Shown: piece after piece, positions 1-64,000 of the stretch | Layout: each line of letters begins with the position of its first letter | How positions within the stretch are numbered: position 1 is the first letter of the stretch | Source: Eubacteriales bacterium | Lineage (GTDB): Bacteria > Bacillota > Clostridia > Oscillospirales > CAG-382 | Length of the DNA stretch: 64,000 nucleotides | Reading direction: 5' to 3' | Assembly (NCBI GenBank): GCA_045600105.1 | Contig: JAZRXG010000042.1 | Location: forward strand, 14,236-78,235 | Program-made: the position numbers and the translations under genes | Notes under the pieces: generated by a model | Seen by the model: only the letters and a program-made list of their open reading frames with translations | What the model was told of the DNA's origin: nothing | Database searches by the model: none

Positions 1-1551
1 CATTACATCGATGAAAGCAGCGGCTTTTTCATAAATCTGCGCAGAAAGATAATGGAAAACTGCGACAAATATCTCGGTGACGCTTCGTCGGTGGTCAAAG
101 CCATCACCATCGCCGACAGATCGGGGATAACGTCGTCCGACTACAAGCGGAACAGCCGCGCCGGCACGTCACACATACTCGCGGTGTCGGGGCTGCATCT
201 CACCATCGCGGTGATGGCGATATATTCATTCTTCAAAAAGAAGCTCGGCAACAGATACGTCGTGTGCGCTCTCGGCGCCGCCGTCGTATTCCTCTTTCTG
301 GCGGTATCGGATTTTCCGCTTTCTTCCGTGAGAGCAGGCATTATGCTCTGCCTGATGTTCGTGTCTGATCTTGTCGGCGAAAAACGCGACTCGTTCACGT
401 CGCTGTTCGCGGCGTTCGGCATTATACTGCTTTGCGACCCTTACGCGGTCGCTTCCGTTTCGCTTCAGCTTTCGTTCCTCGCGACTCTCGGCATCATCTC
501 GGTATCGCATTCGGTATCCGCGTTCGCGAAGCCCGAAACGGGGTTCGGCAAATTTCTTTATGAATACGCCGCGTCCCCGATCAGATTCACTTTGTCGTCT
601 CTCGTTTTCACGCTTCCGGTTTCTCTCACGTCGTTCGGGACGGTGTCGGTCATTTCTCCCGTTTCATCGGTCATCGTGAGCGTCATCTTTCCGTTCTGGC
701 TTTCATTCTCATATATTTTCTGCTTTTTGTCGCTCGTCTTCCCGTTCGCTTCAAAGCTGCTCGCCTGCCCCGTGGTTTTCTTTTCGGATATATTCGAAAG
801 CGTTCTCGACTTTCTGGCGTCGTTCAGATATTCTTCCGTGACGACAGACGGATGGAGCGGCAAACTCCTTCTGATAGTTTCGATTTTTTGTATTTTTGCG
901 ATGCTTATCATCAAAAAGAAGCGTTTCGCGATTTTGTTTTACGTTTCCGTCGTGGTAATGACGCTTGCCGTTTCGCTTCACATTTTCGTGTCGTCGTTTG
1001 AGGGGAGCAAAGCGTATTTTTACGATTCCTCCGACGGATACGCCGTGGTCGCCGTGTCGGGTAACGAATGTGTTTTCGTCGACGACGGAACCGGCGACGC
1101 CTTTGACTCGCTCGTGACAAGGGCGGGCAAAACGACGTGCGGAAAAGCCGTGTTCCGCGATCTCGACTCACGTTCGGTCGCAAAAGCAAAGTATTTCATG
1201 GAATGTATGGGAACGGAGGAGCTGTATTTCTTCCCTCCGGCGGACGAAGAAGAACGTTCGTGCCTTGACGCTATTTTATACTTGGCAAATGAAAACGGTT
1301 GTGATATAATATACAAAACGGTACACGTGCTGAACATCGGCGATATCACGCTGACGCTGACGACGAGCGGTACCGGGATATGCAGGAACGATTTTTCGGT
1401 CTGCGTTGCCGACGGCGACGTGACCGGAGGGCCGGTCTTTGAAGAAAAAACGGTGCTTCCGTCGTGCAACGCGGCACTTTCCGAGCTTTACGAAAACGCC
1501 TGCACCTACCCGAAAGGCAGCTTCACCGATCTGCTCGAACAGGAGAATTGA
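1..1551 (+). CDS. comEC: ComEC/Rec2 DNA-uptake channel protein (5'-truncated by the window edge)
   Basis: Frame is open from base 1. Competence-domain motif GTSHILAVSGLH, RAGIM, many TM segments, SLQLSFLAT. Lies directly upstream of holA, as is usual in Firmicutes. Confidence 0.9.
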   Translation, partial: HYIDESSGFFINLRRKIMENCDKYLGDASSVVKAITIADRSGITSSDYKRNSRAGTSHILAVSGLHLTIAVMAIYSFFKKKLGNRYVVCALGAAVVFLFLAVSDFPLSSVRAGIMLCLMFVSDLVGEKRDSFTSLFAAFGIILLCDPYAVASVSLQLSFLATLGIISVSHSVSAFAKPETGFGKFLYEYAASPIRFTLSSLVFTLPVSLTSFGTVSVISPVSSVIVSVIFPFWLSFSYIFCFLSLVFPFASKLLACPVVFFSDIFESVLDFLASFRYSSVTTDGWSGKLLLIVSIFCIFAMLIIKKKRFAILFYVSVVVMTLAVSLHIFVSSFEGSKAYFYDSSDGYAVVAVSGNECVFVDDGTGDAFDSLVTRAGKTTCGKAVFRDLDSRSVAKAKYFMECMGTEELYFFPPADEEERSCLDAILYLANENGCDIIYKTVHVLNIGDITLTLTTSGTGICRNDFSVCVADGDVTGGPVFEEKTVLPSCNAALSELYENACTYPKGSFTDLLEQEN

Positions 1552-1552
1552 C

Positions 1553-2593
1553 ATGGGACTTCCCGAACTCACTTCCAAACTGAAAACGAAAAATATCACG
1601 GGCGTATATTTCTTTTACGGCGACGAGGAATATACCAAGGATTTCTATATCCGCAAGCTCCGTTCATACTGTGATTCGGCGCCTTATCCCGAATACGCCG
1701 ACGTCGTATTGGACGGTTCGTCGCTGACGCCCGATTCTCTTGCCGACGCGATAGACACGCCGTCGTTCATGTCGGAATGGAAAATAATCGAGATCAACGA
1801 ATTTCCGCTGAACCAGACGCCGTCGCGGCTCACCGCCTACGCCGATATCCTTTCGTCCGTCCCCTACGGCGTCGCCGTTCTGTTCATCTACCGTTCGGGC
1901 AATTTTGACCCGTCGGTCTTTGCCAAAAACAAGGACGGTGCGAACGAGCTGCTTGATTTTTTTGAAAAATCGTGTGTCAACGTCGGTTTTGAGCTTCAGA
2001 CCGGCGACAAGCTCATCCAATGGGCGGCAAAGCATTTCAAAGCCGAAAAAGTCGAAATAACCGACAAGGCGCTGTCTTTTCTGCCCGAATACTGCGGGAC
2101 CGATATGTATATACTGTCGGGCGAGATAGACAAGCTCTGCTCGTTCTACAACGGAACGCCGCTAACCGAAAGCGACGTGAAGAACGTGTGCTGCTCCAAC
2201 AGCGACTACCGCCTTTACGACGTGGTCAACTGTCTGTCGTCGGGCAGCGTCAACCGTCTGAAAAGCGTTTACGACGGACTCGTCTGCGCCAAGACCGCGC
2301 CCGAAATGATACTCGGCACGGTTTCGGGATATTTCTGCGATATGCTCAGCGTCAAGACCGCTCTTGCCGAGGGAGTCCCGCCCTCCGACGTCAAAAAAAA
2401 GCTCGGTATGCAGGACTGGCAGTACAACCGCATGGTGTCTTCCGTCAGAAACGTGTCGGCACTTTTCATCAGCAACGCCATAAACGAGTGCCGCGAAGCC
2501 GACGCGGCAGTCAAGACGCACTCCTCGGACCCGTACGTAATGATAGAAATAATGCTTTTCAGGATATTGTCTTATGGAAAGAAAAAAGCTTGA
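1553..2593 (+). CDS. holA: DNA polymerase III subunit delta
   Basis: VYFFYGDEEY N-terminus, EIDKL motif, clamp-loader length. AGGAG RBS precedes ATG at 1553. Confidence 0.88.
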   Translation: MGLPELTSKLKTKNITGVYFFYGDEEYTKDFYIRKLRSYCDSAPYPEYADVVLDGSSLTPDSLADAIDTPSFMSEWKIIEINEFPLNQTPSRLTAYADILSSVPYGVAVLFIYRSGNFDPSVFAKNKDGANELLDFFEKSCVNVGFELQTGDKLIQWAAKHFKAEKVEITDKALSFLPEYCGTDMYILSGEIDKLCSFYNGTPLTESDVKNVCCSNSDYRLYDVVNCLSSGSVNRLKSVYDGLVCAKTAPEMILGTVSGYFCDMLSVKTALAEGVPPSDVKKKLGMQDWQYNRMVSSVRNVSALFISNAINECREADAAVKTHSSDPYVMIEIMLFRILSYGKKKA

Positions 2594-3170
2594 ACTCCGA
2601 TACCCCGTTGTCGTCGAAGGCAAATACGACAAGATGCGGCTCGCGTCTTTCATTTCGTCGCCGATAATAACGCTCGGCGGATTTTCGGCGTTTGGCAGCA
2701 AAGAAAAACTGACCGAGCTCAGGGTCTTCGGCAAAAACGGGCTCATTATACTGACCGACAGCGACAAAGCCGGCGTTTTCATACGCGGAAAGCTCAAAGG
2801 GCTGCTCGGCGGCGCGGAGCTCATAAACGTCTACACGCCCGTCATCAGGGGCAGCGACTCAAGGCGGAACCACGTCGTAAAGGACGGCGTCCTCGGAGTC
2901 GAAAGCGTTGACTCCGACCTGCTTTACGGTCTGCTTCTGCCGTTTGAAGGCGAAAGGAACGTTTCACCGTTCCTTACGAAAAGCGGAGCGTTCGCCGACG
3001 GGATATGCGGGCGCGAAAACAGCTCGGAAGTGAGAAAAGCGCTCTGCCGCGTCTGGGGACTGCCCGAAACGGTGTCGGCAAATATGCTCATAGACTATAT
3101 AAATTGCTTCACGGACGAAAAGACCTACCGTGAGACGCTCAAAAACATCGATATGGAGTCAGATAAATGA
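2574..3170 (+). CDS. rnmV: Ribonuclease M5-like TOPRIM protein (DUF4093 C-terminus)
   Basis: VVVEGKYDK and ILTDSDKAG TOPRIM motifs, GVLGVE C-terminal motif. Confidence 0.8.
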   Translation: MERKKLELRYPVVVEGKYDKMRLASFISSPIITLGGFSAFGSKEKLTELRVFGKNGLIILTDSDKAGVFIRGKLKGLLGGAELINVYTPVIRGSDSRRNHVVKDGVLGVESVDSDLLYGLLLPFEGERNVSPFLTKSGAFADGICGRENSSEVRKALCRVWGLPETVSANMLIDYINCFTDEKTYRETLKNIDMESDK

Positions 3171-4423
3171 AAACCGTTTCATTCTGCGCGCTCGGCTGCC
3201 GCGTGAATCAATACGAGATACAAGCCCTGCGCGAGCAATTCATACAAAACGGATATTCCGTCGTTCCGTTCGGCAGGGAGTGCGATGTTGCCGTCATAAA
3301 CACCTGCGCCGTCACGAAGGAAAGCGAAAAAAAGTCACGTCACACCGCGTCTTACGCGTCGAAGCACGCGTCAAAGGTGGTCATCACGGGCTGCTTTGCC
3401 GAGCTTTGCCGCAAAAGCGGCGCTTTTCCCAACAACGTCTATTATTGCGGCGGCTGCAGTATGCGTGACAAGCTGTTTGACGTGTGCGAAGGCAGGACGA
3501 CCGCATACTCCGAAAAAACCGCCTACGAGCCGCTTTCGATAGGCAACACGGGGGCTCTCCCCAACGAACGGTTCCGCGCCTATGTCAAGATAGAGGACGG
3601 CTGCGACGGAAGATGCGCCTACTGCATAATCCCGTCGCTGCGCGGCAGGTCGTACGTGAGGGACGAAAGCGACATAATCGAAGAGATAAAACGGCTTGCC
3701 GCCGTCGGCGTTTCGGAAATAATACTCACGGGCATCGAGGTGTCGGACTACGGCACGTCGTCCCTTTGCTCGCTCATCAAAAAAGCATCTGAAATTGACG
3801 GTATAAAACGCATCCGCCTCGGCTCACTCAACCCGAACACGGTCAGAGCCGAGTTCATCGAGTGCATCAGATCAATGCCGAAATTCTGCCGTCATCTGCA
3901 TCTGTCCGTGCAATCGGGCTGCACGAAGGTGCTGAACTCCATGAAACGCCCGTACAGCGCCGAAAAGCTGAAAAACGTCATCGCTTCCCTTTACCAAGAA
4001 ATCCCGGAAATCATGTTGACTGCCGATATCATATCGGGATTTCCCGGAGAAAGCGAAGAGGATTTTGAAGAAACGCTTGAATTCATAAAGCGGAGCCGTT
4101 TCATGCACGTTCACGCGTTCCCGTATTCGCCGCGTCCCGGAACGGTCGCCGCCGGGATGGACTGTCAGATCCCCGAGGATATCAAAAAAAGACGCAATTT
4201 AACGATAATCGAGGAATCCGAAAAAACAAAAAAAGAACTCGCCCTGTCGCTTGTGGGCAAACAGGTCGAGATACTGGTCGAAAAAAACGTTTCGTCGGTC
4301 TCATACGGTCACACGGACGGATTCATGGAAGCGAAGATCGAAAACTCGTCCGCGAAAACCGGCAGCTACGCCGTATGCACCGTGACGGGATTCGACGGCG
4401 TGCTTATCTGCAAAGAGGTGTGA
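3167..4423 (+). CDS. mtaB: tRNA t6A37 methylthiotransferase MtaB (radical SAM)
   Basis: LGCRVNQYE, INTCAVT, KIEDGCDGRCAYCIIP (CxxxCxxC), HAFPYSPRPGTVAA, C-terminal TRAM-like region. Confidence 0.92.
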   Translation: MKTVSFCALGCRVNQYEIQALREQFIQNGYSVVPFGRECDVAVINTCAVTKESEKKSRHTASYASKHASKVVITGCFAELCRKSGAFPNNVYYCGGCSMRDKLFDVCEGRTTAYSEKTAYEPLSIGNTGALPNERFRAYVKIEDGCDGRCAYCIIPSLRGRSYVRDESDIIEEIKRLAAVGVSEIILTGIEVSDYGTSSLCSLIKKASEIDGIKRIRLGSLNPNTVRAEFIECIRSMPKFCRHLHLSVQSGCTKVLNSMKRPYSAEKLKNVIASLYQEIPEIMLTADIISGFPGESEEDFEETLEFIKRSRFMHVHAFPYSPRPGTVAAGMDCQIPEDIKKRRNLTIIEESEKTKKELALSLVGKQVEILVEKNVSSVSYGHTDGFMEAKIENSSAKTGSYAVCTVTGFDGVLICKEV

Positions 4424-4424
4424 T

Positions 4425-5462
4425 ATGAGTTACGGTTTCAAGGACGCTTTCCTTCCCGACGGCATCGTCGGAAGCGACGGCATCGGAGTCGGAAGGTTCA
4501 GAACGAACGACCCGACTGTATTCGGTCTTTTCAGGTCTTTCACCGAAAAAAAGGGCGGCTCCGAAGGCGTGGTCTATCCATACGAGCTCAACGTATTCAC
4601 GCTCTTCAGGCATAAAAAGTGCTTTTTCCGTCCGACGGACGTGATATACACGGCAGACGAAATAACGTCGTTCAAAGACGCGTCGAAAAAAGCGTGCTTT
4701 CTGTCGGTCGGTCTTTACGAGCTGTTCGTTTCGTGCCCGTCGTTCACCGTCGACACGTCGCTCGTCGGCAGCTCCGACGTCTCTTCCCTTGCCGAAAGGC
4801 TGTATTTCGTAATTCCCGCGGCAAAAAAACGGCTTGTCAAAAAAATCTCGTTCTTCACGTCTGGGCTCAGAAAATGCGGCGTGGTAACGTCCGACGGTAT
4901 GATACGCTTCATTGTGAACGGGGATGCCGAGGAATTTGAAAAATCGTCCGTTCCCGCCGAGCAGCCCGTTACTCTCGTATCCCACGAAAACGGCAGCTTC
5001 AACGCCGGCTGCTTTGACGCGTTCGGCGAATATCTCGCAAAACTCACGAGATACGTCTTCCCCGCCGAATTCAGGTCGAGATCCGTCTTTAGTGACAAAT
5101 TCACGTACAAGCTCGGCCGTCTTGCCGTATCGTCACGCATACCGTCAGACAAACGCCGCACTTTCGGCGGAGAAACGGGCGTGAATCACACGGGGTTCCA
5201 CGTTTCGGTCATCCCGCTTCATACGGTCAACGGCATATTTCCGAGCGACTACGCGTTTTCGCTGCTCTCCGCGCTGAGGAACGAAGAAACGCTCCACAAC
5301 TACTGCGTATTCAGCGCGTTCAGCGGCAGGCTTGAAGATTATGTAAACCGCCATCCCATTGAATCGGACAATGAAACGGCTGTACCCCGATCGGACGGCG
5401 GATACGTTGTGATCATATCCGACACGCCGACGGCGTACAGCCATATAGGACGAATTATCTGA
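4425..5462 (+). CDS. Hypothetical protein (345 aa)
   Basis: Long ORF starting 2 nt after the mtaB stop with a GAGG RBS. No family motif recognised. Confidence 0.65.
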   Translation: MSYGFKDAFLPDGIVGSDGIGVGRFRTNDPTVFGLFRSFTEKKGGSEGVVYPYELNVFTLFRHKKCFFRPTDVIYTADEITSFKDASKKACFLSVGLYELFVSCPSFTVDTSLVGSSDVSSLAERLYFVIPAAKKRLVKKISFFTSGLRKCGVVTSDGMIRFIVNGDAEEFEKSSVPAEQPVTLVSHENGSFNAGCFDAFGEYLAKLTRYVFPAEFRSRSVFSDKFTYKLGRLAVSSRIPSDKRRTFGGETGVNHTGFHVSVIPLHTVNGIFPSDYAFSLLSALRNEETLHNYCVFSAFSGRLEDYVNRHPIESDNETAVPRSDGGYVVIISDTPTAYSHIGRII

Positions 5463-5464
5463 GT

Positions 5465-6529
5465 TTAATATTTTATGCCGTTGAGGATCGAGTACATCTC
5501 ATCCCACTTTTCTTCCATATCGGCAACGAGTTTGAACTGCGTACGGGTCCGGACCAGATTGTGGTCCGGGCTTTTTATGCGGAAATAAACGTCGCCCTCG
5601 ATATAGTCGGTGAGGAATCTGACGCCGCATTCGAGAGTCATGAGCTTAGCGCCCCAGGGGAGAAGCTTGATCTCGTTTTCGGTGAGCGATCTGCCGCAGG
5701 CGGTAAGGAAGCCCTCGGCGTAGGTCTTGTAAAGAGACGGCACGAAGTTGACCTTGGAAAGGTCGCGTTCGTCTTCGGCGGCGCTGCTTGCGCCGAACCG
5801 GATGGAATCGCCGAAGTCGTTGACGGAAAGTCCGGGCATAACGGTGTCAAGGTCGATGACGCAGAGCGCTTTTCCCGTTTTTTCGTCAAGAAGGACATTG
5901 TTGAGCTTGGTATCGTTATGAGTGACGCGGAGAGGTATCTCGCCTTTGGCAAGGGCGTCAACGCAGACGTGAGCGTCGGCTTCGCGGTCAAGCGCGAACT
6001 TGATCTCATTGAGCACGTCCTTGACTCTGCCGCATTTGTCCGCTTCGATCGCCTTGCGGAATTTGCGGTATCTGTCGGGAGTGTTGTGAAAATCGACTAT
6101 CGTTTCGTGGAGCTTGGAAGCGTCAAAATCGGCAAGGCTGCGCTGGAACATACCGAATCCGTACGCGCTCTCGTAAAAATCGCTTTCTTTTTCGACTTTT
6201 TCAAGGCATACGCTGCCCGTTATGAAGTCGTAAATTCTCCAATAGCAGCCGTTTTCGTCGTTGTAGAAGTTCTTGCCGTCAACGGTTTTGATAACGGTCA
6301 TCGCCTCACGCGGGTCGTTCGCCTTGGAAGCGATGTGAGCGCATACGGCAGCCACGTTCTCCATGAGAAGGTCGGGACGCTTGAATATGTTGTGGTTGAT
6401 CTTCTGCAGAATGTACTTTCTGCCGTCGTCGCATACGACGAGATACGTTTCGTTGATATGTCCGTTGCCGTAGCGTTCGCAGCTTACGGGAGTCGACTCA
6501 AGGCGGAATTTGCTTAAAATTTCTTTCAT
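5465..6529 (-). CDS. nahK: N-acetylhexosamine 1-kinase-like (NahK/LnpB; APH phosphotransferase fold)
   Basis: GNGHINETY, YILQKIN, FHNTPDRY, RVTHNDTKLNN, IDLDTVMPG, DFGDSIRFGA, LECGVRFLTDY, HNLVRTRTQ follow Bifidobacterium NahK as I recall it. Confidence 0.8.
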   Translation of the reverse strand: MKEILSKFRLESTPVSCERYGNGHINETYLVVCDDGRKYILQKINHNIFKRPDLLMENVAAVCAHIASKANDPREAMTVIKTVDGKNFYNDENGCYWRIYDFITGSVCLEKVEKESDFYESAYGFGMFQRSLADFDASKLHETIVDFHNTPDRYRKFRKAIEADKCGRVKDVLNEIKFALDREADAHVCVDALAKGEIPLRVTHNDTKLNNVLLDEKTGKALCVIDLDTVMPGLSVNDFGDSIRFGASSAAEDERDLSKVNFVPSLYKTYAEGFLTACGRSLTENEIKLLPWGAKLMTLECGVRFLTDYIEGDVYFRIKSPDHNLVRTRTQFKLVADMEEKWDEMYSILNGIKY

Positions 6530-6533
6530 TTTT

Positions 6534-8234
6534 TTACCTCGTGATGATTTTTATAAGTTTATCGCAAAGCTTTTCGTAGTCGGGAACGGACACGGAAAGC
6601 ATTTTTTCTTTTTCAAGCACGGCTTCCTCAGTGAAGAACGTCGTGACGTCGCTCGTGGGCATCACGCAGGCGTAAACCTCGTTCATTTCTTCGTCCGTTG
6701 CTTTTTCTTTTGCCATGCAGATGAGTTCGTAAAGCTCGGACGCGAAGCGCATTGCCTTGTATCTCACCGAAAGGAGGGGCTTGCCGTTACGCGACGGATA
6801 GACGAAGTTGATGTCGCCCACCGGGAAATTGGCGTATTTGATGCTCGTTCTCGGGTCGTCGGTGAGAACGGTGTAGTTCCAGCGAAGGAATCCGTCAAAG
6901 CCCATGAACGCGGTCAGCACGGGCAGGAACAGCGTTTCGCAAAGCTCGCTTCTGACGAACGTGTTGGGATAATGCGGCCAGCAGCAGACGTACCAGAGGA
7001 AGCGCTTGCCTTCCATGCCGAAATAGGAACGTATCACGTCGTACTGAGAGCAGACGCCCGAAATGAACGGAACGAAGTCCGAAATGACGTCCTTGAACTC
7101 GGCGATGAATTCGGCGTGATTGATGGCGGTCTTGAAGCGGAAACGCGGCGCGTTTTTGTGAAGTCTGCCGACCGACCTGCGGAACGCTTCGACGTCACCG
7201 GGTTCATCGGCGGCGATACGCACGATGTCGATGAGCTTTTTGCGGACGAAGTATCTCTCAAGTGCTCTGACGTAGCAGTCGATATCGGACGCCTTGCTCA
7301 TGAATTTATAGGTCGAGGTCGCTTCGTCGTAGTATCTTATCCTTATTCCGTCGGGGTAACGCTTTGCGGGCTTGGGGAAAGCCGCGCCCGACCAGATATT
7401 GGCGAGTCCGTAAACGGAGATCTCGCTGTTGATGCCGTATCTGAAGCAGAGGTCGATGTAGCGCTGCATGCTCGTGTAATCGTAAACGAAACGGCCGTTT
7501 TTGCGTTTTGTGACCCTGATCATCGAATATTCGAACATATTCGCCTTTTCGAGGACGCTTATGCAGCTCTGACCAGACCAAGGGATCTCGGACGCGATGA
7601 CCGTGACGGCTTTCTGACCGAGGTCGGCAAGCGTCCTGACGTAGCCTTCAAGGACCGCGAAATGCTCGTCACTGAACATGGGCACCTCATGCTTGCGCGC
7701 GAGGTTGGACGAATGCTGCCACAGATCGAGGTAGTATCTGAAATCCTTTCCGTCGGGCAGCGTGACGTCGATTACGTCGAGCTTCACTTTGCTCTTCGAC
7801 CATTCGGCTTCGTCGCTGAACATATAGCTTGCGTAGGTGTTTATTTCGATATCCCCGCTCACGCTTTCGCCGTCGACGTCTATGTCTGCCCAAAGAGCGG
7901 CGGGCTTGTTCGCGGTAAGTTCGATAAATCTGTCTTCAAGCAGTATGTCGCATGCCGCGGGAAGTCCCGCGTCGTCGGGGATATATCCCTCGGGATAAAC
8001 GCTGACCTTATTTGCGCTCTTTATGTCGAGACGGTAAGACGTGCAGCTGCACACCTGACGGAAATAAAGCGTGCCGTCGGTGCGGATGACCGAGTCTTCG
8101 TCGGAAAGCGCGATTATCTGAAACGCCGCCTTGCGGTTTCTGACCGTTCTGACAACGTTTATCTCGCGTATCGAATCGAAATCGGTGTTTTCTCTGAGTT
8201 TGAAAAGGCAATCGGTAATTTTGATCTTCAGCAT
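6534..8234 (-). CDS. GH123-like beta-N-acetylgalactosaminidase (DUF4091 domain), no signal peptide
   Basis: LDLWQH, LGQKAVT, PWSGQ, FVYDYTSMQRYI, catalytic-type ADEP, WYVCC, GFDGFLRWNY and GD..FVYP motifs. Confidence 0.75.
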   Translation of the reverse strand: MLKIKITDCLFKLRENTDFDSIREINVVRTVRNRKAAFQIIALSDEDSVIRTDGTLYFRQVCSCTSYRLDIKSANKVSVYPEGYIPDDAGLPAACDILLEDRFIELTANKPAALWADIDVDGESVSGDIEINTYASYMFSDEAEWSKSKVKLDVIDVTLPDGKDFRYYLDLWQHSSNLARKHEVPMFSDEHFAVLEGYVRTLADLGQKAVTVIASEIPWSGQSCISVLEKANMFEYSMIRVTKRKNGRFVYDYTSMQRYIDLCFRYGINSEISVYGLANIWSGAAFPKPAKRYPDGIRIRYYDEATSTYKFMSKASDIDCYVRALERYFVRKKLIDIVRIAADEPGDVEAFRRSVGRLHKNAPRFRFKTAINHAEFIAEFKDVISDFVPFISGVCSQYDVIRSYFGMEGKRFLWYVCCWPHYPNTFVRSELCETLFLPVLTAFMGFDGFLRWNYTVLTDDPRTSIKYANFPVGDINFVYPSRNGKPLLSVRYKAMRFASELYELICMAKEKATDEEMNEVYACVMPTSDVTTFFTEEAVLEKEKMLSVSVPDYEKLCDKLIKIITR

Positions 8235-8237
8235 TTT

Positions 8238-9836
8238 TTACTCCTTACCGCGGTCCGCGATATACGCCTCCGCGCACTTTATTCCGTCCGACGCCGCCGA
8301 CATAATGCCGCCGGCATAACCGGCGCCTTCGCCTGCGGGGTACAGACCTTTTATTGAAGCTTGAAATGTATATTCGTCTCTCACGCACCTTACGGGGCAG
8401 GTACTGCGGCTTTCGACGCCGGTCAGCACCGCGTCGGAAGACGCGAATGACGGTATTTGTTTGTCCAAGAGACGCAGTCCATCGCGAAGCGTTTCGCACA
8501 CGAAGGGCGGCAGCAGCTCGTTCAGGTCGCTCCCCGTGACTCCGCGCGGATAGGTGGGTCTTACGTCGCCGAAGGATGTCGTCGCTTTTCCGCGAAGGAA
8601 ATCGCCGACGGTCTGCGCCGGAGCCTTGTACCCTCCCCCGCCGAGTTCGAACGCCTTCTTTTCGAGTTTTCTCTGAAATGAAACGCCGTCAAGCGGGCTG
8701 TCCCCGCCGATATCGGCTTTTTCAACGCTTACGAGAAGCGCCGAATTGGCGTTTTCGCCGTCGCGGGAATGATAGCTCATTCCGTTGGTGACAACGCTCC
8801 CCTCCTCGCTCGTCGCCGCCACGACGCTTCCGCCGGGGCACATGCAGAACGTGTAAAGCGCCCTGCCGTTCGGCGTATGAGCGACCGCCTTGTATTCGGC
8901 ATTCGGGAGTCCCGGTTCGTTTCTGAACTCGTGATAGCGGGCCTCGTTTATGGCTTTTTGCCTGTGTTCTATCCTCACGCCGACCGAAAACGGCTTCTGC
9001 TCCATTTTTATGCCCTTTGAGTAGAGCATTTCAAAGGTGTCGCGCGCGGAATGTCCGATGCAGAGGAAGACCGCGTCGGTCTCGAGCCTCTCGCTTCCGT
9101 TGACGCAAACGGCTTTCACGCCGTCGGCATCGGCTTCGATATCGGTGAGCTTACTCAAAAAGCGGAAAGTCCCGCCGAGCGATTTTATTCGTTCGCGCAG
9201 TGTTTTGATGACGTTGCGGAGCAGGTCGGTGCCGATATGCGGGTGCGAGAGATAAAGTATCTCGTCGGGTGCGCCCGACGCCACGAACTCCTCGAGCACG
9301 TAGGCGCATCTGTTGTCCCTGTCCTTGATGAGCGTCGTCAGCTTACCGTCCGAAAACGCGCCCGCGCCGCCCTCGCCGAACTGTATGTTGGACTCCGTGT
9401 CAAGCCTTCCCGACGCGTTGAAAAGCGCGACTTTTTCGGCTCTGGTGTCCATTTCGTCGCCGCGCTCCAAAATGATGGGCGAATACCCGCACCTTGCAAG
9501 CATCAGAGCACAGAATATACCCGCGGGGCCGAAGCCGACTACCACGGGACGCAGTCCCGTCTTTCGGGTGACGGTCGGAAAAACGTATTCTTTTTTTACG
9601 AAAGGATATATTATCTCGCCTTTTGCTTTCGCCGCGAACTTCTTTTCGTTCTTCAGCTCGACGTCGGCATTCACTATCCAGCGCAGCGTTTTTCCGCGTC
9701 TGGCGTCGAGCGACTTGGAACTCATCTTAAGCGACAGTACGTCGCCGTCGGTGCAGCCGAACACGTTTTTGACGGCGCAAAGCAGGTCTTTTTCATCAAA
9801 AGACGGAGCAAAAGCGAGATTTTTGACTCTTATCAT
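8238..9836 (-). CDS. Uncharacterised NAD(P)/FAD-dependent oxidoreductase (COG2509-like)
   Basis: VVVGFGPAG Rossmann motif, GEGGAGAFSDGKL, TFCMCPGG, PAGEGAGYAGGIMSAA. Confidence 0.85.
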   Translation of the reverse strand: MIRVKNLAFAPSFDEKDLLCAVKNVFGCTDGDVLSLKMSSKSLDARRGKTLRWIVNADVELKNEKKFAAKAKGEIIYPFVKKEYVFPTVTRKTGLRPVVVGFGPAGIFCALMLARCGYSPIILERGDEMDTRAEKVALFNASGRLDTESNIQFGEGGAGAFSDGKLTTLIKDRDNRCAYVLEEFVASGAPDEILYLSHPHIGTDLLRNVIKTLRERIKSLGGTFRFLSKLTDIEADADGVKAVCVNGSERLETDAVFLCIGHSARDTFEMLYSKGIKMEQKPFSVGVRIEHRQKAINEARYHEFRNEPGLPNAEYKAVAHTPNGRALYTFCMCPGGSVVAATSEEGSVVTNGMSYHSRDGENANSALLVSVEKADIGGDSPLDGVSFQRKLEKKAFELGGGGYKAPAQTVGDFLRGKATTSFGDVRPTYPRGVTGSDLNELLPPFVCETLRDGLRLLDKQIPSFASSDAVLTGVESRSTCPVRCVRDEYTFQASIKGLYPAGEGAGYAGGIMSAASDGIKCAEAYIADRGKE

Positions 9837-10675
9837 TGTTTGCTTATCTCGAAAGTGACGGGACGAACGCGGTTTTCGAGGCAGACGTGGTTTGCTTTGA
9901 CGTCGGACGCGGTTATGTCTCTGGATCTTTCGATCTTATGTCCGACCTTGAGCGGGTTGATCTCGTAAAGGATGGGGCCGCAGTAGCCTATCCCGTCGAG
10001 GCAGTCGAAAAGCTCGTTCCAGTCGATGCCGCCTTCGCCGGGGAGCCAATGGCGCTCGTCAACAAAGTTGTAGTCCGAAACGTGGGTGGTTATTATCTTG
10101 CTTCCGACGTTACGGATGAAATCGGGTATCTTTTCGCCGAGCAGATGGTTGGTGTCAAAGCAGACGCGGAGTCTGTCGTCGGCGGAAACGAGATCGAGAA
10201 GCTCCTTGCTGCGGTTGCCGAGGCAGGTCCTCGGGAGGTCTTCGACGGCGATGGTCGAGCCGAAGGAAGCCGCGTATCCGGCAAGCTCGGCAAGCGATTT
10301 TTTGGAGGCCGCGAGTCTCGCGGGTCTGTCGGGATCGGCAATGGGTTCGCCGCTCGCGTGGATGACGAACAGGTGAACGCCGCATTCGGACATCATACGT
10401 ATGAATTTTTTCTGATACTCAACGGCAAAAACGCGTTTCTCTTCATCCGTCGCGGAAACGTCGTAAAGCTCGAACGGGCCGAATCTGAGATGAAAGCTGT
10501 TGATGCGAAGTCCCGCTTCAGCCGCCTTGCGCGTTACTTTTTCGGCGTCGAATTCATCGAATTCCTTGTCACGCGGGGAAAGCTCGAGGCAGTCGATGCC
10601 GCTCTTTTTGAATTCGGGATAAGACGCGATGATATCGTCGCCGACGGGACGTGAATAGCCTGTTTCGCGTTTCAT
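9833..10675 (-). CDS. Sugar phosphate isomerase/epimerase (xylose-isomerase-like TIM barrel, AP_endonuc_2)
   Basis: IAVEDL, CFDTNHL, THVSD, RHWLPGEGGIDW and LYE metal-binding pattern. Confidence 0.82.
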   Translation of the reverse strand: MKRETGYSRPVGDDIIASYPEFKKSGIDCLELSPRDKEFDEFDAEKVTRKAAEAGLRINSFHLRFGPFELYDVSATDEEKRVFAVEYQKKFIRMMSECGVHLFVIHASGEPIADPDRPARLAASKKSLAELAGYAASFGSTIAVEDLPRTCLGNRSKELLDLVSADDRLRVCFDTNHLLGEKIPDFIRNVGSKIITTHVSDYNFVDERHWLPGEGGIDWNELFDCLDGIGYCGPILYEINPLKVGHKIERSRDITASDVKANHVCLENRVRPVTFEISKQ

Positions 10676-10772
10676 AATGGATCTCCTTATTTGTCATAAT
10701 TTACATTGCCATATTATCACAAGCGTGTCAAAAAATCAAGTAAAAAAGCAAAGCAAACGCACAAAAAGCAAA

Positions 10773-10798
10773 GCAGACCCGCAAAAGTGCGGGTCTGC
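10773..10798 (-). terminator. Intrinsic terminator of the thuA-SBP1 unit
   Basis: GCAGACCCGC/GCGGGTCTGC 10-bp stem followed on the minus strand by T-rich TTTGCTTTTT. Confidence 0.75.
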
Positions 10799-10811
10799 CG
10801 AAAAATTCAGT

Positions 10812-12377
10812 TTAGTCTTCCTGAAGCGATTTGAAGAGATCGAGAGTCTTGTTGAGGTCGCTTTCGAACGTGCCGAGCTTGCTCTGGAGGTGAGACTGGA
10901 TCGACGTGCTGCCGGCGGAACGGAGCTGGTTGTAATACTGGATGCAGTCGCCCCAGTTGAAGATGACGGAGATATCTACCAATCTGTTTCTGAATATGAT
11001 ATCGAGCATTTCGGGCGAGTCTTCGTCGTCAACGAGACGTTTGAGCTTGAGGGTGAGATCGTAGTAAAGCGCGGTCACGTTGTCGTAGTTGTAATGAGCC
11101 ATCGCCTCGAGGCAGAAGGTGATCTGCGGGATCTCCGCTTCGTTGATGGAAATGGGAATTGCCATGATGCCGAAGTGATAGGGGTTGACCATGGAAGCGT
11201 AATCTTCCTGACCCTCGGATACCATGGGCATGGGAACTATGCCGTAGCTGATATCGGCGTTTCTGAGTTTTTCGGAGTTGACGAGTCCGATATGTTCTGC
11301 ATAGAAAAGTGCCTGATTCTGATAGAAATGGTCGGACACCTTATGGTTGTTGTCATAATCGTTCCAACGGAAATAGTCTTCGATGAAGCAGGTAACGCTC
11401 TTGTCGGCAACGACGTCGAACACCTTGAGGAAGTTGTTGACGTTCTGCTCGTTGAGCATTGCGAACTGCGGGATATCGTTGTCGTCCTTGCTGATCTGAG
11501 CAAGTCCGCCGCCCATGATGAACATATAGGTGTCGAACGAAACACCGACAAGTCCCCAGAAGTCGTCGCCTTCGACGTTCATGATCCCGTCTCCGCCGGG
11601 ATGAGCGACTTCCTTCATCATTGCGTACATTTTGTCGATGTTCCATTCGCCGCTCTTTACGAGGTCGAACGGGTTATCGAGGCTGTACTGTTTGACGAGG
11701 TCTTTGTTGAAATAGAGGCATCTGGTGTACTGGTCGTCGGTGTAAAGGATATCACCCGAGATCATGTAAAGCGAATTCGCGATACTCATGTCTTTCTGAG
11801 TAACGGGATCCCACCATTCTTCGTCGAGTCTGAGATAGCTTTCTTCGCCGAGGCTGTAGAAATCGTAACAGAGACCTTCGGAGGTGAGAGGAGCGAGGAA
11901 GTTTGCGCCGCCGACGAGCACCTGATAGTCCGCGGTACCCGCTTCGTTATCGTTTCTGACCTTCTGAACGAAACGGTTGTAGCAGTCGTCGTCGCTGACG
12001 TTTTCGTTGATGATGGTGAAGCCGTATTCCTGCTGAAGCTTGTTGTTTCTTTCGGAAATGGCAATGATGACGGCATCGGCTTTTTCTTCGTCGAATTCTT
12101 CGGTATAGCCGATGATCTGCTCGTCATCGTAAAGCTGACCGGGAGCAAGAATGAGGAACTTGATGGTGTAGCCGCTGATGTTGAGTCCGGTGGGATCAAG
12201 TCCTTCGATGAGGGCTGTCGACGTCTCTTCGGACGTTTCGGGCTTGGATTCGCTCGCGGAGGACGTTTCGGAGTTCGTCTTGCTTGTTTCGTTGCCGTTT
12301 TCTTCGCCGCACGCGGTGACGAGCAGAGCGAGCATCATGATGAAAACAAGCAGTCCGGCAAGTAGTTTCTTTGACAT
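10812..12377 (-). CDS. Extracellular solute-binding lipoprotein (carbohydrate ABC type), SBP1
   Basis: Lipobox VTAC, acidic Ser/Thr/Glu linker, YFNKDL..Y..DNPFDLV..GEW, YGIVPMP. Start moved to MSKK on the AAAGGA RBS. Confidence 0.85.
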   Translation of the reverse strand: MSKKLLAGLLVFIMMLALLVTACGEENGNETSKTNSETSSASESKPETSEETSTALIEGLDPTGLNISGYTIKFLILAPGQLYDDEQIIGYTEEFDEEKADAVIIAISERNNKLQQEYGFTIINENVSDDDCYNRFVQKVRNDNEAGTADYQVLVGGANFLAPLTSEGLCYDFYSLGEESYLRLDEEWWDPVTQKDMSIANSLYMISGDILYTDDQYTRCLYFNKDLVKQYSLDNPFDLVKSGEWNIDKMYAMMKEVAHPGGDGIMNVEGDDFWGLVGVSFDTYMFIMGGGLAQISKDDNDIPQFAMLNEQNVNNFLKVFDVVADKSVTCFIEDYFRWNDYDNNHKVSDHFYQNQALFYAEHIGLVNSEKLRNADISYGIVPMPMVSEGQEDYASMVNPYHFGIMAIPISINEAEIPQITFCLEAMAHYNYDNVTALYYDLTLKLKRLVDDEDSPEMLDIIFRNRLVDISVIFNWGDCIQYYNQLRSAGSTSIQSHLQSKLGTFESDLNKTLDLFKSLQED

Positions 12378-12411
12378 GGCTGATTCCTTTCTGTGTGAAA
12401 TTTTTATTTTA

Positions 12412-13143
12412 TCATTCAAATGATTTCTTGGTGAGCATCGGGCACTCGTCGACCATCTTGAAGCCGAATTCGTTGGGAGCCGCCCAATAAACGGCGTTCT
12501 TTATGATACGCTGAACGTATTCGTTGTAATACGACGGGCAGGTCTCGTGACCGGGCTGGAAATAGAACACCTTGCCGGCTCCTCTGAGGAAGCAGCATCC
12601 GGTACGCATGATATAGCCGTCTTCGTACCATCCGCCGAACACGAGTGCGTCGGGCTGAGGAATGTAGAAGGGTTCGCTGTAAAGCTCTTCTTCGTCAAGA
12701 ACGAAATGGTCGGGGATGCCAGCGGCGATCGGATGGGTCGGAAGCATCGTCCACATGACTTCTTTCTGATTCCTGCCCCACGAAAGGTTGCCGGAGGTGC
12801 CGACGATGGTGTCGAACGGTTTGGATTTATGCGCGGAATGAAGCGCGATGAATCCCATTCCTTCGGAATAAACGCGTTTTCTGATCTTCGCGACAAGGGC
12901 GTCGTTCACTTCGTGGTGAGCCATGTGTCCCCACCAGATAAGGACGTCGGTCTTGTTCAGAAGCTCGTCGGGGAGTCCCTGCTCGGGATCGTCAAGGGCG
13001 GCAAGCGTGATATCAAGATCATCATTGACGCTGAGGAAATCCTTAATGAACGCGTGTATGCCGTTCGGATAAAGTTTTTTGACTTCTTCGTTTGTTTTTT
13101 CGTGTCTGAATTCGTTCCAGATAACTACGTTGAGCTTTTTCAT
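12412..13143 (-). CDS. thuA: ThuA-family (trehalose utilisation, GATase1-like) protein
   Basis: VVIWNEFRHE, YPNGIH, DVLIWWGHMAH, GFIALHSAH, FYFQPGHET. Start at MKKL on the GGAGG RBS. Confidence 0.85.
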   Translation of the reverse strand: MKKLNVVIWNEFRHEKTNEEVKKLYPNGIHAFIKDFLSVNDDLDITLAALDDPEQGLPDELLNKTDVLIWWGHMAHHEVNDALVAKIRKRVYSEGMGFIALHSAHKSKPFDTIVGTSGNLSWGRNQKEVMWTMLPTHPIAAGIPDHFVLDEEELYSEPFYIPQPDALVFGGWYEDGYIMRTGCCFLRGAGKVFYFQPGHETCPSYYNEYVQRIIKNAVYWAAPNEFGFKMVDECPMLTKKSFE

Positions 13144-13168
13144 AATTACCCCTCCTGCTGTTTTCATT

Positions 13169-13197
13169 ATGATACCATTTTTTCTCATTTTTGTAAA
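13169..13197 (-). promoter_or_regulatory. SigA-type promoter for thuA-SBP1
   Basis: TTTACA-17 nt-TATCAT with TG extension on the minus strand. Confidence 0.55.
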
Positions 13198-13230
13198 TAG
13201 TTTTCGTGAAAATAAAAGTCAAAAAAGCAA

Positions 13231-13257
13231 AGCAGACCCGAAACGTGTCGGGCCTGC
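13231..13257 (-). terminator. Intrinsic terminator of SBP2
   Basis: GCAGACCCG/CGGGCCTGC imperfect stem followed by TTTGCTTTTTT on the minus strand; homologous to the terminator at 10773. Confidence 0.65.
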
Positions 13258-13266
13258 CTGATAAAA

Positions 13267-14823
13267 TCAATGGTTCTTGAGTTCGTTATAGCTTTCGATG
13301 GTCGCTTCCATCGCGGCGTTGAACGCGTTCTCCTTGCTCTGGCAGAACGACACGACGCCCCTGTTCTTGTTGGAGCGGAGCTGGTTGTAATACTGGATGC
13401 AGTCAGCCCAGTTGAACATAACGGACATATCGACTATTCTGTTTCTGAATATGAGGTCGAGCATTTCGGGCGAATCCTCGTCGTCGATAAGGCGTTTGAG
13501 CTTGAGAGTAAGGTCGTAGTACACCGCGGTGACGTGCTCGTTGTCGTAACGTGCCATTGCCTCGAGGCAGAAGGTGATCTCGGGGATCTCTTCCGCGTTG
13601 ATGGTGATGGGGATCGCGACGGTGCCGAAGCCGTACGGATTGACGGTGGACGCGTAGTTATCCTGCTCGACGTTCATCTTTGGCATCGGGAGGATACCGT
13701 AGTTTATATCGGCTTCTCTCATCTTTTCGGAATTGACTTTTCCGACGATCTCGGGATAGAAGAGCGCCTGTCCGTTATAGAAATGAGCGTATATCTCGCT
13801 GCATCTCGAGTCGTTCCAGCGGTAATAGTCGCCGGTGAAGCAGGTGGCTTCGCGGTCGCTGACAATGTCGAACACCTTGAAGAAGTTGTTGACGTTCTGC
13901 TCGTCCATCATGGCAAAGCGCGGGACGTCGTTTTCGTCCTTGACGATCTGAGCGACGCCGCCGCCCATAATGAGCATATAGGTGTCGAACGAAACGCCGA
14001 CCATGCCCCACGTATCGTCACCCGCGACATCCATCTTTCCGTCTCCGCCGGGATGTGCCACGGCTTTCATCATCGTGTACATCTCGTCGAGCGTCCATTT
14101 GCCTTCGGCCACGAGTTCGAACGGATTCGCGAGATTGTATTCCTTGATAAGGTCCTTGTTGAAGAACAGACATCTCGTCTGGTTGTCGTCGGTGTAAAGG
14201 AGGTCGCCCGTTGCGAGATAGAGCGAGTTGACGATGGTCATATCCTTTTGGGTGACGGGATCCCACCATACCTCGTCGAGGCTGAGACGCGAGTTTTCGA
14301 GATCGTAGAAATCGTAGAACATGCCTTCGGCGGAAAGCGGAGCAAGGTAATAAGCGCCGCCAACTATCGCCTGATAATTGGCGATACCCGCCTCGTTATC
14401 GCTTCTTACGCGTATCGGGAAATCATCGGTCGAGGTAACGGATTCGGATTCGATCACAAAGCCGTATTCCTGCGTCATTTTGTTGTTTCGCTCAACGATG
14501 GCGGCTATCACGTCGTCGGCTTTGTCCTCGCCGGTGCTTTCGGTGTAGCCGATGATCTGCTCGTCGTCATACTGGATATTCGAAGCGAGCACGAGGAACC
14601 TCATGGCGTAGCCGTCGAGGTCAAGTCCCGCGGGATCAAGTCCGTCGATAAAGAGCTTCGACACTTCCTCCGAGCTTTCTTCGGCAGCGGATTCGGCACT
14701 TGACGCGTCGCCGGCTTTGCTCTCTTCTTTGCTGACGTCGCTGCCGCTTTCGCTGCAGGATGCAAGCATCACGGAAAAAGCAAGCACCAGGATAAGTAAA
14801 AACGCGATCGTTTTTGTTCTCAT
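13267..14823 (-). CDS. Extracellular solute-binding lipoprotein, SBP2 (close paralog of SBP1)
   Basis: Lipobox LASC. Long shared stretches with SBP1 (WWDPVTQKDM, AHPGGDG, GVSFDTYM, EQNVNNF, ITFCLEAMA). RBS spacing favours ATG at 14823. Confidence 0.85.
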   Translation of the reverse strand: MRTKTIAFLLILVLAFSVMLASCSESGSDVSKEESKAGDASSAESAAEESSEEVSKLFIDGLDPAGLDLDGYAMRFLVLASNIQYDDEQIIGYTESTGEDKADDVIAAIVERNNKMTQEYGFVIESESVTSTDDFPIRVRSDNEAGIANYQAIVGGAYYLAPLSAEGMFYDFYDLENSRLSLDEVWWDPVTQKDMTIVNSLYLATGDLLYTDDNQTRCLFFNKDLIKEYNLANPFELVAEGKWTLDEMYTMMKAVAHPGGDGKMDVAGDDTWGMVGVSFDTYMLIMGGGVAQIVKDENDVPRFAMMDEQNVNNFFKVFDIVSDREATCFTGDYYRWNDSRCSEIYAHFYNGQALFYPEIVGKVNSEKMREADINYGILPMPKMNVEQDNYASTVNPYGFGTVAIPITINAEEIPEITFCLEAMARYDNEHVTAVYYDLTLKLKRLIDDEDSPEMLDLIFRNRIVDMSVMFNWADCIQYYNQLRSNKNRGVVSFCQSKENAFNAAMEATIESYNELKNH

Positions 14824-14849
14824 TTTCATTTCTCCTTTTCGTTTTTCTT

Positions 14850-14878
14850 ATTGTATCACCGAAAACGCGTTTTGTAAA
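14850..14878 (-). promoter_or_regulatory. SigA-type promoter for SBP2
   Basis: TTTACA-17 nt-TACAAT with TG extension. The spacer overlaps the palindrome AAAACGCGTTTT. Confidence 0.6.
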
Positions 14879-14892
14879 TAGTTTTTTTAGGC

Positions 14893-14922
14893 AAAAAGCC
14901 GCTCCGCGTGAAGCGGAGCGGC
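14893..14922 (-). terminator. Intrinsic terminator of the opp operon
   Basis: GCCGCTCCGC/GCGGAGCGGC 10-bp stem plus TTTTT on the minus strand. Confidence 0.8.
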
Positions 14923-14945
14923 AATAACCTATTGTTTATAAGTTA

Positions 14946-16694
14946 TTATTTGTAGAATTCAGCCTTCTTGAAGGATACCCAGCCAAGGTTGGAGTAGAGG
15001 AAATCCTTAAGACCGGTATTTGCGAGGTACGGGTTGGTGTAGTAGTAAAGAGGAAGGATGGTGTAGGTATCGCGGACCCATTCTTCTGCTTCATACATAA
15101 GTTCAGCACGTTTTTCGGGATCGGCTTCGGTCTTGATCTTGCCGATGAGTTCATCGTAGCCTGCCCAGGTCTGTTTTCCGTCGGGTCCGTAGATGGCAGC
15201 GCTGCCCTTTTCACCGTCTTTGCCGAGGTGAGGATGGTTGTTGCCGGAACCGGAGAGAAGGATCTCGAGGAAGTTTACGGGGTCATCATAGTCGGCGATC
15301 CAGCCGAGACGGCACATAGTGAAGTCGCCTTCGGTAAGAGCGGTCTGGATAACGGACCAGGTACGGGTATCGATGGAAACTTCGATGCCGTATGCGGACC
15401 ACTGGCTCTGGATAGCTTCGGCAATAGCGGTATTGCCGGAAGTCGGGTTGATGGAGTATTCGAATTTGGGGATGTCGGTGAATTTGCCGGAAGCTTCGTC
15501 GTAGGTGTAGTATTTCTTGAGGATCTCTACAGCTTCGGCTCTGTTGGATTCGAGGTCGGCTTTGTCGACGCTCCACCATTTTTCAGCTTCTTCACGGAAG
15601 ATCTTGCCATTTCCGTCGCCCATTCCTGCGGGAACGAAGCCGTAAGCGGGGGTCTGACCCGCGGCGGTGATGTTTTCAACGATGTAGTTACGGTCGATGA
15701 GGAGAGAGAGCGCGTATCTGATTTCAGCGTCCTGCGGTTCGGTGAAGGTCTTTCCTTCGGGAGCGAGAGATCTTTCAACGTTGAATTCAAGATAATAGGT
15801 TCCGATGTAGTCGCCGATGAAGAAGTCTTTGTTGAATCTGTTGGCGTCTGCTTTGAGAACGGGGATCTGAGCTACGGGAACGGTGGTGGTGTACTGGATG
15901 GTACCGTTGGTGTAGTTGGCGAAGATAGCGTCGTCGTCGTCAGAGAGGAAGTATTTGAGGGTTTCGAGTTTTACGGAATCAGCATCCCAGTAGTTGGGGT
16001 TCTTTTCGAAAACGATGTCGGAGCCTACGGTCCAGGACTTCATTCTGAAAGGTCCGTTGCAGATGTAGGTCTCGGGTTTGGTTGCCCAAGCGTCGTTGCC
16101 TTCAACGATGTCTTTGCGAACGGGATAATAGGTCGGGAAAGCGAGGAGCTGATCGAAATAGCTGCAGTAAGCACCGGTAACGATGGTGATGGTCTTTGCA
16201 GCGTCGTCTGCAACTACGTTGAGGCTGCAGTCGTCTTCATAGGAGAAACCGTCGATGACGTCGAACATATAGCAATAGTCAGCAGCGGTAGCGGGAGAAG
16301 CGGCTCTCTGCCAGGAATAAACGAAATCGGAAGCCTTGAGTTCAGCGCCGTCGGACCATTTGAGGCCGTCTTTAAGAGTAACGACGTACTGATACTTGCC
16401 GCCTTCGAGAGCGGTCGGTTTGACGATTTCCTTTGCGCATTCGGCAATGATAACGGGTTTGCCGTTTGCGTCTGCTTCGTAGCCGTAAAGGCCCGCGAAA
16501 GCGTTGGTGAGAACGATGGCGCCGTCAACGGAAGAGTTGAGAGCGGGATCAAGGGTCTCGGGGTCGGGTCCTACGCATACGGTGATAGCTTTTTCACCGG
16601 TATACTCGGTAGGTTTTTCTTCTTCAGTGGCACAGCTTGCAAGAGCAACGGTCACCATGAGAAGAGCAAGAACGAGCGCGAAAATTCTTTTCAT
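14946..16694 (-). CDS. oppA: Oligopeptide ABC transporter substrate-binding lipoprotein
   Basis: Lipobox LASC, ETLDPAL, WSDG..LKASDFVYSW, NGPFRM, KNPNYWD, GWIADYDDP. Confidence 0.92.
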   Translation of the reverse strand: MKRIFALVLALLMVTVALASCATEEEKPTEYTGEKAITVCVGPDPETLDPALNSSVDGAIVLTNAFAGLYGYEADANGKPVIIAECAKEIVKPTALEGGKYQYVVTLKDGLKWSDGAELKASDFVYSWQRAASPATAADYCYMFDVIDGFSYEDDCSLNVVADDAAKTITIVTGAYCSYFDQLLAFPTYYPVRKDIVEGNDAWATKPETYICNGPFRMKSWTVGSDIVFEKNPNYWDADSVKLETLKYFLSDDDDAIFANYTNGTIQYTTTVPVAQIPVLKADANRFNKDFFIGDYIGTYYLEFNVERSLAPEGKTFTEPQDAEIRYALSLLIDRNYIVENITAAGQTPAYGFVPAGMGDGNGKIFREEAEKWWSVDKADLESNRAEAVEILKKYYTYDEASGKFTDIPKFEYSINPTSGNTAIAEAIQSQWSAYGIEVSIDTRTWSVIQTALTEGDFTMCRLGWIADYDDPVNFLEILLSGSGNNHPHLGKDGEKGSAAIYGPDGKQTWAGYDELIGKIKTEADPEKRAELMYEAEEWVRDTYTILPLYYYTNPYLANTGLKDFLYSNLGWVSFKKAEFYK

Positions 16695-16750
16695 GTTGTT
16701 TCCTCCATATTTTTTATATTGAAACGTATTTTTTTACGTTACAACCTTGG

Positions 16751-17725
16751 TTATTTTTCGAAACAGGCGACTTTGTGTCCGGGAGAACGCTCGGTAAGCG
16801 ACGGGCATTCGGCGGCGCACCTTTCGGTGGCGTGGGGACATCTCGTCCTGAACGGGCAGCCGCTCGGTACGTTGAGCGGGCTCGGCACATCGCCTTCGAG
16901 AACGATGCGCTGTCTCTTTCTTTCAAGCTCGGGGTCGGTGATGGGAACGGCTGAAAGAAGCGAGGTGGTATAGGGATGTATGGGGTTGCGGTTGAGCTCG
17001 TTCGCGGGAGCGATCTCGACTATCTTGCCGAGGTACATGACCGCGATATCGTCGGAAATGTGCTTGACGACCGAAAGGTCGTGAGCGATGAACAGATAGG
17101 TGAGTCCGCGTTCCTTCTGAAGGTCCTCGAACATATTGATCACCTGCGCCTGAATCGACACGTCGAGTGCCGATACCGGCTCGTCGCAGATTATCATTTC
17201 GGGGTTCATGGCAAGCGATCTCGCGATGCCTATCCTCTGGCGCTGACCGCCCGAGAATTCGTGGACGTATCTCGTCGCGTGTTCGGACGAAAGTCCCACG
17301 GCGTCCATCAGTTCCTTTATCCTGCGAGCGCGTTCCTCTTTCGTGGCGCACATCTTATGCACGTCGAGGGGCTCGGCGATGATATCGGAGACCGTCATTC
17401 TGGGGTCAAGGGACGAATATGGGTCCTGAAAGACCATCTGCATTTTGCTTCTCAGTTCCTTGACGTCCTTGCGCGTCTTTATCTCTTTGCCGCGGTAGAT
17501 GATGTCGCCGCCGGTCGGCTCGTACAGATACATGAGAGTACGTCCGACGGTGGTCTTGCCGCAGCCGGATTCGCCGACGAGTCCGAGCGTTTTGCCCGCC
17601 TCGATCGAAAAGCTGACGCCGTTGACCGCCTTGAGCTGTTTGGATTTGAAAAATCCGCTGTTGATGGTAAAATACTTTTTAAGGTCTCTGACCTCAATAA
17701 GCGGTGTTTTGATTTCTTCACTCAT
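16751..17725 (-). CDS. oppF: Oligopeptide ABC transporter ATP-binding protein
   Basis: GESGCGKTT Walker [27 protein letters not shown]-terminal GCPFRTRC...C...HKVAC. Confidence 0.93.
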
Positions 17726-18734
17726 TGTTGTCAGCTCCTTTCCCGCCGTTTGCTTCGGCTTCCGCCAGAGCCTTCACGTTCATCCAGCAGCTCGCGCTGT
17801 GGATGCCGCCGAATTCCATGCAGGGCGCTTTTTCGGCAAGGCATATCTTCATGCAGTTGGGGCATCTCGGCGCGAACGCGCAGCCTGCCGGCATACTGAG
17901 AAGATCGACCGGTGTACCCGCGATGGGGATGAGCCTTGTCTTTTCGTCGGACGCGATATTGGGTATCGACGTGAGCAGGCCCTTGGTGTATTCGTGACGC
18001 GGCGAATAGAATATGTCGTTGGCGCTTCCGCTTTCGACAATCTTGCCCGCGTACATTACGTTGATCTTGTCGCACATTCCGGCGACCACGCCGAGGTCGT
18101 GCGTGATGAGGATTATCGCCATACCGAACTGTTTCTGAAGCGACTTCATAAGCTCGAGTATCTGCGCCTGGATGGTGACGTCGAGCGCCGTGGTAGGTTC
18201 GTCGGCAATGAGGATGTCGGGCTCGCAGACGAGCGCCATGGCGATCATCACGCGCTGACGCATACCGCCGGAAAGCTCATAGGGATACTGCTTCATACGC
18301 TTTTCGGGGTCGTTGATGCCGCAGAGCGTCATCATTTCGACCGCTCTGTCGTAAGCCTGCTTCTTATCTCTGTCGGTATGGAGTCTTATGGCTTCGATAA
18401 GCTGGTTGCCGACCGTATAGACGGGGTTAAGGCTCGTCATCGGGTCCTGAAAAATTATGCTGATCTTGTTTCCGCGAATGGAGTGTATGACTTTTTCGTC
18501 ACAGCCGACGAGCTCCTCGCCGTCGACCTTTACGCTGCCGCCGACTATCTTGCCGGGGCTCGTGAGGATCTGAAGGATGGAGTAGGCGGTGACGCTCTTT
18601 CCCGATCCGGATTCGCCGACGATGCCGAGCACTTCGCCCTTGTCAAGGTCGAACGAAACGTCGTCGACAGCCTTGACCTCGCCGGAATGGGTAAAGAAGG
18701 ACGTTCTTAAATTTCTGACTTCCAAATAACTCAT
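17718..18734 (-). CDS. oppD: Oligopeptide ABC transporter ATP-binding protein
   Basis: [50 protein letters not shown]. Confidence 0.93.
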
Positions 18735-18755
18735 TTTTTCTACCTGCCTTTCCGC

Positions 18756-20549
18756 TTACGATTTTTCACGAAGCTTGGGGTCAAAGGCGTCGCGGAGTCC
18801 CTGACCAAGCAGGTTGAGTGAAAGAACGAGAAGGAATATGATGACCGCGGGGAGTATGAATAGGTATCCTCTGCCATCGATCGTCATCTGTCCGCGGTAG
18901 TTGGAAGCAAGCGAGCCGAGGCTGGGCATGGGGATGGAAACGCCGATGCCGAGATAGCTGAGGAAGCTTTCGGTGAATATCGCGGAGGGTATCTGCAGAG
19001 CCGCCGAAATGAAAATGACGGAAATGCAGTTGGGAAGCATGTGCTTGAATATTATCCAGCGTGCGGGAGCGTCGCAGGCCTTTGCGGCAAGGACGAATTC
19101 CTGCTCTCTGAGGGAAAGCACCTGACCTCTGACGAGGCGCGCCATGCCGACCCAGTAAAGGAGGGCGAACACGATGAGGATGCTCACGAGTCCGACGCCG
19201 CCGAGCTTGTCAACGACGGAGGAAAGAGGACCGTTCTGGAAAATATCCTTGAAAGCGACGGAAAGAAGGATGATTATGAGCGTGTCGGGAAGCGAATAGA
19301 TGATATCGACGATACGCATCATGACAAGGTCGACTTTTCCGCCGAAATAGCCGGAGATCGCGCCGTAAAGCACGCCGATGATAACGACGACGACCGCCGC
19401 GATTATACCGACGAGGAGGGATACACGCGTTCCGACGATGATCCTTATCGCATAGTCGCGTCCGAGCTCATCGGTGCCGAGTATATGCGGGAACACGCTC
19501 TTGGTCTCTTTGGTGAGAGACGCGGCGGCAGGAACGACAGCGTCGCCCTTTGCGTATTTGAAATCGTCGACGGGAGCTTTTTCGTTGCTCATATTTCCGT
19601 CGAAAGTGAGTCTGTATCTGTCGGGTTTGCTCTTGCTGTTGTATCTGTAATTGACGGAAGCGCCTTCGTCGGCGACGCCGTCACCGTCGGAATCGGCTGC
19701 CCAGACGGCATAAAGCGTGGTATCGGACGAAACCGCGAAGTTCTTTGCGATGACGTCTTCGCTGTAAGTATCGTAATTGGACGCGTCGATCACGGGAAGG
19801 TCTGACTTAAGAGACCAGCCGGTGAACACGGCGCCGTCTTTTTTGAAGTCACCCGTTTCGTTGCTCGGGGTGATCTTGTCGGTCGAAACGTATTCGAAGG
19901 TGTCTTCGGGGAGAGTTCCCGTGCCGCCGTTCAGATCGTAAGTGATCTTGTATCTGGGAACGAGAACGCTTTCCGCGGTATTGTTGAAAAGGTCCGCGCC
20001 GAAATCGGCTTTTCCGTCGCCGTTCTTGTCAACGCCCCATACGGCGTAAAGCTCGCAGGTCGAATCGGAGAACGTAAGCGGAGCGGTAACGAAGTATTCT
20101 TTGACTTCGTTCAGATATTCTTCGCTGTCGATGACGAGAAGTCCGTGATAATGAGTGATGTCGTCTTTTCCGAGCGACCAGCCCATAAACACGGCATCTT
20201 CTTCCATAAGGATCTTTTCACGCGGTGAATACTCGAACGGGCCGAGAAATTCGCCGGCGATACTGTCGCGGCTGCCGGAGCTCGTACTGTAATCGTACGG
20301 ATAGAAAAGCGGAACTATGAACGCCGTGAGCGTGAGGAACACGACGATTATGAGGCACGCCATGGAAAGCTTGTCCTTGCGGAGCCTGCGAAGGCTGTCC
20401 TTGAGGAAGCTCGTGCTTTCACGCATGTGGTCCTGCTGCGCTTTTTCCTCATCCGTGGCAAGCTCGAACTTGGAAAGATCGAGCTGCAGGCTGAACGGGT
20501 TCTTTTTCGGCATTTTGTCATTGGGTCTGTTGGAATTCATTTCAGACAT
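18756..20549 (-). CDS. oppC: Oligopeptide ABC transporter permease OppC with a ~230-aa extracellular InlB-B-repeat-like insert
   Basis: OppC N-terminus (SFLKDSLRRLRKDK), HILGTDELGRD, EFVLAAKACDA, HMLPN, ESFLSYLG. 597 aa versus about 300-350 for typical OppC. Confidence 0.88.
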   Translation of the reverse strand: MSEMNSNRPNDKMPKKNPFSLQLDLSKFELATDEEKAQQDHMRESTSFLKDSLRRLRKDKLSMACLIIVVFLTLTAFIVPLFYPYDYSTSSGSRDSIAGEFLGPFEYSPREKILMEEDAVFMGWSLGKDDITHYHGLLVIDSEEYLNEVKEYFVTAPLTFSDSTCELYAVWGVDKNGDGKADFGADLFNNTAESVLVPRYKITYDLNGGTGTLPEDTFEYVSTDKITPSNETGDFKKDGAVFTGWSLKSDLPVIDASNYDTYSEDVIAKNFAVSSDTTLYAVWAADSDGDGVADEGASVNYRYNSKSKPDRYRLTFDGNMSNEKAPVDDFKYAKGDAVVPAAASLTKETKSVFPHILGTDELGRDYAIRIIVGTRVSLLVGIIAAVVVVIIGVLYGAISGYFGGKVDLVMMRIVDIIYSLPDTLIIILLSVAFKDIFQNGPLSSVVDKLGGVGLVSILIVFALLYWVGMARLVRGQVLSLREQEFVLAAKACDAPARWIIFKHMLPNCISVIFISAALQIPSAIFTESFLSYLGIGVSIPMPSLGSLASNYRGQMTIDGRGYLFILPAVIIFLLVLSLNLLGQGLRDAFDPKLREKS

Positions 20550-20565
20550 TTTTCCGCCCTCCCGT

Positions 20566-21522
20566 TCACGAGAAATCCACACGGTGATCTATGACCTTGT
20601 AAAGCACGTCGCTTATAAGGTTCATGGCGAGCATAAGCACCGAAAGAAGCACGGTGGTGCCCATTATCATCGTGTAGTCGAGGTTTTTGATGGAATCTAT
20701 GAAATATCCGCCGATACCGGGGACCGAGAAAATGCTTTCAACGACGAAAGAACCGGTAACTATGTACGCGATCATCGGGCCCGCGTAGGAAATGACGGGG
20801 GCAAGCGAGTTGCGGAGCGCGTGCTTGAAGAGCACCTTTCTTTCGGGGACGCCCTTTGCTCTCGCGGTCCTGATATAGTCCTGACCGAGCGAATCGAGCA
20901 TGGAGGAACGCGTGAGACGGGTTATGTATGCCGCGGGATAGAGCGAAAGCGCGATAATGGGAAGAATGAGTCCCATAAACGAGCCTTCACCCGCGAGTAT
21001 GCTCTGTATCGAGCTGCCCATGGACGGAAAAACCCTCCATTTGACGGTGAGGGTCCAGAGCGCGATAACGCCGATAACGAACGACGGCACCGAAACGGAA
21101 GCGGTCGAAAGTATGAGTATGAGCTTGTCCTGCCATTTTGAGCGCTTGATGGCGGCAAGAGAGCCGAAGATGAGCCCGATTATGATGGCGAGGATCGCGG
21201 CGCTGAGACCTATGAACGCCGAAGTCGCAAAGCCCTGCATAACGAGGTCTATCACGTTGAGGCCTTTATAATAAATGGACTGACCGAAATCGAGTTTTAC
21301 CGCGTTTTTAAGATAAATAAGATACTGCGTGCCGAGCGGCTTATCGAGCCCGTATTTTGCGTTGAGGGCGTCCATCGTAGACTGAGGGATGGCCTTCTCG
21401 CCGACGAAGGGGCTGCCCGGGACGGCGTGCATGATGAAAAAGGTAACGGTGATTATGATGAAAAGGGTGAGCAGCGCAAGCCCGAGTCTTTTCAATATAT
21501 AAATCAACATTTTTTTATCCAT
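20566..21522 (-). CDS. oppB: Oligopeptide ABC transporter permease
   Basis: YILKRL, PGSPF, YGLDKPL..QY, DYIRTARAKG, HALRNSL, VESIFSVPGIG. Start chosen from the AAGGAG RBS. Confidence 0.92.
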   Translation of the reverse strand: MDKKMLIYILKRLGLALLTLFIIITVTFFIMHAVPGSPFVGEKAIPQSTMDALNAKYGLDKPLGTQYLIYLKNAVKLDFGQSIYYKGLNVIDLVMQGFATSAFIGLSAAILAIIIGLIFGSLAAIKRSKWQDKLILILSTASVSVPSFVIGVIALWTLTVKWRVFPSMGSSIQSILAGEGSFMGLILPIIALSLYPAAYITRLTRSSMLDSLGQDYIRTARAKGVPERKVLFKHALRNSLAPVISYAGPMIAYIVTGSFVVESIFSVPGIGGYFIDSIKNLDYTMIMGTTVLLSVLMLAMNLISDVLYKVIDHRVDFS

Positions 21523-21642
21523 ATCGCTCACTCCTTACATACCGGATACTGCTAAGCGTTTTTTGCATCGCGGTCCGCGGTCCGGCATTTTAGCCCCGAA
21601 AAATGGCGCCGCAAAGCCGTATGCAGACGCAGATACATTTTA

Positions 21643-21671
21643 TTTATACACCGCTTATGCCTTTTTGTCAA
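21643..21671 (-). promoter_or_regulatory. SigA-type promoter for oppBCDFA
   Basis: TTGACA-17 nt-TATAAA about 120 nt upstream of oppB. Confidence 0.55.
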
Positions 21672-21784
21672 GTATAAATGAAAATAATTGACATATTTTT
21701 CAAATGGAATTTCATTTTTTGTCTTTCGGAAAGCAAAAAGCCGGCATTGCATCCCCACCGCAAAAAAAGACTTGAAATGCAAAG

Positions 21785-21811
21785 AAAAAGACGCGTTTTA
21801 CGCATCTTTTT
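21785..21811 (-). terminator. Intrinsic terminator downstream of malQ
   Basis: AAAAAGATGCG/CGCGTCTTTTT stem with one G-U pair. Confidence 0.65.
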
Positions 21812-21829
21812 TCCCTGTTTGCAGTCGGT

Positions 21830-23257
21830 TCATCTGCCGTAAATACGGTTCCATTCCGCAAATTTTTTCTTGTCGATATTTTTAAGCTGTTCTTTGGTGA
21901 GGCGGTATTCCCAGTTTCCGTCGCACGAGCCCGGGTGGTTCAGCCTCGTATCGCTGCCGTAAAGCAGCAGATCCTGAACGGGAAGCACGATGAGACCCGC
22001 GGAAGACGCGAAAAGCGTTCTGAGTATCGCGTCGTAGCAGTGATGAATGTCGTCGCTGTCGTAGCCGCAGTAATCGAAAAGTCTTCTTCTCTCCTCCGGC
22101 GACGCCTCCCAGACGTAGCCGAGCAGGGTGTTGTTGTCGTGAGTCCCCGTGTAGGCGATGCAGTTGTTCACGTAGTTGTGCGGCAGGTGAGGCGACGCGG
22201 GATCGCCGAGGAACGCGAACTGCATGATTCGCATTCCGGGAAATCCGCTGTCTTTCACGAGCTTCACCACGTCTTCGGTGATGTCACCGAGATCCTCGGC
22301 GATGAGCAGCTTGTCGGTGGCGCTCTTGAGCGCGTCAATGAGTTTCATTCCGGGACCCTTGAGCCACTTGCCGTTCCTTGCGGTCTTTTCGGACGCGTCG
22401 ATGGCGAAATAAGACTCGAAAGCTCTGAAATGGTCTATCCTTACCCCGTCAAAAAGCTCGGTCATGAAGGAAATGCGTTCCTTCCACCAGGCAAAGCCGT
22501 CTTCTTCCATCTTTTTCCAGTCATAGAGCGGGTTGCCCCAGAGCTGACCGTCGGCGCAGAAATAATCGGGAGGCACTCCCGCGACGAGCGACGGACGTTT
22601 TCTTTCGTCAAGCAGGAAAAGATCGCTGTCCGCCCAAACGTCGGAGCTGTTCCAGTCGACGTATATGGGAATGTCGCCGATGATCGAAACGCCTTTTTCG
22701 TTCGCGTAAGCCTTTATCTCTTTCCATTGACGGAAGAACGTATACTGGGTGAACCTCCACGTGAGGAGGGTGTCGCCGTCAGCTTCGTCCGACGTCCATT
22801 CATCCCACGGCTTGCCGCCGTTGGCTTCGCGCTTTGCCATAAAGAGGCAGAACCGATCTGTCCTGCGGTGAGACGCAAAGAACTTTTCGAGTTCCGCGCT
22901 GTTGCCGAAACGGTGAGCCGCTTTGGAAAGAAGAGCGAATCTTTCCTTGTGAAGACGGGCAAATTCGCAGGTGTACGGTGTTTTCTGACGTGCGGAATCG
23001 AGTTCCTCGCGTGTCAGCAGACCTTTTTCAAAAAGGTCCTCGAGATCGATGAAAAACGGGTTCACGCTGAAGGCGCTGAAGGATTTGTAGGGAGAGTTAT
23101 AGCCGTCGGGCAGGCAGAACGGAAGCACCTGCCAATAGGAAAAGCCCATTGACGCGATAAAATCTATCCATTCCTTTGCCGGTTTTCCGAAAGAGCCCTC
23201 GGAATGATCGCCCCAGAGGGACGAAACGTGCATGAGTACACCGCTGCCGCGCTTCAT
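21830..23257 (-). CDS. malQ: 4-alpha-glucanotransferase (amylomaltase, GH77)
   Basis: GVLMHVSSL, WQVLP, SPYKSFSAF, GDIPIYV, AGVPPDYF...GQLWGNPLY, RIDHFR, IAEDLG, YTGTHDN. Confidence 0.95.
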   Translation of the reverse strand: MKRGSGVLMHVSSLWGDHSEGSFGKPAKEWIDFIASMGFSYWQVLPFCLPDGYNSPYKSFSAFSVNPFFIDLEDLFEKGLLTREELDSARQKTPYTCEFARLHKERFALLSKAAHRFGNSAELEKFFASHRRTDRFCLFMAKREANGGKPWDEWTSDEADGDTLLTWRFTQYTFFRQWKEIKAYANEKGVSIIGDIPIYVDWNSSDVWADSDLFLLDERKRPSLVAGVPPDYFCADGQLWGNPLYDWKKMEEDGFAWWKERISFMTELFDGVRIDHFRAFESYFAIDASEKTARNGKWLKGPGMKLIDALKSATDKLLIAEDLGDITEDVVKLVKDSGFPGMRIMQFAFLGDPASPHLPHNYVNNCIAYTGTHDNNTLLGYVWEASPEERRRLFDYCGYDSDDIHHCYDAILRTLFASSAGLIVLPVQDLLLYGSDTRLNHPGSCDGNWEYRLTKEQLKNIDKKKFAEWNRIYGR

Positions 23258-23277
23258 AAGAGATACTTCCTTTTTGC

Positions 23278-23502
23278 TTATTTCTTGAAGAGATTGCCGA
23301 GTCCGCCGAGCTTGCCCTTGATGTCGTCGATATCGATCTTTGCCTTGATGCCGTCGGTGAGCTTGTCAAGGACGTCGTCGGGGACCTTGTCGCCGACAAG
23401 ACCTTTTACGGTTTCCTTGGGTCCGGATTTGAATTTGGCAAGAAGGTCTCCGCTGCCGGTGATCTTCGATACGAGTTCTTCTACTTTTGCTTTGATGTCC
23501 AT
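23278..23502 (-). CDS. Small Lys/Asp-rich hypothetical protein (74 aa)
   Basis: GGAGG RBS, amphipathic helical pattern, own TTGACT-17-TAAAAT promoter. Resembles a small conserved clostridial protein. Confidence 0.75.
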   Translation of the reverse strand: MDIKAKVEELVSKITGSGDLLAKFKSGPKETVKGLVGDKVPDDVLDKLTDGIKAKIDIDDIKGKLGGLGNLFKK

Positions 23503-23583
23503 GATTGTTCCTCCTGTTATGTTTTGTTTTATCGGATTTTACCACTTTTTATGCAAAAAGTCAATAGAACAGGGCGTAAATGA

Positions 23584-23612
23584 TTGACAAATCGACGGGC
23601 GCATTGTATAAT
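23584..23612 (+). promoter_or_regulatory. Consensus SigA promoter for pfkA
   Basis: TTGACA-17 nt-TATAAT with TG extension. Confidence 0.8.
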
Positions 23613-23644
23613 CATAAAAAAAGAACGATCGGGGGATATGATAT

Positions 23645-24709
23645 ATGGGCAACTTCAAAAGAATAGGCGTGCTTACCTCCGGAGGCGACGCGCCCGGCAT
23701 GAACGCGGCGGTACGCGCCGTCACGCGTCTCGCGCTCGTCAAGGGCATCGAGGTCTTCGGCATCTACAACGGATATCAGGGACTCATCAACAACGAGATA
23801 AAGCAGCTTGCCGAACGCGACGTTTCGTATATAATCAACCGCGGCGGCACGATGCTTTACACCGCGAGAAGCGACGAATTCAAAACAAAGGAAGGCATCG
23901 CGAAGGCGGTCGCCACCTGCCGCAGCATCGGACTCGACGGAATCGTCACCATCGGCGGCGACGGTACTTTCCGCGGAGCGGTCGACCTGACCGACGCCGG
24001 AGTTCCCTGCATCGGCATCCCCGGCACGATAGACAACGACATCGCGTCCACCGACGCCACGATAGGCTTCGACACGGCGATGAACACCGTCGTCGACCTC
24101 GTGGACAAGCTGCGCGACACGGGCGAAAGCCACGCGAGATGCAACGTGGTCGAGGTCATGGGCCGCGAGGCGGGCGACATTGCCCTCAACACGGCCATCG
24201 CCGTCGGCGCCATCTGCGCGGTCATCCGCGAGATACCCACCAATTTCGACAAGCTTTTCGCCAAAATGATAGACGCGAGAAAGCACGGTAAACGCAATTT
24301 CATAATAATCGCGAGCGAGGGCATCGGCAGCGACTACTGCGAGCACCTCTGCACCGAAATACAGGAAAAAACGGGCATCGACACCCGTTTCGTGCGCCCC
24401 GCGCATATCCAGAGAGGCGGCTCGCCGACACTCCGCGACAGAGTGCTTGCCACACAGATGGGCTGCGCCGCGGTCGAGACGCTGGTCAGCGGTCAGATGA
24501 AAAAGGTCATCTGTCTGCGTGACAACGCGATCACCACGATGGACATCCACGAAGCGCTCTATCTTGACAAGATGATGAAGAACACGCTCACCACCGAGGA
24601 AGCCGACCGCATACCGCCCAACATCCTTTACGATATGCGCCGTCTCGTCGCAGACAAAATGGCGTACAAGACCTACCTCAACTATATGATAACGAATATA
24701 GTGTTGTGA
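23645..24709 (+). CDS. pfkA: ATP-dependent 6-phosphofructokinase
   Basis: LTSGGDAPGMNAA, GGTML.TAR, GGDG, PGTIDND, EVMGR, HIQRGG. Confidence 0.95.
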   Translation: MGNFKRIGVLTSGGDAPGMNAAVRAVTRLALVKGIEVFGIYNGYQGLINNEIKQLAERDVSYIINRGGTMLYTARSDEFKTKEGIAKAVATCRSIGLDGIVTIGGDGTFRGAVDLTDAGVPCIGIPGTIDNDIASTDATIGFDTAMNTVVDLVDKLRDTGESHARCNVVEVMGREAGDIALNTAIAVGAICAVIREIPTNFDKLFAKMIDARKHGKRNFIIIASEGIGSDYCEHLCTEIQEKTGIDTRFVRPAHIQRGGSPTLRDRVLATQMGCAAVETLVSGQMKKVICLRDNAITTMDIHEALYLDKMMKNTLTTEEADRIPPNILYDMRRLVADKMAYKTYLNYMITNIVL

Positions 24710-24996
24710 AAAAGATCCGTCCGAAGAAAGCAAAAATCATTATTCCGGTCTGCATTGCCGCGATCCTTCTGTTCCTGTTTCTTCCGATCCCGACGGGAAG
24801 CTATGATGACGGCGGAACAAGAGAATACTCCGCCTTGACGTATAAGATCGTTGTCTGGAACAAATTTTTAGCGGAAGTCAACGGAGACGGCTCCGTAGGA
24901 GATTTTTACACTTATCACAAAACGTCGGTTTTCTGGTTTCCCGACAATTACAAAAGCATTGACGATTTGTGGAAAATGGAAAGAAACATTCCTTGA
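24706..24996 (+). CDS. Small membrane-anchored or secreted hypothetical protein (96 aa)
   Basis: Basic N-terminus, one hydrophobic helix, DDGGTREYSALTYK motif. Start overlaps the pfkA stop. Confidence 0.65.
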   Translation: MKKIRPKKAKIIIPVCIAAILLFLFLPIPTGSYDDGGTREYSALTYKIVVWNKFLAEVNGDGSVGDFYTYHKTSVFWFPDNYKSIDDLWKMERNIP

Positions 24997-25120
24997 TATA
25001 CAATAAAATTTACAGCTCGTCCCGAATGCCACGGGTTGATAAGGATGTTTTTTGATTTGCTCTGTAATATCAATGATACGATATGTTGACAAATCCCGGT
25101 TTGGCAAGCCAAAAGAAACA

Positions 25121-25151
25121 ACCCGCTGAAAAATACTTCTTTTCAGCGGGT
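25121..25151. terminator. Bidirectional terminator-like hairpin between convergent genes
   Basis: ACCCGCTGAAAA/TTTTCAGCGGGT 12-bp perfect stem. Confidence 0.65.
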
Positions 25152-25200
25152 ATCTTTGTCTCATATCACAGCAAGCAGGGAAATTATATATAATTTCCGA

Positions 25201-25368
25201 GTGATGTTTGCCCTGTCGGGCAAGTGATGTTATGCCTTGCGGCATAGTGATGTTTTTGCTTTGCAAAAGTGATGTGATGTATTCCACCCACGCCCGCAGG
25301 CACATCACCCGCCGGAGGCGAACATCACGCACGAAGTGCACATCACATTCAACGCAGTGGAATACATC
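25201..25368. repeat. REP/BIME-like multi-hairpin element
   Basis: 4x GTGATGT (25201, 25224, 25247, 25269) separated by hairpins. 3x ACATCAC (25302, 25322, 25340) separated by hairpins. GATGTATTCCAC/GTGGAATACATC inverted pair. Confidence 0.8.
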
Positions 25369-25441
25369 GTTTTCGGCGCGTGACGAAAATGCTTCAAAAA
25401 ACATCCTTATGGGCACGCGCCGAAAAGGACGAGCCGCGTTT

Positions 25442-25984
25442 TTATAACGTGTACGACGCGTAAACGTTTCCTTCAAGGTCTTTGAACGTGAAGGTGTCGT
25501 TTTCGTAAATAATATAGCTTTTCCGGCTGTTTTCTTTGGGAATGGATACCGAACCGGGGTTGACGTAAACGAAGTTTTCGTGTTTTCTGAACGCGGGAAC
25601 GTGCGTGTGTCCGCAGAGCAGCACCGTTTTTCCGTATATCTCGGGCGGATCATCCTCACCGTAAGTGTGTCCGTGAGTGCAGAACATTTCGGTTTTTCCG
25701 TCATAAATCAGCACGCAGGACGCGAGTATCGGGAACGGGAGCACCATCTGGTCGACCTCGGTGTCGCAGTTGCCTCTGACGCACAAGACCCGTCCTTTCA
25801 GCCCCGACAGCAGCGTTATCACCCTTTTGGGGTCGTAGCCCGACGGCAGGTCGTTTCTTGGACCGTGATAAAGCAGATCACCGAGAAGAATTATTTTTCC
25901 GGCGTTTTCGGCATCGACGCGGCTTGTCAGCTTTTCACAGCATACGGCGTCGCCGTGGATATCGGACGCGATAAGCAATTTCAT
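25442..25984 (-). CDS. Metallophosphoesterase, YfcE/MJ0936 family phosphodiesterase
   Basis: IASDIHG, LGDLLYHGPRN, VRGNCD, THGH, GHTH, NPGSVSIPK. Confidence 0.92.
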   Translation of the reverse strand: MKLLIASDIHGDAVCCEKLTSRVDAENAGKIILLGDLLYHGPRNDLPSGYDPKRVITLLSGLKGRVLCVRGNCDTEVDQMVLPFPILASCVLIYDGKTEMFCTHGHTYGEDDPPEIYGKTVLLCGHTHVPAFRKHENFVYVNPGSVSIPKENSRKSYIIYENDTFTFKDLEGNVYASYTL

Positions 25985-25994
25985 TGTTTTTCCC

Positions 25995-26285
25995 TCATAT
26001 CTTTTTGAATTTGCGGTACGCGTTCACGACGCATACCTTCGACGCGTTGACCATCGTTTCGCTTTCCTTTACGCAGTAAACCTCTTCTCCCACGGAGACG
26101 GCTGCTTTGACGAGAAACGCGTGATTGCCCGTGACGAAGCCGTAAACGTCTTTTCCGTCGGTGACGGCAAGAGCGCCGCGTTTCTCGTCGGTATCGGCAA
26201 ACAGCAGCTTTTCGTTATCGGGAACGAAGCCCTTGCAGGCGTCGATGCCGATGACGCTGAATTTTCCGAGCGGTCTGTCCTTCAT
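25995..26285 (-). CDS. Hypothetical protein (96 aa)
   Basis: Start overlaps the addA stop (ATGA) and the ORF fills the gap to the phosphodiesterase. No motif recognised. Confidence 0.6.
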   Translation of the reverse strand: MKDRPLGKFSVIGIDACKGFVPDNEKLLFADTDEKRGALAVTDGKDVYGFVTGNHAFLVKAAVSVGEEVYCVKESETMVNASKVCVVNAYRKFKKI

Positions 26286-29200
26286 ATTTTCGCCTCGATC
26301 TCCCTGCCGAGGCAGAACGAATAAAGGAGAGCGCGGCTGACTTTTCCGCCCGTCATCTGTTCGACGGCACGCACATAATAGCCGAGCTGGAACGAATGGC
26401 GCGAAAGCAGTGTTTCTTCGCCCGTGCCGCGTTTCACTCTGTCGGTCTTGTAGTCTACCACGGTGTAGCTTCCGTCGGGATTGCGGAAGAAGCAGTCGAT
26501 GACGCCCTGCACCATGACCTTTTCGCCCTTGACTCCCGAGAAGGCTTCCGAATCCTCGATGACGTTGAACCGCTTTTCGCGGCAGACGTAATCGGACGCC
26601 GCCATATCACGGCAGAGCGGGCTTTCAAAGAACTTTTTGAGCTCGTTCGTATTGATGAGTTCCGCTTCGGACTCGGATATCATTTTTATCTCTTTAAGTC
26701 TCTCGATCTCGGCGTCTATTCCCTTTTTCATTACGTTTCCGAAATCGGCAAACTGCATGAACAGATGGGTCGCGGTGCCCGACGCGGCGCCGTCGGCGTC
26801 GCCCGACGCGAAAACGGGTCTGCGTCTCGCGTCGCTCTCGGAAAGCGTGCGGGCGTATTCGTCGTCTTCGAGTATTCCTTTTCTCAGCTCGGAGACCGAC
26901 GCTTTGGAAGGAACGGTGCTGCCGCTTCTGTCGGCGCGTCCGGCTTCAAGCGCCCTGCGGAAGACGTCGGCGGAGTAGGTCACGGTCTTGACGGGCGGAA
27001 CGAAGCGTCCTGCGGGTTTTTCCGCGCTTTCTTCACCTTCTGCCCTGCTTTCGCCGTCTGCCGCGTTTTCTTCCTCGTCGGCGTTGAAATCGTAAAGCTC
27101 AAAGCAGGGGCTTTCCGTCTCTTCAAGTATGGGATGCAGCCACATCATAACGCTTTCGGCGGTGAAGAAGTTGCCCTTTGTCCCTTCCTTCTTATACGCT
27201 CCGGTAACGATGAGCCGTTCCTGCGCCCTCGTCAGCGCGACGTAAAGGCACCTGAGCTCTTCGCGCGCGGTGGCTTTTTTCTCGTCCTCGTCAGCCATTC
27301 TCTTGACGAGCGGCTTGTATTCGACGATACCGTCATATGCGCGCAGATTGCGGTAAATAAGTCCCTCTTCGCTGATGAGCACTTTGCTTTCCGCGTCGTC
27401 GTAGTTGATTTTTTTACCGACAGCCGAAACGAAGCACACGGGGAACTCGAGTCCCTTGGACATATGTATCGTCATCAGTCTCACGCAGCCGGGTTCGACG
27501 TCCGTCTCGACGCTCTTGTCAAACGTTTTCGCCACGTCGCTGACGTAGGAAAGGAACGCCGAAAGTCCTTTGAACGACGATCTTTCGAAATCGAGAGAAA
27601 CCGTATAGAGCTTTTTGAGGTTGGAAACGCGCTTTTTGCCGTTTTTCCCGACCGCGCAGAGCGGAATGAGGTTCGTCACGGAATACATGTTCCATATCAT
27701 GCGGCTGCTCGGGCATTCGGCGCCCGGAGCGCGAAGGCGAAGCAGTGTATCGGCAAACGACGCGCATTTTTCAAGAGTCTTTTCGTTCGGATGCTCACCC
27801 GAACGTACGCCGTGCGGCATGAAGATGCGCTTTTTTCTTTTGATCTTTCCCTTTATTTCGGCGTAAGGCGTGTCGGAAACGTATCTTGCGCCTCTGTTTT
27901 TATGACGGCGGAAATACTCGCTTCCGCGTTTTACGCAGTCGTAAAGCGCATCGTACGCGAAGCAGCTTTTGAGCGCATAAAGATCGTCGGCGGTAAAACC
28001 GAAGACGGGGCTTCTGAGAGAGGCCGCGAGCGAAATATCGTCGAGCGGGTCGTCGAGTATACGCAGTATCGAAAGTGCAAGCATTATTTCGGGTTCGTTG
28101 ATGAACGAGCTGCCCTTCGACATCGTGAACGGTATCCCGTTTTTCATGAACTCTCTTTTAAGCTGAATGCTTTCCTTGCCTATGGAACGCATAAGCACGG
28201 CGATATCGCCGTAGTCGTAGCCCTCGTTTTCGACAAGCTCTATGATCCTTGAAGCGATGTACTCCGCCTCGGATTCGGTTGCCTGCTGATTGCAGAAAGC
28301 GGCGACCTCGACGGGGAAAGCCGCGCCCCCCGCTTTTCCGCCGCAGATGAGGCGTTCTTTTTCATACGACGTGCCGACGTTCTCTTCGGTATAAAGGGAA
28401 TCGAAGATCAGATTGACAAAATCGAGTATCGGCTTTCTGCTGCGGTAATTTTCCGAAAGGAAGACCTTCGCTTCGACGGAATCCGAGTCGACCTCCCCGA
28501 AATCGCGCAGATACCCGAGGAAAATGTCGGGCGACGCCTTGCGGAAACGGTATATCGACTGTTTCACGTCGCCGACCATAAAGCGGTTGTCGTTCTTTGA
28601 AAGCAGTCTGAAGATCATATCCTGAATGGGGTTGATGTCCTGATACTCGTCTATGTATATTTCCTTGATGCTCTCGCGGAGCCCCGAGCATATCTGCGTT
28701 CTGATGATGCCGCCGGGCGTGTTTTCGCCGAGCAGGGTCAGCGTGTACTGCTCGATATCGGAAAATTCGATGATGCCGCGAGATTTCTTGACGTCGGTGA
28801 ACATTTTATCGACCTTGAAAATAAAGTCGTTCATCAGTCCGTTGATGTCAAGGGAGCTTTCATAGTCGGAAACGGTGCCTTTCTCATCGCCGGCGAAATA
28901 CATTTTCGCTTCCGTTACTTTTTTGATCGCTTTTTCTTTCATTCCGCGGCACTTCTCAATGACGTCCTGATCGAGTCCTTTGTTGTAAGCGTTTTTGAAA
29001 GAAACCGAATAAAGCGCCGATTTGATATCGTCGTACGTTGAGCGTTCGTTCGCGATGACGGCACGTATGCCGTCGATACGGTCGCAAAGAACGTCGATCG
29101 GCTCGATGTTTTTCTCGGTATACGCGGCGACCGTGATGACTCCGTAGATGTCGTTTGCGATCTTTTTCGCGTCATCCATGAGGGAAATCAATTTTTTGCG

Positions 29201-29857
29201 CAGTTTCCCGCCGGCGTCGGTCGTCATAAAGCCGTTTTCTTTTGCTTTTTCGACTTCGCGTCTCATTCTTTCGTCGGCTTTGGTCACGTGGTCCTTCCAG
29301 AACGGGAAGGCGCGGTATTTATCGTACGCGATTTTTACGGTCTTCTTGAATTCTCCAAGCGATTTTTCGCCCGTGAACGCGTCGCAAAGACGTATGAATC
29401 CGGCGTCTTCGCTCTCGAAGCCATCGTCGATGCATTTTTCGATGCATTCGTCGAGCAGTATCCCGCCTTCGGCTTCGTCCGCCACTCTGACCGAGGGCGG
29501 CAGCGACAGCGCTTCGAAGTTGTTCCTCACAATATCGAGGCAGAACGAGGACACCGTGGATATCTTCGCCGAGGATATCCTGCATATATTGCGCGTGAGC
29601 CTTGCGTTCGACGGGTCTTTTGCCGATTCGGCAAGCAGCGCCGCATAGAGTTTTGCTTTCATATTAGCCGCCGCGGCTTTGGTGAAGGTCACCACGAGTA
29701 TGTCCGAAACGTCGGTGCCCGCCTTGACGTGCTCGAGAATGCGCTGCGTCATCACCGTGGTCTTTCCGCTTCCGGCTCCCGCCGAAACTATCAGCGTTTT
29801 GCCTTCCGTCCGTATGGCAGCTTCCTGCGACGGGGAAAATCTGATGTCTTCACTCAT
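26282..29857 (-). CDS. addA: ATP-dependent helicase/nuclease subunit A
   Basis: SAGAGSGKT, VVTFTKAAA, IDEYQD, VGDVKQSIYRFR, MTIHMSKGLEFP, LYVALTRA, nuclease QGVIDC and VDYKTD. Confidence 0.93.
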   Translation of the reverse strand: MSEDIRFSPSQEAAIRTEGKTLIVSAGAGSGKTTVMTQRILEHVKAGTDVSDILVVTFTKAAAANMKAKLYAALLAESAKDPSNARLTRNICRISSAKISTVSSFCLDIVRNNFEALSLPPSVRVADEAEGGILLDECIEKCIDDGFESEDAGFIRLCDAFTGEKSLGEFKKTVKIAYDKYRAFPFWKDHVTKADERMRREVEKAKENGFMTTDAGGKLRKKLISLMDDAKKIANDIYGVITVAAYTEKNIEPIDVLCDRIDGIRAVIANERSTYDDIKSALYSVSFKNAYNKGLDQDVIEKCRGMKEKAIKKVTEAKMYFAGDEKGTVSDYESSLDINGLMNDFIFKVDKMFTDVKKSRGIIEFSDIEQYTLTLLGENTPGGIIRTQICSGLRESIKEIYIDEYQDINPIQDMIFRLLSKNDNRFMVGDVKQSIYRFRKASPDIFLGYLRDFGEVDSDSVEAKVFLSENYRSRKPILDFVNLIFDSLYTEENVGTSYEKERLICGGKAGGAAFPVEVAAFCNQQATESEAEYIASRIIELVENEGYDYGDIAVLMRSIGKESIQLKREFMKNGIPFTMSKGSSFINEPEIMLALSILRILDDPLDDISLAASLRSPVFGFTADDLYALKSCFAYDALYDCVKRGSEYFRRHKNRGARYVSDTPYAEIKGKIKRKKRIFMPHGVRSGEHPNEKTLEKCASFADTLLRLRAPGAECPSSRMIWNMYSVTNLIPLCAVGKNGKKRVSNLKKLYTVSLDFERSSFKGLSAFLSYVSDVAKTFDKSVETDVEPGCVRLMTIHMSKGLEFPVCFVSAVGKKINYDDAESKVLISEEGLIYRNLRAYDGIVEYKPLVKRMADEDEKKATAREELRCLYVALTRAQERLIVTGAYKKEGTKGNFFTAESVMMWLHPILEETESPCFELYDFNADEEENAADGESRAEGEESAEKPAGRFVPPVKTVTYSADVFRRALEAGRADRSGSTVPSKASVSELRKGILEDDEYARTLSESDARRRPVFASGDADGAASGTATHLFMQFADFGNVMKKGIDAEIERLKEIKMISESEAELINTNELKKFFESPLCRDMAASDYVCREKRFNVIEDSEAFSGVKGEKVMVQGVIDCFFRNPDGSYTVVDYKTDRVKRGTGEETLLSRHSFQLGYYVRAVEQMTGGKVSRALLYSFCLGREIEAKI

Positions 29858-32800
29858 TTTCTTCATCCTCCGCAATACCCTTTTTACATCTGACGGAAAT
29901 ATCGTCCGAAAGCCTGCATATCGATTTGAAGCCGCAATACGTACACGCGTTGTACGATTCGTTGTAACAGACGGGTGAGACCTTCATTTCGCCGTCCGCG
30001 ATGAGAGAGGCTATCTTCTTGAGGCAGTTTTCGGTTTTTATTTTCAGCTTTCCGAAGCCTTCGGCGCTTTCGATGGACTTGATTTTCGCGTGAAACTCGT
30101 TTTCAGCCGTTATTTTGACGGGTATGAATCTTTTATCTTTCCCGTGTTCGAGTGCCTCGATGATCTCAAAGTCGTCCGTAACGAGTCCTTTTCTTTTGAA
30201 ATTCTTATTGATCTCCGACTCGAGCGTTTTCGCGTCCGGCGGACAATATTCACATCCGGGTTTGTTTTCGACCTTTTCAAGTTTCGCGGGGAGATAAAGC
30301 ACCGCCGCCGGAGAAGCGTCGCCGTGCGACGCGTTATAAGCGAACATATACAGAAGCATCTGCATATCGAGCCCGTAATCGAGCACCTTGCGTTCAAAGG
30401 TCTTGCTTCCCGTTTTGTAATCGGTGATACGGACGTAGGTCTTTCCGTTCGAAACGTATTCGTCGACGCGGTCGATGACGCCGTTCATCCTGACTTTCAT
30501 ACCGCTTTCCGTAACGTAGACGTATCCGTTGTCGGCAGCCGGCACTTCAAAGCCGACGGGGACGAAATCGGACGACGAAAGCTCGTCGGACACGTTTCGG
30601 AGCAGCAGACGAAGCGTCAGCTTGAGCCGCGATACGGCGTAGGCAAAGCGTTTGCTCATCGCCTCTTTCCCGCAAAGCGAGTATATGTAGTCCTCGCTGA
30701 GCTCGTCCACTCTCTTTGCTATCGTTTCGTCGTCGGGAGACACGAAAACGCCGTCCTTCATGCGTTCGGAAACGAATATCCGCAGCACGTCGTGTATGAA
30801 CGTGCCTATCTCGGCGGGGCCGAATTCGGCTTTTTTGTTTTCGGCGAGTCTGAGAACGTATTTGCCGAAATAAGAGAACGGGCAATAAGCGTATCTTTCC
30901 ATTCTCGACGGCGACAGGGTCATCGAGCTTTTACGCTTGGCGCTGAATTTGGCGTTCGGGTCGCAAAGCGGATATTCGCCCGCGCGTTCTATATCGTCGA
31001 TGCCGTTTTTGCGGAGCAGTTCCCTTGCGAGAGGGTCGGCGAAAGACGCGTTTTCACGAGCGGACGCCGTCGAAAAGACGAACGATCTTTCGTCATCCGC
31101 GAAATTCACGGTCTTCGCGTTCGGGCAAAGGGCTCTCAGGCGGAGCGCGCCGACAGACGGGCTTTCGTTGTTTGAACGCGTATAAATGCAGACGAGTTTT
31201 TCGGACGGGAGAGTGCAGGCGGTGTAGAAAAACAGTTTTTCGTTATCGAGTCGGGTGTCGAAGCTTTCTTCAAAGCAGATGCCGTTCGACTCGAATTCTT
31301 TTATTTCATTTTCGTCGAAAACGCTCGAAAGAGCGGGTATCGCGGGGAACTCGCCGTCGTTCGCGCCGAGAAGTATCACCGCCTTGGGGGACGCGCCTCT
31401 GAACACGGACGCTCCGCCGATGACGACCGAATCGCAGAACGCGGGGACCGTGCCGAGCGAATATTCGCCGAGCATGAGCTCCGTTTTCGTCCGCAGTTCG
31501 CCGACTGTCATGCTTCTGTCGCCGATGACGCCGTAAAGCTGATCGAGCGAGTTTATGACGACGTCCCAAAGCTTCACGAGCTTGCGCGACGACGCCTCGT
31601 CGCCGCTTTTACGCAGTTTCGCCGCCTTGGCTCTGAGCGTTTCGGAAGCGTTCACCGATTCAAGCAGCGAATACACCGCTTTCGCTCCGTCTGACGCCGT
31701 CTTCATTTCTTTGAGTTCAAGGGCAAACGCCGTAAGAACGGACGCTATCTTTTCCCTTGCGTTATTTACGATGGAAAGCACCGACGATTCGTATGTAGTC
31801 ATACCGCGCTTGTAGCCGGACGGGTTCATAAGCCAGCCCGACTCGCCGACCCAGCTTTTTCCGCGTATGTTCCAGGTGTCGGCGTAACGTATGACGAGCT
31901 CCCCTTCCCTTTCGGTTATGGGGAGGTAGCCGCTCAGGATGAGTTTTTTCATCACGGCACGCTGATAACCGTTTTCTATCGCTTCGATCGCCGAAAGGAT
32001 GAACGTGGAAAGCGGCTTTATGAGCAGGCTTTCGCCAGACGAGAAGAAGCAGGGGATGCCGTGCTTTTCGAGCACGGTGTCGATGATGCCGGCGTAGGTA
32101 TCGGGGGAACGGGCTATGATGACCACGTCGCCGTACTTGTATCCGCCGTCGGTAAGACGCACCACCGCGGACGCCGCCGCCTCGGCTTCGGAAAATTTAT
32201 CGGCACATTCGATGAATCCCACTCCGCCGTCGTCTTCGACGGGAGCAGCGCAGTTGTTCCACAATTCCTTTTCGATATGCGCGAGGCTCGCTTTTTTATA
32301 TCTGTGACATTCCGGAAGGAGGATATCTGACGTCTTTGTAAAGCGGCCGAGACGTTCGTACGAAAGACGCGGACAAGTGAAAGTGCCCGTTTTGTCGCTG
32401 CCGTCGAAGCAGAGCGAAACGTACATATCGTCGCACTGAGCCGCTATGCGGTCGAGCACGCGGTGCTGCTGCTCGGTGAACGAGTTGAACGAGTCCACGA
32501 ACACGGTCTTGCCCTTGAAAAACGGCATTTCCTTCAGCGCCCCGGCATAAAGCGTCAGCGAGTCACGGCTGTCGCCGAGCCCGTTTTTGAGAAGCGACGC
32601 GTATTCATCGAGGATGAGCGCCGTTTCCGACGCCTTGGCGACGGTTCGCGGTTCGCCCGTAACCGAGGCGAAAACCGACGCGTCAAGTCCGTTTTCCTTG
32701 AGCAGCCTTGACGTATCGAGCATTTTCAGTATGAAATCGTTGTTTTTCGCAAGGCTCGAAAAAGCCTCGAGCCTGTCGGCGACGTTCTCCGCGGCAGCCG

Positions 32801-33077
32801 CCATAAGCAGCGCTCTGCCGCCGTCGTCGGCGTAAGAAACGGCAAGTCCGCCGTATTCGCGGTAGGTACGGTTGGGCAGACGCTCGAACGTAAGCACCTC
32901 GGTATTGAGGTTCGCCCTGCTTCCGAGAAGCGTGAAAACGTCTTTTTCGTATTCCATCGACTGCTGACCGGGTACTATGACGACGCACGGAATGCCTTCC
33001 GCGGTCTTTTCTTCAAGCAGCGTTCTGATGTATTCCGTTTTTCCGCTGCCCGCTCTGCCGATGACTCTGTACAGCAT
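29850..33077 (-). CDS. addB: ATP-dependent helicase/nuclease subunit B
   Basis: GRAGSGKT, CPFSYF, GTFIHDVL, GVIDRVD, DYKTG, MQMLLY, C-terminal Fe-S cysteines ACTYCGFKSIC. Confidence 0.92.
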   Translation of the reverse strand: MLYRVIGRAGSGKTEYIRTLLEEKTAEGIPCVVIVPGQQSMEYEKDVFTLLGSRANLNTEVLTFERLPNRTYREYGGLAVSYADDGGRALLMAAAAENVADRLEAFSSLAKNNDFILKMLDTSRLLKENGLDASVFASVTGEPRTVAKASETALILDEYASLLKNGLGDSRDSLTLYAGALKEMPFFKGKTVFVDSFNSFTEQQHRVLDRIAAQCDDMYVSLCFDGSDKTGTFTCPRLSYERLGRFTKTSDILLPECHRYKKASLAHIEKELWNNCAAPVEDDGGVGFIECADKFSEAEAAASAVVRLTDGGYKYGDVVIIARSPDTYAGIIDTVLEKHGIPCFFSSGESLLIKPLSTFILSAIEAIENGYQRAVMKKLILSGYLPITEREGELVIRYADTWNIRGKSWVGESGWLMNPSGYKRGMTTYESSVLSIVNNAREKIASVLTAFALELKEMKTASDGAKAVYSLLESVNASETLRAKAAKLRKSGDEASSRKLVKLWDVVINSLDQLYGVIGDRSMTVGELRTKTELMLGEYSLGTVPAFCDSVVIGGASVFRGASPKAVILLGANDGEFPAIPALSSVFDENEIKEFESNGICFEESFDTRLDNEKLFFYTACTLPSEKLVCIYTRSNNESPSVGALRLRALCPNAKTVNFADDERSFVFSTASARENASFADPLARELLRKNGIDDIERAGEYPLCDPNAKFSAKRKSSMTLSPSRMERYAYCPFSYFGKYVLRLAENKKAEFGPAEIGTFIHDVLRIFVSERMKDGVFVSPDDETIAKRVDELSEDYIYSLCGKEAMSKRFAYAVSRLKLTLRLLLRNVSDELSSSDFVPVGFEVPAADNGYVYVTESGMKVRMNGVIDRVDEYVSNGKTYVRITDYKTGSKTFERKVLDYGLDMQMLLYMFAYNASHGDASPAAVLYLPAKLEKVENKPGCEYCPPDAKTLESEINKNFKRKGLVTDDFEIIEALEHGKDKRFIPVKITAENEFHAKIKSIESAEGFGKLKIKTENCLKKIASLIADGEMKVSPVCYNESYNACTYCGFKSICRLSDDISVRCKKGIAEDEENE

Positions 33078-33100
33078 GTTTTTTCCCCCATTTTGTGATT

Positions 33101-33679
33101 TTATCCGAATAATTCAAGTATTTTCAGCCTTATTTTATGCTTTGCCGTTTTTTCCGAATACGCTGCCGCGACTTCCTTCGACGCTTTGACGATGACCGAG
33201 GAAGAACCGAGGCACAGCGGCGGGAACAGCACGCACCACCAGTTGTGACCTTTGGCTGACCCGAGCTTCACCTGAAGCGAAAGATACTTTCCGGCGGGAA
33301 ACGTGATGCCGTCGTATTCACGCGTCGGGTACTCCTCGTACGCGAGCACCGCCCGCGAAAAGTAATCAAAGCCGTTTTCGGCAAGGACTTCGTCTGCTAT
33401 CCTTTCTATCTCTTCGCAGGACGCCGCCGCGATCACCGCCGCCTCCCCGATGTCCGCTCCGCCGAAAAGGTCGGGCGCTTTTTCGAGTATCGCGTCCCGC
33501 ACGAGCAGCTTGACGTTCTGGTCGGCGTCTTCGTCCGAATCGGCGATGACGTGCAGCCTTATGACGTCGGAATAGATCTTTTCCTCTTTCACGGGCAGGA
33601 AGGCTTCCGCCGCGAACGATACCAGCACCGTGAACACAAGACACAGCGCGAATGACAAAGTGAATTTTCTTTTTTCCAT
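33101..33679 (-). CDS. spoIIR: Stage II sporulation protein R
   Basis: IRLHVIADSD..DQNVKL.VRD, YPTREY, PAGKY, GSAKGHNWWCVLFPPLC. Confidence 0.93.
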   Translation of the reverse strand: MEKRKFTLSFALCLVFTVLVSFAAEAFLPVKEEKIYSDVIRLHVIADSDEDADQNVKLLVRDAILEKAPDLFGGADIGEAAVIAAASCEEIERIADEVLAENGFDYFSRAVLAYEEYPTREYDGITFPAGKYLSLQVKLGSAKGHNWWCVLFPPLCLGSSSVIVKASKEVAAAYSEKTAKHKIRLKILELFG

Positions 33680-33698
33680 TTTTTACCACCTCGGCTTA

Positions 33699-33728
33699 TA
33701 TTATCGACGGGGCGGTTTCTTCATATTC
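33699..33728 (-). promoter_or_regulatory. Candidate SigF-type promoter for spoIIR
   Basis: GAATA-15 nt-GTCGATAATA versus SigF consensus GYATA-15-GGnnAnAHTR (one mismatch in each box). spoIIR is SigF-dependent in Bacillus. Confidence 0.4.
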
Positions 33729-33766
33729 ATATACTATCACTTTTTCGTCCGTTTGTAAAGACAAAT

Positions 33767-33795
33767 AAACGGGGCTGCGCGTAACAGTCCCGTTT
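33767..33795. terminator. Intrinsic terminator after ispE
   Basis: AAACGGGGCTG/CAGTCCCGTTT stem flanked by A and T tracts. Confidence 0.6.
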
Positions 33796-33804
33796 TTGGT
33801 ACGT

Positions 33805-34644
33805 TCAGTCGTATTCCGGTATATTTCGCACCGATGCCGCGAAATATTTTTCTTCAAGTGACTTCGCGGCAAAGTCGGCTTTTTCTTTCGTTTCGAAAAC
33901 GCCGAAAACGCCGGTGCCGCTGCCCGTAAGCATCGTTCCGAGAGCGCCGAGCGACAAAAGACGTGTTTTTATCTCTTCACACTCGGGGCAGATGGCGCAG
34001 CAGACAGCGTCGAAATCATTATGTAAACTTGACGCAATTCCGTATACATCTGACTTTTCAAGTGCTTCTACCATTTCTTCGCTGCCGCATCCGCCGATAT
34101 TATGTTTATCGATTTCGGCAAACATGGCTTTGGTGGACGCCCCCGTATGAGCGGCGCTGACGCAGTAATAAAAAGTGCCTTCGGTTTTTACGGGCGAGAG
34201 TATCTCGCCTATCCCGGTGCAGCGGTCGCATCCGCCGCAAACGAGGAACGGAACGTCCGCGCCGAGAGACAGCGCGAGAGAGCGCAGTTCATCGGCGTCA
34301 AGAGGCGAGCCGTAAAGTCTGTTCAGCCCTCTGAGAGCCGCCGCGGCGTCGGCGCTGCCGCCTCCGAAGCCTCCGCAGACGGGTATGTGCTTGCTTATGA
34401 CGATATCCGCGCCGCCGTGGATCCCCGTTTTTTCAAAAAACAGACCTGCCGCCTTGTGACAGATGTTGTCTTCGCCCGAAAGCTCGCCGCACTCCACGTT
34501 TATGCCGTCGGCTTTTTCAAGCGTCAGCGTATCGCAAAGCGATATCGTCTGCATCACGGTGTCGAGCGTGTGGTAGCCGTCGGAACGTCTGCCCGTGATA
34601 TTCAGCGTGAGATTTATCTTGGCGTAAGCGTGTTCGGTCAGCAT
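33805..34644 (-). CDS. ispE: 4-diphosphocytidyl-2C-methyl-D-erythritol kinase
   Basis: AYAKINLTL, KHIPVCGGFGGGSADAAA, LGADVPF, LTGSG GHMP-kinase motifs. Confidence 0.92.
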   Translation of the reverse strand: MLTEHAYAKINLTLNITGRRSDGYHTLDTVMQTISLCDTLTLEKADGINVECGELSGEDNICHKAAGLFFEKTGIHGGADIVISKHIPVCGGFGGGSADAAAALRGLNRLYGSPLDADELRSLALSLGADVPFLVCGGCDRCTGIGEILSPVKTEGTFYYCVSAAHTGASTKAMFAEIDKHNIGGCGSEEMVEALEKSDVYGIASSLHNDFDAVCCAICPECEEIKTRLLSLGALGTMLTGSGTGVFGVFETKEKADFAAKSLEEKYFAASVRNIPEYD

Positions 34645-35471
34645 AATTCGCGGTATACGGGCTTTCTTTCGCGGAACGTGCAGACGTGGTCGAAGCCGAG
34701 CGACGCAAGAAGCGCGTAGGTGTCCGCAAGGTCTGCGGCGATGTCGCAGGCGTAGTGGGCGTCGGAGCCGACGGTGATGTTTTCGCCGCCGAGCTCACGG
34801 TAGAATTTCACAAGGTCGGTCTGCGGGAAGGTCGTGCCGTCGTGCTGACGGAGTCCCGACGTGTTGACTTCGAGGCAGATGCCTTTTTCGATGATGCGCT
34901 TGAGTATCGGCTCGAACATTTCCCTGCCGTTTTCGAACACCTTGATGATGCCTTCCCTGCCGTGTCTGTGGAAATAGCGGTAAGGATAGGTGATGTGCGC
35001 GAGGGTGTCGAAATCGCCGAACTCGATGAGCTCCTTCATTTCGGAAAGATAGAGGTCCCACGCGTGGGCAAGCACGGCGTCGCTCATGTTTTCGTATTCC
35101 ATATCGGAATAATCGGGGAAGCCGCGCACGCAGTGCACCGAACCGATGATGAAATCGTATTTGTATTTTGAAAGTATGTTCGCTGTCTTTTCGAGGTCAT
35201 GGCAGGGCTGAGCGAGCTCGACACCATAGACGACTTCGATTTTGCCCGCGTACTTTTCACGCGCGGCGGTGATGTCGCGCTTTATTCCCTCGTGGTCGAG
35301 AGGCGGAAAGATATTGCCCATCATCTGGTCGATCTCAAGGTGGTCGGTCACGGCAAGAGAGCCAAGCCCGAGCTCGTACGCTTTCGCGTATATTCCGTCG
35401 ATGGACGAGCCTCTGGTTTTGTCAACGTCGCCCGAATAGATCGAGTGGCAGTGTGTTTCGTGGATGATCAT
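34638..35471 (-). CDS. PHP-domain histidinol-phosphatase (HisJ family)
   Basis: HETHCHS, TDH, GVE, GSVH, LAHITYP, EVNTSG, GSDAH. Confidence 0.82.
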   Translation of the reverse strand: MIIHETHCHSIYSGDVDKTRGSSIDGIYAKAYELGLGSLAVTDHLEIDQMMGNIFPPLDHEGIKRDITAAREKYAGKIEVVYGVELAQPCHDLEKTANILSKYKYDFIIGSVHCVRGFPDYSDMEYENMSDAVLAHAWDLYLSEMKELIEFGDFDTLAHITYPYRYFHRHGREGIIKVFENGREMFEPILKRIIEKGICLEVNTSGLRQHDGTTFPQTDLVKFYRELGGENITVGSDAHYACDIAADLADTYALLASLGFDHVCTFRERKPVYRELC

Positions 35472-35489
35472 CGGGATATATGCCTTCTT

Positions 35490-38400
35490 TCAGAAAAATG
35501 TGATCTGGTTGGTTTCGGGAAGATCGCCGACGCAGCCGCGTGATCTGAGCAGCTCGAGCACCGATTTTGATATTCCCGCTTTGGTTTTGAGCTCTTCGAG
35601 GTTGGATACGCCCGACTTCATCGCCTCTTCGAGGTTGATGGCGGCGGCTTCTCCGAGTCCCGGGAGCGCTATGAACGGCAGCCGTATCCTGCCGTTTTCG
35701 GGTATGAACGCTTTGGCTTTGGATTTGAATACGTCAACGGGCAGGAACGTGACGCCGCGTGCCGCCATTTCGTTGATTATCTGCAGGCAGTTGAAAATGT
35801 CGTCGTCCTTGGCGGTCGCGTCGGCTCTCCCGTCCATTTCCTTAAGCGTTTCCATCATTTTGCGTTTGGGAAGCAGCGCAAGGTCGTAGTCGAGTCCGTC
35901 GGGGCGCGCCGTGAAATAGGTGGCATAGAATTCGACGGGACGGTAGACCTTGAACCACGCGAGTCTGAGCGCCGCGATGACGTAGGCGGCGGCGTGCGCC
36001 TTGGGGAACATGTATTTTATTTTGCGGCACGACGCGATGTACCACTCGGGCACGTCGTGGGCAAGCATTTCTTTTTCATAGTCGTCGCTGACGCCTTTGC
36101 CTTTACGGACGGATTCCATTATCTTGAACGCCGAGGACGGCTCGAGATGCTTGGAAAGCAGGTAAAGCATTATGGAGTCACGCGTTCCGATTATGGTGTC
36201 GATGGTGCATATCCCGCTTTTGATGAGTTCGTCGCCGTTGCCGAGCCAGATGCCCGTGCCGTGTGACAGACCCGATATCTGAAGCAGGTCGGAGAAGCGT
36301 TTGGGCTTGGCGTCCATCATCATTCCCCTGACGTAGGGAGTGCCCATTTCGGGAAGCCCCAGTGTACCCGTTTCGCAGTTGTAAAGGTCGTTTGGCGTGA
36401 TGCCGAGCGCCGCCGGCGACGTGAAGAGCGTCATTACGTTCTTGTCGTTCATCGGGACGGAAAGCACATCGATGCCGGTGTATTCCTGAAGCACCTTGTA
36501 CATCGTCGGCACATCGTGCCCCAGCATATCGAGCTTGAGTATGGTGTCGTGCAGATAAACGAACGCGAAGTGGGTGGTGACGACGTCGCTCGATTCCTTG
36601 TCGGCGGGATGCTGAACGGGCGAGAAGTCGTATACGTCGTACTGCTTGGGAACGACGATAATTCCGCCGGGGTGCTGACCCGTGGTGCGTTTGATGCCCA
36701 CGCAGCCCTCGGTAAGGCGGTTTATCTCGGCTTTGGAGAGCGTTATCCCCTGCTCCTCAAGGAATTTGCGGACGTAGCCGTAGGCGGTCTTGGACGCGAT
36801 CGTGCCGACCGTTCCGGCGCGGAAAATGTTCTCTTTGCCGAAAAGGACTTCGGTGTATTTGTGGGCGTCGGACTGAACGTCGCCCGAGAAGTTGAGGTCG
36901 ATATCGGGCGCTTTGTCGCCCTTGAATCCGAGGAAGGTCTCGAACGGGATGTCGTGGCCGTCGCATATCATGGGCGTTCCGCACTCGGGGCAGTCCTTGT
37001 CGTCCATATCGAAGCCGCTTCCGTACGTTCCGTCGGTGAAAAACTCGCTGTAACGGCACTTGGGGCAGCGGTAATGAGGCGGCAGCGGATTGACCTCGGA
37101 AATATCGGCGAGCATGGCGATGACGGACGAGCCGACCGATCCGCGCGAACCGACGAGGTAGCCCCTGCTTTCGGAGTTCTGAACGAGCTTGCGCGCGATT
37201 ATGTAAAGAACGGCGAAGCCGTGCTTGATTATGGCGTCAAGTTCGCGGTCCATGCGTTTTTCGACTATTTCGGGAAGCACGTCGCCGTACATTCTGTGCG
37301 CCTTTTCCTTGCAGCAGCTTATCAGTTCTTCCTCGGCGCCCTCGATCTCGGGGGTATATTTGCCGTCGGGGATGGGACGTATGCCGTCTTCGATAAGGCT
37401 CGCGATATAGCGCGTGTTGCTGACGACCACCTCGTACGCTCTGTCGCCGAGATACGAGAACTCGTCGAGCATCTCTTTGGTCGTCTTGAGGTACATCCTC
37501 GTCGGACGGAGAGCGTCCTTGTATTTCTGGCTGTGCTTGAGTATCTGGCGGTATATCTCGTCATCGGGGGTCATGAAATGCACGTCGCCGGTGGCAACGC
37601 ACGGCTTGTGGAGCTTGTCCGCGATCTCGAGTATGCGCTTGTTGATCCTTTCGAGGTCGTCCTTGGACTTGACTATCCCCTCGTCGATGAGGAAGTTGTT
37701 GTTCGAATGCGGCATTATCTCGAAATAATCGTAAAACGACGCCGTTTCGAGCTGGTCGGATTCGCTTCTGTCGTTCAGCACCATCTGATAGACTTCTCCC
37801 GATTCGCACGCCGAGCCGAGGATGAGTCCCTCGCGATAGGTCTGGAGCACGGTCTTGGGGATGAGCGGGCTCTTGTGGTAATAGTTGAGGTACGAGAACG
37901 AGATGAGCTTGTAAAGGTTCTTTATTCCCGCCTGAGTGCGGGCGAGTATGGAAATGTGGCGCGGTCTCAGGCGCTTCGGGTCGGACTTTGCCGCCATTTC
38001 GTTCACCATTCCGCTGACGGTGGCGATACCGTCCGGTTCCATTTTCTTTATCATGCAGCCGAATATCCCGGCAAGCATCGCGCAGTCGTCGCAGGCTCTG
38101 TGATGGTTGAATTCACCGAGCTTGTAGTAGTCGCGCAGAGTATCGAGCTTGTGGTTCTTTGAATCGGGGTTGATGTGCTGCGATACGGCAACGGTATCGA
38201 GATAGGCGTTTGTAAACGGCACCTTGTTGTCGTTGCAGACTTTTCTGATGAATCCCACGTCGAAGTTGGCGTTGTGCGCCACGAGCATGGTATCCCCCGC
38301 GAAATCCAAGAACATTTTCACGGCGTCTATCTGCGACGGAGCGTCTTTGACCATTTCGTCGGTGATGCCCGTGAGAGAAACGATCTTCTCGGGTATCGGC

Positions 38401-39839
38401 ATTCCGGGGTTGACGAAGGTATCGAACGTGTCGGTCACCTTTCCGCCGCAGTATCTGACCGCGCCGATCTCGGTGATGGCGCAGGTGAGCGGCGAAAGTC
38501 CCGTGGTCTCTATGTCGAAAACGGTGAAAACACCCTCGGAAAAGCTCACGTCGTTTTCGCTTCTGAACTCGAATACGGCGCGTGCCGTGTCGTCGACGAG
38601 GTAGCCTTCCATTCCGTATATCGGCTTGACGTTGGGGTGCTTGACGGCTTCCTTCATTATTTCGGGGAATCCCTGCACGTTTCCGTGGTCGGTGACGGCT
38701 ATCGCGGGCATACCCCATCTGTCGGCGGTCTTCACGACGTCGGCGGGGTCGCAGAGCGCGTCGTTTGCCGAAAGCGTGGTGTGCAGATGGAGCTCCACGC
38801 GCGTCTCTTCGGCGCCGTCCTTGGAAAGCACTTCCTTGACTTTATAAAGCGTGTTCGTTCTGACCATGACTTCGCCGTCGTATTTGTCGATGGCGGCGCT
38901 GCCGCAGACGAGCAGCGCGGCTCCGGGCTTGGGTGCCTGGAAGCCCGCTTCCTTATCGACGATGAGTCTGACGTTCATCGACGAGTCAAGGTCGGTGACG
39001 CACATACGGTAGGTTATCCTGGTGCCCTCGCGGTTTTCTTTTTCCTCGATCTGGAACAGTCTGCACAGAAAAGCGCACCGCTTGTCGGGCTCTATTTCGC
39101 GTATCGCGATTATCTTTGCGCTGCTTTCGTTGCCGTAAAGCAGCTCCTTGTCGGCTATGTTGAACCTGAGGCGTCCGGCGGAAAAGACCGTGCCGTCCTC
39201 GTTTTTTGTGAGCACCTCGCCTTCGACGGGAGAAAAAGAGCGGTTGTCGCAGCCTTCGGGAGCTGCTGCGTCGTTACGCGGCGCGTTTTTCAGCTCCCTG
39301 ATATATGCGTCCTGCGCGTCCTTCTGCAGCTTGATCTCGGCGTCGGAAAAGACGTCGAGTCTGACGCTTCCCTTGAAAACGACGCGGATATGCGTGCCGA
39401 AGCGCGAAAACACCGCGTCCTCGAAGAACTTGTCTATTTTATTTTCGATAAGGCGCGACGAAAGACCGTCACGCAGAGTGACGGTGAGCGTAAAGCCGTC
39501 GAAGGACGTTTCGTAGGATTCGAGAAATCCGTGAACGTATCCTTCGCCGTGATAAAGCAGCAGCGTGTTGACGAGCTCGGTAACGTAGGACTCGTCGAAG
39601 GCGCAGCCTCTGAAGCACGGATATATTCTGCAGTCGTTTATCGCGTACGCCTCTTTTATGCCCGTTTCGACGGCGAACAGTCCGTCACTCGGTACAATAC
39701 GGGAAAAGTCGGCATTGCATTCGACCGACTTTTCTTCTTTATTCACTCTGACCGAAAAGGACGTGATCGCGTCGATAATGCCCATATCCTCTTCGGTGGG
39801 CGTATATCGCGGGAATTTGCGGAGGAATTCTTCCGTCAT
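35490..39839 (-). CDS. polC: PolC-type DNA polymerase III alpha subunit
   Basis: PHP HLHT and TDHG, inserted exonuclease FDIETTG, GSRGSVGSS, PDIDLNFSG, KLDMLGHD, YMFPKAHA. Confidence 0.96.
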   Translation of the reverse strand: MTEEFLRKFPRYTPTEEDMGIIDAITSFSVRVNKEEKSVECNADFSRIVPSDGLFAVETGIKEAYAINDCRIYPCFRGCAFDESYVTELVNTLLLYHGEGYVHGFLESYETSFDGFTLTVTLRDGLSSRLIENKIDKFFEDAVFSRFGTHIRVVFKGSVRLDVFSDAEIKLQKDAQDAYIRELKNAPRNDAAAPEGCDNRSFSPVEGEVLTKNEDGTVFSAGRLRFNIADKELLYGNESSAKIIAIREIEPDKRCAFLCRLFQIEEKENREGTRITYRMCVTDLDSSMNVRLIVDKEAGFQAPKPGAALLVCGSAAIDKYDGEVMVRTNTLYKVKEVLSKDGAEETRVELHLHTTLSANDALCDPADVVKTADRWGMPAIAVTDHGNVQGFPEIMKEAVKHPNVKPIYGMEGYLVDDTARAVFEFRSENDVSFSEGVFTVFDIETTGLSPLTCAITEIGAVRYCGGKVTDTFDTFVNPGMPIPEKIVSLTGITDEMVKDAPSQIDAVKMFLDFAGDTMLVAHNANFDVGFIRKVCNDNKVPFTNAYLDTVAVSQHINPDSKNHKLDTLRDYYKLGEFNHHRACDDCAMLAGIFGCMIKKMEPDGIATVSGMVNEMAAKSDPKRLRPRHISILARTQAGIKNLYKLISFSYLNYYHKSPLIPKTVLQTYREGLILGSACESGEVYQMVLNDRSESDQLETASFYDYFEIMPHSNNNFLIDEGIVKSKDDLERINKRILEIADKLHKPCVATGDVHFMTPDDEIYRQILKHSQKYKDALRPTRMYLKTTKEMLDEFSYLGDRAYEVVVSNTRYIASLIEDGIRPIPDGKYTPEIEGAEEELISCCKEKAHRMYGDVLPEIVEKRMDRELDAIIKHGFAVLYIIARKLVQNSESRGYLVGSRGSVGSSVIAMLADISEVNPLPPHYRCPKCRYSEFFTDGTYGSGFDMDDKDCPECGTPMICDGHDIPFETFLGFKGDKAPDIDLNFSGDVQSDAHKYTEVLFGKENIFRAGTVGTIASKTAYGYVRKFLEEQGITLSKAEINRLTEGCVGIKRTTGQHPGGIIVVPKQYDVYDFSPVQHPADKESSDVVTTHFAFVYLHDTILKLDMLGHDVPTMYKVLQEYTGIDVLSVPMNDKNVMTLFTSPAALGITPNDLYNCETGTLGLPEMGTPYVRGMMMDAKPKRFSDLLQISGLSHGTGIWLGNGDELIKSGICTIDTIIGTRDSIMLYLLSKHLEPSSAFKIMESVRKGKGVSDDYEKEMLAHDVPEWYIASCRKIKYMFPKAHAAAYVIAALRLAWFKVYRPVEFYATYFTARPDGLDYDLALLPKRKMMETLKEMDGRADATAKDDDIFNCLQIINEMAARGVTFLPVDVFKSKAKAFIPENGRIRLPFIALPGLGEAAAINLEEAMKSGVSNLEELKTKAGISKSVLELLRSRGCVGDLPETNQITFF

Positions 39840-40885
39840 ATCAATTTCCTGACTTCTTCCGAAAGTGTTTTTACGATTTCGTTTTCTTTTACCTTGCGCG
39901 ACGGAACACCCTTGAAGAAAAGCGTTCCTTCGCCGAGTCCGCCGGCGATGCCGACGTCGGCTTCACGCGCTTCCCCGGGGCCGTTCACAACGCAGCCCAT
40001 GAGCGCGACTTTTATCGTTCTGTTCACCTTTATCCCCTTCAGCTCTTTTTCAAGCTGCTTCGCGAGCGGGATAAGGTCTATTTTGGTCCTGCCGCAGGTG
40101 GGGCAGGATACGATCTCTATATGCGGGCGCAGATCGAGCGAATAAAGCAGCCCGTAAGCCGCCTCGACCTCTTTCACCACGTTTTCGGTGAGCGACACAC
40201 GGATGGTGTCGCCGATGCCGTCGGCAAGGAGAGCGCCGATGCCGACCGACGATTTGATCACGGCCTGCTGTCCTCTGCCCGCTTCGGTGACTCCGAGGTG
40301 GAGAGGATATGTACAGCGTTCGGCAATAAGGCGGTTGGCGGCGATCATATTGCGGACGTCGGACGATTTGACCGAAATGACGATGTTGTCAAAATCGAAT
40401 CTTTCGAGCTGTCTGCACGCGAGGAACGCCGATTTCGCTATCGCTTCGGGCGTTACCGAGCCGAACTCGGCAAGCACTTCTTTTTCAAGAGAGCCGCTGT
40501 TCACGCCGATGCGTATGGGAATATTTTTTCGGTTACAGGCGTCGCAGACCTTTTTCACTCTGTCGGCGTCGCCGATATTGCCGGGGTTGATGCGTATTTT
40601 ATCTATCCCCGCTTCAGCCGCCTCGAGCGCGAGACGGTAGTCGAAATGGATGTCGGCTACGAGGGGGATGGAAACGTGTTCTTTGTAATAAGCAATGTTC
40701 TTTGCCGCGTCCATCGTATTGACGGTGAAACGCGCAATTTCGCAGCCCGCTTTTTCGAGTTTTTTAAGCTGGGCGAGCGTCGAAGCGCGGTCGGCGGTAT
40801 CGCTGTTGGTCATCGACTGAACGGCAACGGGATTTCCGCCGCCGATCTTTACCGACCCTATATTTATGACTTTTGATCCTCTCAT
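39836..40885 (-). CDS. ispG: (E)-4-hydroxy-3-methylbut-2-enyl-diphosphate synthase (flavodoxin)
   Basis: VQSMTN, ADIHFD, RINPGN, RIGVNSGS, PLHLGVTEAG, SCPTCGR, MGCVVNGPGE. Confidence 0.95.
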   Translation of the reverse strand: MRGSKVINIGSVKIGGGNPVAVQSMTNSDTADRASTLAQLKKLEKAGCEIARFTVNTMDAAKNIAYYKEHVSIPLVADIHFDYRLALEAAEAGIDKIRINPGNIGDADRVKKVCDACNRKNIPIRIGVNSGSLEKEVLAEFGSVTPEAIAKSAFLACRQLERFDFDNIVISVKSSDVRNMIAANRLIAERCTYPLHLGVTEAGRGQQAVIKSSVGIGALLADGIGDTIRVSLTENVVKEVEAAYGLLYSLDLRPHIEIVSCPTCGRTKIDLIPLAKQLEKELKGIKVNRTIKVALMGCVVNGPGEAREADVGIAGGLGEGTLFFKGVPSRKVKENEIVKTLSEEVRKLI

Positions 40886-40886
40886 A

Positions 40887-41972
40887 TCAGAAAAGCCCCA
40901 CAACGTCTTTTATCGTGATGAAAAGCATGAGTCCGAGAAGGAGCAGCATGCAGACCGCGCTGACGGCGGATTCGACCTTGGGATTAAGCGGCTTGCGGCG
41001 TATCGCCTCGATGATATAAATGACCGCTCTGCCTCCGTCGAGCACGGGAAGGGGAAGCAGGTTGCAGAGCCCGAGGCTCATTGAAATGAGCACCGCGAGA
41101 GTCGCGAGGTTAAGCACCGTGTCTCCGATGCCGTCGGACTGCTTGACGACCTCGCCTATCTGCTGTCCGACGCCGACTGGACCCGACACGGCTTCGACGC
41201 CGTACTGTCCGGCGATCGTGCGCCAGAGAGACTCAAACGTCATTTTGAGCATGGATATGGGCTGCCAGAACGCCTGATACATGACTTCGCCGAAATCCTT
41301 TTCGACGCGGTAGATGCTGAAATCTATGTCGCCCATCGTGATGCCCTGATTTACGAACGACGGGAACTGAACATCAAACGTGAGGATCTCGCCGTTTCTG
41401 AGCACTTTTACTTCAAGCGGCTTTTTGCCGCCTCTGAGCGCGACCACCGACGTGAGGTCGTAGGTGACGTGTATCGGAGTGCCGTCGATCTCGATTATTT
41501 CGTCGTTTTCGCGAAGCCCGCAGTTTTTCGTCTGCATATCCTCGGTGACGAACTGCGCGATGGTGGTGCTGCCAATCCTCGATTCGGGCATGCAGGCAAC
41601 GACGACCGTCATTACGACGAACGTGAGCAGTATATTGGTGAACGGGCCCGCGAGCACTACGAGCAGGCGCTGCCAGACCGGCTTTTTGTTCAGTCCGATC
41701 TTGCCCTCGTCGCCCGGCTGCGGCTCGTCTTCGGCGGTCTCGCCTATCATTGCCACGTAGCCGCCTATCGGCAGCCAGCGCAGGGATATATCGTTGTGTT
41801 TGCCCTTCCACGTATGGATGGCAGGACCCATTCCCACGGAAAACTCGCGTATCCCCACGCCGAAAAGACGCGCCACGAGATAGTGGCCGAGTTCGTGAAG
41901 GGTTATGAGCAGTCCGAATATGAACAGGGTTATCAGTATCGTCCATACCGACGAAAAAACGGTTCCAAGCAT
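40887..41972 (-). CDS. rseP: RIP (M50) membrane zinc metalloprotease with PDZ domain
   Basis: HELGH, PIGGYV, AGPFTN, SGPVG, NLLPLPVLDGG. Confidence 0.92.
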   Translation of the reverse strand: MLGTVFSSVWTILITLFIFGLLITLHELGHYLVARLFGVGIREFSVGMGPAIHTWKGKHNDISLRWLPIGGYVAMIGETAEDEPQPGDEGKIGLNKKPVWQRLLVVLAGPFTNILLTFVVMTVVVACMPESRIGSTTIAQFVTEDMQTKNCGLRENDEIIEIDGTPIHVTYDLTSVVALRGGKKPLEVKVLRNGEILTFDVQFPSFVNQGITMGDIDFSIYRVEKDFGEVMYQAFWQPISMLKMTFESLWRTIAGQYGVEAVSGPVGVGQQIGEVVKQSDGIGDTVLNLATLAVLISMSLGLCNLLPLPVLDGGRAVIYIIEAIRRKPLNPKVESAVSAVCMLLLLGLMLFITIKDVVGLF

Positions 41973-43123
41973 CAGTTGACTCCTTTTGCGGCAATAAGGC
42001 GTGCCGCCGCCTCCCTCGCCGCTTTATCGGTTGACATAATATCATCAATCGTCGGTTCGGGAACAAATGCGGTTTCATTGGTAACTGTGGTAACTATATC
42101 GAATATGTCGGTAAACATAATGCGTTTTTCGAGGAACGCCTCAACGGCGATCTCGTTTGAAGCGGACATTGCCGCGGGAATATTTCCGCCGCGTTTTATC
42201 GCGTTTTTCGCAAGAGAGAGCAGCGGGAAAGTCGTGTCGTCGGGCGACGCGAAGGTTATCTTGGCAAGCGACGGAAAATCAAGTTCACCCGTGAGCGACG
42301 GGCATCTTTCGGGGTAAGTCAGCGCGTACTGTATCGCAAGTCTCATATCGGGCCGCGCGAGCTGGGCGATGACCGTGTTGTCGTCAAAGCCGACCATTGA
42401 ATGTATTATGCTTTCGCGCTGAACGACGACCTCGATGTCTTCGGGCCGCACGCCGAAAAGCCAGACCGCTTCGATTATTTCGAGTCCCTTGTTCATGAGA
42501 CTCGCCGAATCGACGGTTATCTTGGCGCCCATGCTCCAGTTGGGGTGAGCGAGCGCCATTTCGGGCGTGACCTTTTCGAGAAACGCTCTGTCTTTGCCGA
42601 AGAACGGTCCGCCGGAAGCGGTGAGATATATTTTTTTGGCTTTTTTGCCGCCGAGGCATTGAAAGATCGCCGAATGTTCGCTGTCGACGGGGATGATGGA
42701 AAGCCCCTTCTCCTTCGCCTTTTTCGTGACGATGCTTCCGCCCGCGACAAGCACCTCTTTGTTCGAGAGCGCGATCGGGTGGTTTCCGCCAAGGGCGGCA
42801 AGAGTGGGCTTCAGTCCGCTGACGCCGAGCAGCGAGTTGCAGAGGATATCGCATTTCGTTTCAAACGCCATTTCGCAGAGCTCGTCGTCTCCGGTCACGA
42901 CCTTTACGTTTGTGTCGGCAAGCGAGGTTTTGAGTTCGTTGTAGTTATCTTTCCCTATCCAGGCTTTGCGTATACCGAATTCACGGCATTGAGCCTCTAT
43001 CGCTTTGGCGTTGCGGTTGCCCGAAACGCAGTCCACCCCGAGCCCGAGATGGCGCACCACCTCCATGGTCTGTCTGCCTATCGAGCCCGTCGAGCCGAGA
43101 ACGGAAACAGTCTTGTTTGTCAT
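41972..43123 (-). CDS. dxr: 1-deoxy-D-xylulose-5-phosphate reductoisomerase
   Basis: LGSTGSIG, NKEVLV.GG, PVDSEHSAIFQ, HPNWSMGAKIT.DSA.LMNKGLE. Confidence 0.96.
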   Translation of the reverse strand: MTNKTVSVLGSTGSIGRQTMEVVRHLGLGVDCVSGNRNAKAIEAQCREFGIRKAWIGKDNYNELKTSLADTNVKVVTGDDELCEMAFETKCDILCNSLLGVSGLKPTLAALGGNHPIALSNKEVLVAGGSIVTKKAKEKGLSIIPVDSEHSAIFQCLGGKKAKKIYLTASGGPFFGKDRAFLEKVTPEMALAHPNWSMGAKITVDSASLMNKGLEIIEAVWLFGVRPEDIEVVVQRESIIHSMVGFDDNTVIAQLARPDMRLAIQYALTYPERCPSLTGELDFPSLAKITFASPDDTTFPLLSLAKNAIKRGGNIPAAMSASNEIAVEAFLEKRIMFTDIFDIVTTVTNETAFVPEPTIDDIMSTDKAAREAAARLIAAKGVN

Positions 43124-43914
43124 AATACGTTTAACTCCGTAAGAATGAACGCGAGAAGTGTTATGGGAAGTATGGAATCGAATCTGTCAAGCACTCCGCC
43201 GTGACCCGGGAAGAGCTTGCCGTAGTCCTTGATGCCGTATCTTCTCTTGACGAGCGACGCCGCGAGGTCGCCTACCTGCCCCGCGATGGAAAGAGGGATG
43301 GCGACGAGGGCGAGCACGACGTAGGAAAGATCGCAGTCGAAGAAATTGTTGCACACGAGCGCGAAGACGATAAAGCCGATGATGCAGCCGACGATCCCGC
43401 CGATCGCTCCGGCTACGGTCTTTTTGGGCGATATTTCGGGGCAGAGCTTGCGCTTGCCGAGAAATCTGCCGACAAAATAGGCGAACGTGTCGGTCCCCCA
43501 CGCGGCAATGAATATGAGCAGGTACTGATAATGCTGTCTGTCGCGCACCATTACCATCAGCGCAAATCCGAGGCAGGTCACGAGGGTCTCGAACGTGACG
43601 AAACCGATGGCGTCAACGGTGTGGGCCTTGAATCCGAATACCGCTTCGCAGAGCGCGAAAACGATGACGAAAATAACAACGGACACCATATACTCGCTCT
43701 TGTATCTCGCGAGTATCGGGAGCGCCGCGCCTGCGAGAGCCGAAACGATGAGCATGGGATAGCATTTTTTGAGTCCCACGCAGGAATACATCTCGAACAC
43801 CGCGACGACGCAGAGTACGGCAAGAGCCGCGGGGAAAGCCGCCGTGCCGGAAAAATAAAGTATGGGTACGAATACGGCGAGGGCGACCGCCGCCGTGATT
43901 ATTCGAGTTAACAT
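43120..43914 (-). CDS. cdsA: Phosphatidate cytidylyltransferase
   Basis: DTFAYFVG, ISPKKT..G..GG, GDL.AS.VKR..GIKDYG.LFPGHGGVLDRFDS. Confidence 0.94.
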   Translation of the reverse strand: MLTRIITAAVALAVFVPILYFSGTAAFPAALAVLCVVAVFEMYSCVGLKKCYPMLIVSALAGAALPILARYKSEYMVSVVIFVIVFALCEAVFGFKAHTVDAIGFVTFETLVTCLGFALMVMVRDRQHYQYLLIFIAAWGTDTFAYFVGRFLGKRKLCPEISPKKTVAGAIGGIVGCIIGFIVFALVCNNFFDCDLSYVVLALVAIPLSIAGQVGDLAASLVKRRYGIKDYGKLFPGHGGVLDRFDSILPITLLAFILTELNVL

Positions 43915-43918
43915 AATG

Positions 43919-44608
43919 TCACCTGCCGAATCTTCTTTTTCTGCTGCCGTACGCCTCTATCGCCTTTTTGAGGCAGTCGAGGTCAAAATCGGGCCAATAT
44001 GTATCGGTGAAATAATATTCGCTGTAAGCGGACTGATAAAGCAGGAAATTCGAAAGTCTCATTTCGCCGCTCGTTCTGATTATGAGGTCGGGGTCGGGAA
44101 TATCGGCGGTATAAAGATATTTTTTGAACGACTCGGTATCGACCTCCTTCACGCCGTCGGCGATAAGGCGGTTCACCGCGTTCACGATATCCTGCCTTCC
44201 GCCGTAGCAGAACGCGATGCAGAACGTGAGCCCCGTATTGCGTGACAGTCTCTCCTGGATGCCGCGCATTTCGTCGGCAAGGTCTTTCGGCGCGAGCGAC
44301 AGGTCACCGAGCACGATAAGGCGCACGTTCTTTGCCATGAGGCGCTTTTCGTAGTCGGCGATGCCGCGGGCGGCGATGTCGAAAAGAGCCGACACTTCAC
44401 CCGATTCGCGTTTGAGGTTTTCGGTGGAAAAAGCGTATACCGTGAGGTATTTTATGCCGAGAGCATTGCAGTTGGTGACGAGATCGACAAGTCTGTCGAA
44501 GCCGACCTTGTGACCCGCGGTACGCGGAAGCAGACGCCTTCTTGCCCAGCGTCCGTTCCCGTCCATTATGACCGCGATATGATCCGGCAGAGCTTTGAAT
44601 TCAGCCAT
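43919..44608 (-). CDS. uppS: Undecaprenyl diphosphate synthase
   Basis: HIAVIMDGNGRWA, YAFSTEN, PDPDLIIRTSGEMRLSNFLLYQ, RRFG. Confidence 0.95.
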   Translation of the reverse strand: MAEFKALPDHIAVIMDGNGRWARRRLLPRTAGHKVGFDRLVDLVTNCNALGIKYLTVYAFSTENLKRESGEVSALFDIAARGIADYEKRLMAKNVRLIVLGDLSLAPKDLADEMRGIQERLSRNTGLTFCIAFCYGGRQDIVNAVNRLIADGVKEVDTESFKKYLYTADIPDPDLIIRTSGEMRLSNFLLYQSAYSEYYFTDTYWPDFDLDCLKKAIEAYGSRKRRFGR

Positions 44609-45162
44609 TATATCTCAAGGATCTCCTTGTTCTTCTTGGCGACGACGACGTCGACTTCCTTGATGTATTTGTCGGTGAGCTCCTGAATGCTCTTTTCGGA
44701 AGCGGTCTGTTCGTCCTCGGTCATTTCCTTGGCGGTCTTCATGGCCTTGATCTTCTTGTTTGCGTCCTGACGGATGTTGCGGAGCGCGACCTTGGATTCT
44801 TCGCCCATCTTGGCAGCCTGCTTGGTGAGTTCTTTTCTTCTTTCCTCGGTGAGAGCCGGGAAAACGAGACGGATGCATTTGCCGTCGTTCTGAGGATTGA
44901 TGCCTACGTCGGAGGCAAGGATGGCTTTTTCGATGTCGCGGAGGATGTTGGTCTCCCAAGGGATTATCGCAAGGGTCCTGGCGTCGAGCGTTTTGACGGT
45001 GGCGACGCCGGAAAGGTCGGTGGGAGTGCCGTAGTAGTTGACTTTGACTCTGTCGAGAACGCGTGCCGAAGCGCGTCCCACGCGGATGGCTGCGAAGTCG
45101 TCTTCGAGGACCTTGATGGTCTTCTTCATTTTTTCTTCAAATTCTTTGTTGTCGAGTTTCAT
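44608..45162 (-). CDS. frr: Ribosome recycling factor
   Basis: IRVGRA, YYGTPT, GINPQNDG, LTEERRKEL, RNIR.DAN. Confidence 0.96.
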   Translation of the reverse strand: MKLDNKEFEEKMKKTIKVLEDDFAAIRVGRASARVLDRVKVNYYGTPTDLSGVATVKTLDARTLAIIPWETNILRDIEKAILASDVGINPQNDGKCIRLVFPALTEERRKELTKQAAKMGEESKVALRNIRQDANKKIKAMKTAKEMTEDEQTASEKSIQELTDKYIKEVDVVVAKKNKEILEI

Positions 45163-45203
45163 TTTTTCTTCCTCCCGTTATTTTTGTTTTATGTTTATTT
45201 CGT

Positions 45204-45902
45204 TTATTCTATGAGCGTGCCGACGTTTTCGCCCCTGATGGCGCGGAAAATGTTCTCCGGATCGGCAAGGCTGAAGAGAAGCACCTTGACGTTGTTCTCT
45301 CTGCCGAGGGATGCCGCGGTCTGGTCAATGACGCCGAGGTTGTTTTCGAGTATGGTATCATAGCTTACTTTATCGAATCTGACCGCGTCGGGGTATTTGT
45401 TGGGATCCTTGTCGTATACGCCGTCGACCGCCTTTGCCGAAAGGATGACGTCAACGCCGAGCTCGGCTGCTCTGAGCATCATGCCGGTGTCGGTGGAGAA
45501 GAACGGATAGCCGACGCCGCAGGCGCAGAGGACGACTTTGCCCTCGTTCATATACTGTCTTGCTTTGGACTGCGAATAGGTCTCGCAGAACTGTTCGACG
45601 GGAACGGCGGAAAGCACTTTTGCGCAAAGTCCCGCTTTTTCGAGGTAATCCTGCATACCGAGGCAGTTGATGAGGGTCGCGAGCATGCCCATGTGGTCGG
45701 CTCTTACGCGTTCGACGCTTATGTCCTTCTGACGCGCGCCTCTCCATATATTGCCGCCGCCGATGACGATGGCGATCTTGGCGCCGTTGTCGACGCATTT
45801 TTTGATCTGTGACGCCACCTCCGCGAGGAACGAGCCGTCGAGTATGCCGTTTTTGCCGGAAAGCGCTTCTCCGGAAAGTTTGATGAGTGCGCTGTTGTAC
45901 AT
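45204..45902 (-). CDS. pyrH: UMP kinase
   Basis: LIKLSGEAL, GGGNIWRG, DHMGMLAT.IN, PFFSTDT, DGVYDKDP. Confidence 0.95.
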   Translation of the reverse strand: MYNSALIKLSGEALSGKNGILDGSFLAEVASQIKKCVDNGAKIAIVIGGGNIWRGARQKDISVERVRADHMGMLATLINCLGMQDYLEKAGLCAKVLSAVPVEQFCETYSQSKARQYMNEGKVVLCACGVGYPFFSTDTGMMLRAAELGVDVILSAKAVDGVYDKDPNKYPDAVRFDKVSYDTILENNLGVIDQTAASLGRENNVKVLLFSLADPENIFRAIRGENVGTLIE

Positions 45903-45925
45903 GGAAATCAACCTCTCAATCTATA

Positions 45926-46768
45926 TCAGTCTGTTAAAAAATCATATTTTTCGTCAAGAAAATCAGTCCATCCGACCCTCCACGCGGTGTACGGCGACAC
46001 CGAAAGCAGCTCAAGGTCGTCGTTCCCGTGGTTCATGACGTCGTTCGGGAAAATGCTTTTGAATTTCTGTTCTTTTTCGTCGGTCACGTTCGGAACGTAC
46101 AGGTCCTTCGCGCCGAAAAGATGGAGTATCTCGTGCGCGTAGGTATAAGGAGTATCCGCGTATTCGTAATCCTCGTTTTCGGTGTGGAACACGACGCAGC
46201 GTTCGGTCACATAGTCTTCCCAATCGGAATACGCCTTGTCGCAGCACACCGCGAAGCTTCTTTCGTCGGCAATGACGTGAAAGACGACGAAATACGAATC
46301 ATACCCCGAAAGGTCGTGCTTTGCGTTCACGTACTCCGCAAGGCTGCCGTAGGACGTGTTTTCAAAAACCGAGTTCGTCCACTCGGTGCTGCGCAGCAGC
46401 GTGTCGGCGATGCCGCAGTAAAGCGTCTCGGCACCGTCTTCGCCCGACGGCACTATCTCGAGCTCCGCGTTGTAAAGCGGTGCCGTTCTTTCGAGGAAAG
46501 AGATCGCCGCCTTTTCGGCTTCAAGGGAGCCTTCGATTTTTTCCGCCGTCCATTCGGCGTTGTCGCGGCTCACGAACACGTCGATAAGCAGGCATCTGCC
46601 CGCAAGCTCCGACGCGCTCCCGAACGAAGTCGGCGTGTCTTTCGGAGAACGTGAGTGTTCGTCCTGGGACGGTATATCTTCCGACGCCGCGGTGCCCCCG
46701 TCATTCGCGCACGAAAGTGCCGAAAGCGCGATGACAAGCGCCAAAAACGTCAAAAAAATCTTTTTCAT
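45926..46768 (-). CDS. Lipoprotein with zinc-metalloprotease (metzincin-like) motif
   Basis: Lipobox LSC, YAHEILHLFGAKDLY (HExxH) and downstream DVM Met-turn candidate. Confidence 0.7.
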   Translation of the reverse strand: MKKIFLTFLALVIALSALSCANDGGTAASEDIPSQDEHSRSPKDTPTSFGSASELAGRCLLIDVFVSRDNAEWTAEKIEGSLEAEKAAISFLERTAPLYNAELEIVPSGEDGAETLYCGIADTLLRSTEWTNSVFENTSYGSLAEYVNAKHDLSGYDSYFVVFHVIADERSFAVCCDKAYSDWEDYVTERCVVFHTENEDYEYADTPYTYAHEILHLFGAKDLYVPNVTDEKEQKFKSIFPNDVMNHGNDDLELLSVSPYTAWRVGWTDFLDEKYDFLTD

Positions 46769-46817
46769 AATATTATATCATCCCGTTTTCAATAAAGCAA
46801 GAATATTTTTGGCAAAT

Positions 46818-47447
46818 TCAGGCGATAGGCGTCCCGTCGGCAAGCAAAAGCGAAAGTCTTCTGATCCTGCAGTCGGTTATCCTGTCACCGAGGAAGTCCG
46901 AAATATACTTTACGTTGAGATGCTCGCCGCTTCCGCACGAGGCACGCAGCCTCATCCTCACGCCGTTCCCGGCGTCCTCAAACGACTTTTCTTTTATGAG
47001 TCCCGAGATATCCTCGGATCTGTCGCCTTTTTTGCTCTTTTTGAGCACGGTTATCTCGCCGGAGAGCGCTTCCTCAATGGCTTTTGCGTCAAGGGAGGTT
47101 TCGAAAAACACGTCGTAATCGGCAAGAGCGAGGTCGCCGAGCTTACATTCCGGGCAGACCGCTCTGACTATTGGCAGGCAGTCGGGGAAAGCGGCGCGGA
47201 GCTTTTCGGTTATTTCCTCGTAGGGCTGACCGTCTTCGGCAAAGAAATCGAACACCTCGAACTCGCTTTCCTGATACACCGAAAGGGGCGACGCGAAGGT
47301 CAGCTTGATGTGCGGATTGAAGCCCTCGGTATACTGCGGGCCGACTCCGCTTCTGACGAGCGATCTGAACACGGTTCTCTGCAGGTCAAGATGCGATATG
47401 TAGGCGGAAACGCCGTTTTTCTTGAATACGACTCTTACGGGCAGCAT
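46818..47447 (-). CDS. TIGR03936/DUF2344 radical-SAM-associated protein
   Basis: YISHLDL.R...R, YTEGFNPH.KL.FA.PL. Immediately follows a TIGR03960 gene. Confidence 0.88.
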   Translation of the reverse strand: MLPVRVVFKKNGVSAYISHLDLQRTVFRSLVRSGVGPQYTEGFNPHIKLTFASPLSVYQESEFEVFDFFAEDGQPYEEITEKLRAAFPDCLPIVRAVCPECKLGDLALADYDVFFETSLDAKAIEEALSGEITVLKKSKKGDRSEDISGLIKEKSFEDAGNGVRMRLRASCGSGEHLNVKYISDFLGDRITDCRIRRLSLLLADGTPIA

Positions 47448-49269
47448 CTTTTTTCGCCTCCCATTTTGCTTGCTCCGCACGCGGAGCATTTGGTGCGGCA
47501 GTCGGGCGTGGTCTCGCCGCACTGCGCTTTTTTCGCCTCGCGCACGAGGAATTCCTTGGAAACTCCGCACGAGATATGATCCCACGGGAGCACTTCGTCA
47601 AATCCTCTGCGTCTGTTGGCGTAGAACGCGGGATCGATGCCGACCGACGCGAAAATATCGTTCCAGTTTTCGTGCGAGAAGAACTCGTCCCAGCCGTCGA
47701 ATCTCTGTCCCCTTCTGACCGCCTCGGCTATCGCGGCGGAAAGCCGTCTGTCGCCCGACGCGAACACGGCTTCGAGATGCGATACCTCTGCCGTGTGGTA
47801 GTTGTAAGTTATCTTGCGGCTCCTTATTTCGCCTTTCAGCAGCTGCTGCTTGCGTTTGAGCTCCTCGATGCTGTCCTGCGGTTCCCATTGGAACGGCGTG
47901 AACGGCTTGGGCACGAAGCAGGAGACCGACACGGTGACGTTGAACGCCTTTCCGTTTCTGCCGCCCGCGTAAAACTCGTTCACGATATTTCCCGCGAGCG
48001 ACGCGATGCCCTTGATATCGTCGTCGGTCTCGGTGGGAAGCCCGTTCATGAAATAAAGCTTGATGTTCTGTCTGCCGTTCTCGAACGCCATGCGGCAGGA
48101 GTTGATTATCTCGTCTTCGGTTATGTTCTTGTTTATGACGTCGCGCAGTCTCTGCGTTCCCGCTTCCGGAGCGAAGGTGAGGCCCGACTTGCGGACTGAC
48201 ATCACCTTCTGCATGAGCTCGGCGTAGAAGGCGTCTATCCTCATCGACGGCAGCGAAAGGCTGACGTTCTTTTTCTCGGTCCACTCGAGCAGAGTGTCGA
48301 CGAGCTTATCTATTTTGGTGTAATCGGATATCGAAAGCGAAGAAAGCGACATTTCGTCGTATCCCGTGTTGTCAAAGCTTTCTCTGGCGCATTTGTCAAG
48401 CACTTCCACTGACTTTTCACGGTAAGGACGGTACACCATTCCCGCCTGACAGAAACGGCAGCCCCTTATGCAGCCGCGGAAGACCTCGAGCGTTATTCTG
48501 TCGTGCACGGCTTCGATGAAAGGCATTTCGAATTTCGTGGGGAAAGGCGCCTTGTCGAGGTCCTTGATTATGCGTTTTCTGACCGTCTTCGGCACGTCCT
48601 CGTACTTGGGTCCGACGCGTTTCACCGTTCCGTCTTCGTTGTACGACACATCATAAAGCGACGGAACATAGGTGCCCTCGATATGCGACGCGAGACGCAG
48701 GAACTCGGCTTTGGAAAGTCCTTTCGCCTTGCAGTCGCGGTAAAGGTCGGCGATCTCGGGCAGATGCTCTTCGCCCTCGCCTATCGAGAAAAGGTCAAAG
48801 AAATCGGCGACGGGCTCGGGGTTATAGGCGCAAGGTCCTCCGCCGATGATAAGCGGAAAAGAATCGTCTCTGTCCTTTGCGAACCACGGGATGCCCGCGA
48901 GGTCGAGCATATTGACGGCGTTGGTGTACGAAAGCTCGTACTGGAGCGTGAACGCCACGATGTCGAAATCGCGGAGAGAGTCGCCGCTTTCGAGCGCGTA
49001 AAGCGGAAGACCGTTTTCACGCAGAAGCTTTTCATAGTCGTCCCACGGGGCGTAGGCGCGTTCGCACCACAGATAGTCACGCGAGTTGAGGCAGTGCATG
49101 AGTATCTTGACGCCGAGGTTCGACATACCGATTTCGTAGGTATCGGGAAAGCAGAAGCACATTCTGACGTCCACGGCGTTTTTGTCTTTATATGTGCAGC
49201 CGAATTCGCCGCCGGTATAGCGTCCGGGACGTTCGACTTTTTTGAGCAGCGAAAGGTATTCGTCTTTTA

Positions 49270-49273
<4 letters not shown>
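47435..49273 (-). CDS. TIGR03960-family B12-binding radical SAM protein
   Basis: [58 protein letters not shown]. Confidence 0.9.
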
Positions 49274-52095
<2,822 letters not shown>

Positions 52096-52102
52096 TTTGT
52101 CC

Positions 52103-54055
52103 TCACATGAGCCGTTTTATACGGTCGCGCAGTATCGCGGCAGACTCGAAATCGAGTTCCTTTGCCGCCTGCTTCATATCCTTCGTAAGTTTTTCTATAA
52201 GCTTCTTCTTTTCCGCCGCGTTCAGCTTGCCGCCGTTCACTTCCTTGGCGCTTTCGCCGCCCGATATCGCAAGCGGCATACGTATCTCCTTGATGATGGT
52301 CTGCGGCACGATGCCGTGGGCCTCGTTGTATTCGCTCTGTATCCTGCGGCGCCTGTTCGTTTCGTCGATGGCGCGCTTCATCGAGCCCGTGACCGTGTCG
52401 GCGTACATGATGACCTTGCCGTGCGCGTTGCGCGCCGTGCGTCCGATGGTCTGGATGAGCGACGACTCGCTTCTCAGGAAGCCTTCCTTGTCGGCGTCGA
52501 GTATCGCGACGAGCGACACTTCGGGAAGGTCGAGACCTTCGCGCAGCAGATTTATTCCGATGAGAACGTCGAATTCGCCTTGTCTGAGGTCGCGGATTAT
52601 TTCCATACGTTCTATCGTTTCTATATCGTAGTGCATATAGCGGCAGCGGATCTCGTATTTTTCGAAATACTCGCTCAGGTCCTCCGCCATATGCTTGGTG
52701 AGCGTGGTGACGAGAACGCGTTCGTTCTTCGCCGCTCTTTCGCGTATCTCGCTCATGAGGTCGTCTATCTGTCCGTTCACGGGACGTACCTCGACCTCGG
52801 GGTCAAGCAGCCCCGTCGGGCGTATTATCTGTTCGGCGATCTGCGACGCGCGTTCTTTTTCGAAATCGGAAGGTGTCGCCGAAACGTAGATGGTCTGCCC
52901 TTTTTTCTCGAGGAATTCGTTGAATTTGAGCGGTCTGTTGTCGTAAGCCGACGGCAGGCGGAAGCCGAAATCGACGAGATTTTTCTTTCTCGCGGTATCG
53001 CCGCCCGACATACCGCGCACCTGCGGCACCGTGACGTGGCTTTCGTCGATGAACATGAGATAATCGGCGGGCAGGTAGTCGAGCAGCGTGTAGGGGGTCG
53101 ATCCCGGCGCTCTGCCCGAAAGCACGCGCGAATAGTTCTCGACGCCCGAGCAGTAGCCTATTTCGCGTATCTGCTCGATATCGTAGTTGGTGCGTTCGGT
53201 TATCCTCTGCGCCTCGATGAATTTGCCCTGCTCCTCGAACCACGCGGCACGTTCGCCTTTTTCTTTTTCTATCTCAAGCAGCGCCTTTTCACGCAGTTCC
53301 CTGCTCGTGACGTAGTGGGTCGCGGGGAAAACGTCGACGTTATCGAGCTTGGTGACGGCTTCTCCCGTGACGGTGTTGATTATCGAGATCCTGTCGACCT
53401 CGTCGCCCCAGAATTCGACTCTTATCGCGTCGGTAGACGTGTTGGACGGGAATATCTCAAGCGTGTCGCCGCGGGCGCGGAACGTGTTGCGCTCAAGATC
53501 GAAGTCGCAGCGCGAATACTGTATCGCCACGAGACGCTTTATGACGTCGTCGCGCGATATGCGCTGACTCTTGTAAAGCGCAACCATGTTTCTCTGATAT
53601 TCTTCGGGATCGCCGAGCGAATAGATGCACGAGACCGACGACACGATGATGACGTCTTTACGCTCAAAAAGAGCGCTCGTCGCTTCGTGGCGGAGCTTGT
53701 CTATCTCCTTGTTGATGGACGCGTCTTTTTCGATGTATATATCCTTGCCGGGAACATAAGCCTCCGGCTGATAGTAGTCGTAGTAGGAAACGAAATACTC
53801 CACCGCGTTGTTCGGGAAGAATTCGCGGAATTCCGAGCAAAGCTGCGCGGCAAGCGTTTTGTTGTGCGCGAGCACGAGAGTGGGCTTGTTGACGTTTGCG
53901 ATGATATTCGCCATGGTGAACGTCTTGCCCGAGCCGGTAACGCCGAGAAGCACCTGGTCGTCGTAGCCCCTGAGCACGCCGTCGGTCAGTTTTTCTATTG
54001 CCTGCGGCTGGTCACCGGTCGGCTTGTACGGTGACACGAGTTCAAAATGATCCAT
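52103..54055 (-). CDS. uvrB: Excinuclease ABC subunit B
   Basis: [39 protein letters not shown]-terminal UVR domain. Confidence 0.97.
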
Positions 54056-54078
54056 CAGCGTTACGCCTCACTTTCGCA

Positions 54079-54090
54079 GAATTTTCGTTC
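54079..54090 (-). promoter_or_regulatory. Possible LexA (SOS) box upstream of uvrB
   Basis: GAAC-GAAA-ATTC versus Firmicutes consensus GAAC-N4-GTTC (one mismatch). Lies between an extended -10 (TGnTATAAT, 54119-54127) and the RBS. Confidence 0.35.
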
Positions 54091-54186
54091 AAAAAACGAC
54101 AAGGTATTTATTCAGTCTATTATATCACAACGTTTTCAAAAAATAAAGATATATTGCAGAAAAATTGTAAATTCGGCGTATAAGAA

Positions 54187-54222
54187 AAAAGCTCATCCAA
54201 AGCAGGTTTTGGATGAGCTTTT
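54187..54222. terminator. Intrinsic terminator after the ECF sigma gene
   Basis: AAAAGCTCATCCAAA/TTTGGATGAGCTTTT 15-bp perfect stem. Confidence 0.8.
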
Positions 54223-54237
54223 CAATAATTTCAAACC

Positions 54238-56754
54238 TTATTCGTCTTCTTCGCAGTTCTTTCTGTCGCGGCTGCCGAGGGCGTCCTTGAACATGACCGT
54301 TCCGTTTTCGTCCTCGTCGAATGTGAATTCGGCGTGTGCGTGCCATCCGCCTCCGAGATTTTGCGGTTCATAGCGGCGGAAGAAACCGTCGTCCGTCGGG
54401 AAATAACCGTCCCCTTTTCCGCGGTATTCCGTAAGGACCCACTCGGCTTTGCTGCCGTCCCACAGCGGATGCGTGAAACGAACGATGCCGACACCGGGAG
54501 CGAACCAGTATTCGCATTTCCCCGCGCAGTAGTCCCAGCCGCCGACAAATTCAAAGCTTATATGGCGGCAGTCTTCAAAGACTCCGGCAGGCGTCGTCAC
54601 GCTTTCGCCGCCCGTGACGGTGAAATTCTTCGTGACGTCATCCCATCTGCCTTTCTTTTCGGCAAATGTATAGCCGTCGACCCATTCATCAGACCACAGG
54701 CAGCCCGCCGCGTCCTGCAGAAGCGTCATAAAGAACGAATAGATTACCTTATATCCGTCAACGCCCTTTATCGGTGTATCTTTCCATTCAAAGTCGTAAA
54801 CACGGTTGCACCACATTATTGTTTTTTCCGTTTTTTTCTCGATCACGTCGCGTTCGAAGAAATCCCATTTCCCGAGCACGTCCGTATCGGGGTTGAAAGC
54901 GGCATCGGTCGAGAAAATGCGGCGCATTACGGCATTTGCGATGGTCGTCTGCGTCTTCTGACGCTTGGTGCAGGCGAGCTCTTCGCAGCGCTTCATCACA
55001 TCGCTTACGTCACGCAGTTTTTCATCGTCGCCGTTCACCTCATAATACGTATCACGCATTTCGACGGATTTTCCTTCCCACGTGTCAACGTATCCGTTGA
55101 CAATGTCGTAAAAGCTGTTGTAAAGAGTCACGCATCCGTTTTCGCACCCCGTAACTTCAAAGAAGTTTTCTCTGTCCGAAATACGAATATCATTACCCTT
55201 ATGAGAGTACGACCAACTGTTCCCTGCCTCAAACGGCAGAAGTCCCTTGCCTCCGCGGATACGGTAATCGGAAAGCACCCATTCCGACGTTACACCGGCT
55301 ATCGTCACGGTTTGATAAACGATACCCGCTCCCGGGCAAAGAACCGTTTTGCAGTACGTCAGTCCGTACCTTTCGCCTTCACAGACAAAAACAGAGCAGT
55401 TTTCAAAATGTCCCGCCGGAGTATCGCAGACGGCGTTGTCCTCTTCATAGCGCAGCGCTGTTTTGCAGTCCGATGACGTTCTGACGTCGCCGACCTTCAT
55501 ATCATCATCGAGTATAATACTGTCGCACGCCGACATATTCCAGAAAACACAGCCGCTGCCTCCACAGAAACCGGGCTGATCGGCAAAGTACAGAGCGTTT
55601 CCGATACGTTTATAGCGTTCTCCCGTTGCAGTTATATAATCGTGTTCCTTTTCTCCGCCGTTTTCGATCAGATGGCTCGACACTTTTATTGCCGCGAGAG
55701 CATTGGCGTGATACACTTCCGTTCCGGGGACGATGTGCGTGACATTTTCAAACCATTCTATCGCTTCCGCGTACTCCTGCTTTTTGTAATACTCATAGCC
55801 GAGCCAGAACATAACGTAAGCAAGCGTTTTGGGGTATTTGTTCTCTCGGTAATACGGTATCTGGGTGTTTTTCATGAATTCGATTTTTTCGTCGCCGCGG
55901 TACTTTTCGTACTCCCGGCAGGCGACCGACTGCATAACGTCGTCGTTATGCCCTTCTTCGGCTGATTTCTTTATCCTTTCAAAGGTCTCGTCGTTCTTTT
56001 CGCTTTCCAGCCACCACCAGCCCATCAGCAGAGTGTCGGCAAGGAGCGAACTCTTTTCCTTTGAATCGTCGAGAGTTTCGACGCTTTGAAGCACGGAGCG
56101 GTATTCATCCTCAAATCCGGTCTTGTCGTTTTTGAATCTCCATCTTTTAAGCTCTTCGACCTGACGCATAACGCGTGAAACGAGCGATTCTTTTTCGTTG
56201 TATGTTTTTTCCACTATTCCATAACCCTTTCTTAATTGTTTTCTCCCCTCAGAAAGACGCCATTTGACAGTCCCTTTGGAAACGCCGAGAAGACGCGATA
56301 TCTCAGACACGGACTTGTCCTCGAAATAATGCAGTTTCACCGTTTCGCGCAGTTTCTCGCTCAGCGCCTCGACGCTCTCGTGAAGATCGGTATAGTCTTC
56401 GGCTGCAATTTCCGCTTTCCCGTCATCCTCCGAAAATTCTCCGAGCTTCTCGATAGAGATCGAAGGAATGGCGCTGCGATACCGTGTCATCAACGTTCTC
56501 GCGCTATTCTTTGCGATAGAGCTGACCCACGGACCGAATTTTGAGCCGTCACGAAGAGACGCCAGATTCATCCACGCGGACACGAAAGCGTCCTGCGACG
56601 CGTCCTCCGCCAAAAACGTATTCCCCGTTTCTCTGACGGATACGCCCATCACCGCGCGCTGATGACGGACAACAAGCTCCTCGTAGGCGGAATCGTCCCC
56701 GAGAAGTGTCAGTTCCACAAGTGTCTTATCGGTTTTGTCGACGTGGTTTTTCAT
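54238..56754 (-). CDS. ECF sigma-70 factor with ~660-aa C-terminal extension (TPR plus duplicated TPAGxF beta-type domain)
   Basis: Sigma2 (AYEELV.RH, AEDASQDAF..AW, FGPWV..IAKN) and sigma4 (LHYFED.SV.EIS..LGVSKGTVKWRL..GR) in aa 1-180. TPR-like WLGYEYYKKQEYAEAIEWFE. No TM segment seen. Confidence 0.85.
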   Translation of the reverse strand: MKNHVDKTDKTLVELTLLGDDSAYEELVVRHQRAVMGVSVRETGNTFLAEDASQDAFVSAWMNLASLRDGSKFGPWVSSIAKNSARTLMTRYRSAIPSISIEKLGEFSEDDGKAEIAAEDYTDLHESVEALSEKLRETVKLHYFEDKSVSEISRLLGVSKGTVKWRLSEGRKQLRKGYGIVEKTYNEKESLVSRVMRQVEELKRWRFKNDKTGFEDEYRSVLQSVETLDDSKEKSSLLADTLLMGWWWLESEKNDETFERIKKSAEEGHNDDVMQSVACREYEKYRGDEKIEFMKNTQIPYYRENKYPKTLAYVMFWLGYEYYKKQEYAEAIEWFENVTHIVPGTEVYHANALAAIKVSSHLIENGGEKEHDYITATGERYKRIGNALYFADQPGFCGGSGCVFWNMSACDSIILDDDMKVGDVRTSSDCKTALRYEEDNAVCDTPAGHFENCSVFVCEGERYGLTYCKTVLCPGAGIVYQTVTIAGVTSEWVLSDYRIRGGKGLLPFEAGNSWSYSHKGNDIRISDRENFFEVTGCENGCVTLYNSFYDIVNGYVDTWEGKSVEMRDTYYEVNGDDEKLRDVSDVMKRCEELACTKRQKTQTTIANAVMRRIFSTDAAFNPDTDVLGKWDFFERDVIEKKTEKTIMWCNRVYDFEWKDTPIKGVDGYKVIYSFFMTLLQDAAGCLWSDEWVDGYTFAEKKGRWDDVTKNFTVTGGESVTTPAGVFEDCRHISFEFVGGWDYCAGKCEYWFAPGVGIVRFTHPLWDGSKAEWVLTEYRGKGDGYFPTDDGFFRRYEPQNLGGGWHAHAEFTFDEDENGTVMFKDALGSRDRKNCEEDE

Positions 56755-56792
56755 TTTCGTCTTCCTTTCATTTTTTGGGGGTTCACTATTAA

Positions 56793-56818
56793 GACGCTGA
56801 AATAGTGTAAAAGGTTGG
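56793..56818 (-). promoter_or_regulatory. Candidate ECF-type (autoregulatory) promoter
   Basis: Minus strand reads CCAAC-17 nt-CGTC about 40 nt upstream of the sigma start. Confidence 0.5.
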
Positions 56819-56828
56819 GTGGGAAAAG

Positions 56829-56856
56829 AAAAAACACGGAAAAAACCGTGTTTTTT
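56829..56856. terminator. Intrinsic terminator after nifU
   Basis: AAAAAACACGG/CCGTGTTTTTT stem. Confidence 0.75.
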
Positions 56857-56862
56857 GATTTA

Positions 56863-57294
56863 TCAGTCGTGGTTATGGCAGGATTCGCAGTCGCCGTGGC
56901 AAACGGGGGGAAGGTCTTTTTCGATGCCCTGACGTTTGTAATAATCGGCGATGGCTGCTCTGACCGCTTCTTCGGCGAGAACGGAGCAGTGTATCTTGAC
57001 GGGAGGCAGACCGTCGAGCGCCTCGACGACCGCCTGGTTGGTGATGGAAAGCGCGTCTTCAAGCGGCTTGCCCTTGATCATCTCGGTCGCCATGGACGAA
57101 GTGGCTATCGCGGAAGCGCAGCCGAACGTGTTGAACTTGACGTCGGTGATTATTCCGTCATTGACCTTGATATATATTTTCATTATATCTCCGCATTTTG
57201 CGTTGCCGACTTCGCCGATCCCGTCAGCGTCGTCGATCTTACCCACGTTTCTCGGGTTGCGGAAATGATCCATTACTTTTTCGCTGTATGCCAT
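56863..57294 (-). CDS. nifU: Fe-S cluster assembly scaffold (NifU/IscU type)
   Basis: YSEKVMDHF.NPRNVG, CGD, FGCASA, KIHCS, extra C-terminal CHGDCESCH. Confidence 0.94.
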   Translation of the reverse strand: MAYSEKVMDHFRNPRNVGKIDDADGIGEVGNAKCGDIMKIYIKVNDGIITDVKFNTFGCASAIATSSMATEMIKGKPLEDALSITNQAVVEALDGLPPVKIHCSVLAEEAVRAAIADYYKRQGIEKDLPPVCHGDCESCHNHD

Positions 57295-57311
57295 ATATTA
57301 TATTCCTTTCG

Positions 57312-58481
57312 TTACTTGTTTTCGTTGATGATTCGTTCCCAGACAGGGGACATATCGCGGAGTTTTTTTACAACGTCGGGGATGACTCCGAGGACGTAGT
57401 CGACTTCTTCCTCGGTGGTGTATTCCGAAAGAGAAAGGCGGAGCGAGCCGTGAGCGATCTCGTGCGGGAGTCCGAGCGCGAGAAGCACGTGGCTGGGGTC
57501 GAGCGAGCCCGACGTGCAGGCGGAGCCGGAAGACGCCGCGATGCCCGCAAGGTCAAGGGAAAGCAGAAGAGATTCGCCCTCGATGCCCTCGAAGCAGGCG
57601 TTCACATTGCCGGCAAGACGTTTGTCTCTGTCGCCGTTGATGCGCGTTCTTTCGATCTTGCTGATGCCGTCGATGAGCTTGTCGCGCAGCTTTGCGAGTT
57701 TTGCGTTGTTCTCGTCAAGGTTCTCGAGCGATTTTTTAAGCGCGAGTGCCATGCCGTAATAGGAAACGAAGTTTTCGGTGCCTGCGCGTTTGCCTTTTTC
57801 CTGACCGCCGCCGTTGATGAGGTTGGGAAGGACGATGCCTTTTCTGATATAAAGCGCGCCGACGCCCTTGGGACCGTGGAATTTGTGCCCCGAAAGAGAA
57901 AGCATATCTATTCCGAGCTCGCGCACGTTGATGGCGATATGCCCGACAGCCTGGACGGCGTCGGTGTGGAAATAGACCTTGTGCTTTTTGCATATCTCGG
58001 CGATCTCCTTCACGGGCTGTATCGTGCCTATCTCGTTGTTCGCGAACATAACGGAAACGAGCGCGGTATCCTCGCGGATGGCGTTTTCGATATCCTCGGG
58101 GTGAACGCGGCCTTCCTTGTCAACGGGAACGTAGGTGGCGTCGATGCCATTGTTGGCGAGCGTATGAAGAATGGCGTGATGCTCGATGTTGGTGGTGATG
58201 ACGTGCTTTTTGCCTTTTCTGCCGAGAAGGCCGAGAGTGCCGAGGATAGCCCAGTTGTCGGCTTCGCTGCCGCCCGACGTGAAGTAGATCTCCTTTGCTT
58301 CGCAGCCGAGAGAATCAGCCATGATCTTTCTCGCGTCGTCAAGCACGTACGATGCCTGAACTCCCTCTTCGTGGAGCGACGACGGATTGCCGTAAGTCTC
58401 TTTCATAAGAGACGCCATTTTATCGATAACTTCGGGATATATCGCCGTCGTTGCGGCGTTATCCATATAAATTCTCTGCAT
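57312..58481 (-). CDS. nifS: Cysteine desulfurase (NifS/IscS)
   Basis: IYMDNAATT, GNPSS, FTSGGSEA, HTDAVQ, SGHKFHGPKG, SSGSACTSG. Start at MQRI on the GAAAGGA RBS. Confidence 0.95.
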   Translation of the reverse strand: MQRIYMDNAATTAIYPEVIDKMASLMKETYGNPSSLHEEGVQASYVLDDARKIMADSLGCEAKEIYFTSGGSEADNWAILGTLGLLGRKGKKHVITTNIEHHAILHTLANNGIDATYVPVDKEGRVHPEDIENAIREDTALVSVMFANNEIGTIQPVKEIAEICKKHKVYFHTDAVQAVGHIAINVRELGIDMLSLSGHKFHGPKGVGALYIRKGIVLPNLINGGGQEKGKRAGTENFVSYYGMALALKKSLENLDENNAKLAKLRDKLIDGISKIERTRINGDRDKRLAGNVNACFEGIEGESLLLSLDLAGIAASSGSACTSGSLDPSHVLLALGLPHEIAHGSLRLSLSEYTTEEEVDYVLGVIPDVVKKLRDMSPVWERIINENK

Positions 58482-58502
58482 TTTTCGTTTTTGTCCTTTC
58501 GT

Positions 58503-58524
58503 CAATTAAACGTCTGTTTAATTG
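58503..58524. promoter_or_regulatory. Inverted repeat, candidate operator at the nifS promoter
   Basis: CAATTAAAC-gtct-GTTTAATTG perfect 9-4-9 inverted repeat just downstream of the nifS -10. Confidence 0.55.
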
Positions 58525-58532
58525 TTCGAGTT

Positions 58533-58561
58533 ATTATATCATCGTGTAATCGTCGTGTCAA
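58533..58561 (-). promoter_or_regulatory. Consensus SigA promoter for nifS-nifU
   Basis: TTGACA-17 nt-TATAAT with TG extension. Confidence 0.8.
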
Positions 58562-58577
58562 TAGTTTTTTTCAAAAC

Positions 58578-58605
58578 TTGACAAATTATTTTATTATGGT
58601 ATACT
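58578..58605 (+). promoter_or_regulatory. SigA promoter for the ArsR gene (divergent)
   Basis: TTGACA-16 nt-TATACT with TG extension. Confidence 0.7.
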
Positions 58606-58637
58606 GTAATCAAAGAATTATAAGGACGTAACGAAAA

Positions 58638-58997
58638 ATGAACGAAAACGCCATAAAACTTCCGGATGACGCGACGGCTGCCCTCATTGCCGAAACGTTC
58701 AAGCTCATAAGCGATCCGACACGGCTCAAAGTATTATATCTGCTCTGCCACAGCGAGCAGTGCGTCAACAGCATAGCGTCGGTCATGGATATGTCGCCGC
58801 CCGCGGTCGCGCATCACCTCAAGCTGCTCAAATCGTCGGGGCTTCTTTCGTCGCGCCGTGACGGCAAGGAAGTATATTACACACTCGCGGACACGAAGTA
58901 CGCCAACACCGTACACGAAACGGTCGACACCGTCTTCGGCTGCAAATGCACCGTCTGCGCCTCGGCGCGCAAAGGCGTCAAATGCTCCTGCGACTGA
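58638..58997 (+). CDS. ArsR/SmtB-family transcriptional regulator with Cys-rich C-terminal tail
   Basis: FKLISDPTRLKVL, SPPAVAHHLKLL, RRDGKEVYYTL winged HTH, tail CKCTVC...CSC. Confidence 0.9.
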   Translation: MNENAIKLPDDATAALIAETFKLISDPTRLKVLYLLCHSEQCVNSIASVMDMSPPAVAHHLKLLKSSGLLSSRRDGKEVYYTLADTKYANTVHETVDTVFGCKCTVCASARKGVKCSCD

Positions 58998-59069
58998 AAA
59001 AGCAAGGCTTATTAATCGAAAATTGCAAATTGCAGATGTCAAATTATTGTGAGTTTATAACTCCTAATT

Positions 59070-59096
59070 AAAAAAGAGGCGTTCAGCCTCTTTTTT
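59070..59096. terminator. Bidirectional terminator between arsR and SBP3
   Basis: AAAAAAGAGGC/GCCTCTTTTTT stem. Confidence 0.8.
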
Positions 59097-59100
59097 GATT

Positions 59101-60654
59101 TTATTTATTATCCATGAAGAACTGCATTACCGATTCAAGGTCCTTCTGATAGGTGGGCTCGAATTTTTCGTACGCGGAGGTGAAATTCTCGTGGACGCCG
59201 TTGACGACGTCGGTCAGGGTGCTGTTGAGAGAGCGGCTGCCCGAAAGCTCGCCGATGCGGAAGATGCCCGCGAGGTCGCAGCCGACGGTGGAAAAGATGA
59301 GGTCAAGCATGATCTCGGAATCTTCTCTGACGAGCTTCTGGTTCTTCATCATCTTCTGATAATAGTTGGTGCAGACCGAGTCGCTGAGCTCGCTCCACGA
59401 ATAATAGCCGATGACGTCCATTATCGCGGCGGCAAATTCAGCCTCTTCCTCGTCGAGGTTGAGCGCGATGCAGTAGGCGTTGGAGCTCCAGGTGCTGAGG
59501 AGAGCGTAGTAGTCCTCCTGTTCCTCGTTATACTTGGGAAGCGGAAGGATGCCGAACTGATCTTCCATATCGAACGAAACGGCTCTGACGAGGCTGTCGG
59601 AGAAGAACATACATCTTCCCTCTTCAAACGCGTCCTGAAGCAGGTCCATCGGAGTCGAGGTGACGTTGAAATAGTCGTTGCCGCGGCAGTACCATTCGCC
59701 CTGCATAAGCTCCTTGGCTTTTTCGATGGTGTTGACCGTCGTTTCGTTGTTGACGGAAAGAACCGCTTCGCTGCCGTCGGTGGTGAACGGTCTGACGCCG
59801 GTGCCGTAAAGGAGATAATACGCGTCGCTGTCCTGACCGCCCCAGCCGAATTCGTCCTTGTAGTCCATTCCTTCGGGCTCGGCGGAGTCGACGGCAAGTG
59901 CCTTTGAGTATTCAAGCGCTTTGTCGATAGTCCATTTGCCTTCGTTTGCGAGGTTTATGGGGTCTTCGAGCCCGAGATTATTTATGAGGTCGGCGTTATA
60001 GAAAATGACGTGGACATTGCCCATGCTGTTTATCGCCATATCGCCGATGGTGAAATAAAGCTGTCCCATTATGGTGAGCGAATCGTTGAAATACTGTTCC
60101 CACCACGGGTTTGCCGTATTGATGGTATCGATGCCGAGCAGGTTATAGAGGCTGCCTTCGGTAGCGAGCGTCGCGCAGTCGTAAAGGCAGACCGAATAGA
60201 GCGAGTAATCGTCAAGAGCGCCCGAAATGTGGTTCCTTATCTGGTCGAGGGTGTCCTTGCCGTAACGCTGAGCGGACTTGTAATATACTTCCTTGATCTC
60301 TACGCCGAGAGTCTCGTATATCTTGTCGTTTCTGGCTTTTATCGCCTCGTTGACGGTGGTCGAGATCTGTTCCTCGCTCAGGTTTTCGTTATAGACGAAT
60401 TCCGAAACGGGGGCGGCGCCGACGCCGGTGGTGAACACGGTGAAGGTCTTTCCTTCGTAGTCCCTGCCGCTGTATATGTCGGGCACGAACGGAGCCTCGG
60501 ACGGTTCCTCGGAAGCTGCTTCCGAAACGTCGGGCGCGCTGTTTTCCGTCTGTTTGCTTTCCGCCGACGGCGTATTCTCCTCCTGCTCGCCGCAGGCGGT
60601 GACCGAAACGACGACGAGCATTATGCAAATGATGAGTGCAAGTGCTTTTTTCAT
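59101..60654 (-). CDS. Extracellular solute-binding lipoprotein, SBP3 (distant paralog of SBP1/2)
   Basis: Lipobox VTAC, NPWW, LYFTIGD, FYNADL, EGKWTID, FGILPLPKY, MLDLIF. Confidence 0.85.
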   Translation of the reverse strand: MKKALALIICIMLVVVSVTACGEQEENTPSAESKQTENSAPDVSEAASEEPSEAPFVPDIYSGRDYEGKTFTVFTTGVGAAPVSEFVYNENLSEEQISTTVNEAIKARNDKIYETLGVEIKEVYYKSAQRYGKDTLDQIRNHISGALDDYSLYSVCLYDCATLATEGSLYNLLGIDTINTANPWWEQYFNDSLTIMGQLYFTIGDMAINSMGNVHVIFYNADLINNLGLEDPINLANEGKWTIDKALEYSKALAVDSAEPEGMDYKDEFGWGGQDSDAYYLLYGTGVRPFTTDGSEAVLSVNNETTVNTIEKAKELMQGEWYCRGNDYFNVTSTPMDLLQDAFEEGRCMFFSDSLVRAVSFDMEDQFGILPLPKYNEEQEDYYALLSTWSSNAYCIALNLDEEEAEFAAAIMDVIGYYSWSELSDSVCTNYYQKMMKNQKLVREDSEIMLDLIFSTVGCDLAGIFRIGELSGSRSLNSTLTDVVNGVHENFTSAYEKFEPTYQKDLESVMQFFMDNK

Positions 60655-60687
60655 ACTGTTTCTCCTCTATCCTTTTTATTCAATGCC

Positions 60688-60716
60688 ATTATAATATACG
60701 TTTTCGGTTTTGTCAA
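60688..60716 (-). promoter_or_regulatory. Consensus SigA promoter for SBP3
   Basis: TTGACA-17 nt-TATAAT. The -35 box overlaps the stop codon of the upstream ABC gene. Confidence 0.75.
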
Positions 60717-62632
60717 TCACCGAGATTTTCGAGATATCTCGACGCCTGAGTGGTGAAGAGTTCGTAATATCTTCCCTTCTGCGCCATCAGCTCGGAATGG
60801 TTGCCGAGCTCGATCATCTGCCCGTATTCGAGCACGATTATCTTTGACGCGACGGTCGCGCTCGAAAGGCGGTGCGACACGAAAATGGTCGTTTTGTCCT
60901 TGCGGAGCTTGTCGAACTGACCGTATATCTCCTGCTCGGCGATGGCGTCGAGCGACGCCGTGGGCTCGTCGAGAATGAGGATGTCGGAATCGGAATAGAA
61001 GGCGCGTGCCACGGCGAGCTTCTGCCATTGACCGACCGAAAGCTCGGTGCCGTTCGTTTCGAAGATACGCATGAGCGGCGTTTCGTAGCCGTCGGAAAGC
61101 TTGTCGATAAATTCGTCGGCTCCCGCCTGCTCGGCGGCGGCGCGGATGTTTTCGGAGGTCGCCTTCTTGCCGAGTTCACCGAACGAGATGTTCTCGGTGA
61201 CGTTGACCGCGTATTTGCCGAAATCCTGGAAGATTATGCCGAAAATGGAGTAAAGCTCGTTCACGTCGTAGTCACGCAGGTCGTTGCCATCGAGCAGTAT
61301 CCTGCCCTCGGTCGGGTCGTAAAGACGGGTCAGCAGCTTGATGAGCGTGGTCTTGCCCGCGCCGTTGAGACCGACGAGCACCACCGATTCGCCTGCTTTG
61401 ATGGTGACGCTTATGTCCTTGATGACGTATTTTTCGGTGCCGGGGTATCTGAACGAAACGTGGTCGAACACTATCTCGTGGCCGACGTGGCGTTCGGGCT
61501 TGAGCGGCGACGCGAGGCGCGAAACGACGGTCTGCTTTTCGTTCATGTAATCGATCATATTATCGATGAAGAGCGTGCCTTCGTATATCGTGGCGGTGAT
61601 GGAGATGAGCGACGAAACGCAGCCCGCGATGGAGTTGAGCGCGCCCGTATAGAGCGAATAATCGCCGATCTCGTTCTGCCCGAGCCAGACACCGCGGGCA
61701 ATGTAGAGGAACAGAGCGCAGTGTACCACCGACGTACAGGCGGTGATGGCGATGTTCCATACGCCCTCGTTGACGTAGAGCTTGCGGAGCCCGGAAAAGT
61801 ATTTTTTGAACGTCTCGTTATATCTGCCGATAAACGTGTCGGCAAGACCGAAAAGGCGTACCTCCTTGACCATGTCCTTGTTGACGAGGACGTCGGAATA
61901 ATACGTGAGCTGTCTGCGGTCCTTGGAGCGCCGTCTGACGTAGTTGAAATTCTTTCTGCGATAAATGAACGTGAGTATGGCAGACGGGAACGCGAGCGCG
62001 ATGACCACCCACGGAGCGAACGGGCTGCACGACCAGAGTATGATGATGAACGAAACGAGCGAGATCATCGAGCTTATGAGGCTGAACGACGCGTTCATGA
62101 TGTTTATCGGACGGCGGCCCGCCTCGTTGGACGCGTTTTCGAGCTTTTCGTAAAACTCGGGGTTGTCGAAGCCCGCAAGGTCGATCTCCTTCGATTTCTC
62201 CATTATCTTGAGCTTGATGTGGTTGACGACAAGCTCGCCGTAAATGCGCGATACTATGTTGTTGATGCTGTTCACAAGCGATTTGAAGAATATGTAGGCA
62301 AACTGGAACACGATCCAGAATATGACCGCGTCAACAAGCTCCTGCATCGCGGGGTCTTCGACGAGCGCCTTGGCGCCGGTGTACGCGGCGGCAAGCGAAT
62401 TGAGCAGATTCGCCGAGATATACGCTCCGGCGACGGGAACGACGCCGTTGAACAGCGCCATGAACATCATAACGAAGAGTATCCACGGGCGGGTCTCCCA
62501 CACGAGTTTGAATATGTAAAACAGACGGTAAAAGAAGCCGCCGACAAGCTTTTTCAGGTCCTTCAGTTTTTCACCGAACGTCTTTTTGGCTTTTTCGGGC
62601 ATCTTTCCGTCGGGCGGACGTTTTGACGTCAT
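60713..62632 (-). CDS. ABC exporter, fused permease/ATP-binding (multidrug/peptide type)
   Basis: N-terminal TM domain, GLNGAGKTT, IFQDF, LSVGQWQKLAVAR, ILDEPT, VSHRLS. Confidence 0.92.
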   Translation of the reverse strand: MTSKRPPDGKMPEKAKKTFGEKLKDLKKLVGGFFYRLFYIFKLVWETRPWILFVMMFMALFNGVVPVAGAYISANLLNSLAAAYTGAKALVEDPAMQELVDAVIFWIVFQFAYIFFKSLVNSINNIVSRIYGELVVNHIKLKIMEKSKEIDLAGFDNPEFYEKLENASNEAGRRPINIMNASFSLISSMISLVSFIIILWSCSPFAPWVVIALAFPSAILTFIYRRKNFNYVRRRSKDRRQLTYYSDVLVNKDMVKEVRLFGLADTFIGRYNETFKKYFSGLRKLYVNEGVWNIAITACTSVVHCALFLYIARGVWLGQNEIGDYSLYTGALNSIAGCVSSLISITATIYEGTLFIDNMIDYMNEKQTVVSRLASPLKPERHVGHEIVFDHVSFRYPGTEKYVIKDISVTIKAGESVVLVGLNGAGKTTLIKLLTRLYDPTEGRILLDGNDLRDYDVNELYSIFGIIFQDFGKYAVNVTENISFGELGKKATSENIRAAAEQAGADEFIDKLSDGYETPLMRIFETNGTELSVGQWQKLAVARAFYSDSDILILDEPTASLDAIAEQEIYGQFDKLRKDKTTIFVSHRLSSATVASKIIVLEYGQMIELGNHSELMAQKGRYYELFTTQASRYLENLGD

Positions 62633-62642
62633 TTCTGCCTCC

Positions 62643-63662
62643 TCATATATCCCAGAACGCGTTCGAGAACGCGCACTTTCCGTTCACGTCGCGGACGGTG
62701 ACGCGTGCGTAGCCGTCAAGCGGGTCGAGTCTGAAATCGGCGCTGCAGACCGTTCCGCCCGCCTTGCTTCTGTCGGCGATCCTGCCTCTGCGCGCGGCGG
62801 TGGTGCAGGTGATGCGTACCGCCTCGGACGTTTCGACGTGAAGTATCTTCGTTTCGTCGTCGTACCGAAGCACCTTTATCTCGGGTCCCTCGGACGCGTA
62901 GAACTCGCCCTTCACGAGAGCGGAGGCAATGGCCTTGTAGGTCAGCTCGGGGGCTTTGAACATGGTGAATCCGCCGAAGCGGTCGCACCTCGGGTCGTCA
63001 ACGGGCGCCTGGCTGTGGTTGTCGTCGCCGGCGACACAGAAGATATGCTTGCCCTGGCGGAGCAGGTCGTCGTACTGCATGGGGTTGACGTCGAAATACC
63101 CCTGGTTGCACGAGCTGGTGTTGATTATCTCAAGCGCGTCCATGCCGACGTATTTGCTGTACTGCTCGTAAGTTTCAAGCGACCACACGGGATGGTTGTA
63201 GGTGACGAAAAATCCGTGCTCCTTGCCGAGTCTGATAACGTCGTTGACACATTCCGCCGAGTAGCAGCGGAGGAAATCGGGGACGTTCGGGTCGAATTTC
63301 ACCTTGTCGCGCTGGAAACGGTTGCTGCCGTAAAGGTATTCGGTGCGGTGCCACGCGGGCTGGATGAGGTTGTTCTCGTCAAGCGCGATGAGATTGAGGT
63401 GGCAGCACTTGGTGAGGTCCCAATGCTTGTTGAATTCTCCCACGGCGAACTCGAACCCGTTGAGCGCAAGAAAGCTTTCGTCGGTAAGGTCCTGATGTGA
63501 AAGCAGTACGTCGTGGTCGGTGAACGCGATTATCGAATACCCCGCTTTTTTATAGGTCTCCTTGACTTCCTCGGGCGTTCCCTCGCCGTCGGACATGGTG
63601 GTGTGGCAATGTAGATTGGCTTTGTAAAAATTCCCTTTTTCGGGAAGCAGATAACGTATCAT
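62643..63662 (-). CDS. PHP-domain metallohydrolase (CehA/McbA-like)
   Basis: NLHCHTT.SDG, TDHD, HLNL, YNHP.WS, EIIN, GDDNH. Confidence 0.8.
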   Translation of the reverse strand: MIRYLLPEKGNFYKANLHCHTTMSDGEGTPEEVKETYKKAGYSIIAFTDHDVLLSHQDLTDESFLALNGFEFAVGEFNKHWDLTKCCHLNLIALDENNLIQPAWHRTEYLYGSNRFQRDKVKFDPNVPDFLRCYSAECVNDVIRLGKEHGFFVTYNHPVWSLETYEQYSKYVGMDALEIINTSSCNQGYFDVNPMQYDDLLRQGKHIFCVAGDDNHSQAPVDDPRCDRFGGFTMFKAPELTYKAIASALVKGEFYASEGPEIKVLRYDDETKILHVETSEAVRITCTTAARRGRIADRSKAGGTVCSADFRLDPLDGYARVTVRDVNGKCAFSNAFWDI

Positions 63663-63734
63663 TCCGTTTTTCCTTTCGTTTGCTTTTGTATATAAAGAAT
63701 ATCACATTCGTGCGTGATTGGCAATAGGAAACGA

Positions 63735-63764
63735 AAAAAGACCGCATTTTTTTGCGGTCTTTTT
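63735..63764. terminator. Terminator-like hairpin upstream of the PHP gene
   Basis: AAAAAGACCGCA/TGCGGTCTTTTT 12-bp perfect stem. Confidence 0.7.
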
Positions 63765-63954
63765 CAGATTGCAGACAAAGTCTGCAATCTGAGCAGACTG
63801 AGACAAACGAAGTTGATTTCGACGAAAAGCGAGCGTCGCCGTAGATAACTACGGCAGTCGAGTTTTTCGTCGAAGCCATTGAAATTTCCGATAAAATCAA
63901 TATTCCTATTATAAAAGTGTACTCTCATCCGTCTTGGATAAAAGTACACTTTTA
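63765..63954. repeat. Cluster of inverted repeats, possible IS-end/MITE or REP remnant
   Basis: CAGATTGCAGAC/GTCTGCAATCTG; TTCGACGAAAA/TTTTCGTCGAA enclosing GCCGTAG/CTACGGC; TAAAAGTGTACT/AGTACACTTTTA. Confidence 0.55.
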
Positions 63955-64000
63955 CTCTTTTCTCTATTCTATCTGCATTTCAATGGCGTAAGAAACGAGT

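Follow-up and report, generated by a model that had tools for sequence, protein, structure and literature searches.

The window analysed here, a stretch of 64,000 nucleotides of clostridial DNA, carries on its minus strand an open reading frame (ORF) for a hydrolase of glycoside hydrolase family 123 (GH123), followed after 4 nt by one for a NahK-type N-acetylhexosamine (HexNAc) 1-kinase, each preceded by a ribosome-binding site (Table 1). A preliminary description of this DNA had reported such a pair, and both ORFs were confirmed, with an adjacency that is kept in nine genomes. It had further placed them in a tightly overlapping four-gene operon. The four genes are closely spaced, but only one of the three junctions is an overlap (4 nt, between the TIM-barrel and FAD-oxidoreductase genes), the others being gaps of 3 nt (FAD-oxidoreductase to GH123) and 4 nt. 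The FAD-oxidoreductase gene is probably co-transcribed with the pair. The terminator-like hairpin separates the four-gene unit from the gene for a solute-binding protein (SBP), a promoter scan of the locus gave counts at the chance level, and the kinase gene runs towards an unrelated ORF on the plus strand, which ends at 5462.

The SBP is a candidate uptake link for the pair. The import of beta-GalNAc glycans, which the preliminary description had proposed, found no support in the neighbourhood, since no sugar permease adjoins the GH123-NahK pair or the SBP gene. As that description had stated, none of the annotated ORFs of the window (a few short ORFs fell outside the scan) is lnpA, galT or galE; a galE gene lies outside the window on another contig of the same genome.

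Table 1. Features of the locus and one distant gene; positions are those of the window, except where a contig is named.
Feature	Position	Strand	Remarks
NahK-type N-acetylhexosamine 1-kinase, 354 aa	5465..6529	-	Full-length match to PDB 4OCU/4WH1/4OCJ
GH123 beta-N-acetylgalactosaminidase, 566 aa	6534..8234	-	PF13320, E 9.8e-74; predicted cytoplasmic and exo-acting (monosaccharide-releasing)
Catalytic D343/E344 codons (DE motif, in ADEP)	7203..7208	-	Aligned to BvGH123 D361/E362
FAD-dependent oxidoreductase, PF21688	8238..9836	-	Outside the conserved unit
Xylose-isomerase-like TIM barrel, PF01261	9833..10675	-	Opens the local transcription unit
Terminator-like hairpin	10772..10799	-	12-bp stem, T-rich tail; consensus match only
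Sugar ABC solute-binding lipoprotein, PF01547	10812..12419	-	One of ~25 paralogues in the genome
3PNN-type nucleotidyltransferase, 297 aa	G000:C14:6703-7596		PDB 3PNN, E 1e-77

The hydrolase and the kinase

The hydrolase is a member of GH123 with a DE catalytic pair (in ADEP), as first described. Its match to the GH123_cat profile (PF13320) reached 249 bits against a cut-off of 23.1, and its best solved relatives by sequence were BvGH123 (5L7V, E 1e-27) and CpNga123 (E 2e-16). The AlphaFold model (pLDDT 93.9) displayed the N-terminal beta-sandwich and (beta/alpha)8 barrel, and a Foldseek search with it returned GH123-type structures for all of the top 22 matches, led by 5L7U (TM 0.73, E 4e-39), with the oligosaccharide-releasing enzymes of Groups 1 and 2 ranking last. 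The catalytic residues D343 and E344 were invariant in 56 of 56 homologues. Sumida et al. reported nine residues conserved across the beta-NGA groups (PMC11087588); located through sequence alignment and the position of motifs, and not by structural superposition, these correspond to D96, W115, D343, E344, Y415, G448, W452, Y479 and R491, all invariant in the 56 homologues except W115 (W, Y or F). In addition, the exo-pocket residues W206, W253 and Q256 of BvGH123 are matched by W172, W219 and Q222, again invariant in this set, and W281 probably corresponds to BvGH123 W306, where the alignment has a gap. At the position of BvGH123 W482 the protein has F470; 53 of the 56 homologues carry either F or W there.

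Compared with BvGH123, CpNga123 and NgaP (PMC11087588), the enzyme shares the fold, the DE pair, the conserved structural residues and three of the five exo-type pocket residues of BvGH123, and from its family an exo-beta-GalNAcase activity may be predicted. It differs from the characterised enzymes in its low identity to them (16-19% in the structural alignment), in its lack of a signal peptide and in its membership of a separate, cytoplasmic clostridial subclade, which comprises 884 homologues and no characterised enzyme. The N-terminal hydropathy peak was 0.25, and a hydrophobic N-terminus was found in none of 120 homologues, which rules out a secreted enzyme and bears out the cytoplasmic location proposed earlier.

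The kinase matched the APH profile (PF01636, E 6e-17). Against known structures, its residues 3-349 matched the bifidobacterial NahK entries at E ~1e-102, whereas the next PDB family, APH, reached only E 0.14; an aminoglycoside phosphotransferase or choline kinase could therefore be ruled out. The protein keeps the GHIN lid, the motif THND206TKxNN211 and D226, and its alignment with NahK extends over the full length. D206, N211 and D226 align with D208, N213 and D228 of Bifidobacterium longum NahK, which we take to be the catalytic Asp and the Mg ligands; a literature search on NahK Asp208 returned nothing specific. The range of sugars varies within the family, B. longum NahK using both GlcNAc and GalNAc while BT4240 favours GalNAc about 275-fold (PMC11992087), and for this reason the preference of the present kinase is unreadable from its sequence. 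Of the 103 genomes of the family, 101 have a NahK-like kinase. The genome studied here has a second paralogue, 42% identical, on another contig, and in three other genomes (G003, G004 and G009) no NahK besides the GH123-adjacent kinase was found. The kinase is probably the general HexNAc 1-kinase of the cell, which would make GlcNAc-1-P as well.

Conservation of the gene pair

All genomes compared were metagenome-assembled, that of the present organism being 95.7% complete. 'Clostridiales bacterium UBA1206' is a member of the genus, which presumably belongs to the family CAG-272. The kinase gene lies directly downstream of GH123 in all nine genus genomes that carry this GH123, at hydrolase identities of 50-80% and with gaps that stay short (~2-45 nt). 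The upstream side is variable, with the FAD-oxidoreductase in six of the nine and, in three, the end of a cell-division cluster (ftsZ, sometimes with tcdA); the TIM-barrel gene and the SBP gene are each syntenic in five. Because the upstream genes swap, the conserved unit is the pair and not the four-gene operon, and a conserved four-gene sugar operon was rejected, the FAD-oxidoreductase and TIM-barrel genes being replaced by tcdA/ftsZ in 3/9. Downstream, the comEC-holA-rnmV-mtaB synteny is conserved as strongly as the pair itself. The GH123-adjacent kinases form one clade (support 100/99), which demonstrates a single origin of the pair within the genus, and one genome (G006) has the kinase in the corresponding place but lacks the hydrolase there.

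Beyond the genus the two genes are seldom direct neighbours, which rules out broad conservation. No NahK gene was found beside 14 close GH123s of two other genera (0/12 where the downstream side could be assessed), in 46 metagenome loci flanked on either side by 1 kb or more of sequence, or in four further GH123 loci. Among 30 order-level GH123s, one, from another subclade and another family, has a NahK gene 75 nt downstream, representing an independent origin; one pair in 30 loci is borderline above chance (~5%). The pairing, for which the preliminary description had suggested a search in other Clostridia, is essentially confined to this genus. At four loci (L060, L152, L160 and L177), GH123 occurs within ~4 kb of an anomeric kinase and a UDP-transferase gene. 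The functional link between GH123 and an anomeric kinase thus recurs weakly, whereas the gene order does not. A literature search of incomplete coverage found no paper on the GH123-NahK pair.

Sugar phosphates and UDP-GlcNAc in the genus

The preliminary description had proposed that HexNAc-1-P is formed instead of the PTS/GalNAc-6-P route, and the gene content agrees: PTS enzyme I (TIGR01417) gave only partial matches below the cut-off, in an 897-aa frame, and agaS, kbaZ and agaVBCD had no matches in the genome. It had also stressed the lack of the GH112 phosphorylase. The GH112 profile PF09508 had no match in the genome, in a search whose positive control was likewise silent, and GalT of types I and II was not found (TIGR01239 without a match while its control was positive; E. 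coli GalT query also without a match). The absence of GH112 is nevertheless not unusual, because nearly all genomes of the family have NahK-like kinases and BT4240 is paired with a hydrolase (PMC11992087).

Two genes unlinked to the pair may carry the sugar phosphate further. First, the nucleotidyltransferase on contig C14 also matches Bacteroidota-rich clusters and has homologues in 12/12 genus genomes; in 23 family genomes such homologues lie directly before NahK or are fused to it. Three genera (g6, g8 and g9) lack it and have instead a protein that matches GlmU only in its uridylyltransferase half (N-domain), as would be expected if both do the same job. A eukaryote-type UDPGP gave no match, its control being silent too, and the literature yielded nothing specific on the function of 3PNN or on GalNAc-1-P salvage in gut bacteria. 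Second, the GalE on contig C8 has Cys at the position of E. coli Tyr299, a residue linked to UDP-GalNAc activity (PMC6668579). GalE is present in 12/12 genus genomes, with Cys in 11/11 where the motif was read. The genome also has a nagA-nagB pair, a second NagB and two more NagA-like genes. Other entry routes may be offered by a ROK kinase-NagA pair and by a GlmU-N/GalK-like fusion (C15).

The genes for de novo UDP-GlcNAc synthesis were missing. With positive controls, glmS, glmM and glmU were each found in 0/12 genus genomes; the thresholds of the family searches were strict (1e-40, 1e-60), and for the present genome a recheck at loose thresholds by tblastn and phmmer was likewise negative. 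This genome has a single phosphohexomutase, of the long PGM type, and retains murA, murC-G, mraY and ftsW. Nor did any of the three genes exceed the cut-off in the 29 genomes of another genus (g4), whereas in other genera of this family glmS and glmM are retained. In Capnocytophaga canimorsus, GlmS activity existed though BLAST had missed it (PMC4358021). Within the incomplete coverage of our search, no paper on amino-sugar auxotrophy in this clostridial group was found. Read most simply, this context suggests that the cell must salvage HexNAc to build its wall, with this kinase as a main entry.

A proposed salvage route and its alternatives

We favour, with some reserve, the interpretation that the pair salvages GalNAc in the cytoplasm and so supplies UDP-sugar synthesis for peptidoglycan. 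Small beta-GalNAc-terminated glycans would be taken into the cell, and GH123, judged by its family, would free GalNAc through substrate-assisted catalysis. The NahK-type kinase may then form GalNAc-1-P, and probably GlcNAc-1-P too, which the C14 nucleotidyltransferase, as its gene context suggests, could convert to UDP-GalNAc. The Cys-gated GalE is predicted from its residue to turn this into UDP-GlcNAc for MurA and MurG, and surplus might be catabolised through NagA/NagB. With glmS, glmM and glmU missing, such a route is probably the main source of the peptidoglycan precursor. A supply of UDP-GlcNAc in a genus without these genes, absent from the earlier interpretation, is likely the purpose of the pair. 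The independent GH123-NahK pair in another family speaks for the salvage explanation. The low identity of the hydrolase to characterised GH123s counts against it, and so do the rarity of the pairing outside the genus, its single origin, the locus without hydrolase, the unlinked partner genes, the metagenome-assembled nature of the genomes, the alternative entry routes and the GlmS activity that BLAST overlooked in C. canimorsus.

Several of these points would also fit incidental neighbours, that is, a housekeeping HexNAc 1-kinase upstream of which GH123 landed once, with vertical synteny kept without selection for co-expression; the two enzymes could still serve one pathway. The one kinase clade, the equally kept synteny downstream, the hydrolase-free locus in G006, the lack of NahK at the close GH123s of other genera and at the metagenome loci, and the borderline order-level count all agree with it. 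However, the pair outlasts a swap of everything upstream, its intergenic gaps remain short, and GH123 occurs near anomeric-kinase and UDP-transferase genes at L060, L152, L160 and L177, so that we regard mere neighbourhood as rather unlikely.

A mainly catabolic role resembling bifidobacterial LnpBCD, in which GalNAc-1-P would pass through UDP-sugars, GlcNAc-1-P and GlcNAc-6-P to fructose-6-P for energy, appears less probable still. The nagA and nagB genes would fit such a role, and the lack of matches to the tagatose (AgaS/KbaZ) route leaves C1 phosphorylation as the way for GalNAc to be catabolised; BT4240, moreover, is needed for growth on GalNAc (PMC11992087). On the other hand, GalT was not found, there is no GlmM and only one phosphohexomutase, of putative HexNAc activity, and the loss of glmS, glmM and glmU makes the anabolic demand obligatory. 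The catabolic and salvage explanations are not mutually exclusive. Finally, that the hydrolase is disaccharide-releasing or acts on beta-GlcNAc or an own surface glycan, the pair recycling a different HexNAc source, is very unlikely: GH123-type enzymes do include oligosaccharide-releasing and HexNAc-ase groups (PMC11087588), the subclade has no characterised member and F470 replaces a pocket Trp, but BvGH123 and CpNga123, the closest solved structures in both sequence and fold, are exo enzymes, three pocket residues are matched by invariant ones and the lowest scores were those of the Group 1 and 2 enzymes.

A hydrolase beside an anomeric kinase without GH112 is a design already known. In the BT4240-BT4243 locus of Bacteroides thetaiotaomicron, a GalNAc 1-kinase occurs with GH109 and GH2 enzymes (PMC11992087). 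As in the present pair, a NahK-family kinase stands beside a GalNAc-releasing hydrolase, and the sugar is phosphorylated at C1 after release. In contrast, that locus is a SusC/D PUL with an alpha-GalNAcase, whereas here the predicted beta-GalNAcase is cytoplasmic, has no linked transporter and belongs to a Gram-positive-type clostridium. The LnpABCD system of B. longum comprises GH112, NahK, GalT and GalE (PMC8106489). Its kinase is a close homologue of ours, and a Cys-gated GalE is present in our genome; here, however, neither GH112 nor GalT was found, the sugar would be freed by hydrolysis, a probable pyrophosphorylase would take the place of GalT and the genes are scattered. An lnpABCD-type cluster with an ABC transporter was not found either, galE being on another contig and no sugar permease adjoining, and with no GalT and no cluster the pair falls outside the lnpABCD pathway. 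The pair itself therefore comprises known families in a known design, in a gene order that is essentially genus-specific.

What most deserves to be followed up is the genus-wide loss of the genes for de novo UDP-GlcNAc synthesis. C. canimorsus lacks GlmM and GlmU, has a monofunctional uridylyltransferase, GlmUCc (Ccan_15070), and is an amino-sugar auxotroph (PMC4358021); Akkermansia muciniphila lacks GlmS and grows on GalNAc, for the use of which GalE has been proposed (PMC5902328). The present genus resembles both in missing de novo UDP-GlcNAc genes with retained peptidoglycan genes, and in a predicted use of host GlcNAc/GalNAc for the cell wall; it shares a predicted stand-alone uridylyltransferase with Capnocytophaga and a GalE proposed to serve GalNAc use with Akkermansia. 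Those bacteria belong to other phyla and their traits were shown by experiment, whereas ours are predicted from metagenome-assembled genomes. We tentatively suggest, at slightly less than even confidence, that this genus, together with sister genera such as g4, consists of obligate amino-sugar auxotrophs, in which all peptidoglycan would be made from salvaged HexNAc via NahK and a 3PNN-type uridylyltransferase replacing GlmU, with GH123-NahK giving access to beta-GalNAc. Growth of an uncultured clostridial genus would then depend on a supply of GlcNAc or GalNAc, a point of interest both for its cultivation and for its reliance on host glycans. If true, the lifestyle of Capnocytophaga and Akkermansia would extend to a large group of Clostridia, and a protein family of thousands would gain a function, together with a hint of a culture supplement. 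Two uncharacterised groups can be assayed, namely the cytoplasmic clostridial GH123 subclade and the 3PNN-type nucleotidyltransferases, the latter with at least 7999 homologues.

Genes for UDP-GlcNAc synthesis and the nucleotidyltransferases

Whole-genome searches found none of glmS, glmM and glmU in the 12 genus genomes (G000–G011), and the family survey likewise recovered none of the three over the cut-off in g4, another genus of the family (29 genomes). Full-length GlmU was found in 0 of the 103 family genomes surveyed. In the same survey, the 3PNN-type nucleotidyltransferase, which is proposed to form the UDP-sugar after NahK, and a protein comprising only the GlmU N-domain showed a complementary distribution over genera; in genus g15, neither was detected at the thresholds used. 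In addition, one genome (G057) encoded NahK fused with the 3PNN-type nucleotidyltransferase in a protein of 661 aa.

Settings of GH123, NahK and other kinases

A GH123-NahK pair of independent origin was identified in G215, a genome of another family, accompanied by a divergent gene assigned by eye as a probable AraC-type regulator. Within the genus, ftsZ occurred in two tandem copies (loci L032, L033, L034 and L240; contig C49 of G000), and in some genomes the cell-division cluster was followed by the GH123-NahK pair or by NahK without GH123. A second NahK clade of the genus lay behind a gene of the aminoglycoside 3-N-acetyltransferase family, PF02522 (L045–L050, L053), which suggests a different substrate or a route of acetylation followed by phosphorylation.

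Other combinations were also observed. The operon of L060, comprising PGM, a GHMP kinase and a eukaryote-type UDPGP, ended with GH123; its logic is the same as that of the GH123-NahK pair, with a different kinase. Separate genes similar to the GlmU-N-like transferase and GalK-like kinase were located near GH123 in L152 and L177, and the two were fused on contig C15 of G000, where the adjoining genes look like a surface-polysaccharide locus.

Additional features of the window

The 345-aa ORF was kept 3' of mtaB throughout the genus. The solute-binding lipoprotein family comprised about 25 paralogues dispersed through the genome, most without accompanying permeases; ABC permease matches numbered only 14.

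Locations of features in the window and in other loci
Feature	Location	Remark
345-aa ORF	window 4425-5462	no Pfam match; converges on NahK-type kinase gene
Solute-binding lipoproteins	window 10812-12419; 13267-14829	two members of one paralogous family
OppC permease	window 18756-20582	inserted Listeria-Bacteroides repeat domain (PF09479), match just at cut-off
838-aa protein	window 54238-56754	N-terminal ECF sigma-70 portion in fusion with TPR and DUF3108-like regions
3PNN-type nucleotidyltransferase	L086:1267-2160 = G000:C14:6703-7596	
GlmU-N-like/GalK-like fusion	G000:C15:18325-20805 (L087)	826 aa
3PNN-type/NahK fusion	L094:565-2550	
Operon ending with GH123	L060:1505-8746	
Independent GH123-NahK pair	L243:3-4007

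Follow-up and report, generated by a model that had tools for sequence, protein, structure and literature searches.

How did the permease of a peptide importer come to carry a large, repeat-derived insert in one of its loops, and what could such an insert contribute to transport? The question is raised by the oppC gene of a peptide transporter in an uncultured gut Clostridia bacterium, which lies in the 64,000-nucleotide stretch of DNA analysed here (the window). A 231-aa insert separates TM1 from TM2 of this OppC (window 19506-20198, minus strand; Table 1) and is flanked by PFEYSPREKILMEE and TKSVFPHILGTD. It consists, in this order, of the C-half, a linker, a full unit, a linker and the N-half of a repeat unit resembling Flg_new and the InlB B-repeat. 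Translation reproduces the sequence given in the initial annotation, DAVFMGWS...GDGKAD / YKITYDLNGG...GDGVAD / YRLTFDGN...SLTKE.

By its gene content, the window operon is an ordinary peptide-importer operon, oppBCDFA, with the OppB partner, the paired oligo_HPY ATPases and the SBP_bac_5 binding protein typical of the family. The same gene order is found in six other insert-bearing loci (L001-L003, L097-L099), two of which have peptidase genes nearby. Pfam matches on OppC are OppC_N, Flg_new and BPD_transp_1; the permease domains (PF12911, 3.1e-13; PF00528, 8.2e-29) are those of an OppC/DppC-type subunit. In Foldseek the TM core resembles E. coli OppBCDF (8z21_B) and M. tuberculosis OppABCD (8j5q_C; E 1e-12, TM score 0.64 on target). 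An oligopeptide is the putative substrate, in a family that also handles nickel and opines: the highest-scoring NCBIfam models, Opp3C and Opp4C, describe oligopeptide permeases, and both matches are below cut-off (267.9 against 450 for Opp3C). Translation of OppC probably begins at the ATG at 20549, which lies 8 nt downstream of a GGGAGGG Shine-Dalgarno sequence, rather than at the GTG at 20582, and the protein is therefore taken to be 597 aa long. An exact-sequence look-up of P0002 returned no record. A single 227-nt metatranscriptome contig (~95% identity) is too weak for a claim of expression.

Table 1. Features of the opp operon and of the OppC insert (window coordinates; residue numbers refer to OppC)
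Feature	Coordinates	Strand	Evidence
oppA, 582-aa lipoprotein substrate-binding protein, lipobox LASC	14946..16694	-	
oppF, ATPase	16751..17725	-	
oppD, ATPase	17718..18734	-	
oppC, 597 aa + stop	18756..20549	-	Translation, Pfam, Foldseek on TM core
TM2-TM6 core, residues 349-597, starts VFPHILGTD (conserved)	18759..19505	-	Pfam BPD_transp_1, Foldseek
C piece (N-terminal half of unit), residues 312-348, YRLTFDGN...SLTKE	19506..19616	-	Unit HMM
Linker 2, residues 295-311, variable	19617..19667	-	Mean pairwise identity 0.31
Central complete unit, residues 200-294	19668..19952	-	Pfam Flg_new
Second Ca2+-loop-like motif, DSDGDGVAD (DxDxDGxxD), in central unit	19668-19694	-	
Linker 1, residues 183-199, FGADLF..., conserved start, variable remainder	19953..20003	-	Mean pairwise identity 0.34
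N piece (C-terminal half of unit), residues 118-182, DAVFMGWS...LYAVWGVDKNGDGKAD	20004..20198	-	Unit HMM; pLDDT ~90
First Ca2+-loop-like motif, DKNGDGKAD (DxNxDGxxD)	20004..20030	-	Alignment A4
Helix motif GL.VIDSEEYL.EVK..FVT in N piece, residues 136-155	20085..20144	-	Alignment; insert-model helix 26-35
Pre-insert P1 loop, residues 83-117, ends PFEYSPREKILMEE	20199..20303	-	Alignments A1, A2
TM1, residues 60-82	20304..20372	-	Pfam OppC_N, hydropathy and charge counts, AlphaFold2 helix 60-82
oppB, partner permease, 321 aa	20566..21531	-	

Since the source is metagenome-assembled and repeat proteins are prone to misassembly, the gene could in principle be a chimera of oppC and a surface-protein gene. 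This is vanishingly improbable. A 2250-nt contig from another study spans positions 19300-20400 without a gap, and contigs from three further runs cross the junctions without an indel. Insert-bearing homologues form 32 independent clusters (57-100% identity over 96-98% of length) with the same boundaries, an open frame and conserved flanks on both sides. Contigs from independent metagenomes and the shared boundaries together exclude the chimera against which the initial annotation had cautioned. Two sets of candidates were rejected during the search for homologues. Many tblastn matches of ~1750 nt in genome contigs looked like insert-bearing OppCs; their ORFs are mostly normal OppCs of 350-380 aa, and only L001-L003 are genuine, the others having spurious upstream matches. 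P0034 (531 aa) seemed to carry a different insert, but in the alignment its extra length corresponds to an internally duplicated TM region.

The half-full-half layout was assessed with a 95-position unit HMM derived from the central units of the 32 homologues. Both the N piece and the C piece match this HMM in 32/32 homologues. Among the eight of 32 matches listed, the N piece covers HMM positions 40, 41 or 42 to 95 and the C piece positions 1 to 33 or 37. When the outer pieces are re-joined in the order C+N, the sequence matches the HMM in all 32 homologues (median 66.8 bits), and does so as a single match over positions 1-95 among the eight of 32 listed. The Pfam alignment of the re-joined outer unit runs across the artificial junction, and half of the re-joined units (16/32) match Flg_new at E <= 0.01. 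The outer pieces are two complementary segments in swapped order with respect to the native unit, which is the sequence pattern of a circular permutation. The two-unit reading with a cut at the KE/DG turn, proposed earlier from the window alone, holds throughout the homologues: the outer pieces are exactly complementary, covering complementary parts of the unit HMM in all 32 clusters, and the cut falls in a K-[DE]/[DG] beta-hairpin turn.

The repeat family is identified by sequence and by fold. The central unit matches Flg_new (PF09479) over profile positions 1-64 of 65. It scores 26.8 bits when the whole protein is scanned and 27.4 bits when only the insert is; with a Pfam gathering score of 27, this match sits at threshold. 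A precomputed PF09479 match is present in 9/32 homologues. A PDB sequence search with the insert gave no meaningful match. In Foldseek, the top PDB matches of an AlphaFold2 model of the insert are chains of the InlB B-repeat, 2y5p_D (probability 0.99, TM score 0.62) and 2y5p_A (0.96, 0.54); these TM scores are on the target, the E-values are modest (0.02-0.14) and the aligned part of the insert is not stated. InlB392 constructs are also among the top matches, and by this comparison the insert model has the beta-grasp fold of the InlB B-repeat. Foldseek with the full-length OppC model returned permease matches only; the insert was matched only when modelled alone. The B-repeat-like character proposed for the insert is supported on both counts.

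The insert-only model forms one body (pLDDT 90.9, pTM 0.79). Strands are found at both termini (2-8 and 229-230), a pattern shared by the central-unit hairpin (119-120/123-129), and the outer halves as a whole have the secondary-structure pattern of the central unit. Judging by pTM, pLDDT and secondary structure, the two outer pieces would pack together, and the model fits the earlier proposal that the outer halves make up one permuted domain. Alternatively, the central unit could be divided, each of its halves pairing with the outer half next to it to give two permuted domains in a row, or the outer halves could be disordered. The alignments behind the AlphaFold2 models are shallow (20 and 46 sequences), which leaves some room for this, but it is very improbable. 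The halves of the central unit are joined by a two-residue hairpin and must share a sheet; the pTM and the pLDDT at both chain ends (81-91) argue against free ends; and a rod with distant ends would misfit the loop, as only a few residues separate the loop's flanks in OppCs that lack the insert.

A K/R-rich segment, LRRLRKDK, precedes TM1 and places the N terminus inside and the next loop outside. Residues 87-365 contain no hydrophobic segment, and the insert is acidic (41 D/E against 20 K/R). The TM1-TM2 region is periplasmic in both DppB and DppC (PMC12136057). The loop is extracytoplasmic, the location expected for B-repeat units, and the original assignment to the first extracellular loop is supported by the Foldseek match of the TM core, the charge counts and the DppB/DppC topology. 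This P1 loop is the pseudo-symmetric counterpart of the DppB/OppB scoop loop. Its pre-insert segment also occurs in insert-less OppC, with P104 and E111 invariant and Y107 and S108 nearly so (alignments A1 and A2). In the sister clade, which includes a 357-aa OppC, 8 residues stand in place of the insert.

Other large inserts occur in the same loop. In Clostridia, at least 1004 clusters have an unrelated insert here (OppC-like permeases of about 525 aa, the 525-aa class, e.g. L093), and a 696-aa form (L094) has a third type. The 525-aa class has its insert, also of ~230 aa, in the same loop and in the same genomes as the Flg_new type; it is far commoner (at least 1004 clusters versus 32), and the insert sequences of both the 525-aa and 696-aa classes are unrelated to the Flg_new type and without a Pfam match. 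At least three unrelated insert types are present in the window's genus. The initial annotation knew of no described OppC with this architecture. This stands in so far as literature on OppC loop inserts and on Flg_new in transporters yielded no description of it; since large domains are common in the same loop in Clostridia, only this kind of insert is rare. The B-repeat OppC is a genuine, if rare, form of ABC importer bearing an extra domain on the outside. It is conceivable, though rather doubtful, that Gram-positive peptide importers in general use the OppC P1 loop as an undescribed docking site for extracytoplasmic accessory domains, and that these domains are active in the transport cycle; they could then, for example, hold or gate the lipoprotein OppA, or act as a second capture site.

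In a tree rooted with 47 outgroups, the insert-bearing OppCs form one clade (support 100/99); without a root, a single gain and a single loss had been indistinguishable. The insert was acquired once, and no member of the clade has lost it. It is carried by 2/12 genomes of the window's genus and by 2/151 genomes sampled from the family; given its presence in only two genomes of the genus, the insert is dispensable for the lineage. The dN/dS ratio of the insert is about 0.28 (0.18-0.28), compared with 0.011 for the TM core, and reaches 0.57 in the C piece. Non-synonymous evolution of the insert is ~25x faster than that of the core; the insert is nevertheless under purifying selection. These data bear on whether the insert is a tolerated passenger, i.e. 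a self-folding fragment which does no harm in a permissive loop and makes no contribution to transport. Its patchy distribution, its relaxed constraint relative to the core and the ready acceptance of second and third insert types by the loop would all be expected of a passenger. Against this, the open frame and both halves are kept in 32/32 clusters, down to 57% identity; dN/dS is well below 1; the N piece contains an invariant motif specific to the clade; and loss is absent from the clade. A passenger is therefore improbable.

Giant surface proteins of Clostridia (e.g. P0123, P0124, P0127, P0136 and P0247) are the nearest relatives of the insert and share its unit, linker and period. They are collinear with the insert up to positions 2-214 (P0247). 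In these giant arrays a Dx[DN]xDGxxD linker follows YAVW after most units, and units are spaced 93-140 aa apart, compared with 112 aa in the insert (median insert length 232 aa). P0247 ends in what appear by eye to be SLH-like repeats, and P0123 ends in a hydrophobic, basic tail. Identity to the insert is only 31-43%, and the giants are surface-anchored proteins of 1000-7650 aa rather than membrane transporters; because of this low identity, no recent donor is identified. Flg_new arrays with Dx[DN]xDGxxD linkers are the likely kind of donor on sequence grounds. As unit, linker and period are shared, the source would be a two-period piece of such an array.

The DxDxDG motifs are to be seen in the same light: they are the ordinary inter-unit linker in one sub-family of giant surface-protein arrays and are not special to OppC. 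Both motifs, each at the end of its unit, read D-x-[DN]-x-D-G and have one more acidic candidate ligand at position 9 or 12. In the unit-1 motif, D57, G62 and D65 are invariant and D61 is nearly so (alignment A4); the second motif is nearly invariant among homologues and is missing in P0008 and P0009. At the central-unit motif, Pfam gives weak, sub-threshold matches to FG-GAP_3 and Excalibur. Judged from these residues, the insert is probably stiffened by Ca2+.

These observations suggest the following history. The P1 loop of OppC would have gained a 231-residue piece of a tandem-repeat surface protein, amounting to two periods of a Flg_new / InlB-B-repeat-like beta-grasp unit of the Dx[DN]xDGxxD-linker sub-family. 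A cut in the tight mid-unit beta-hairpin would produce the observed chain order, and the outer halves may reconstitute one circularly permuted domain. Because the new N and C termini adjoin at the hairpin, the module would fit a short loop without strain. The intact unit would ride on the permuted domain as a second domain, and the outcome would be an acidic module of two domains on the outside of the transporter. This structural and evolutionary account is highly probable. The whole explanation, in which the captured array piece and the permuted domain are joined by an accessory role, is somewhat more probable than its alternatives combined.

The accessory role itself can be proposed only tentatively, by analogy with MalF-P2. 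The module may stand beside docked OppA, where it would recruit or orient the binding protein or close the side of the loading cavity. In the N piece, the columns of the GL.VIDSEEYL.EVK..FVT motif are invariant or near-invariant and specific to the insert-bearing clade; this helix is a candidate interaction surface. OppA is already lipid-anchored, and among the OppAs compared no change in architecture tracks the insert. An OppA loop is ~10 residues shorter in two insert-bearing than in two insert-less cases, which are too few to count. A circular permutation of OppA was considered as a correlate of the insert and rejected, as its distribution does not track the insert.

The same structure could have a different role. 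Facing outward, away from OppA, the module could bind a polymer of the wall or S-layer, a glycan or protein from host or diet, or another cell, and would in that case tether or place the transporter or act as an adhesin as well. Flg_new units are nearly confined to multidomain proteins outside the cell, and a role in protein-protein contacts is attributed to them (bioRxiv 10.1101/2021.06.02.446819). The closest relatives of the insert are themselves giant surface proteins, and its fast, surface-like evolution fits an exposed binder. In addition, the DppC P1 loop has no known contact with the binding protein: in M. tuberculosis DppABCD, the listed contacts of the binding protein are with DppB P1 and P3 and with DppC P3, DppC P1 being unlisted (PMC10954201). 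Two small, membrane-near domains beneath the wall are, however, poorly placed for adhesion. We know of no ligand for any B-repeat. The membrane-proximal half, which contains the IDSEEYL helix, is the best conserved part and suggests a contact within the transporter. An outward-facing binder is consequently unlikely, though less so than a passenger.

The permeases of type I ABC importers are usually pictured as bare, and MalF-P2 has been called a unique extended periplasmic domain (PMC6906923). In the present case, a folded module on the outside was gained independently by a peptide importer and has been retained over a long evolutionary span. With more than 1000 clostridial clusters containing unannotated domains in the same loop, outside domains on Opp permeases may be common in gut Firmicutes, with consequences for peptide capture beneath a thick wall. 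If the proposed history is correct, the insert reveals a new route of domain insertion, in which a whole number of periods is cut from a tandem array at a hairpin and the ends of the piece meet, so that its domains form a ring whose termini adjoin. It would be a clean natural case of a hairpin-cut, two-period slice whose complementary ends can reconstitute a permuted domain and fit a loop, and the principle could serve the engineering of domain insertions.

Among known systems, MalF-P2 of E. coli MalFGK2-E (residues 91-276) is an Ig-like domain which extends ~3 nm outward and binds MalE with a Kd of 7-22 uM (PMC6906923). Like the OppC insert, it is a folded domain of ~190-230 residues in a periplasmic loop of a type I ABC importer permease. 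MalF-P2 stands beside the docked binding protein and its binding to MalE has been shown, whereas docking is a candidate role of the OppC insert. MalF-P2 also belongs to another permease family and occupies the TM3-TM4 loop of MalF rather than the TM1-TM2 loop of OppC; in contrast to the two beta-grasp units of OppC, its Ig-like domain has no repeat origin, permutation or Ca-type motif.

The DppB P1 scoop, which engages DppA (PMC12136057, PMC10954201), is found in the same family and at the same TM1-TM2 position, in E. coli DppABCDF and M. tuberculosis DppABCD, but on the partner permease. The scoop, made of short helices and 30-56 residues long, belongs to the B subunit and reaches into the ligand cleft, while the OppC insert is a 231-residue two-domain module in the C subunit. 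In solved structures the P1 loop of the C subunit is short and has no reported contact with the binding protein.

The insert shares with the InlB B-repeat and Flg_new the signature Y..TYD.NGG...F.GW...LYA.W, an extracellular location and the best structural match, 2y5p. Known Flg_new units form linear arrays in secreted or wall-anchored proteins; in OppC, two periods, of which one is split and permuted, lie within a polytopic membrane protein, and the units have a longer helix segment between GW and LYAVW. Circular permutation can arise by duplication and truncation, when a two-copy tandem loses the start of copy 1 and the end of copy 2 (PMC3320104). The outer halves of the OppC insert are related in exactly this way. 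In the textbook case, the permuted domain is the middle of the tandem (the C-half of copy 1 and the N-half of copy 2); in OppC the middle unit is native, and it is the ends, 112 residues apart and joined by the host loop, which would form the permuted domain.

The OppC-type permease is the translation (P0001) of a minus-strand ORF at window 18756-20582, in an operon of the order oppB-oppC-oppD-oppF-oppA. The mechanical start of this ORF is a GTG at 20582 that overlaps the end of oppB; the true start is likely the ATG at 20549, which lies just past the oppB stop and has a GGGAGGG ribosome-binding site 8 nt upstream. Read from this ATG, OppC has 597 aa, the length of its database copy P0002, which begins at the same codon. 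Its best NCBIfam match is Opp3C, under the cut-off of that model. The 231 residues singled out as an insert in the initial annotation, with their flanks, are exactly encoded by window 19506-20198. The insert takes the place of a short loop (~8 residues) that is flanked by the conserved elements ...YS.RE... and VFPHILGTD (Table).

Among 5.8 billion proteins searched, 32 insert-bearing clusters from various sources and contigs were found (585-623 aa, 57-100% identical over 96-98% of the query); the next best matches are 357-aa OppCs that align over the membrane parts only. Both insert boundaries are identical across all long forms in the alignment. Chimeric assembly is excluded because contigs from independent studies span both insert junctions: one 2250-nt contig from a gut-metagenome study covers 19300-20400 at about 94% identity, and contigs of another three runs extend over one junction or both. 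The independent gut-metagenome contigs show no indels or joints over either junction, and the base composition of the insert is that of its flanks. A separate 531-aa OppC homologue, P0034, is longer because of what aligns as a TM2 region duplicated internally, not as a loop domain; the duplication could be real or due to misassembly.

The insert had been described as a half repeat, a full repeat and the complementary half, and this layout was borne out. Each of the 32 long homologues was cut into an N piece (C-terminal half-unit), linker 1, central unit, linker 2 and a C piece (N-terminal half-unit), and the 32 central units were made into a unit HMM of 95 positions. The outer pieces cover complementary parts of this model: all 32 N pieces match it (median 32 bits; positions 40/41/42-95 in eight listed homologues), as do all 32 C pieces (median 25.5 bits; positions 1-33/37 in eight listed homologues). 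Artificial joining in the order C+N gives a match in 32/32 (median 66.8 bits), which is a single end-to-end 1-95 match in the eight listed homologues; the native N+C order gives two separate matches in these. The independent Pfam model Flg_new (PF09479) is matched by half of the re-joined outer units (16/32), and in the window's own the match (residues 1-52, profile 1-46) continues over the artificial junction without a break. The join is seamless: ...SLTKE followed by DAVFMGWS... aligns to ...DFKKDGAVFTGWS... of the central unit. The xAVW unit ends lie 112 aa apart (range 110-130); with a median length of 232 aa, the insert amounts to two periods. Because central and re-joined outer units are just 31-50% identical (median 39%), they are old and diverged, not a recent duplication.

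Table. Domains, parts and predicted structure of OppC and its insert. Identity is the mean pairwise value within the long-form clade; dN/dS was computed against the same-genus orthologue L082, where dS is high and values are rough.
Feature	Position	Identity	dN/dS	Source
OppC_N	P0001 residues 58-102			Pfam
Flg_new	P0001 residues 211-292			Pfam, profile positions 1-64 of 65
BPD_transp_1	P0001 residues 403-605			Pfam
TM core		0.83	0.011	
Whole insert			0.28	
N piece		0.54	0.18	
Central unit	insert numbering: strand 85-88, bridges 119-120, strand 123-129, helix 142-148, strand 160-168	0.44	0.26	insert model
C piece		0.43	0.57	
Linkers		0.31-0.34		
Outer unit	insert numbering: strand 197-200, bridges 229-230, strand 2-8, helix 26-35, strand 48-56			insert model

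In a model of the insert alone (20-sequence alignment; mean pLDDT 90.9, pTM 0.79), the outer unit repeats the secondary-structure pattern of the central unit. In the full-length OppC model (46-sequence alignment), pLDDT is about 80-90 for the insert versus about 52-76 for the membrane part. Both chain ends of the insert model are confidently in beta structure, and a two-residue hairpin joins the halves of the central unit; together with the high pTM for 231 residues, this leads us to infer that the outer halves may pack as one permuted domain with the new termini meeting at the hairpin. The top Foldseek match in the PDB is an InlB B-repeat (2y5p_D; probability 0.99, TM 0.62 on the target, 25% identity), followed by further InlB constructs and then a Treponema denticola sialidase structure; E-values are modest (0.02-0.2). 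The proposed likeness to B-repeats is seen in this fold match; by profile it is borderline, as the Flg_new score (26.8 bits for the whole protein, 27.4 for the insert alone) straddles the Pfam gathering score of 27. A precomputed PF09479 match exists in only 9 of the 32 insert-bearing clusters, and database names are generic.

An exhaustive phmmer search with the insert against 1.84 billion representatives gave 2504 matches at E <= 0.001 (680 at E <= 1e-10). The best 150 of the 2504 are nearly all large proteins (1000-7650 aa) that have up to 46 repeat matches each; P0033 is the only OppC representative among them. Long stretches of the insert are collinear with several giants (insert positions 2-214 for P0247, 3-179 for P0197, 41-189 for P0123), which have the same unit followed by ...YAVWa.D.N.NG.pDY.E.... 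Counted with a loose pattern, this linker motif follows 13/18 unit ends in P0123, 20/24 in P0124, 16/20 in P0127, 9/9 in P0136 and 0/47 in P0122, and so marks out a sub-family of giant arrays; its motif-to-motif spacing is typically 93-140 aa. From this frequency and spacing it follows that units of the sub-family are ordinarily linked by the DxDxDG-type motif, and that OppC has a two-period slice of such an array as its insert. With only 31-43% identity to any of the giants, a recent donor is not apparent.

After removal of the insert columns, the membrane cores of 32 long, 14 near insert-less and 47 more distant insert-less OppCs were used for a maximum-likelihood tree. All long forms fall in one clade (support 100/99), sister to the nearest insert-less group, and no member of this clade has lost the insert; a single acquisition suffices. 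Among species-representative genomes, the insert occurs only at the opp loci L001-L003 besides the window's own genome. It is found in 2/151 sampled genomes of the window's family, both of its own genus; other genus members have an insert-less OppC, 61-65% identical over the TM core. The window operon is nearer to insert-bearing operons of other lineages (OppB 73-78%, OppA 68-71% identity) than to those of its insert-less genus-mates (OppB about 59%, OppA 48%), which points to paralogy or to transfer of the operon as a whole. At L097, another insert-bearing locus, a second, complete opp operon whose 350-aa OppC has no insert (L097:1-5555) lies directly upstream of the insert-bearing operon, and an M18 peptidase gene lies downstream.

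The insert is under purifying selection, yet evolves like an exposed surface module (Table). The best conserved parts are a clade-specific GL.VIDSEEYL.EVK..FVT helix in the N piece and the first Dx[DN]xDGxxD motif, then [FY]G..[LY]F; two homologues, P0008 and P0009, are without the second Dx[DN]xDGxxD motif. Judged from the motif alone, Ca2+ binding is plausible. That the insert is merely a tolerated passenger is quite improbable.

The insert lies outside the cell membrane, in loop P1 between TM1 and TM2. In Foldseek, the membrane core matches C subunits of solved peptide importers, namely E. coli OppBCDF (8z21_B), M. tuberculosis OppABCD (8j5q_C) and Dpp systems, and both permeases of these families have six TM helices and a periplasmic TM1-TM2 region (PMC12136057; PMC10954201). 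The segment preceding TM1 has 12 K/R versus 3 in the 35-residue loop after it; there is no hydrophobic stretch between OppC residues 87 and 365, and the insert has 41 D/E versus 20 K/R. Solved homologues, charge distribution and hydropathy therefore agree with the placement in the first extracellular loop originally proposed.

DppABCDF has the TM1-TM2 region of its B subunit as a scoop motif that enters the binding-protein cleft (PMC12136057). The binding protein of M. tuberculosis DppABCD touches P1 and P3 of DppB and P3 of DppC; P1 of DppC is short and not among the listed contacts (PMC10954201). By this comparison, the insert sits on the outer face, pseudo-symmetric to the scoop, beside the OppA docking place and off any known contact. 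MalF-P2, a 186-residue Ig-like loop domain, is MalE-bound throughout the cycle (PMC6906923). The role tentatively favoured is a similar accessory one, in which the insert would bring in or align OppA or form a wall of the loading cavity; an insert that faces outward with a binding or anchoring role is a rather unlikely alternative. As for the partners of the proposed OppA accessory, all but one of those examined have lipoprotein signals, and none shows a domain change that tracks the insert. Peptidase genes (M18, M20) occur near two of the insert-bearing operons.

The OppAs of closely related operons (about 68-71% identical) have two topologies. The last ~100 residues are C-terminal in the window (14946-16694), L001, L098 and L099; in L002 (ORF at 5173), L003 (ORF at 6710) and L097:10891-12684, the homologous segment directly follows the lipoprotein signal (residues about 16-127). 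Operons further removed, such as L042, have the second topology too. The two forms have the look of a natural circular permutation inside a single orthologous group, and their distribution does not follow that of the OppC insert. In addition, an OppA loop of about 10 residues (window 15700-15800, around residues 310-325) is missing in the insert-bearing window and L001 and present in the insert-less L005 and L012, too few sequences for a correlation.

A second OppC-like paralogue of 526 aa in the window's own genome (L093:1033-2610, minus strand, contig C30) has an insert of about 230 aa in the TM1-TM2 loop (residues about 75-310); it is unrelated to the Flg_new-type insert and has no Pfam match. 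This type comprises at least 1004 clusters of about 517-536 aa in Clostridia and Lachnospiraceae, named only 'ABC transporter permease'. A same-genus genome (G057) encodes a 696-aa OppC-like form whose TM1-TM2 loop has an insert of about 390 aa (L094:1025-3115, minus strand). Because these forms also have P1 inserts, the P1 loop of clostridial OppC-type permeases is a hot spot for added domains, among which the Flg_new-derived, phase-shifted module is the rare kind. The architecture was thus unusual as claimed in its module, but large P1-loop inserts in clostridial OppC are not rare. A full-text literature search found no paper in which an OppC has a loop domain of this kind, nor any on a Flg_new unit in a transporter, in line with the initial annotation.

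The structural and evolutionary reading is well supported, and the proposed role is tentative. As an example of how proteins evolve, the insert is tidy and instructive; it also hints that Opp accessory domains may be a class of their own that is still unstudied. The general architecture is not rare. Type I ABC importer permeases with an extracytoplasmic loop domain are known; what is new here is a domain built from known repeats by an unusual split-and-close arrangement.

Follow-up and report, generated by a model that had tools for sequence, protein, structure and literature searches.

A stand-alone ECF sigma factor gene with a 660-residue TPR-like and DUF3108-like C-terminal extension and a conserved promoter in gut and rumen Clostridia

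Introduction

Fused regulatory tails are the least understood mode of control among ECF sigma factors. To our knowledge, only three types of extension have been studied experimentally, namely SnoaL, TPR, and short Cys-rich extensions. The extension inhibits in ECF41 and activates in ECF42, the latter group having been studied in Streptomyces venezuelae, Xanthomonas campestris, and Pseudomonas putida (ECF-10). In 19 ECF groups, a C-terminal extension takes the place of the anti-sigma factor (PMC7826278), and the extensions that have been studied serve in regulation or ligand binding (PMC8103513, PMC8999054). ECF42 factors need their extension for activity, and it is proposed to work via protein interaction or conformational change (PMC8999054, PMC8103513). 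ECF41, ECF56, ECF294, and ECF295 carry a fused SnoaL-like fold of the small-molecule-binding type, which modulates the core in cis, as in SigJ of M. tuberculosis (PMC3426412, PMC7826278). The extension of ECF238 (CorE/CorE2) is about 20 residues long and contains conserved cysteines, and that of ECF288 contains the motif CGxxGxGxCxC (PMC7826278). ECF262 is also tabulated with a C-terminal extension, with a representative from Ruminococcus albus (PMC8999054, Table 2).

The gene described here lies within a 64,000-nucleotide stretch of DNA (the window) from an Eubacteriales bacterium. Like ECF42, its product has an ECF core followed by a TPR-type helical extension and has no anti-sigma factor. 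The ECF42 extension, however, is about 200 residues in length and contains TPR only, a form not found here, whereas this extension has 660 residues and includes two DUF3108-like beta domains. The studied members of ECF42 are from Actinobacteria and Proteobacteria, while the present family belongs to Clostridia of the gut and rumen, the two being compared by description. The one-component design, with a fused domain in place of an anti-sigma factor, is shared with ECF41, ECF56, ECF294, and ECF295. The SnoaL/NTF2 domain of those groups is absent, with none found in Pfam at E ≤ 1 or among the best 50 Foldseek matches, and the multi-domain tail here exceeds theirs in length several-fold. ECF238, ECF287, and ECF288 likewise have no anti-sigma factor and have cysteines in the C-terminal part. 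ECF238 has a short metal-binding extension of conserved cysteines, whereas the extension here has 660 residues, two conserved cysteines, and no CxxC. ECF288 is a Firmicutes group with a CGxxGxGxCxC motif and a DUF2461 gene at position +1, whereas here the motif is absent and uvrB follows behind a terminator. No record from R. albus is present among the 80 homolog loci listed. As the preliminary description held, the protein fits none of ECF41, ECF42, and ECF238, since its architecture differs from all three. The architecture is set apart from those groups by comparison with their descriptions.

Results

Gene and Flanking Regions

The sigma gene occupies positions 54238..56754 of the (-) strand and encodes 838 residues from an ATG start, as defined by the ORF and its translation and by full-length homologs of 39-92% identity. 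The Shine-Dalgarno sequence GAAAGGAAG lies 6 nucleotides 5' of the ATG. An internal translation start at the conserved M196 found no support, with an SD-like sequence present 5-17 nucleotides upstream in 0 of 49 homologs.

The neighbors are iscS-iscU upstream and uvrBA downstream. An intrinsic terminator of the iscS-iscU unit (56829..56856, (-) strand, ∆G −13.0 kcal/mol, z −5.1, U-run after) sets the sigma gene apart from that unit. The sigma gene has its own intrinsic terminator, composed of a 16-base-pair stem (54186..54223, (-) strand, ∆G −21.9 kcal/mol, z −7.6, U-run after), and uvrB, located 3' of it, has a separate sigma-70-like promoter. Both hairpins were overlooked by a simple terminator scanner and were recovered by folding with ∆G and z-scores. 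They bear out the earlier statement that the gene stands alone between two terminators. Rfam gave a single match on the locus, a spurious miRNA on the terminator hairpin. The sequencing runs containing the locus are DNA metagenome runs, with no RNA runs among them.

The gene had also been described as more AT-rich than its neighbors. This is true, but weakly so (51.1% GC against 54-56%), and the gene is not an outlier in the genome, where it falls at the 32nd percentile (mean 52.1 ± 2.7%). A foreign origin by horizontal transfer, considered on the basis of GC content, was rejected for that percentile.

Homologs of the gene stand alone. Their neighbors at loci L001, L003, and L005 are unrelated, no conserved partner gene was found around homologs, and no anti-sigma gene adjoins the sigma gene, as first noted. 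The position between Fe-S biogenesis genes and uvrBA, to which meaning had been attached, is not shared by the homologs, whose neighborhoods are entirely different. Because all homolog contexts examined differ, a functional tie to iscSU or uvrBA was rejected. These neighbors look incidental, and nothing particular about Fe-S biogenesis or DNA repair can be learned from the sigma gene.

Sigma Core

Sigma-70 region 2 spans residues 27-91 (56482..56676, (-) strand) and matches Pfam PF04542 (Sigma70_r2) with 39.1 bits (cutoff 24). It superimposes on region 2 of E. coli sigmaE (4lup) with a TM-score of 0.91, normalized to the target, and an rmsd of 1.5 (Foldseek). Sigma-70 region 4 spans residues 123-176 (56227..56388, (-) strand), contains the conserved motif VKWRLSEGRKQLRK, and matches PF08281 (Sigma70_r4_2) over residues 123-174 with 46.8 bits (cutoff 25.7). 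The helix-turn-helix of this region reads the -35 element in sigma-70 proteins. NCBIfam TIGR02937 (sigma70-ECF) matches with 84.8 bits against a cutoff of 42.9, and neither region 3 nor region 1 was matched by Pfam in the 838-residue protein. Because both Pfam regions and TIGR02937 exceed their cutoffs, the N-terminal 180 residues, previously read as sigma2 and sigma4, are a bona fide ECF (group 4) sigma core. Its closest PDB relatives are AlgU, SigW, and RpoE. The nearest NCBIfam and PDB types (SigE-fam, SigY, SigM, SigW, and AlgU) all fall under the family cutoffs. AF2 confidence is low for sigma4 (pLDDT <60) and for the linker between sigma2 and sigma4.

C-Terminal Extension

The tail is a soluble extension of 660 residues, over three times as large as the core. 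It begins with an all-helical, TPR-like region of nine helices at residues 190-365 (55660..56187, (-) strand, AF2 pLDDT 89-98). Pfam matches to TPR_2, TPR_1, and TPR_8 at residues 312-341 are all sub-threshold, and the TPR proteins MamA, PilF, LGN, and RapF are matched with a Foldseek probability of 0.9-0.99 at low TM-scores. Of the helical/TPR region first described, the helical and TPR-like character stands, while the TPR_2 match itself is sub-threshold.

Two DUF3108-like beta domains follow. D1 (residues 366-557; 55084..55659, (-) strand) contains the invariant C453 and is identified by hhalign against D2, with an AF2 domain-model pLDDT of 92.8. D2 (residues 617-838; 54241..54906, (-) strand) contains the invariant C729 and is identified by a sub-cutoff Pfam match and by PDB matches of its profile. 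Between them is a three-helix linker (residues 558-616; 54907..55083, (-) strand; AF2 helices at 559-569, 584-593, and 597-615) with the conserved motif TKRQK...RI. The internal duplication noticed earlier was recovered at its place, where residues 445-515 (55210-55422) align with residues 721-790 (54385-54594) at 39% identity (E 2e-8). The D1 and D2 profiles match each other with an hhalign probability of 98.3% (E 1.6e-14, 111 columns).

As a single sequence, the protein matches Pfam DUF3108_like at residues 708-759 with an E value of 6e-5 and 23.4 bits against a cutoff of 27; longer paralogs pass the DUF3108-like (PF21347) cutoff with 33.3-33.8 bits. The D2 family profile matches PDB entries 4fvs (6.6e-7) and 3fzx (1.8e-6), with E values near 1e-6 over the TPAGxFxxC...GxGxV strands. 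On these sequence grounds, the beta domains are related to DUF3108-like proteins (PF21347/PF11306) and are assigned to the PF21347 family. Entry 4fvs is the putative lipoprotein BDI_3050, and 3fzx is a putative exported protein. Both are single-domain proteins of about 215 residues annotated as exported or lipoprotein, whereas the domain here occurs in two copies within a cytoplasmic sigma-factor fusion. Because the highest 19-residue Kyte-Doolittle mean in the 838-residue protein is 1.37, no transmembrane helix is predicted, in agreement with the first reading.

A Foldseek search with the whole protein was swamped by sigma matches, and the tail was modeled separately for the fold search (AF2 pLDDT 92.8, pTM 0.84). 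The best neighbors of the two-domain module are of the SRPBCC/helix-grip type: the di-domain ARO/CYC cyclases (StfQ, BexL), which like the tail have two tandem copies, the PYR/PYL ABA receptors, and Bet v 1. These have probabilities of 0.9-0.96 but TM-scores of only 0.16-0.35, 8-17% identity, and a high rmsd, which is a resemblance of fold type and no evidence of homology or shared function. No sequence-level SRPBCC/START helix-grip signal is present in the tail. ARO/CYC cyclases, PYR/PYL receptors, and Bet v 1 are cavity-forming ligand binders, and the modeled beta domains appear to weakly resemble such helix-grip ligand-binding folds. Because the TM-scores are low, the idea of a ligand is one of analogy.

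Cysteine Residues

The protein contains exactly 20 cysteines, in line with the earlier count of about 20. All are located within residues 279-834, and the sigma core has none. They make up 3.0% of tail residues, a share at about the 95th percentile among the genome's long ORFs. In 77 homologs, C453 and C729 alone are invariant, these being the FENC cysteines of each repeat. The remaining cysteines are 3-73% conserved, and the number per homolog varies from 9 to 22 (n = 77). No CxxC, HxxxCxxC, or CGxxGxGxCxC motif and no ZAS were found in the protein sequence.

The preliminary description had named a Cys-rich domain and suggested redox, metal, or Fe-S sensing, in which metal or cluster binding by the cysteines of the repeats, or disulfides formed by them, would activate the sigma factor in connection with iscS-iscU. 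The confinement of all 20 cysteines to the tail, their high proportion, the single invariant cysteine in each repeat, and the adjoining iscSU genes are in its favor, and CorE-type ECF238 shows that Cys-based metal switching exists (PMC7826278). With only 2 of 20 cysteines invariant, homologs with as few as nine, none of the three cysteine motifs, and an iscSU neighborhood kept at no other locus examined, however, the claim did not hold up and is highly improbable. Because C453 and C729 are approximately 276 residues apart, one per domain and each in the FENC strand motif, their sequence context suggests structural or pocket residues and no shared site. The tail cysteines otherwise look incidental.

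Homolog Family

More than 368 word-matched homologs span 100% of the query, with identity down to 48%, and 173 relatives are present in species-representative genomes. In a 50%-identity representative library, the tail retrieves at least 194 proteins at E ≤ 1e-30. The tail match starts at about residue 365-400 in most full-length proteins among the matches listed, and the tail module is almost exclusively fused to this sigma type. Full-length homologs (39-92% identity) are from gut and rumen Oscillospirales-type MAGs, and the family was found in 17 of 61 genomes of the host bacterium's own family. We know of no study of this family, whose members are in uncultured gut and rumen Clostridia.

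The family can be sorted by size into a form with one beta domain, a form with two, and a longer form that probably holds three. In the 575-residue size class, D1 is the sole beta domain. Mean column identity of the tail across the family is 48-64%, and the tail is, judged from these columns, under strong purifying selection.

The size is unusual for an ECF sigma factor, and the tail domain type is otherwise known from exported lipoproteins, as would fit a long ORF made by a missed stop, a frameshift, or a chimeric join of an ECF gene and an unrelated gene. Against this, the same uninterrupted architecture is found at 39-92% identity in hundreds of independent assemblies from many studies, and homologs in related genomes are without internal stops. 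With hundreds of full-length homologs sharing the fusion, it is not an artefact of this kind, and such an origin is barely conceivable.

Conserved Promoter

ECF promoters have an AAC-containing -35 and a CGT- or GTC-containing -10 element, and are often found 5' of their own sigma gene. A sigma factor's own promoter is usually the site conserved best within its ECF regulon. An ECF-type promoter, ACCCAACCTTTT-N14-GTCTTAT, is present 5' of the gene in 71 of 75 homolog loci (39-90% protein identity). Its geometry is RpoE-like, with AAC in the -35 and GTC in the -10. In the window, the -35 element is CCCAACCTTTT (56809..56819, (-) strand), found in the 71 of 75 loci at fixed spacing, and the -10 element is GTCTTAA (56789..56795, (-) strand; family consensus GTCTTAT), conserved across homolog loci. 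The -10 block starts 24 nucleotides after the anchor CCAACC in 61 loci, 25 nucleotides in nine, and 21 nucleotides in one. Just 3' of the -10 is a block that is conserved without gaps across loci (TAGTGAACCCCCAAAAAA, family aaGTGAAagCCCCAAAA; 56771..56788, (-) strand). This block is a probable start site or leader and has no match in Rfam.

The gene's own promoter has a PWM score of 37.9 bits, and the next best site in the 2.1-Mb genome scores 10.6. The PWM scan and several regexes, applied to the host genome (a MAG, 95.7% complete), found no target beyond the own promoter. Two weak sites were set aside as uninformative: one upstream of galE on C8, which has its own sigma-70 promoter, and one on C22 inside an ABC ATPase coding region. 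In 15 related genomes, the motif occurs once per sigma paralog, the other matches being two chance occurrences inside coding sequence and one orphan copy beside a terminator. The scan covered 16 genomes, of which 15 carry the motif in front of sigma genes or paralogs and one yielded no exact match. An order-wide regex was little informative, as a reversed-pattern control matched about equally (approximately 13 vs 14 genomes).

Because the promoter travels only with the gene, the protein most likely reads it itself, which would give positive autoregulation; this recognition is judged from co-occurrence only. The conserved block runs past a normal -10 (GTGAAC-CCCC-AAAA) and could be an operator. 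The motif might then be read by another sigma factor or be the operator of a repressor, with no autoregulation and with the tail perhaps a relic without a regulatory role. Another sigma factor, however, would be expected to have the motif at its other targets, yet the motif is unique in the genome. Two blocks at a constant distance, an AAC -35 and a GTC -10, are typical of ECF promoters, and strong purifying selection on the tail speaks against a relic. This reading is very unlikely.

Discussion

The preferred reading, at a probability of roughly 0.6, is a cytoplasmic one-component ECF sigma factor that likely reads its own promoter and whose tail is a cis regulator or sensor replacing an anti-sigma factor. 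The sigma2-sigma4 core (residues 1-180) would bind RNA polymerase and read ACCCAACCTTTT-N14-GTCTTAT directly 5' of its own gene, for positive autoregulation. The 660-residue tail would regulate or sense in cis in the place of an anti-sigma factor, and would either keep the core silent or be needed for it to function. Its state may depend on the binding, in the cytoplasm, of a small hydrophobic ligand or of a partner protein. There is precedent for the proposal in the 19 ECF groups where an extension stands in for the anti-sigma factor. By analogy with described systems, the tail most likely controls sigma activity, and ligand sensing by the tail is plausible.

A purely self-directed sigma factor would be odd. 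The tail may nonetheless be an effector and not a sensor, where the core would drive self-amplified synthesis of working beta domains that, for example, sequester or carry a hydrophobic compound, and the regulon would be the gene alone. This is unlikely. Consistent with it are the near restriction of the motif to sigma genes and paralogs (15 of 16 genomes, with chance coding matches and one orphan copy besides), a large and very well folded tail that outsizes the core more than threefold, and a number of beta domains that varies among members, as expected of a capacity-type function. Weaker targets, however, can escape pattern searches, and MAGs are incomplete. We also know of no sigma factor that works in this way, serving only the self-amplified synthesis of its own effector tail.

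A more elaborate version is quite unlikely and is offered as speculation. The family would be an undescribed ECF group with its own gene as the only target, and the core would be a ligand-triggered feedback amplifier for an effector tail that binds a gut-derived hydrophobic metabolite. It is equally speculative that the effector would consist of one to probably three cytoplasmic DUF3108-like pockets, that these would have been recruited from a family whose other known members are annotated as exported, and that paralogs in the same genome would be kept apart by small -10 differences (TCTTA vs TCTA).

That its own gene is the sole target detected by promoter searches makes the preferred reading, a sigma factor regulated in cis by its tail, something of a puzzle. 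The family adds to the known extensions a much larger ECF tail, which combines a TPR-like region with DUF3108-like domains that vary in number. At 50% identity the family comprises at least 194 clusters, and it is spread widely among uncultured Clostridia of the gut and rumen. Each member would be a compact predicted sensor-to-promoter unit of one gene and one well-defined orthogonal promoter, and may give a first way into the function of the DUF3108-like domain.

Gene and domain organization

The sigma gene (54238–56754, minus strand) is an intact ORF encoding 838 amino acids. Pfam domains Sigma70_r2 (aa 27–91) and Sigma70_r4_2 (aa 123–174) score above the gathering threshold, while TPR hits (aa 312–341) and DUF3108_like (aa 708–759) are sub-threshold. 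The protein scores 84.8 bits with the NCBIfam sigma70-ECF superfamily model (cutoff 42.9); no named ECF subfamily in NCBIfam reaches its cutoff. As the preliminary description had it, the protein contains no TM-like hydrophobic stretch, and the internal repeat is real. Residues 445–515 align with residues 721–790 at 39% identity (E 2e-8), and profiles of the two repeat domains, made from 16 homologs each, align at 98.3% probability (E 1.6e-14).

The gene is bracketed by the two strong intrinsic terminators described previously, one after iscU (dG −13.0, z-score −5.1) and one 3’ of the sigma gene (dG −21.9, z-score −7.6). Because it also has its own Shine-Dalgarno sequence, and the downstream uvrB has a separate sigma-70-type promoter, the sigma gene is monocistronic. 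Each element of the original observation holds, with the exception of the weight placed on AT-richness (51.1% GC, compared with a genome mean of 52.1 ± 2.7%).

Distribution of the family

At least 368 homologs came from a word-indexed search, and the 120 best are nearly all 838–870 amino acids in length, with 100% query coverage down to 48% identity. Full-length homologs in many genomes refute the explanation that the fusion is an artefact. Among species-representative genomes, a scan recovered 173 relatives. Of these, 80 were listed; nearly all of them come from gut MAGs (human, mouse, horse, and ruminant), and nearly all carry the label Clostridia, Oscillospiraceae, Acutalibacteraceae, or Ruminococcus. 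Two family members (L016 and L026) are in MAGs titled Sphaerochaetaceae and Selenomonadales, the remaining carriers all being Clostridia; these labels probably reflect mis-binning or mislabelling, not transfer.

With the tail only (aa 366–838) as the query, an exhaustive HMM search matched 194 representatives at E ≤ 1e-30. In most of the full-length proteins among the matches listed, which are about 830–900 or 1045–1130 amino acids long, the match begins at approximately residue 365–400. The tail module therefore occurs almost only as a fusion to this sigma core. Shorter matches look like contig-truncated fragments. A search with the sigma core on its own brought up this family only.

Structure of the tail and size classes

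A full-length AF2 model built with 77 homologs has a mean pLDDT of 87. Sigma2 is modelled confidently, the linker and sigma4 only poorly. The core is followed by a TPR-like region of nine helices (aa 190–365), a beta domain, D1 (aa 366–557), three helices (aa 558–616), and a second beta domain, D2 (aa 617–838). Modelled separately, aa 366–838 gives a pLDDT of 92.8 and a pTM of 0.84.

At E about 1e-6, the D2 profile matches 4fvs and 3fzx, two proteins from structural genomics. Both are DUF3108-like and of unknown function; 4fvs is annotated as a putative lipoprotein and 3fzx as a putative exported protein. The closest Foldseek neighbors of the two-domain module are di-domain polyketide aromatase/cyclases, PYR/PYL receptors, and Bet v 1 proteins, at probabilities of up to 0.96 but TM of only 0.16–0.35. 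This resemblance to proteins that bind ligands in a cavity is a weak analogy and is not taken as homology.

The family can be sorted into three size classes, and some genomes contain two or three paralogs. The class of about 575 amino acids has D1 only; one member, P0327 (42% identity), stops exactly after D1. The class of about 845 amino acids is the form encoded in the window. The class of about 1050–1130 amino acids has an N-terminal architecture identical in kind, plus additional C-terminal sequence.

A different and odd sigma fusion was seen in three metagenomic proteins of 575 amino acids (P0392, P0393, and P0394). Their ECF sigma core, 28% identical to that of the window protein, is fused to all three DNA polymerase III beta-clamp domains (PF00712, PF02767, and PF02768).

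Cysteine content

The extension had been described as Cys-rich, with about 20 Cys, and redox sensing had been proposed. Exactly 20 Cys are present, all outside the sigma core. Cys make up 2.4% of the whole protein and 3.0% of the tail, proportions on the high side for this genome without being extreme. The idea of a Cys-rich domain fails on comparison with 30 and with 77 homologs, where only C453 and C729, one in the TPAGxFENC strand of each repeat, are invariant. The other 18 are 3–73% conserved, and homologs contain 9–22 Cys. The window protein contains no CxxC, ZAS-type HxxxCxxC, or ECF288-type CGxxGxGxCxC motif. A sigma factor that senses redox state or Fe-S is unlikely.

Residue 78 (56521–56523, minus strand), a sigma2 position, is Ser in the window protein and Cys in 29 of 30 homologs, so the window protein lacks the sole well-conserved Cys that lies outside the repeats. 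Half of the 30 have Cys at position 84.

Genomic neighborhood

The placement of the gene between Fe-S biogenesis and excision-repair genes, noted previously, is coincidental, since the homolog neighborhoods examined all differ. Three diverged loci have, respectively, phage/recombinase genes with a pst-phoU two-component cluster, MatE with glnA, and HTH regulators with a restriction-modification system. None shares a neighbor with the iscS-iscU/uvrB-uvrA setting of the window. No candidate anti-sigma gene is present at any examined locus, in agreement with the earlier claim.

Two other features were observed nearby. An ArsR/HTH_5-family regulator (58638–58997, plus strand) is divergent from the iscS-iscU pair (iscS at 57312–58505, minus strand). 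A 517-aa ORF (59101–60654, minus strand) without a Pfam family at E ≤ 1e-5 lies between that regulator gene and an ABC exporter gene (60713–62632).

Conserved promoter

An ungapped motif, tACCCAACCTTTT-N14-cGTCTTATAaGTGAA, is conserved in the 60–80 nucleotides 5’ of the start codon in 71 of 75 loci, across 39–90% protein identity and unrelated flanks. In the window, the −35 element is CCCAACCTTTT (56819–56809, minus strand) and the −10 element is GTCTTAA (56795–56789, minus strand). The geometry is ECF-type (a −35 with AAC, a −10 with GTC, and fixed spacing) and resembles the E. coli RpoE consensus. With a two-block PWM, the window site scores 37.9 bits; the runner-up in the genome (2.1 Mb, 95.7% complete) reaches 10.6 bits. 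Fifteen related family-bearing genomes have one motif per sigma paralog, with these exceptions: two hits fall within coding sequence, an orphan copy has only a terminator behind it, and one genome lacks an exact match.

The promoter is conserved together with the gene, has an ECF shape, and occurs nowhere else in the genome, a combination that positive autoregulation would best explain. The lack of further sites also means that no regulon can be proposed beyond the sigma gene itself. The main rival to control of the core by the tail is that the tail itself is the effector and the core only a self-amplifier. An SD-like sequence upstream of the conserved M196, a candidate internal start that would free the tail, was found in 0 of 49 homologs.

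The long paralogs have TCTA in the −10, compared with TCTTA in the 845-aa class. The −35 CCCAACCTTTT is common to both (L100, L111, L115, and L117; L086–L090 and L107–L110). Genomes having both size classes keep both −10 variants, and this difference could separate paralogs within one cell.

Conservation of the block immediately after the −10, aaGTGAAagCCCCAAAA (56771–56788, minus strand), is about equal to that of the promoter hexamers, both here and at the equivalent position in L001–L085; ECF promoters do not usually show this. Rfam has no match to the block, which could be a start-site/leader region or an operator. At one locus (L118, G327:C84:706–734, minus strand), the long-paralog promoter occurs as an orphan, CACCCAACCTTTTTTATATCTTTTCTGTCTATG, with a terminator-like hairpin but no sigma gene behind it, apparently what is left of a deleted paralog.

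Relation to known ECF groups

By architecture, the window protein fits none of ECF41, ECF42, ECF238, or ECF288; for the first three this bears out the preliminary description. Since both have a TPR-type region directly after sigma4, ECF42 is the closest functional analogue. Of the 19 groups that Casas-Pastor et al. list as having C-terminal extensions, one, ECF262, has a Ruminococcus albus representative (PMC8999054). The present family may, in whole or in part, be already catalogued as ECF262. The literature search found no functional study of such a protein.

In the proposed mechanism, the protein would be a one-component ECF sigma factor whose tail takes the place of an anti-sigma factor and acts on the core in cis, by inhibition or as a part required for activity, with the beta domains as the probable signal-binding part. 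Control in cis by a fused tail is established in principle for ECF41 (SnoaL) and ECF42 (TPR) (PMC3426412, PMC8999054, PMC8103513, PMC7826278). Of the earlier interpretation, an ECF sigma factor with a fused extension is supported, while the Cys-rich/redox reading and the Fe-S/repair context are not. A categorically new principle is not demonstrated; the family consists of ECF sigma factors with a fused, probably regulatory extension. It is large, has an apparently self-only promoter, and is experimentally tractable.
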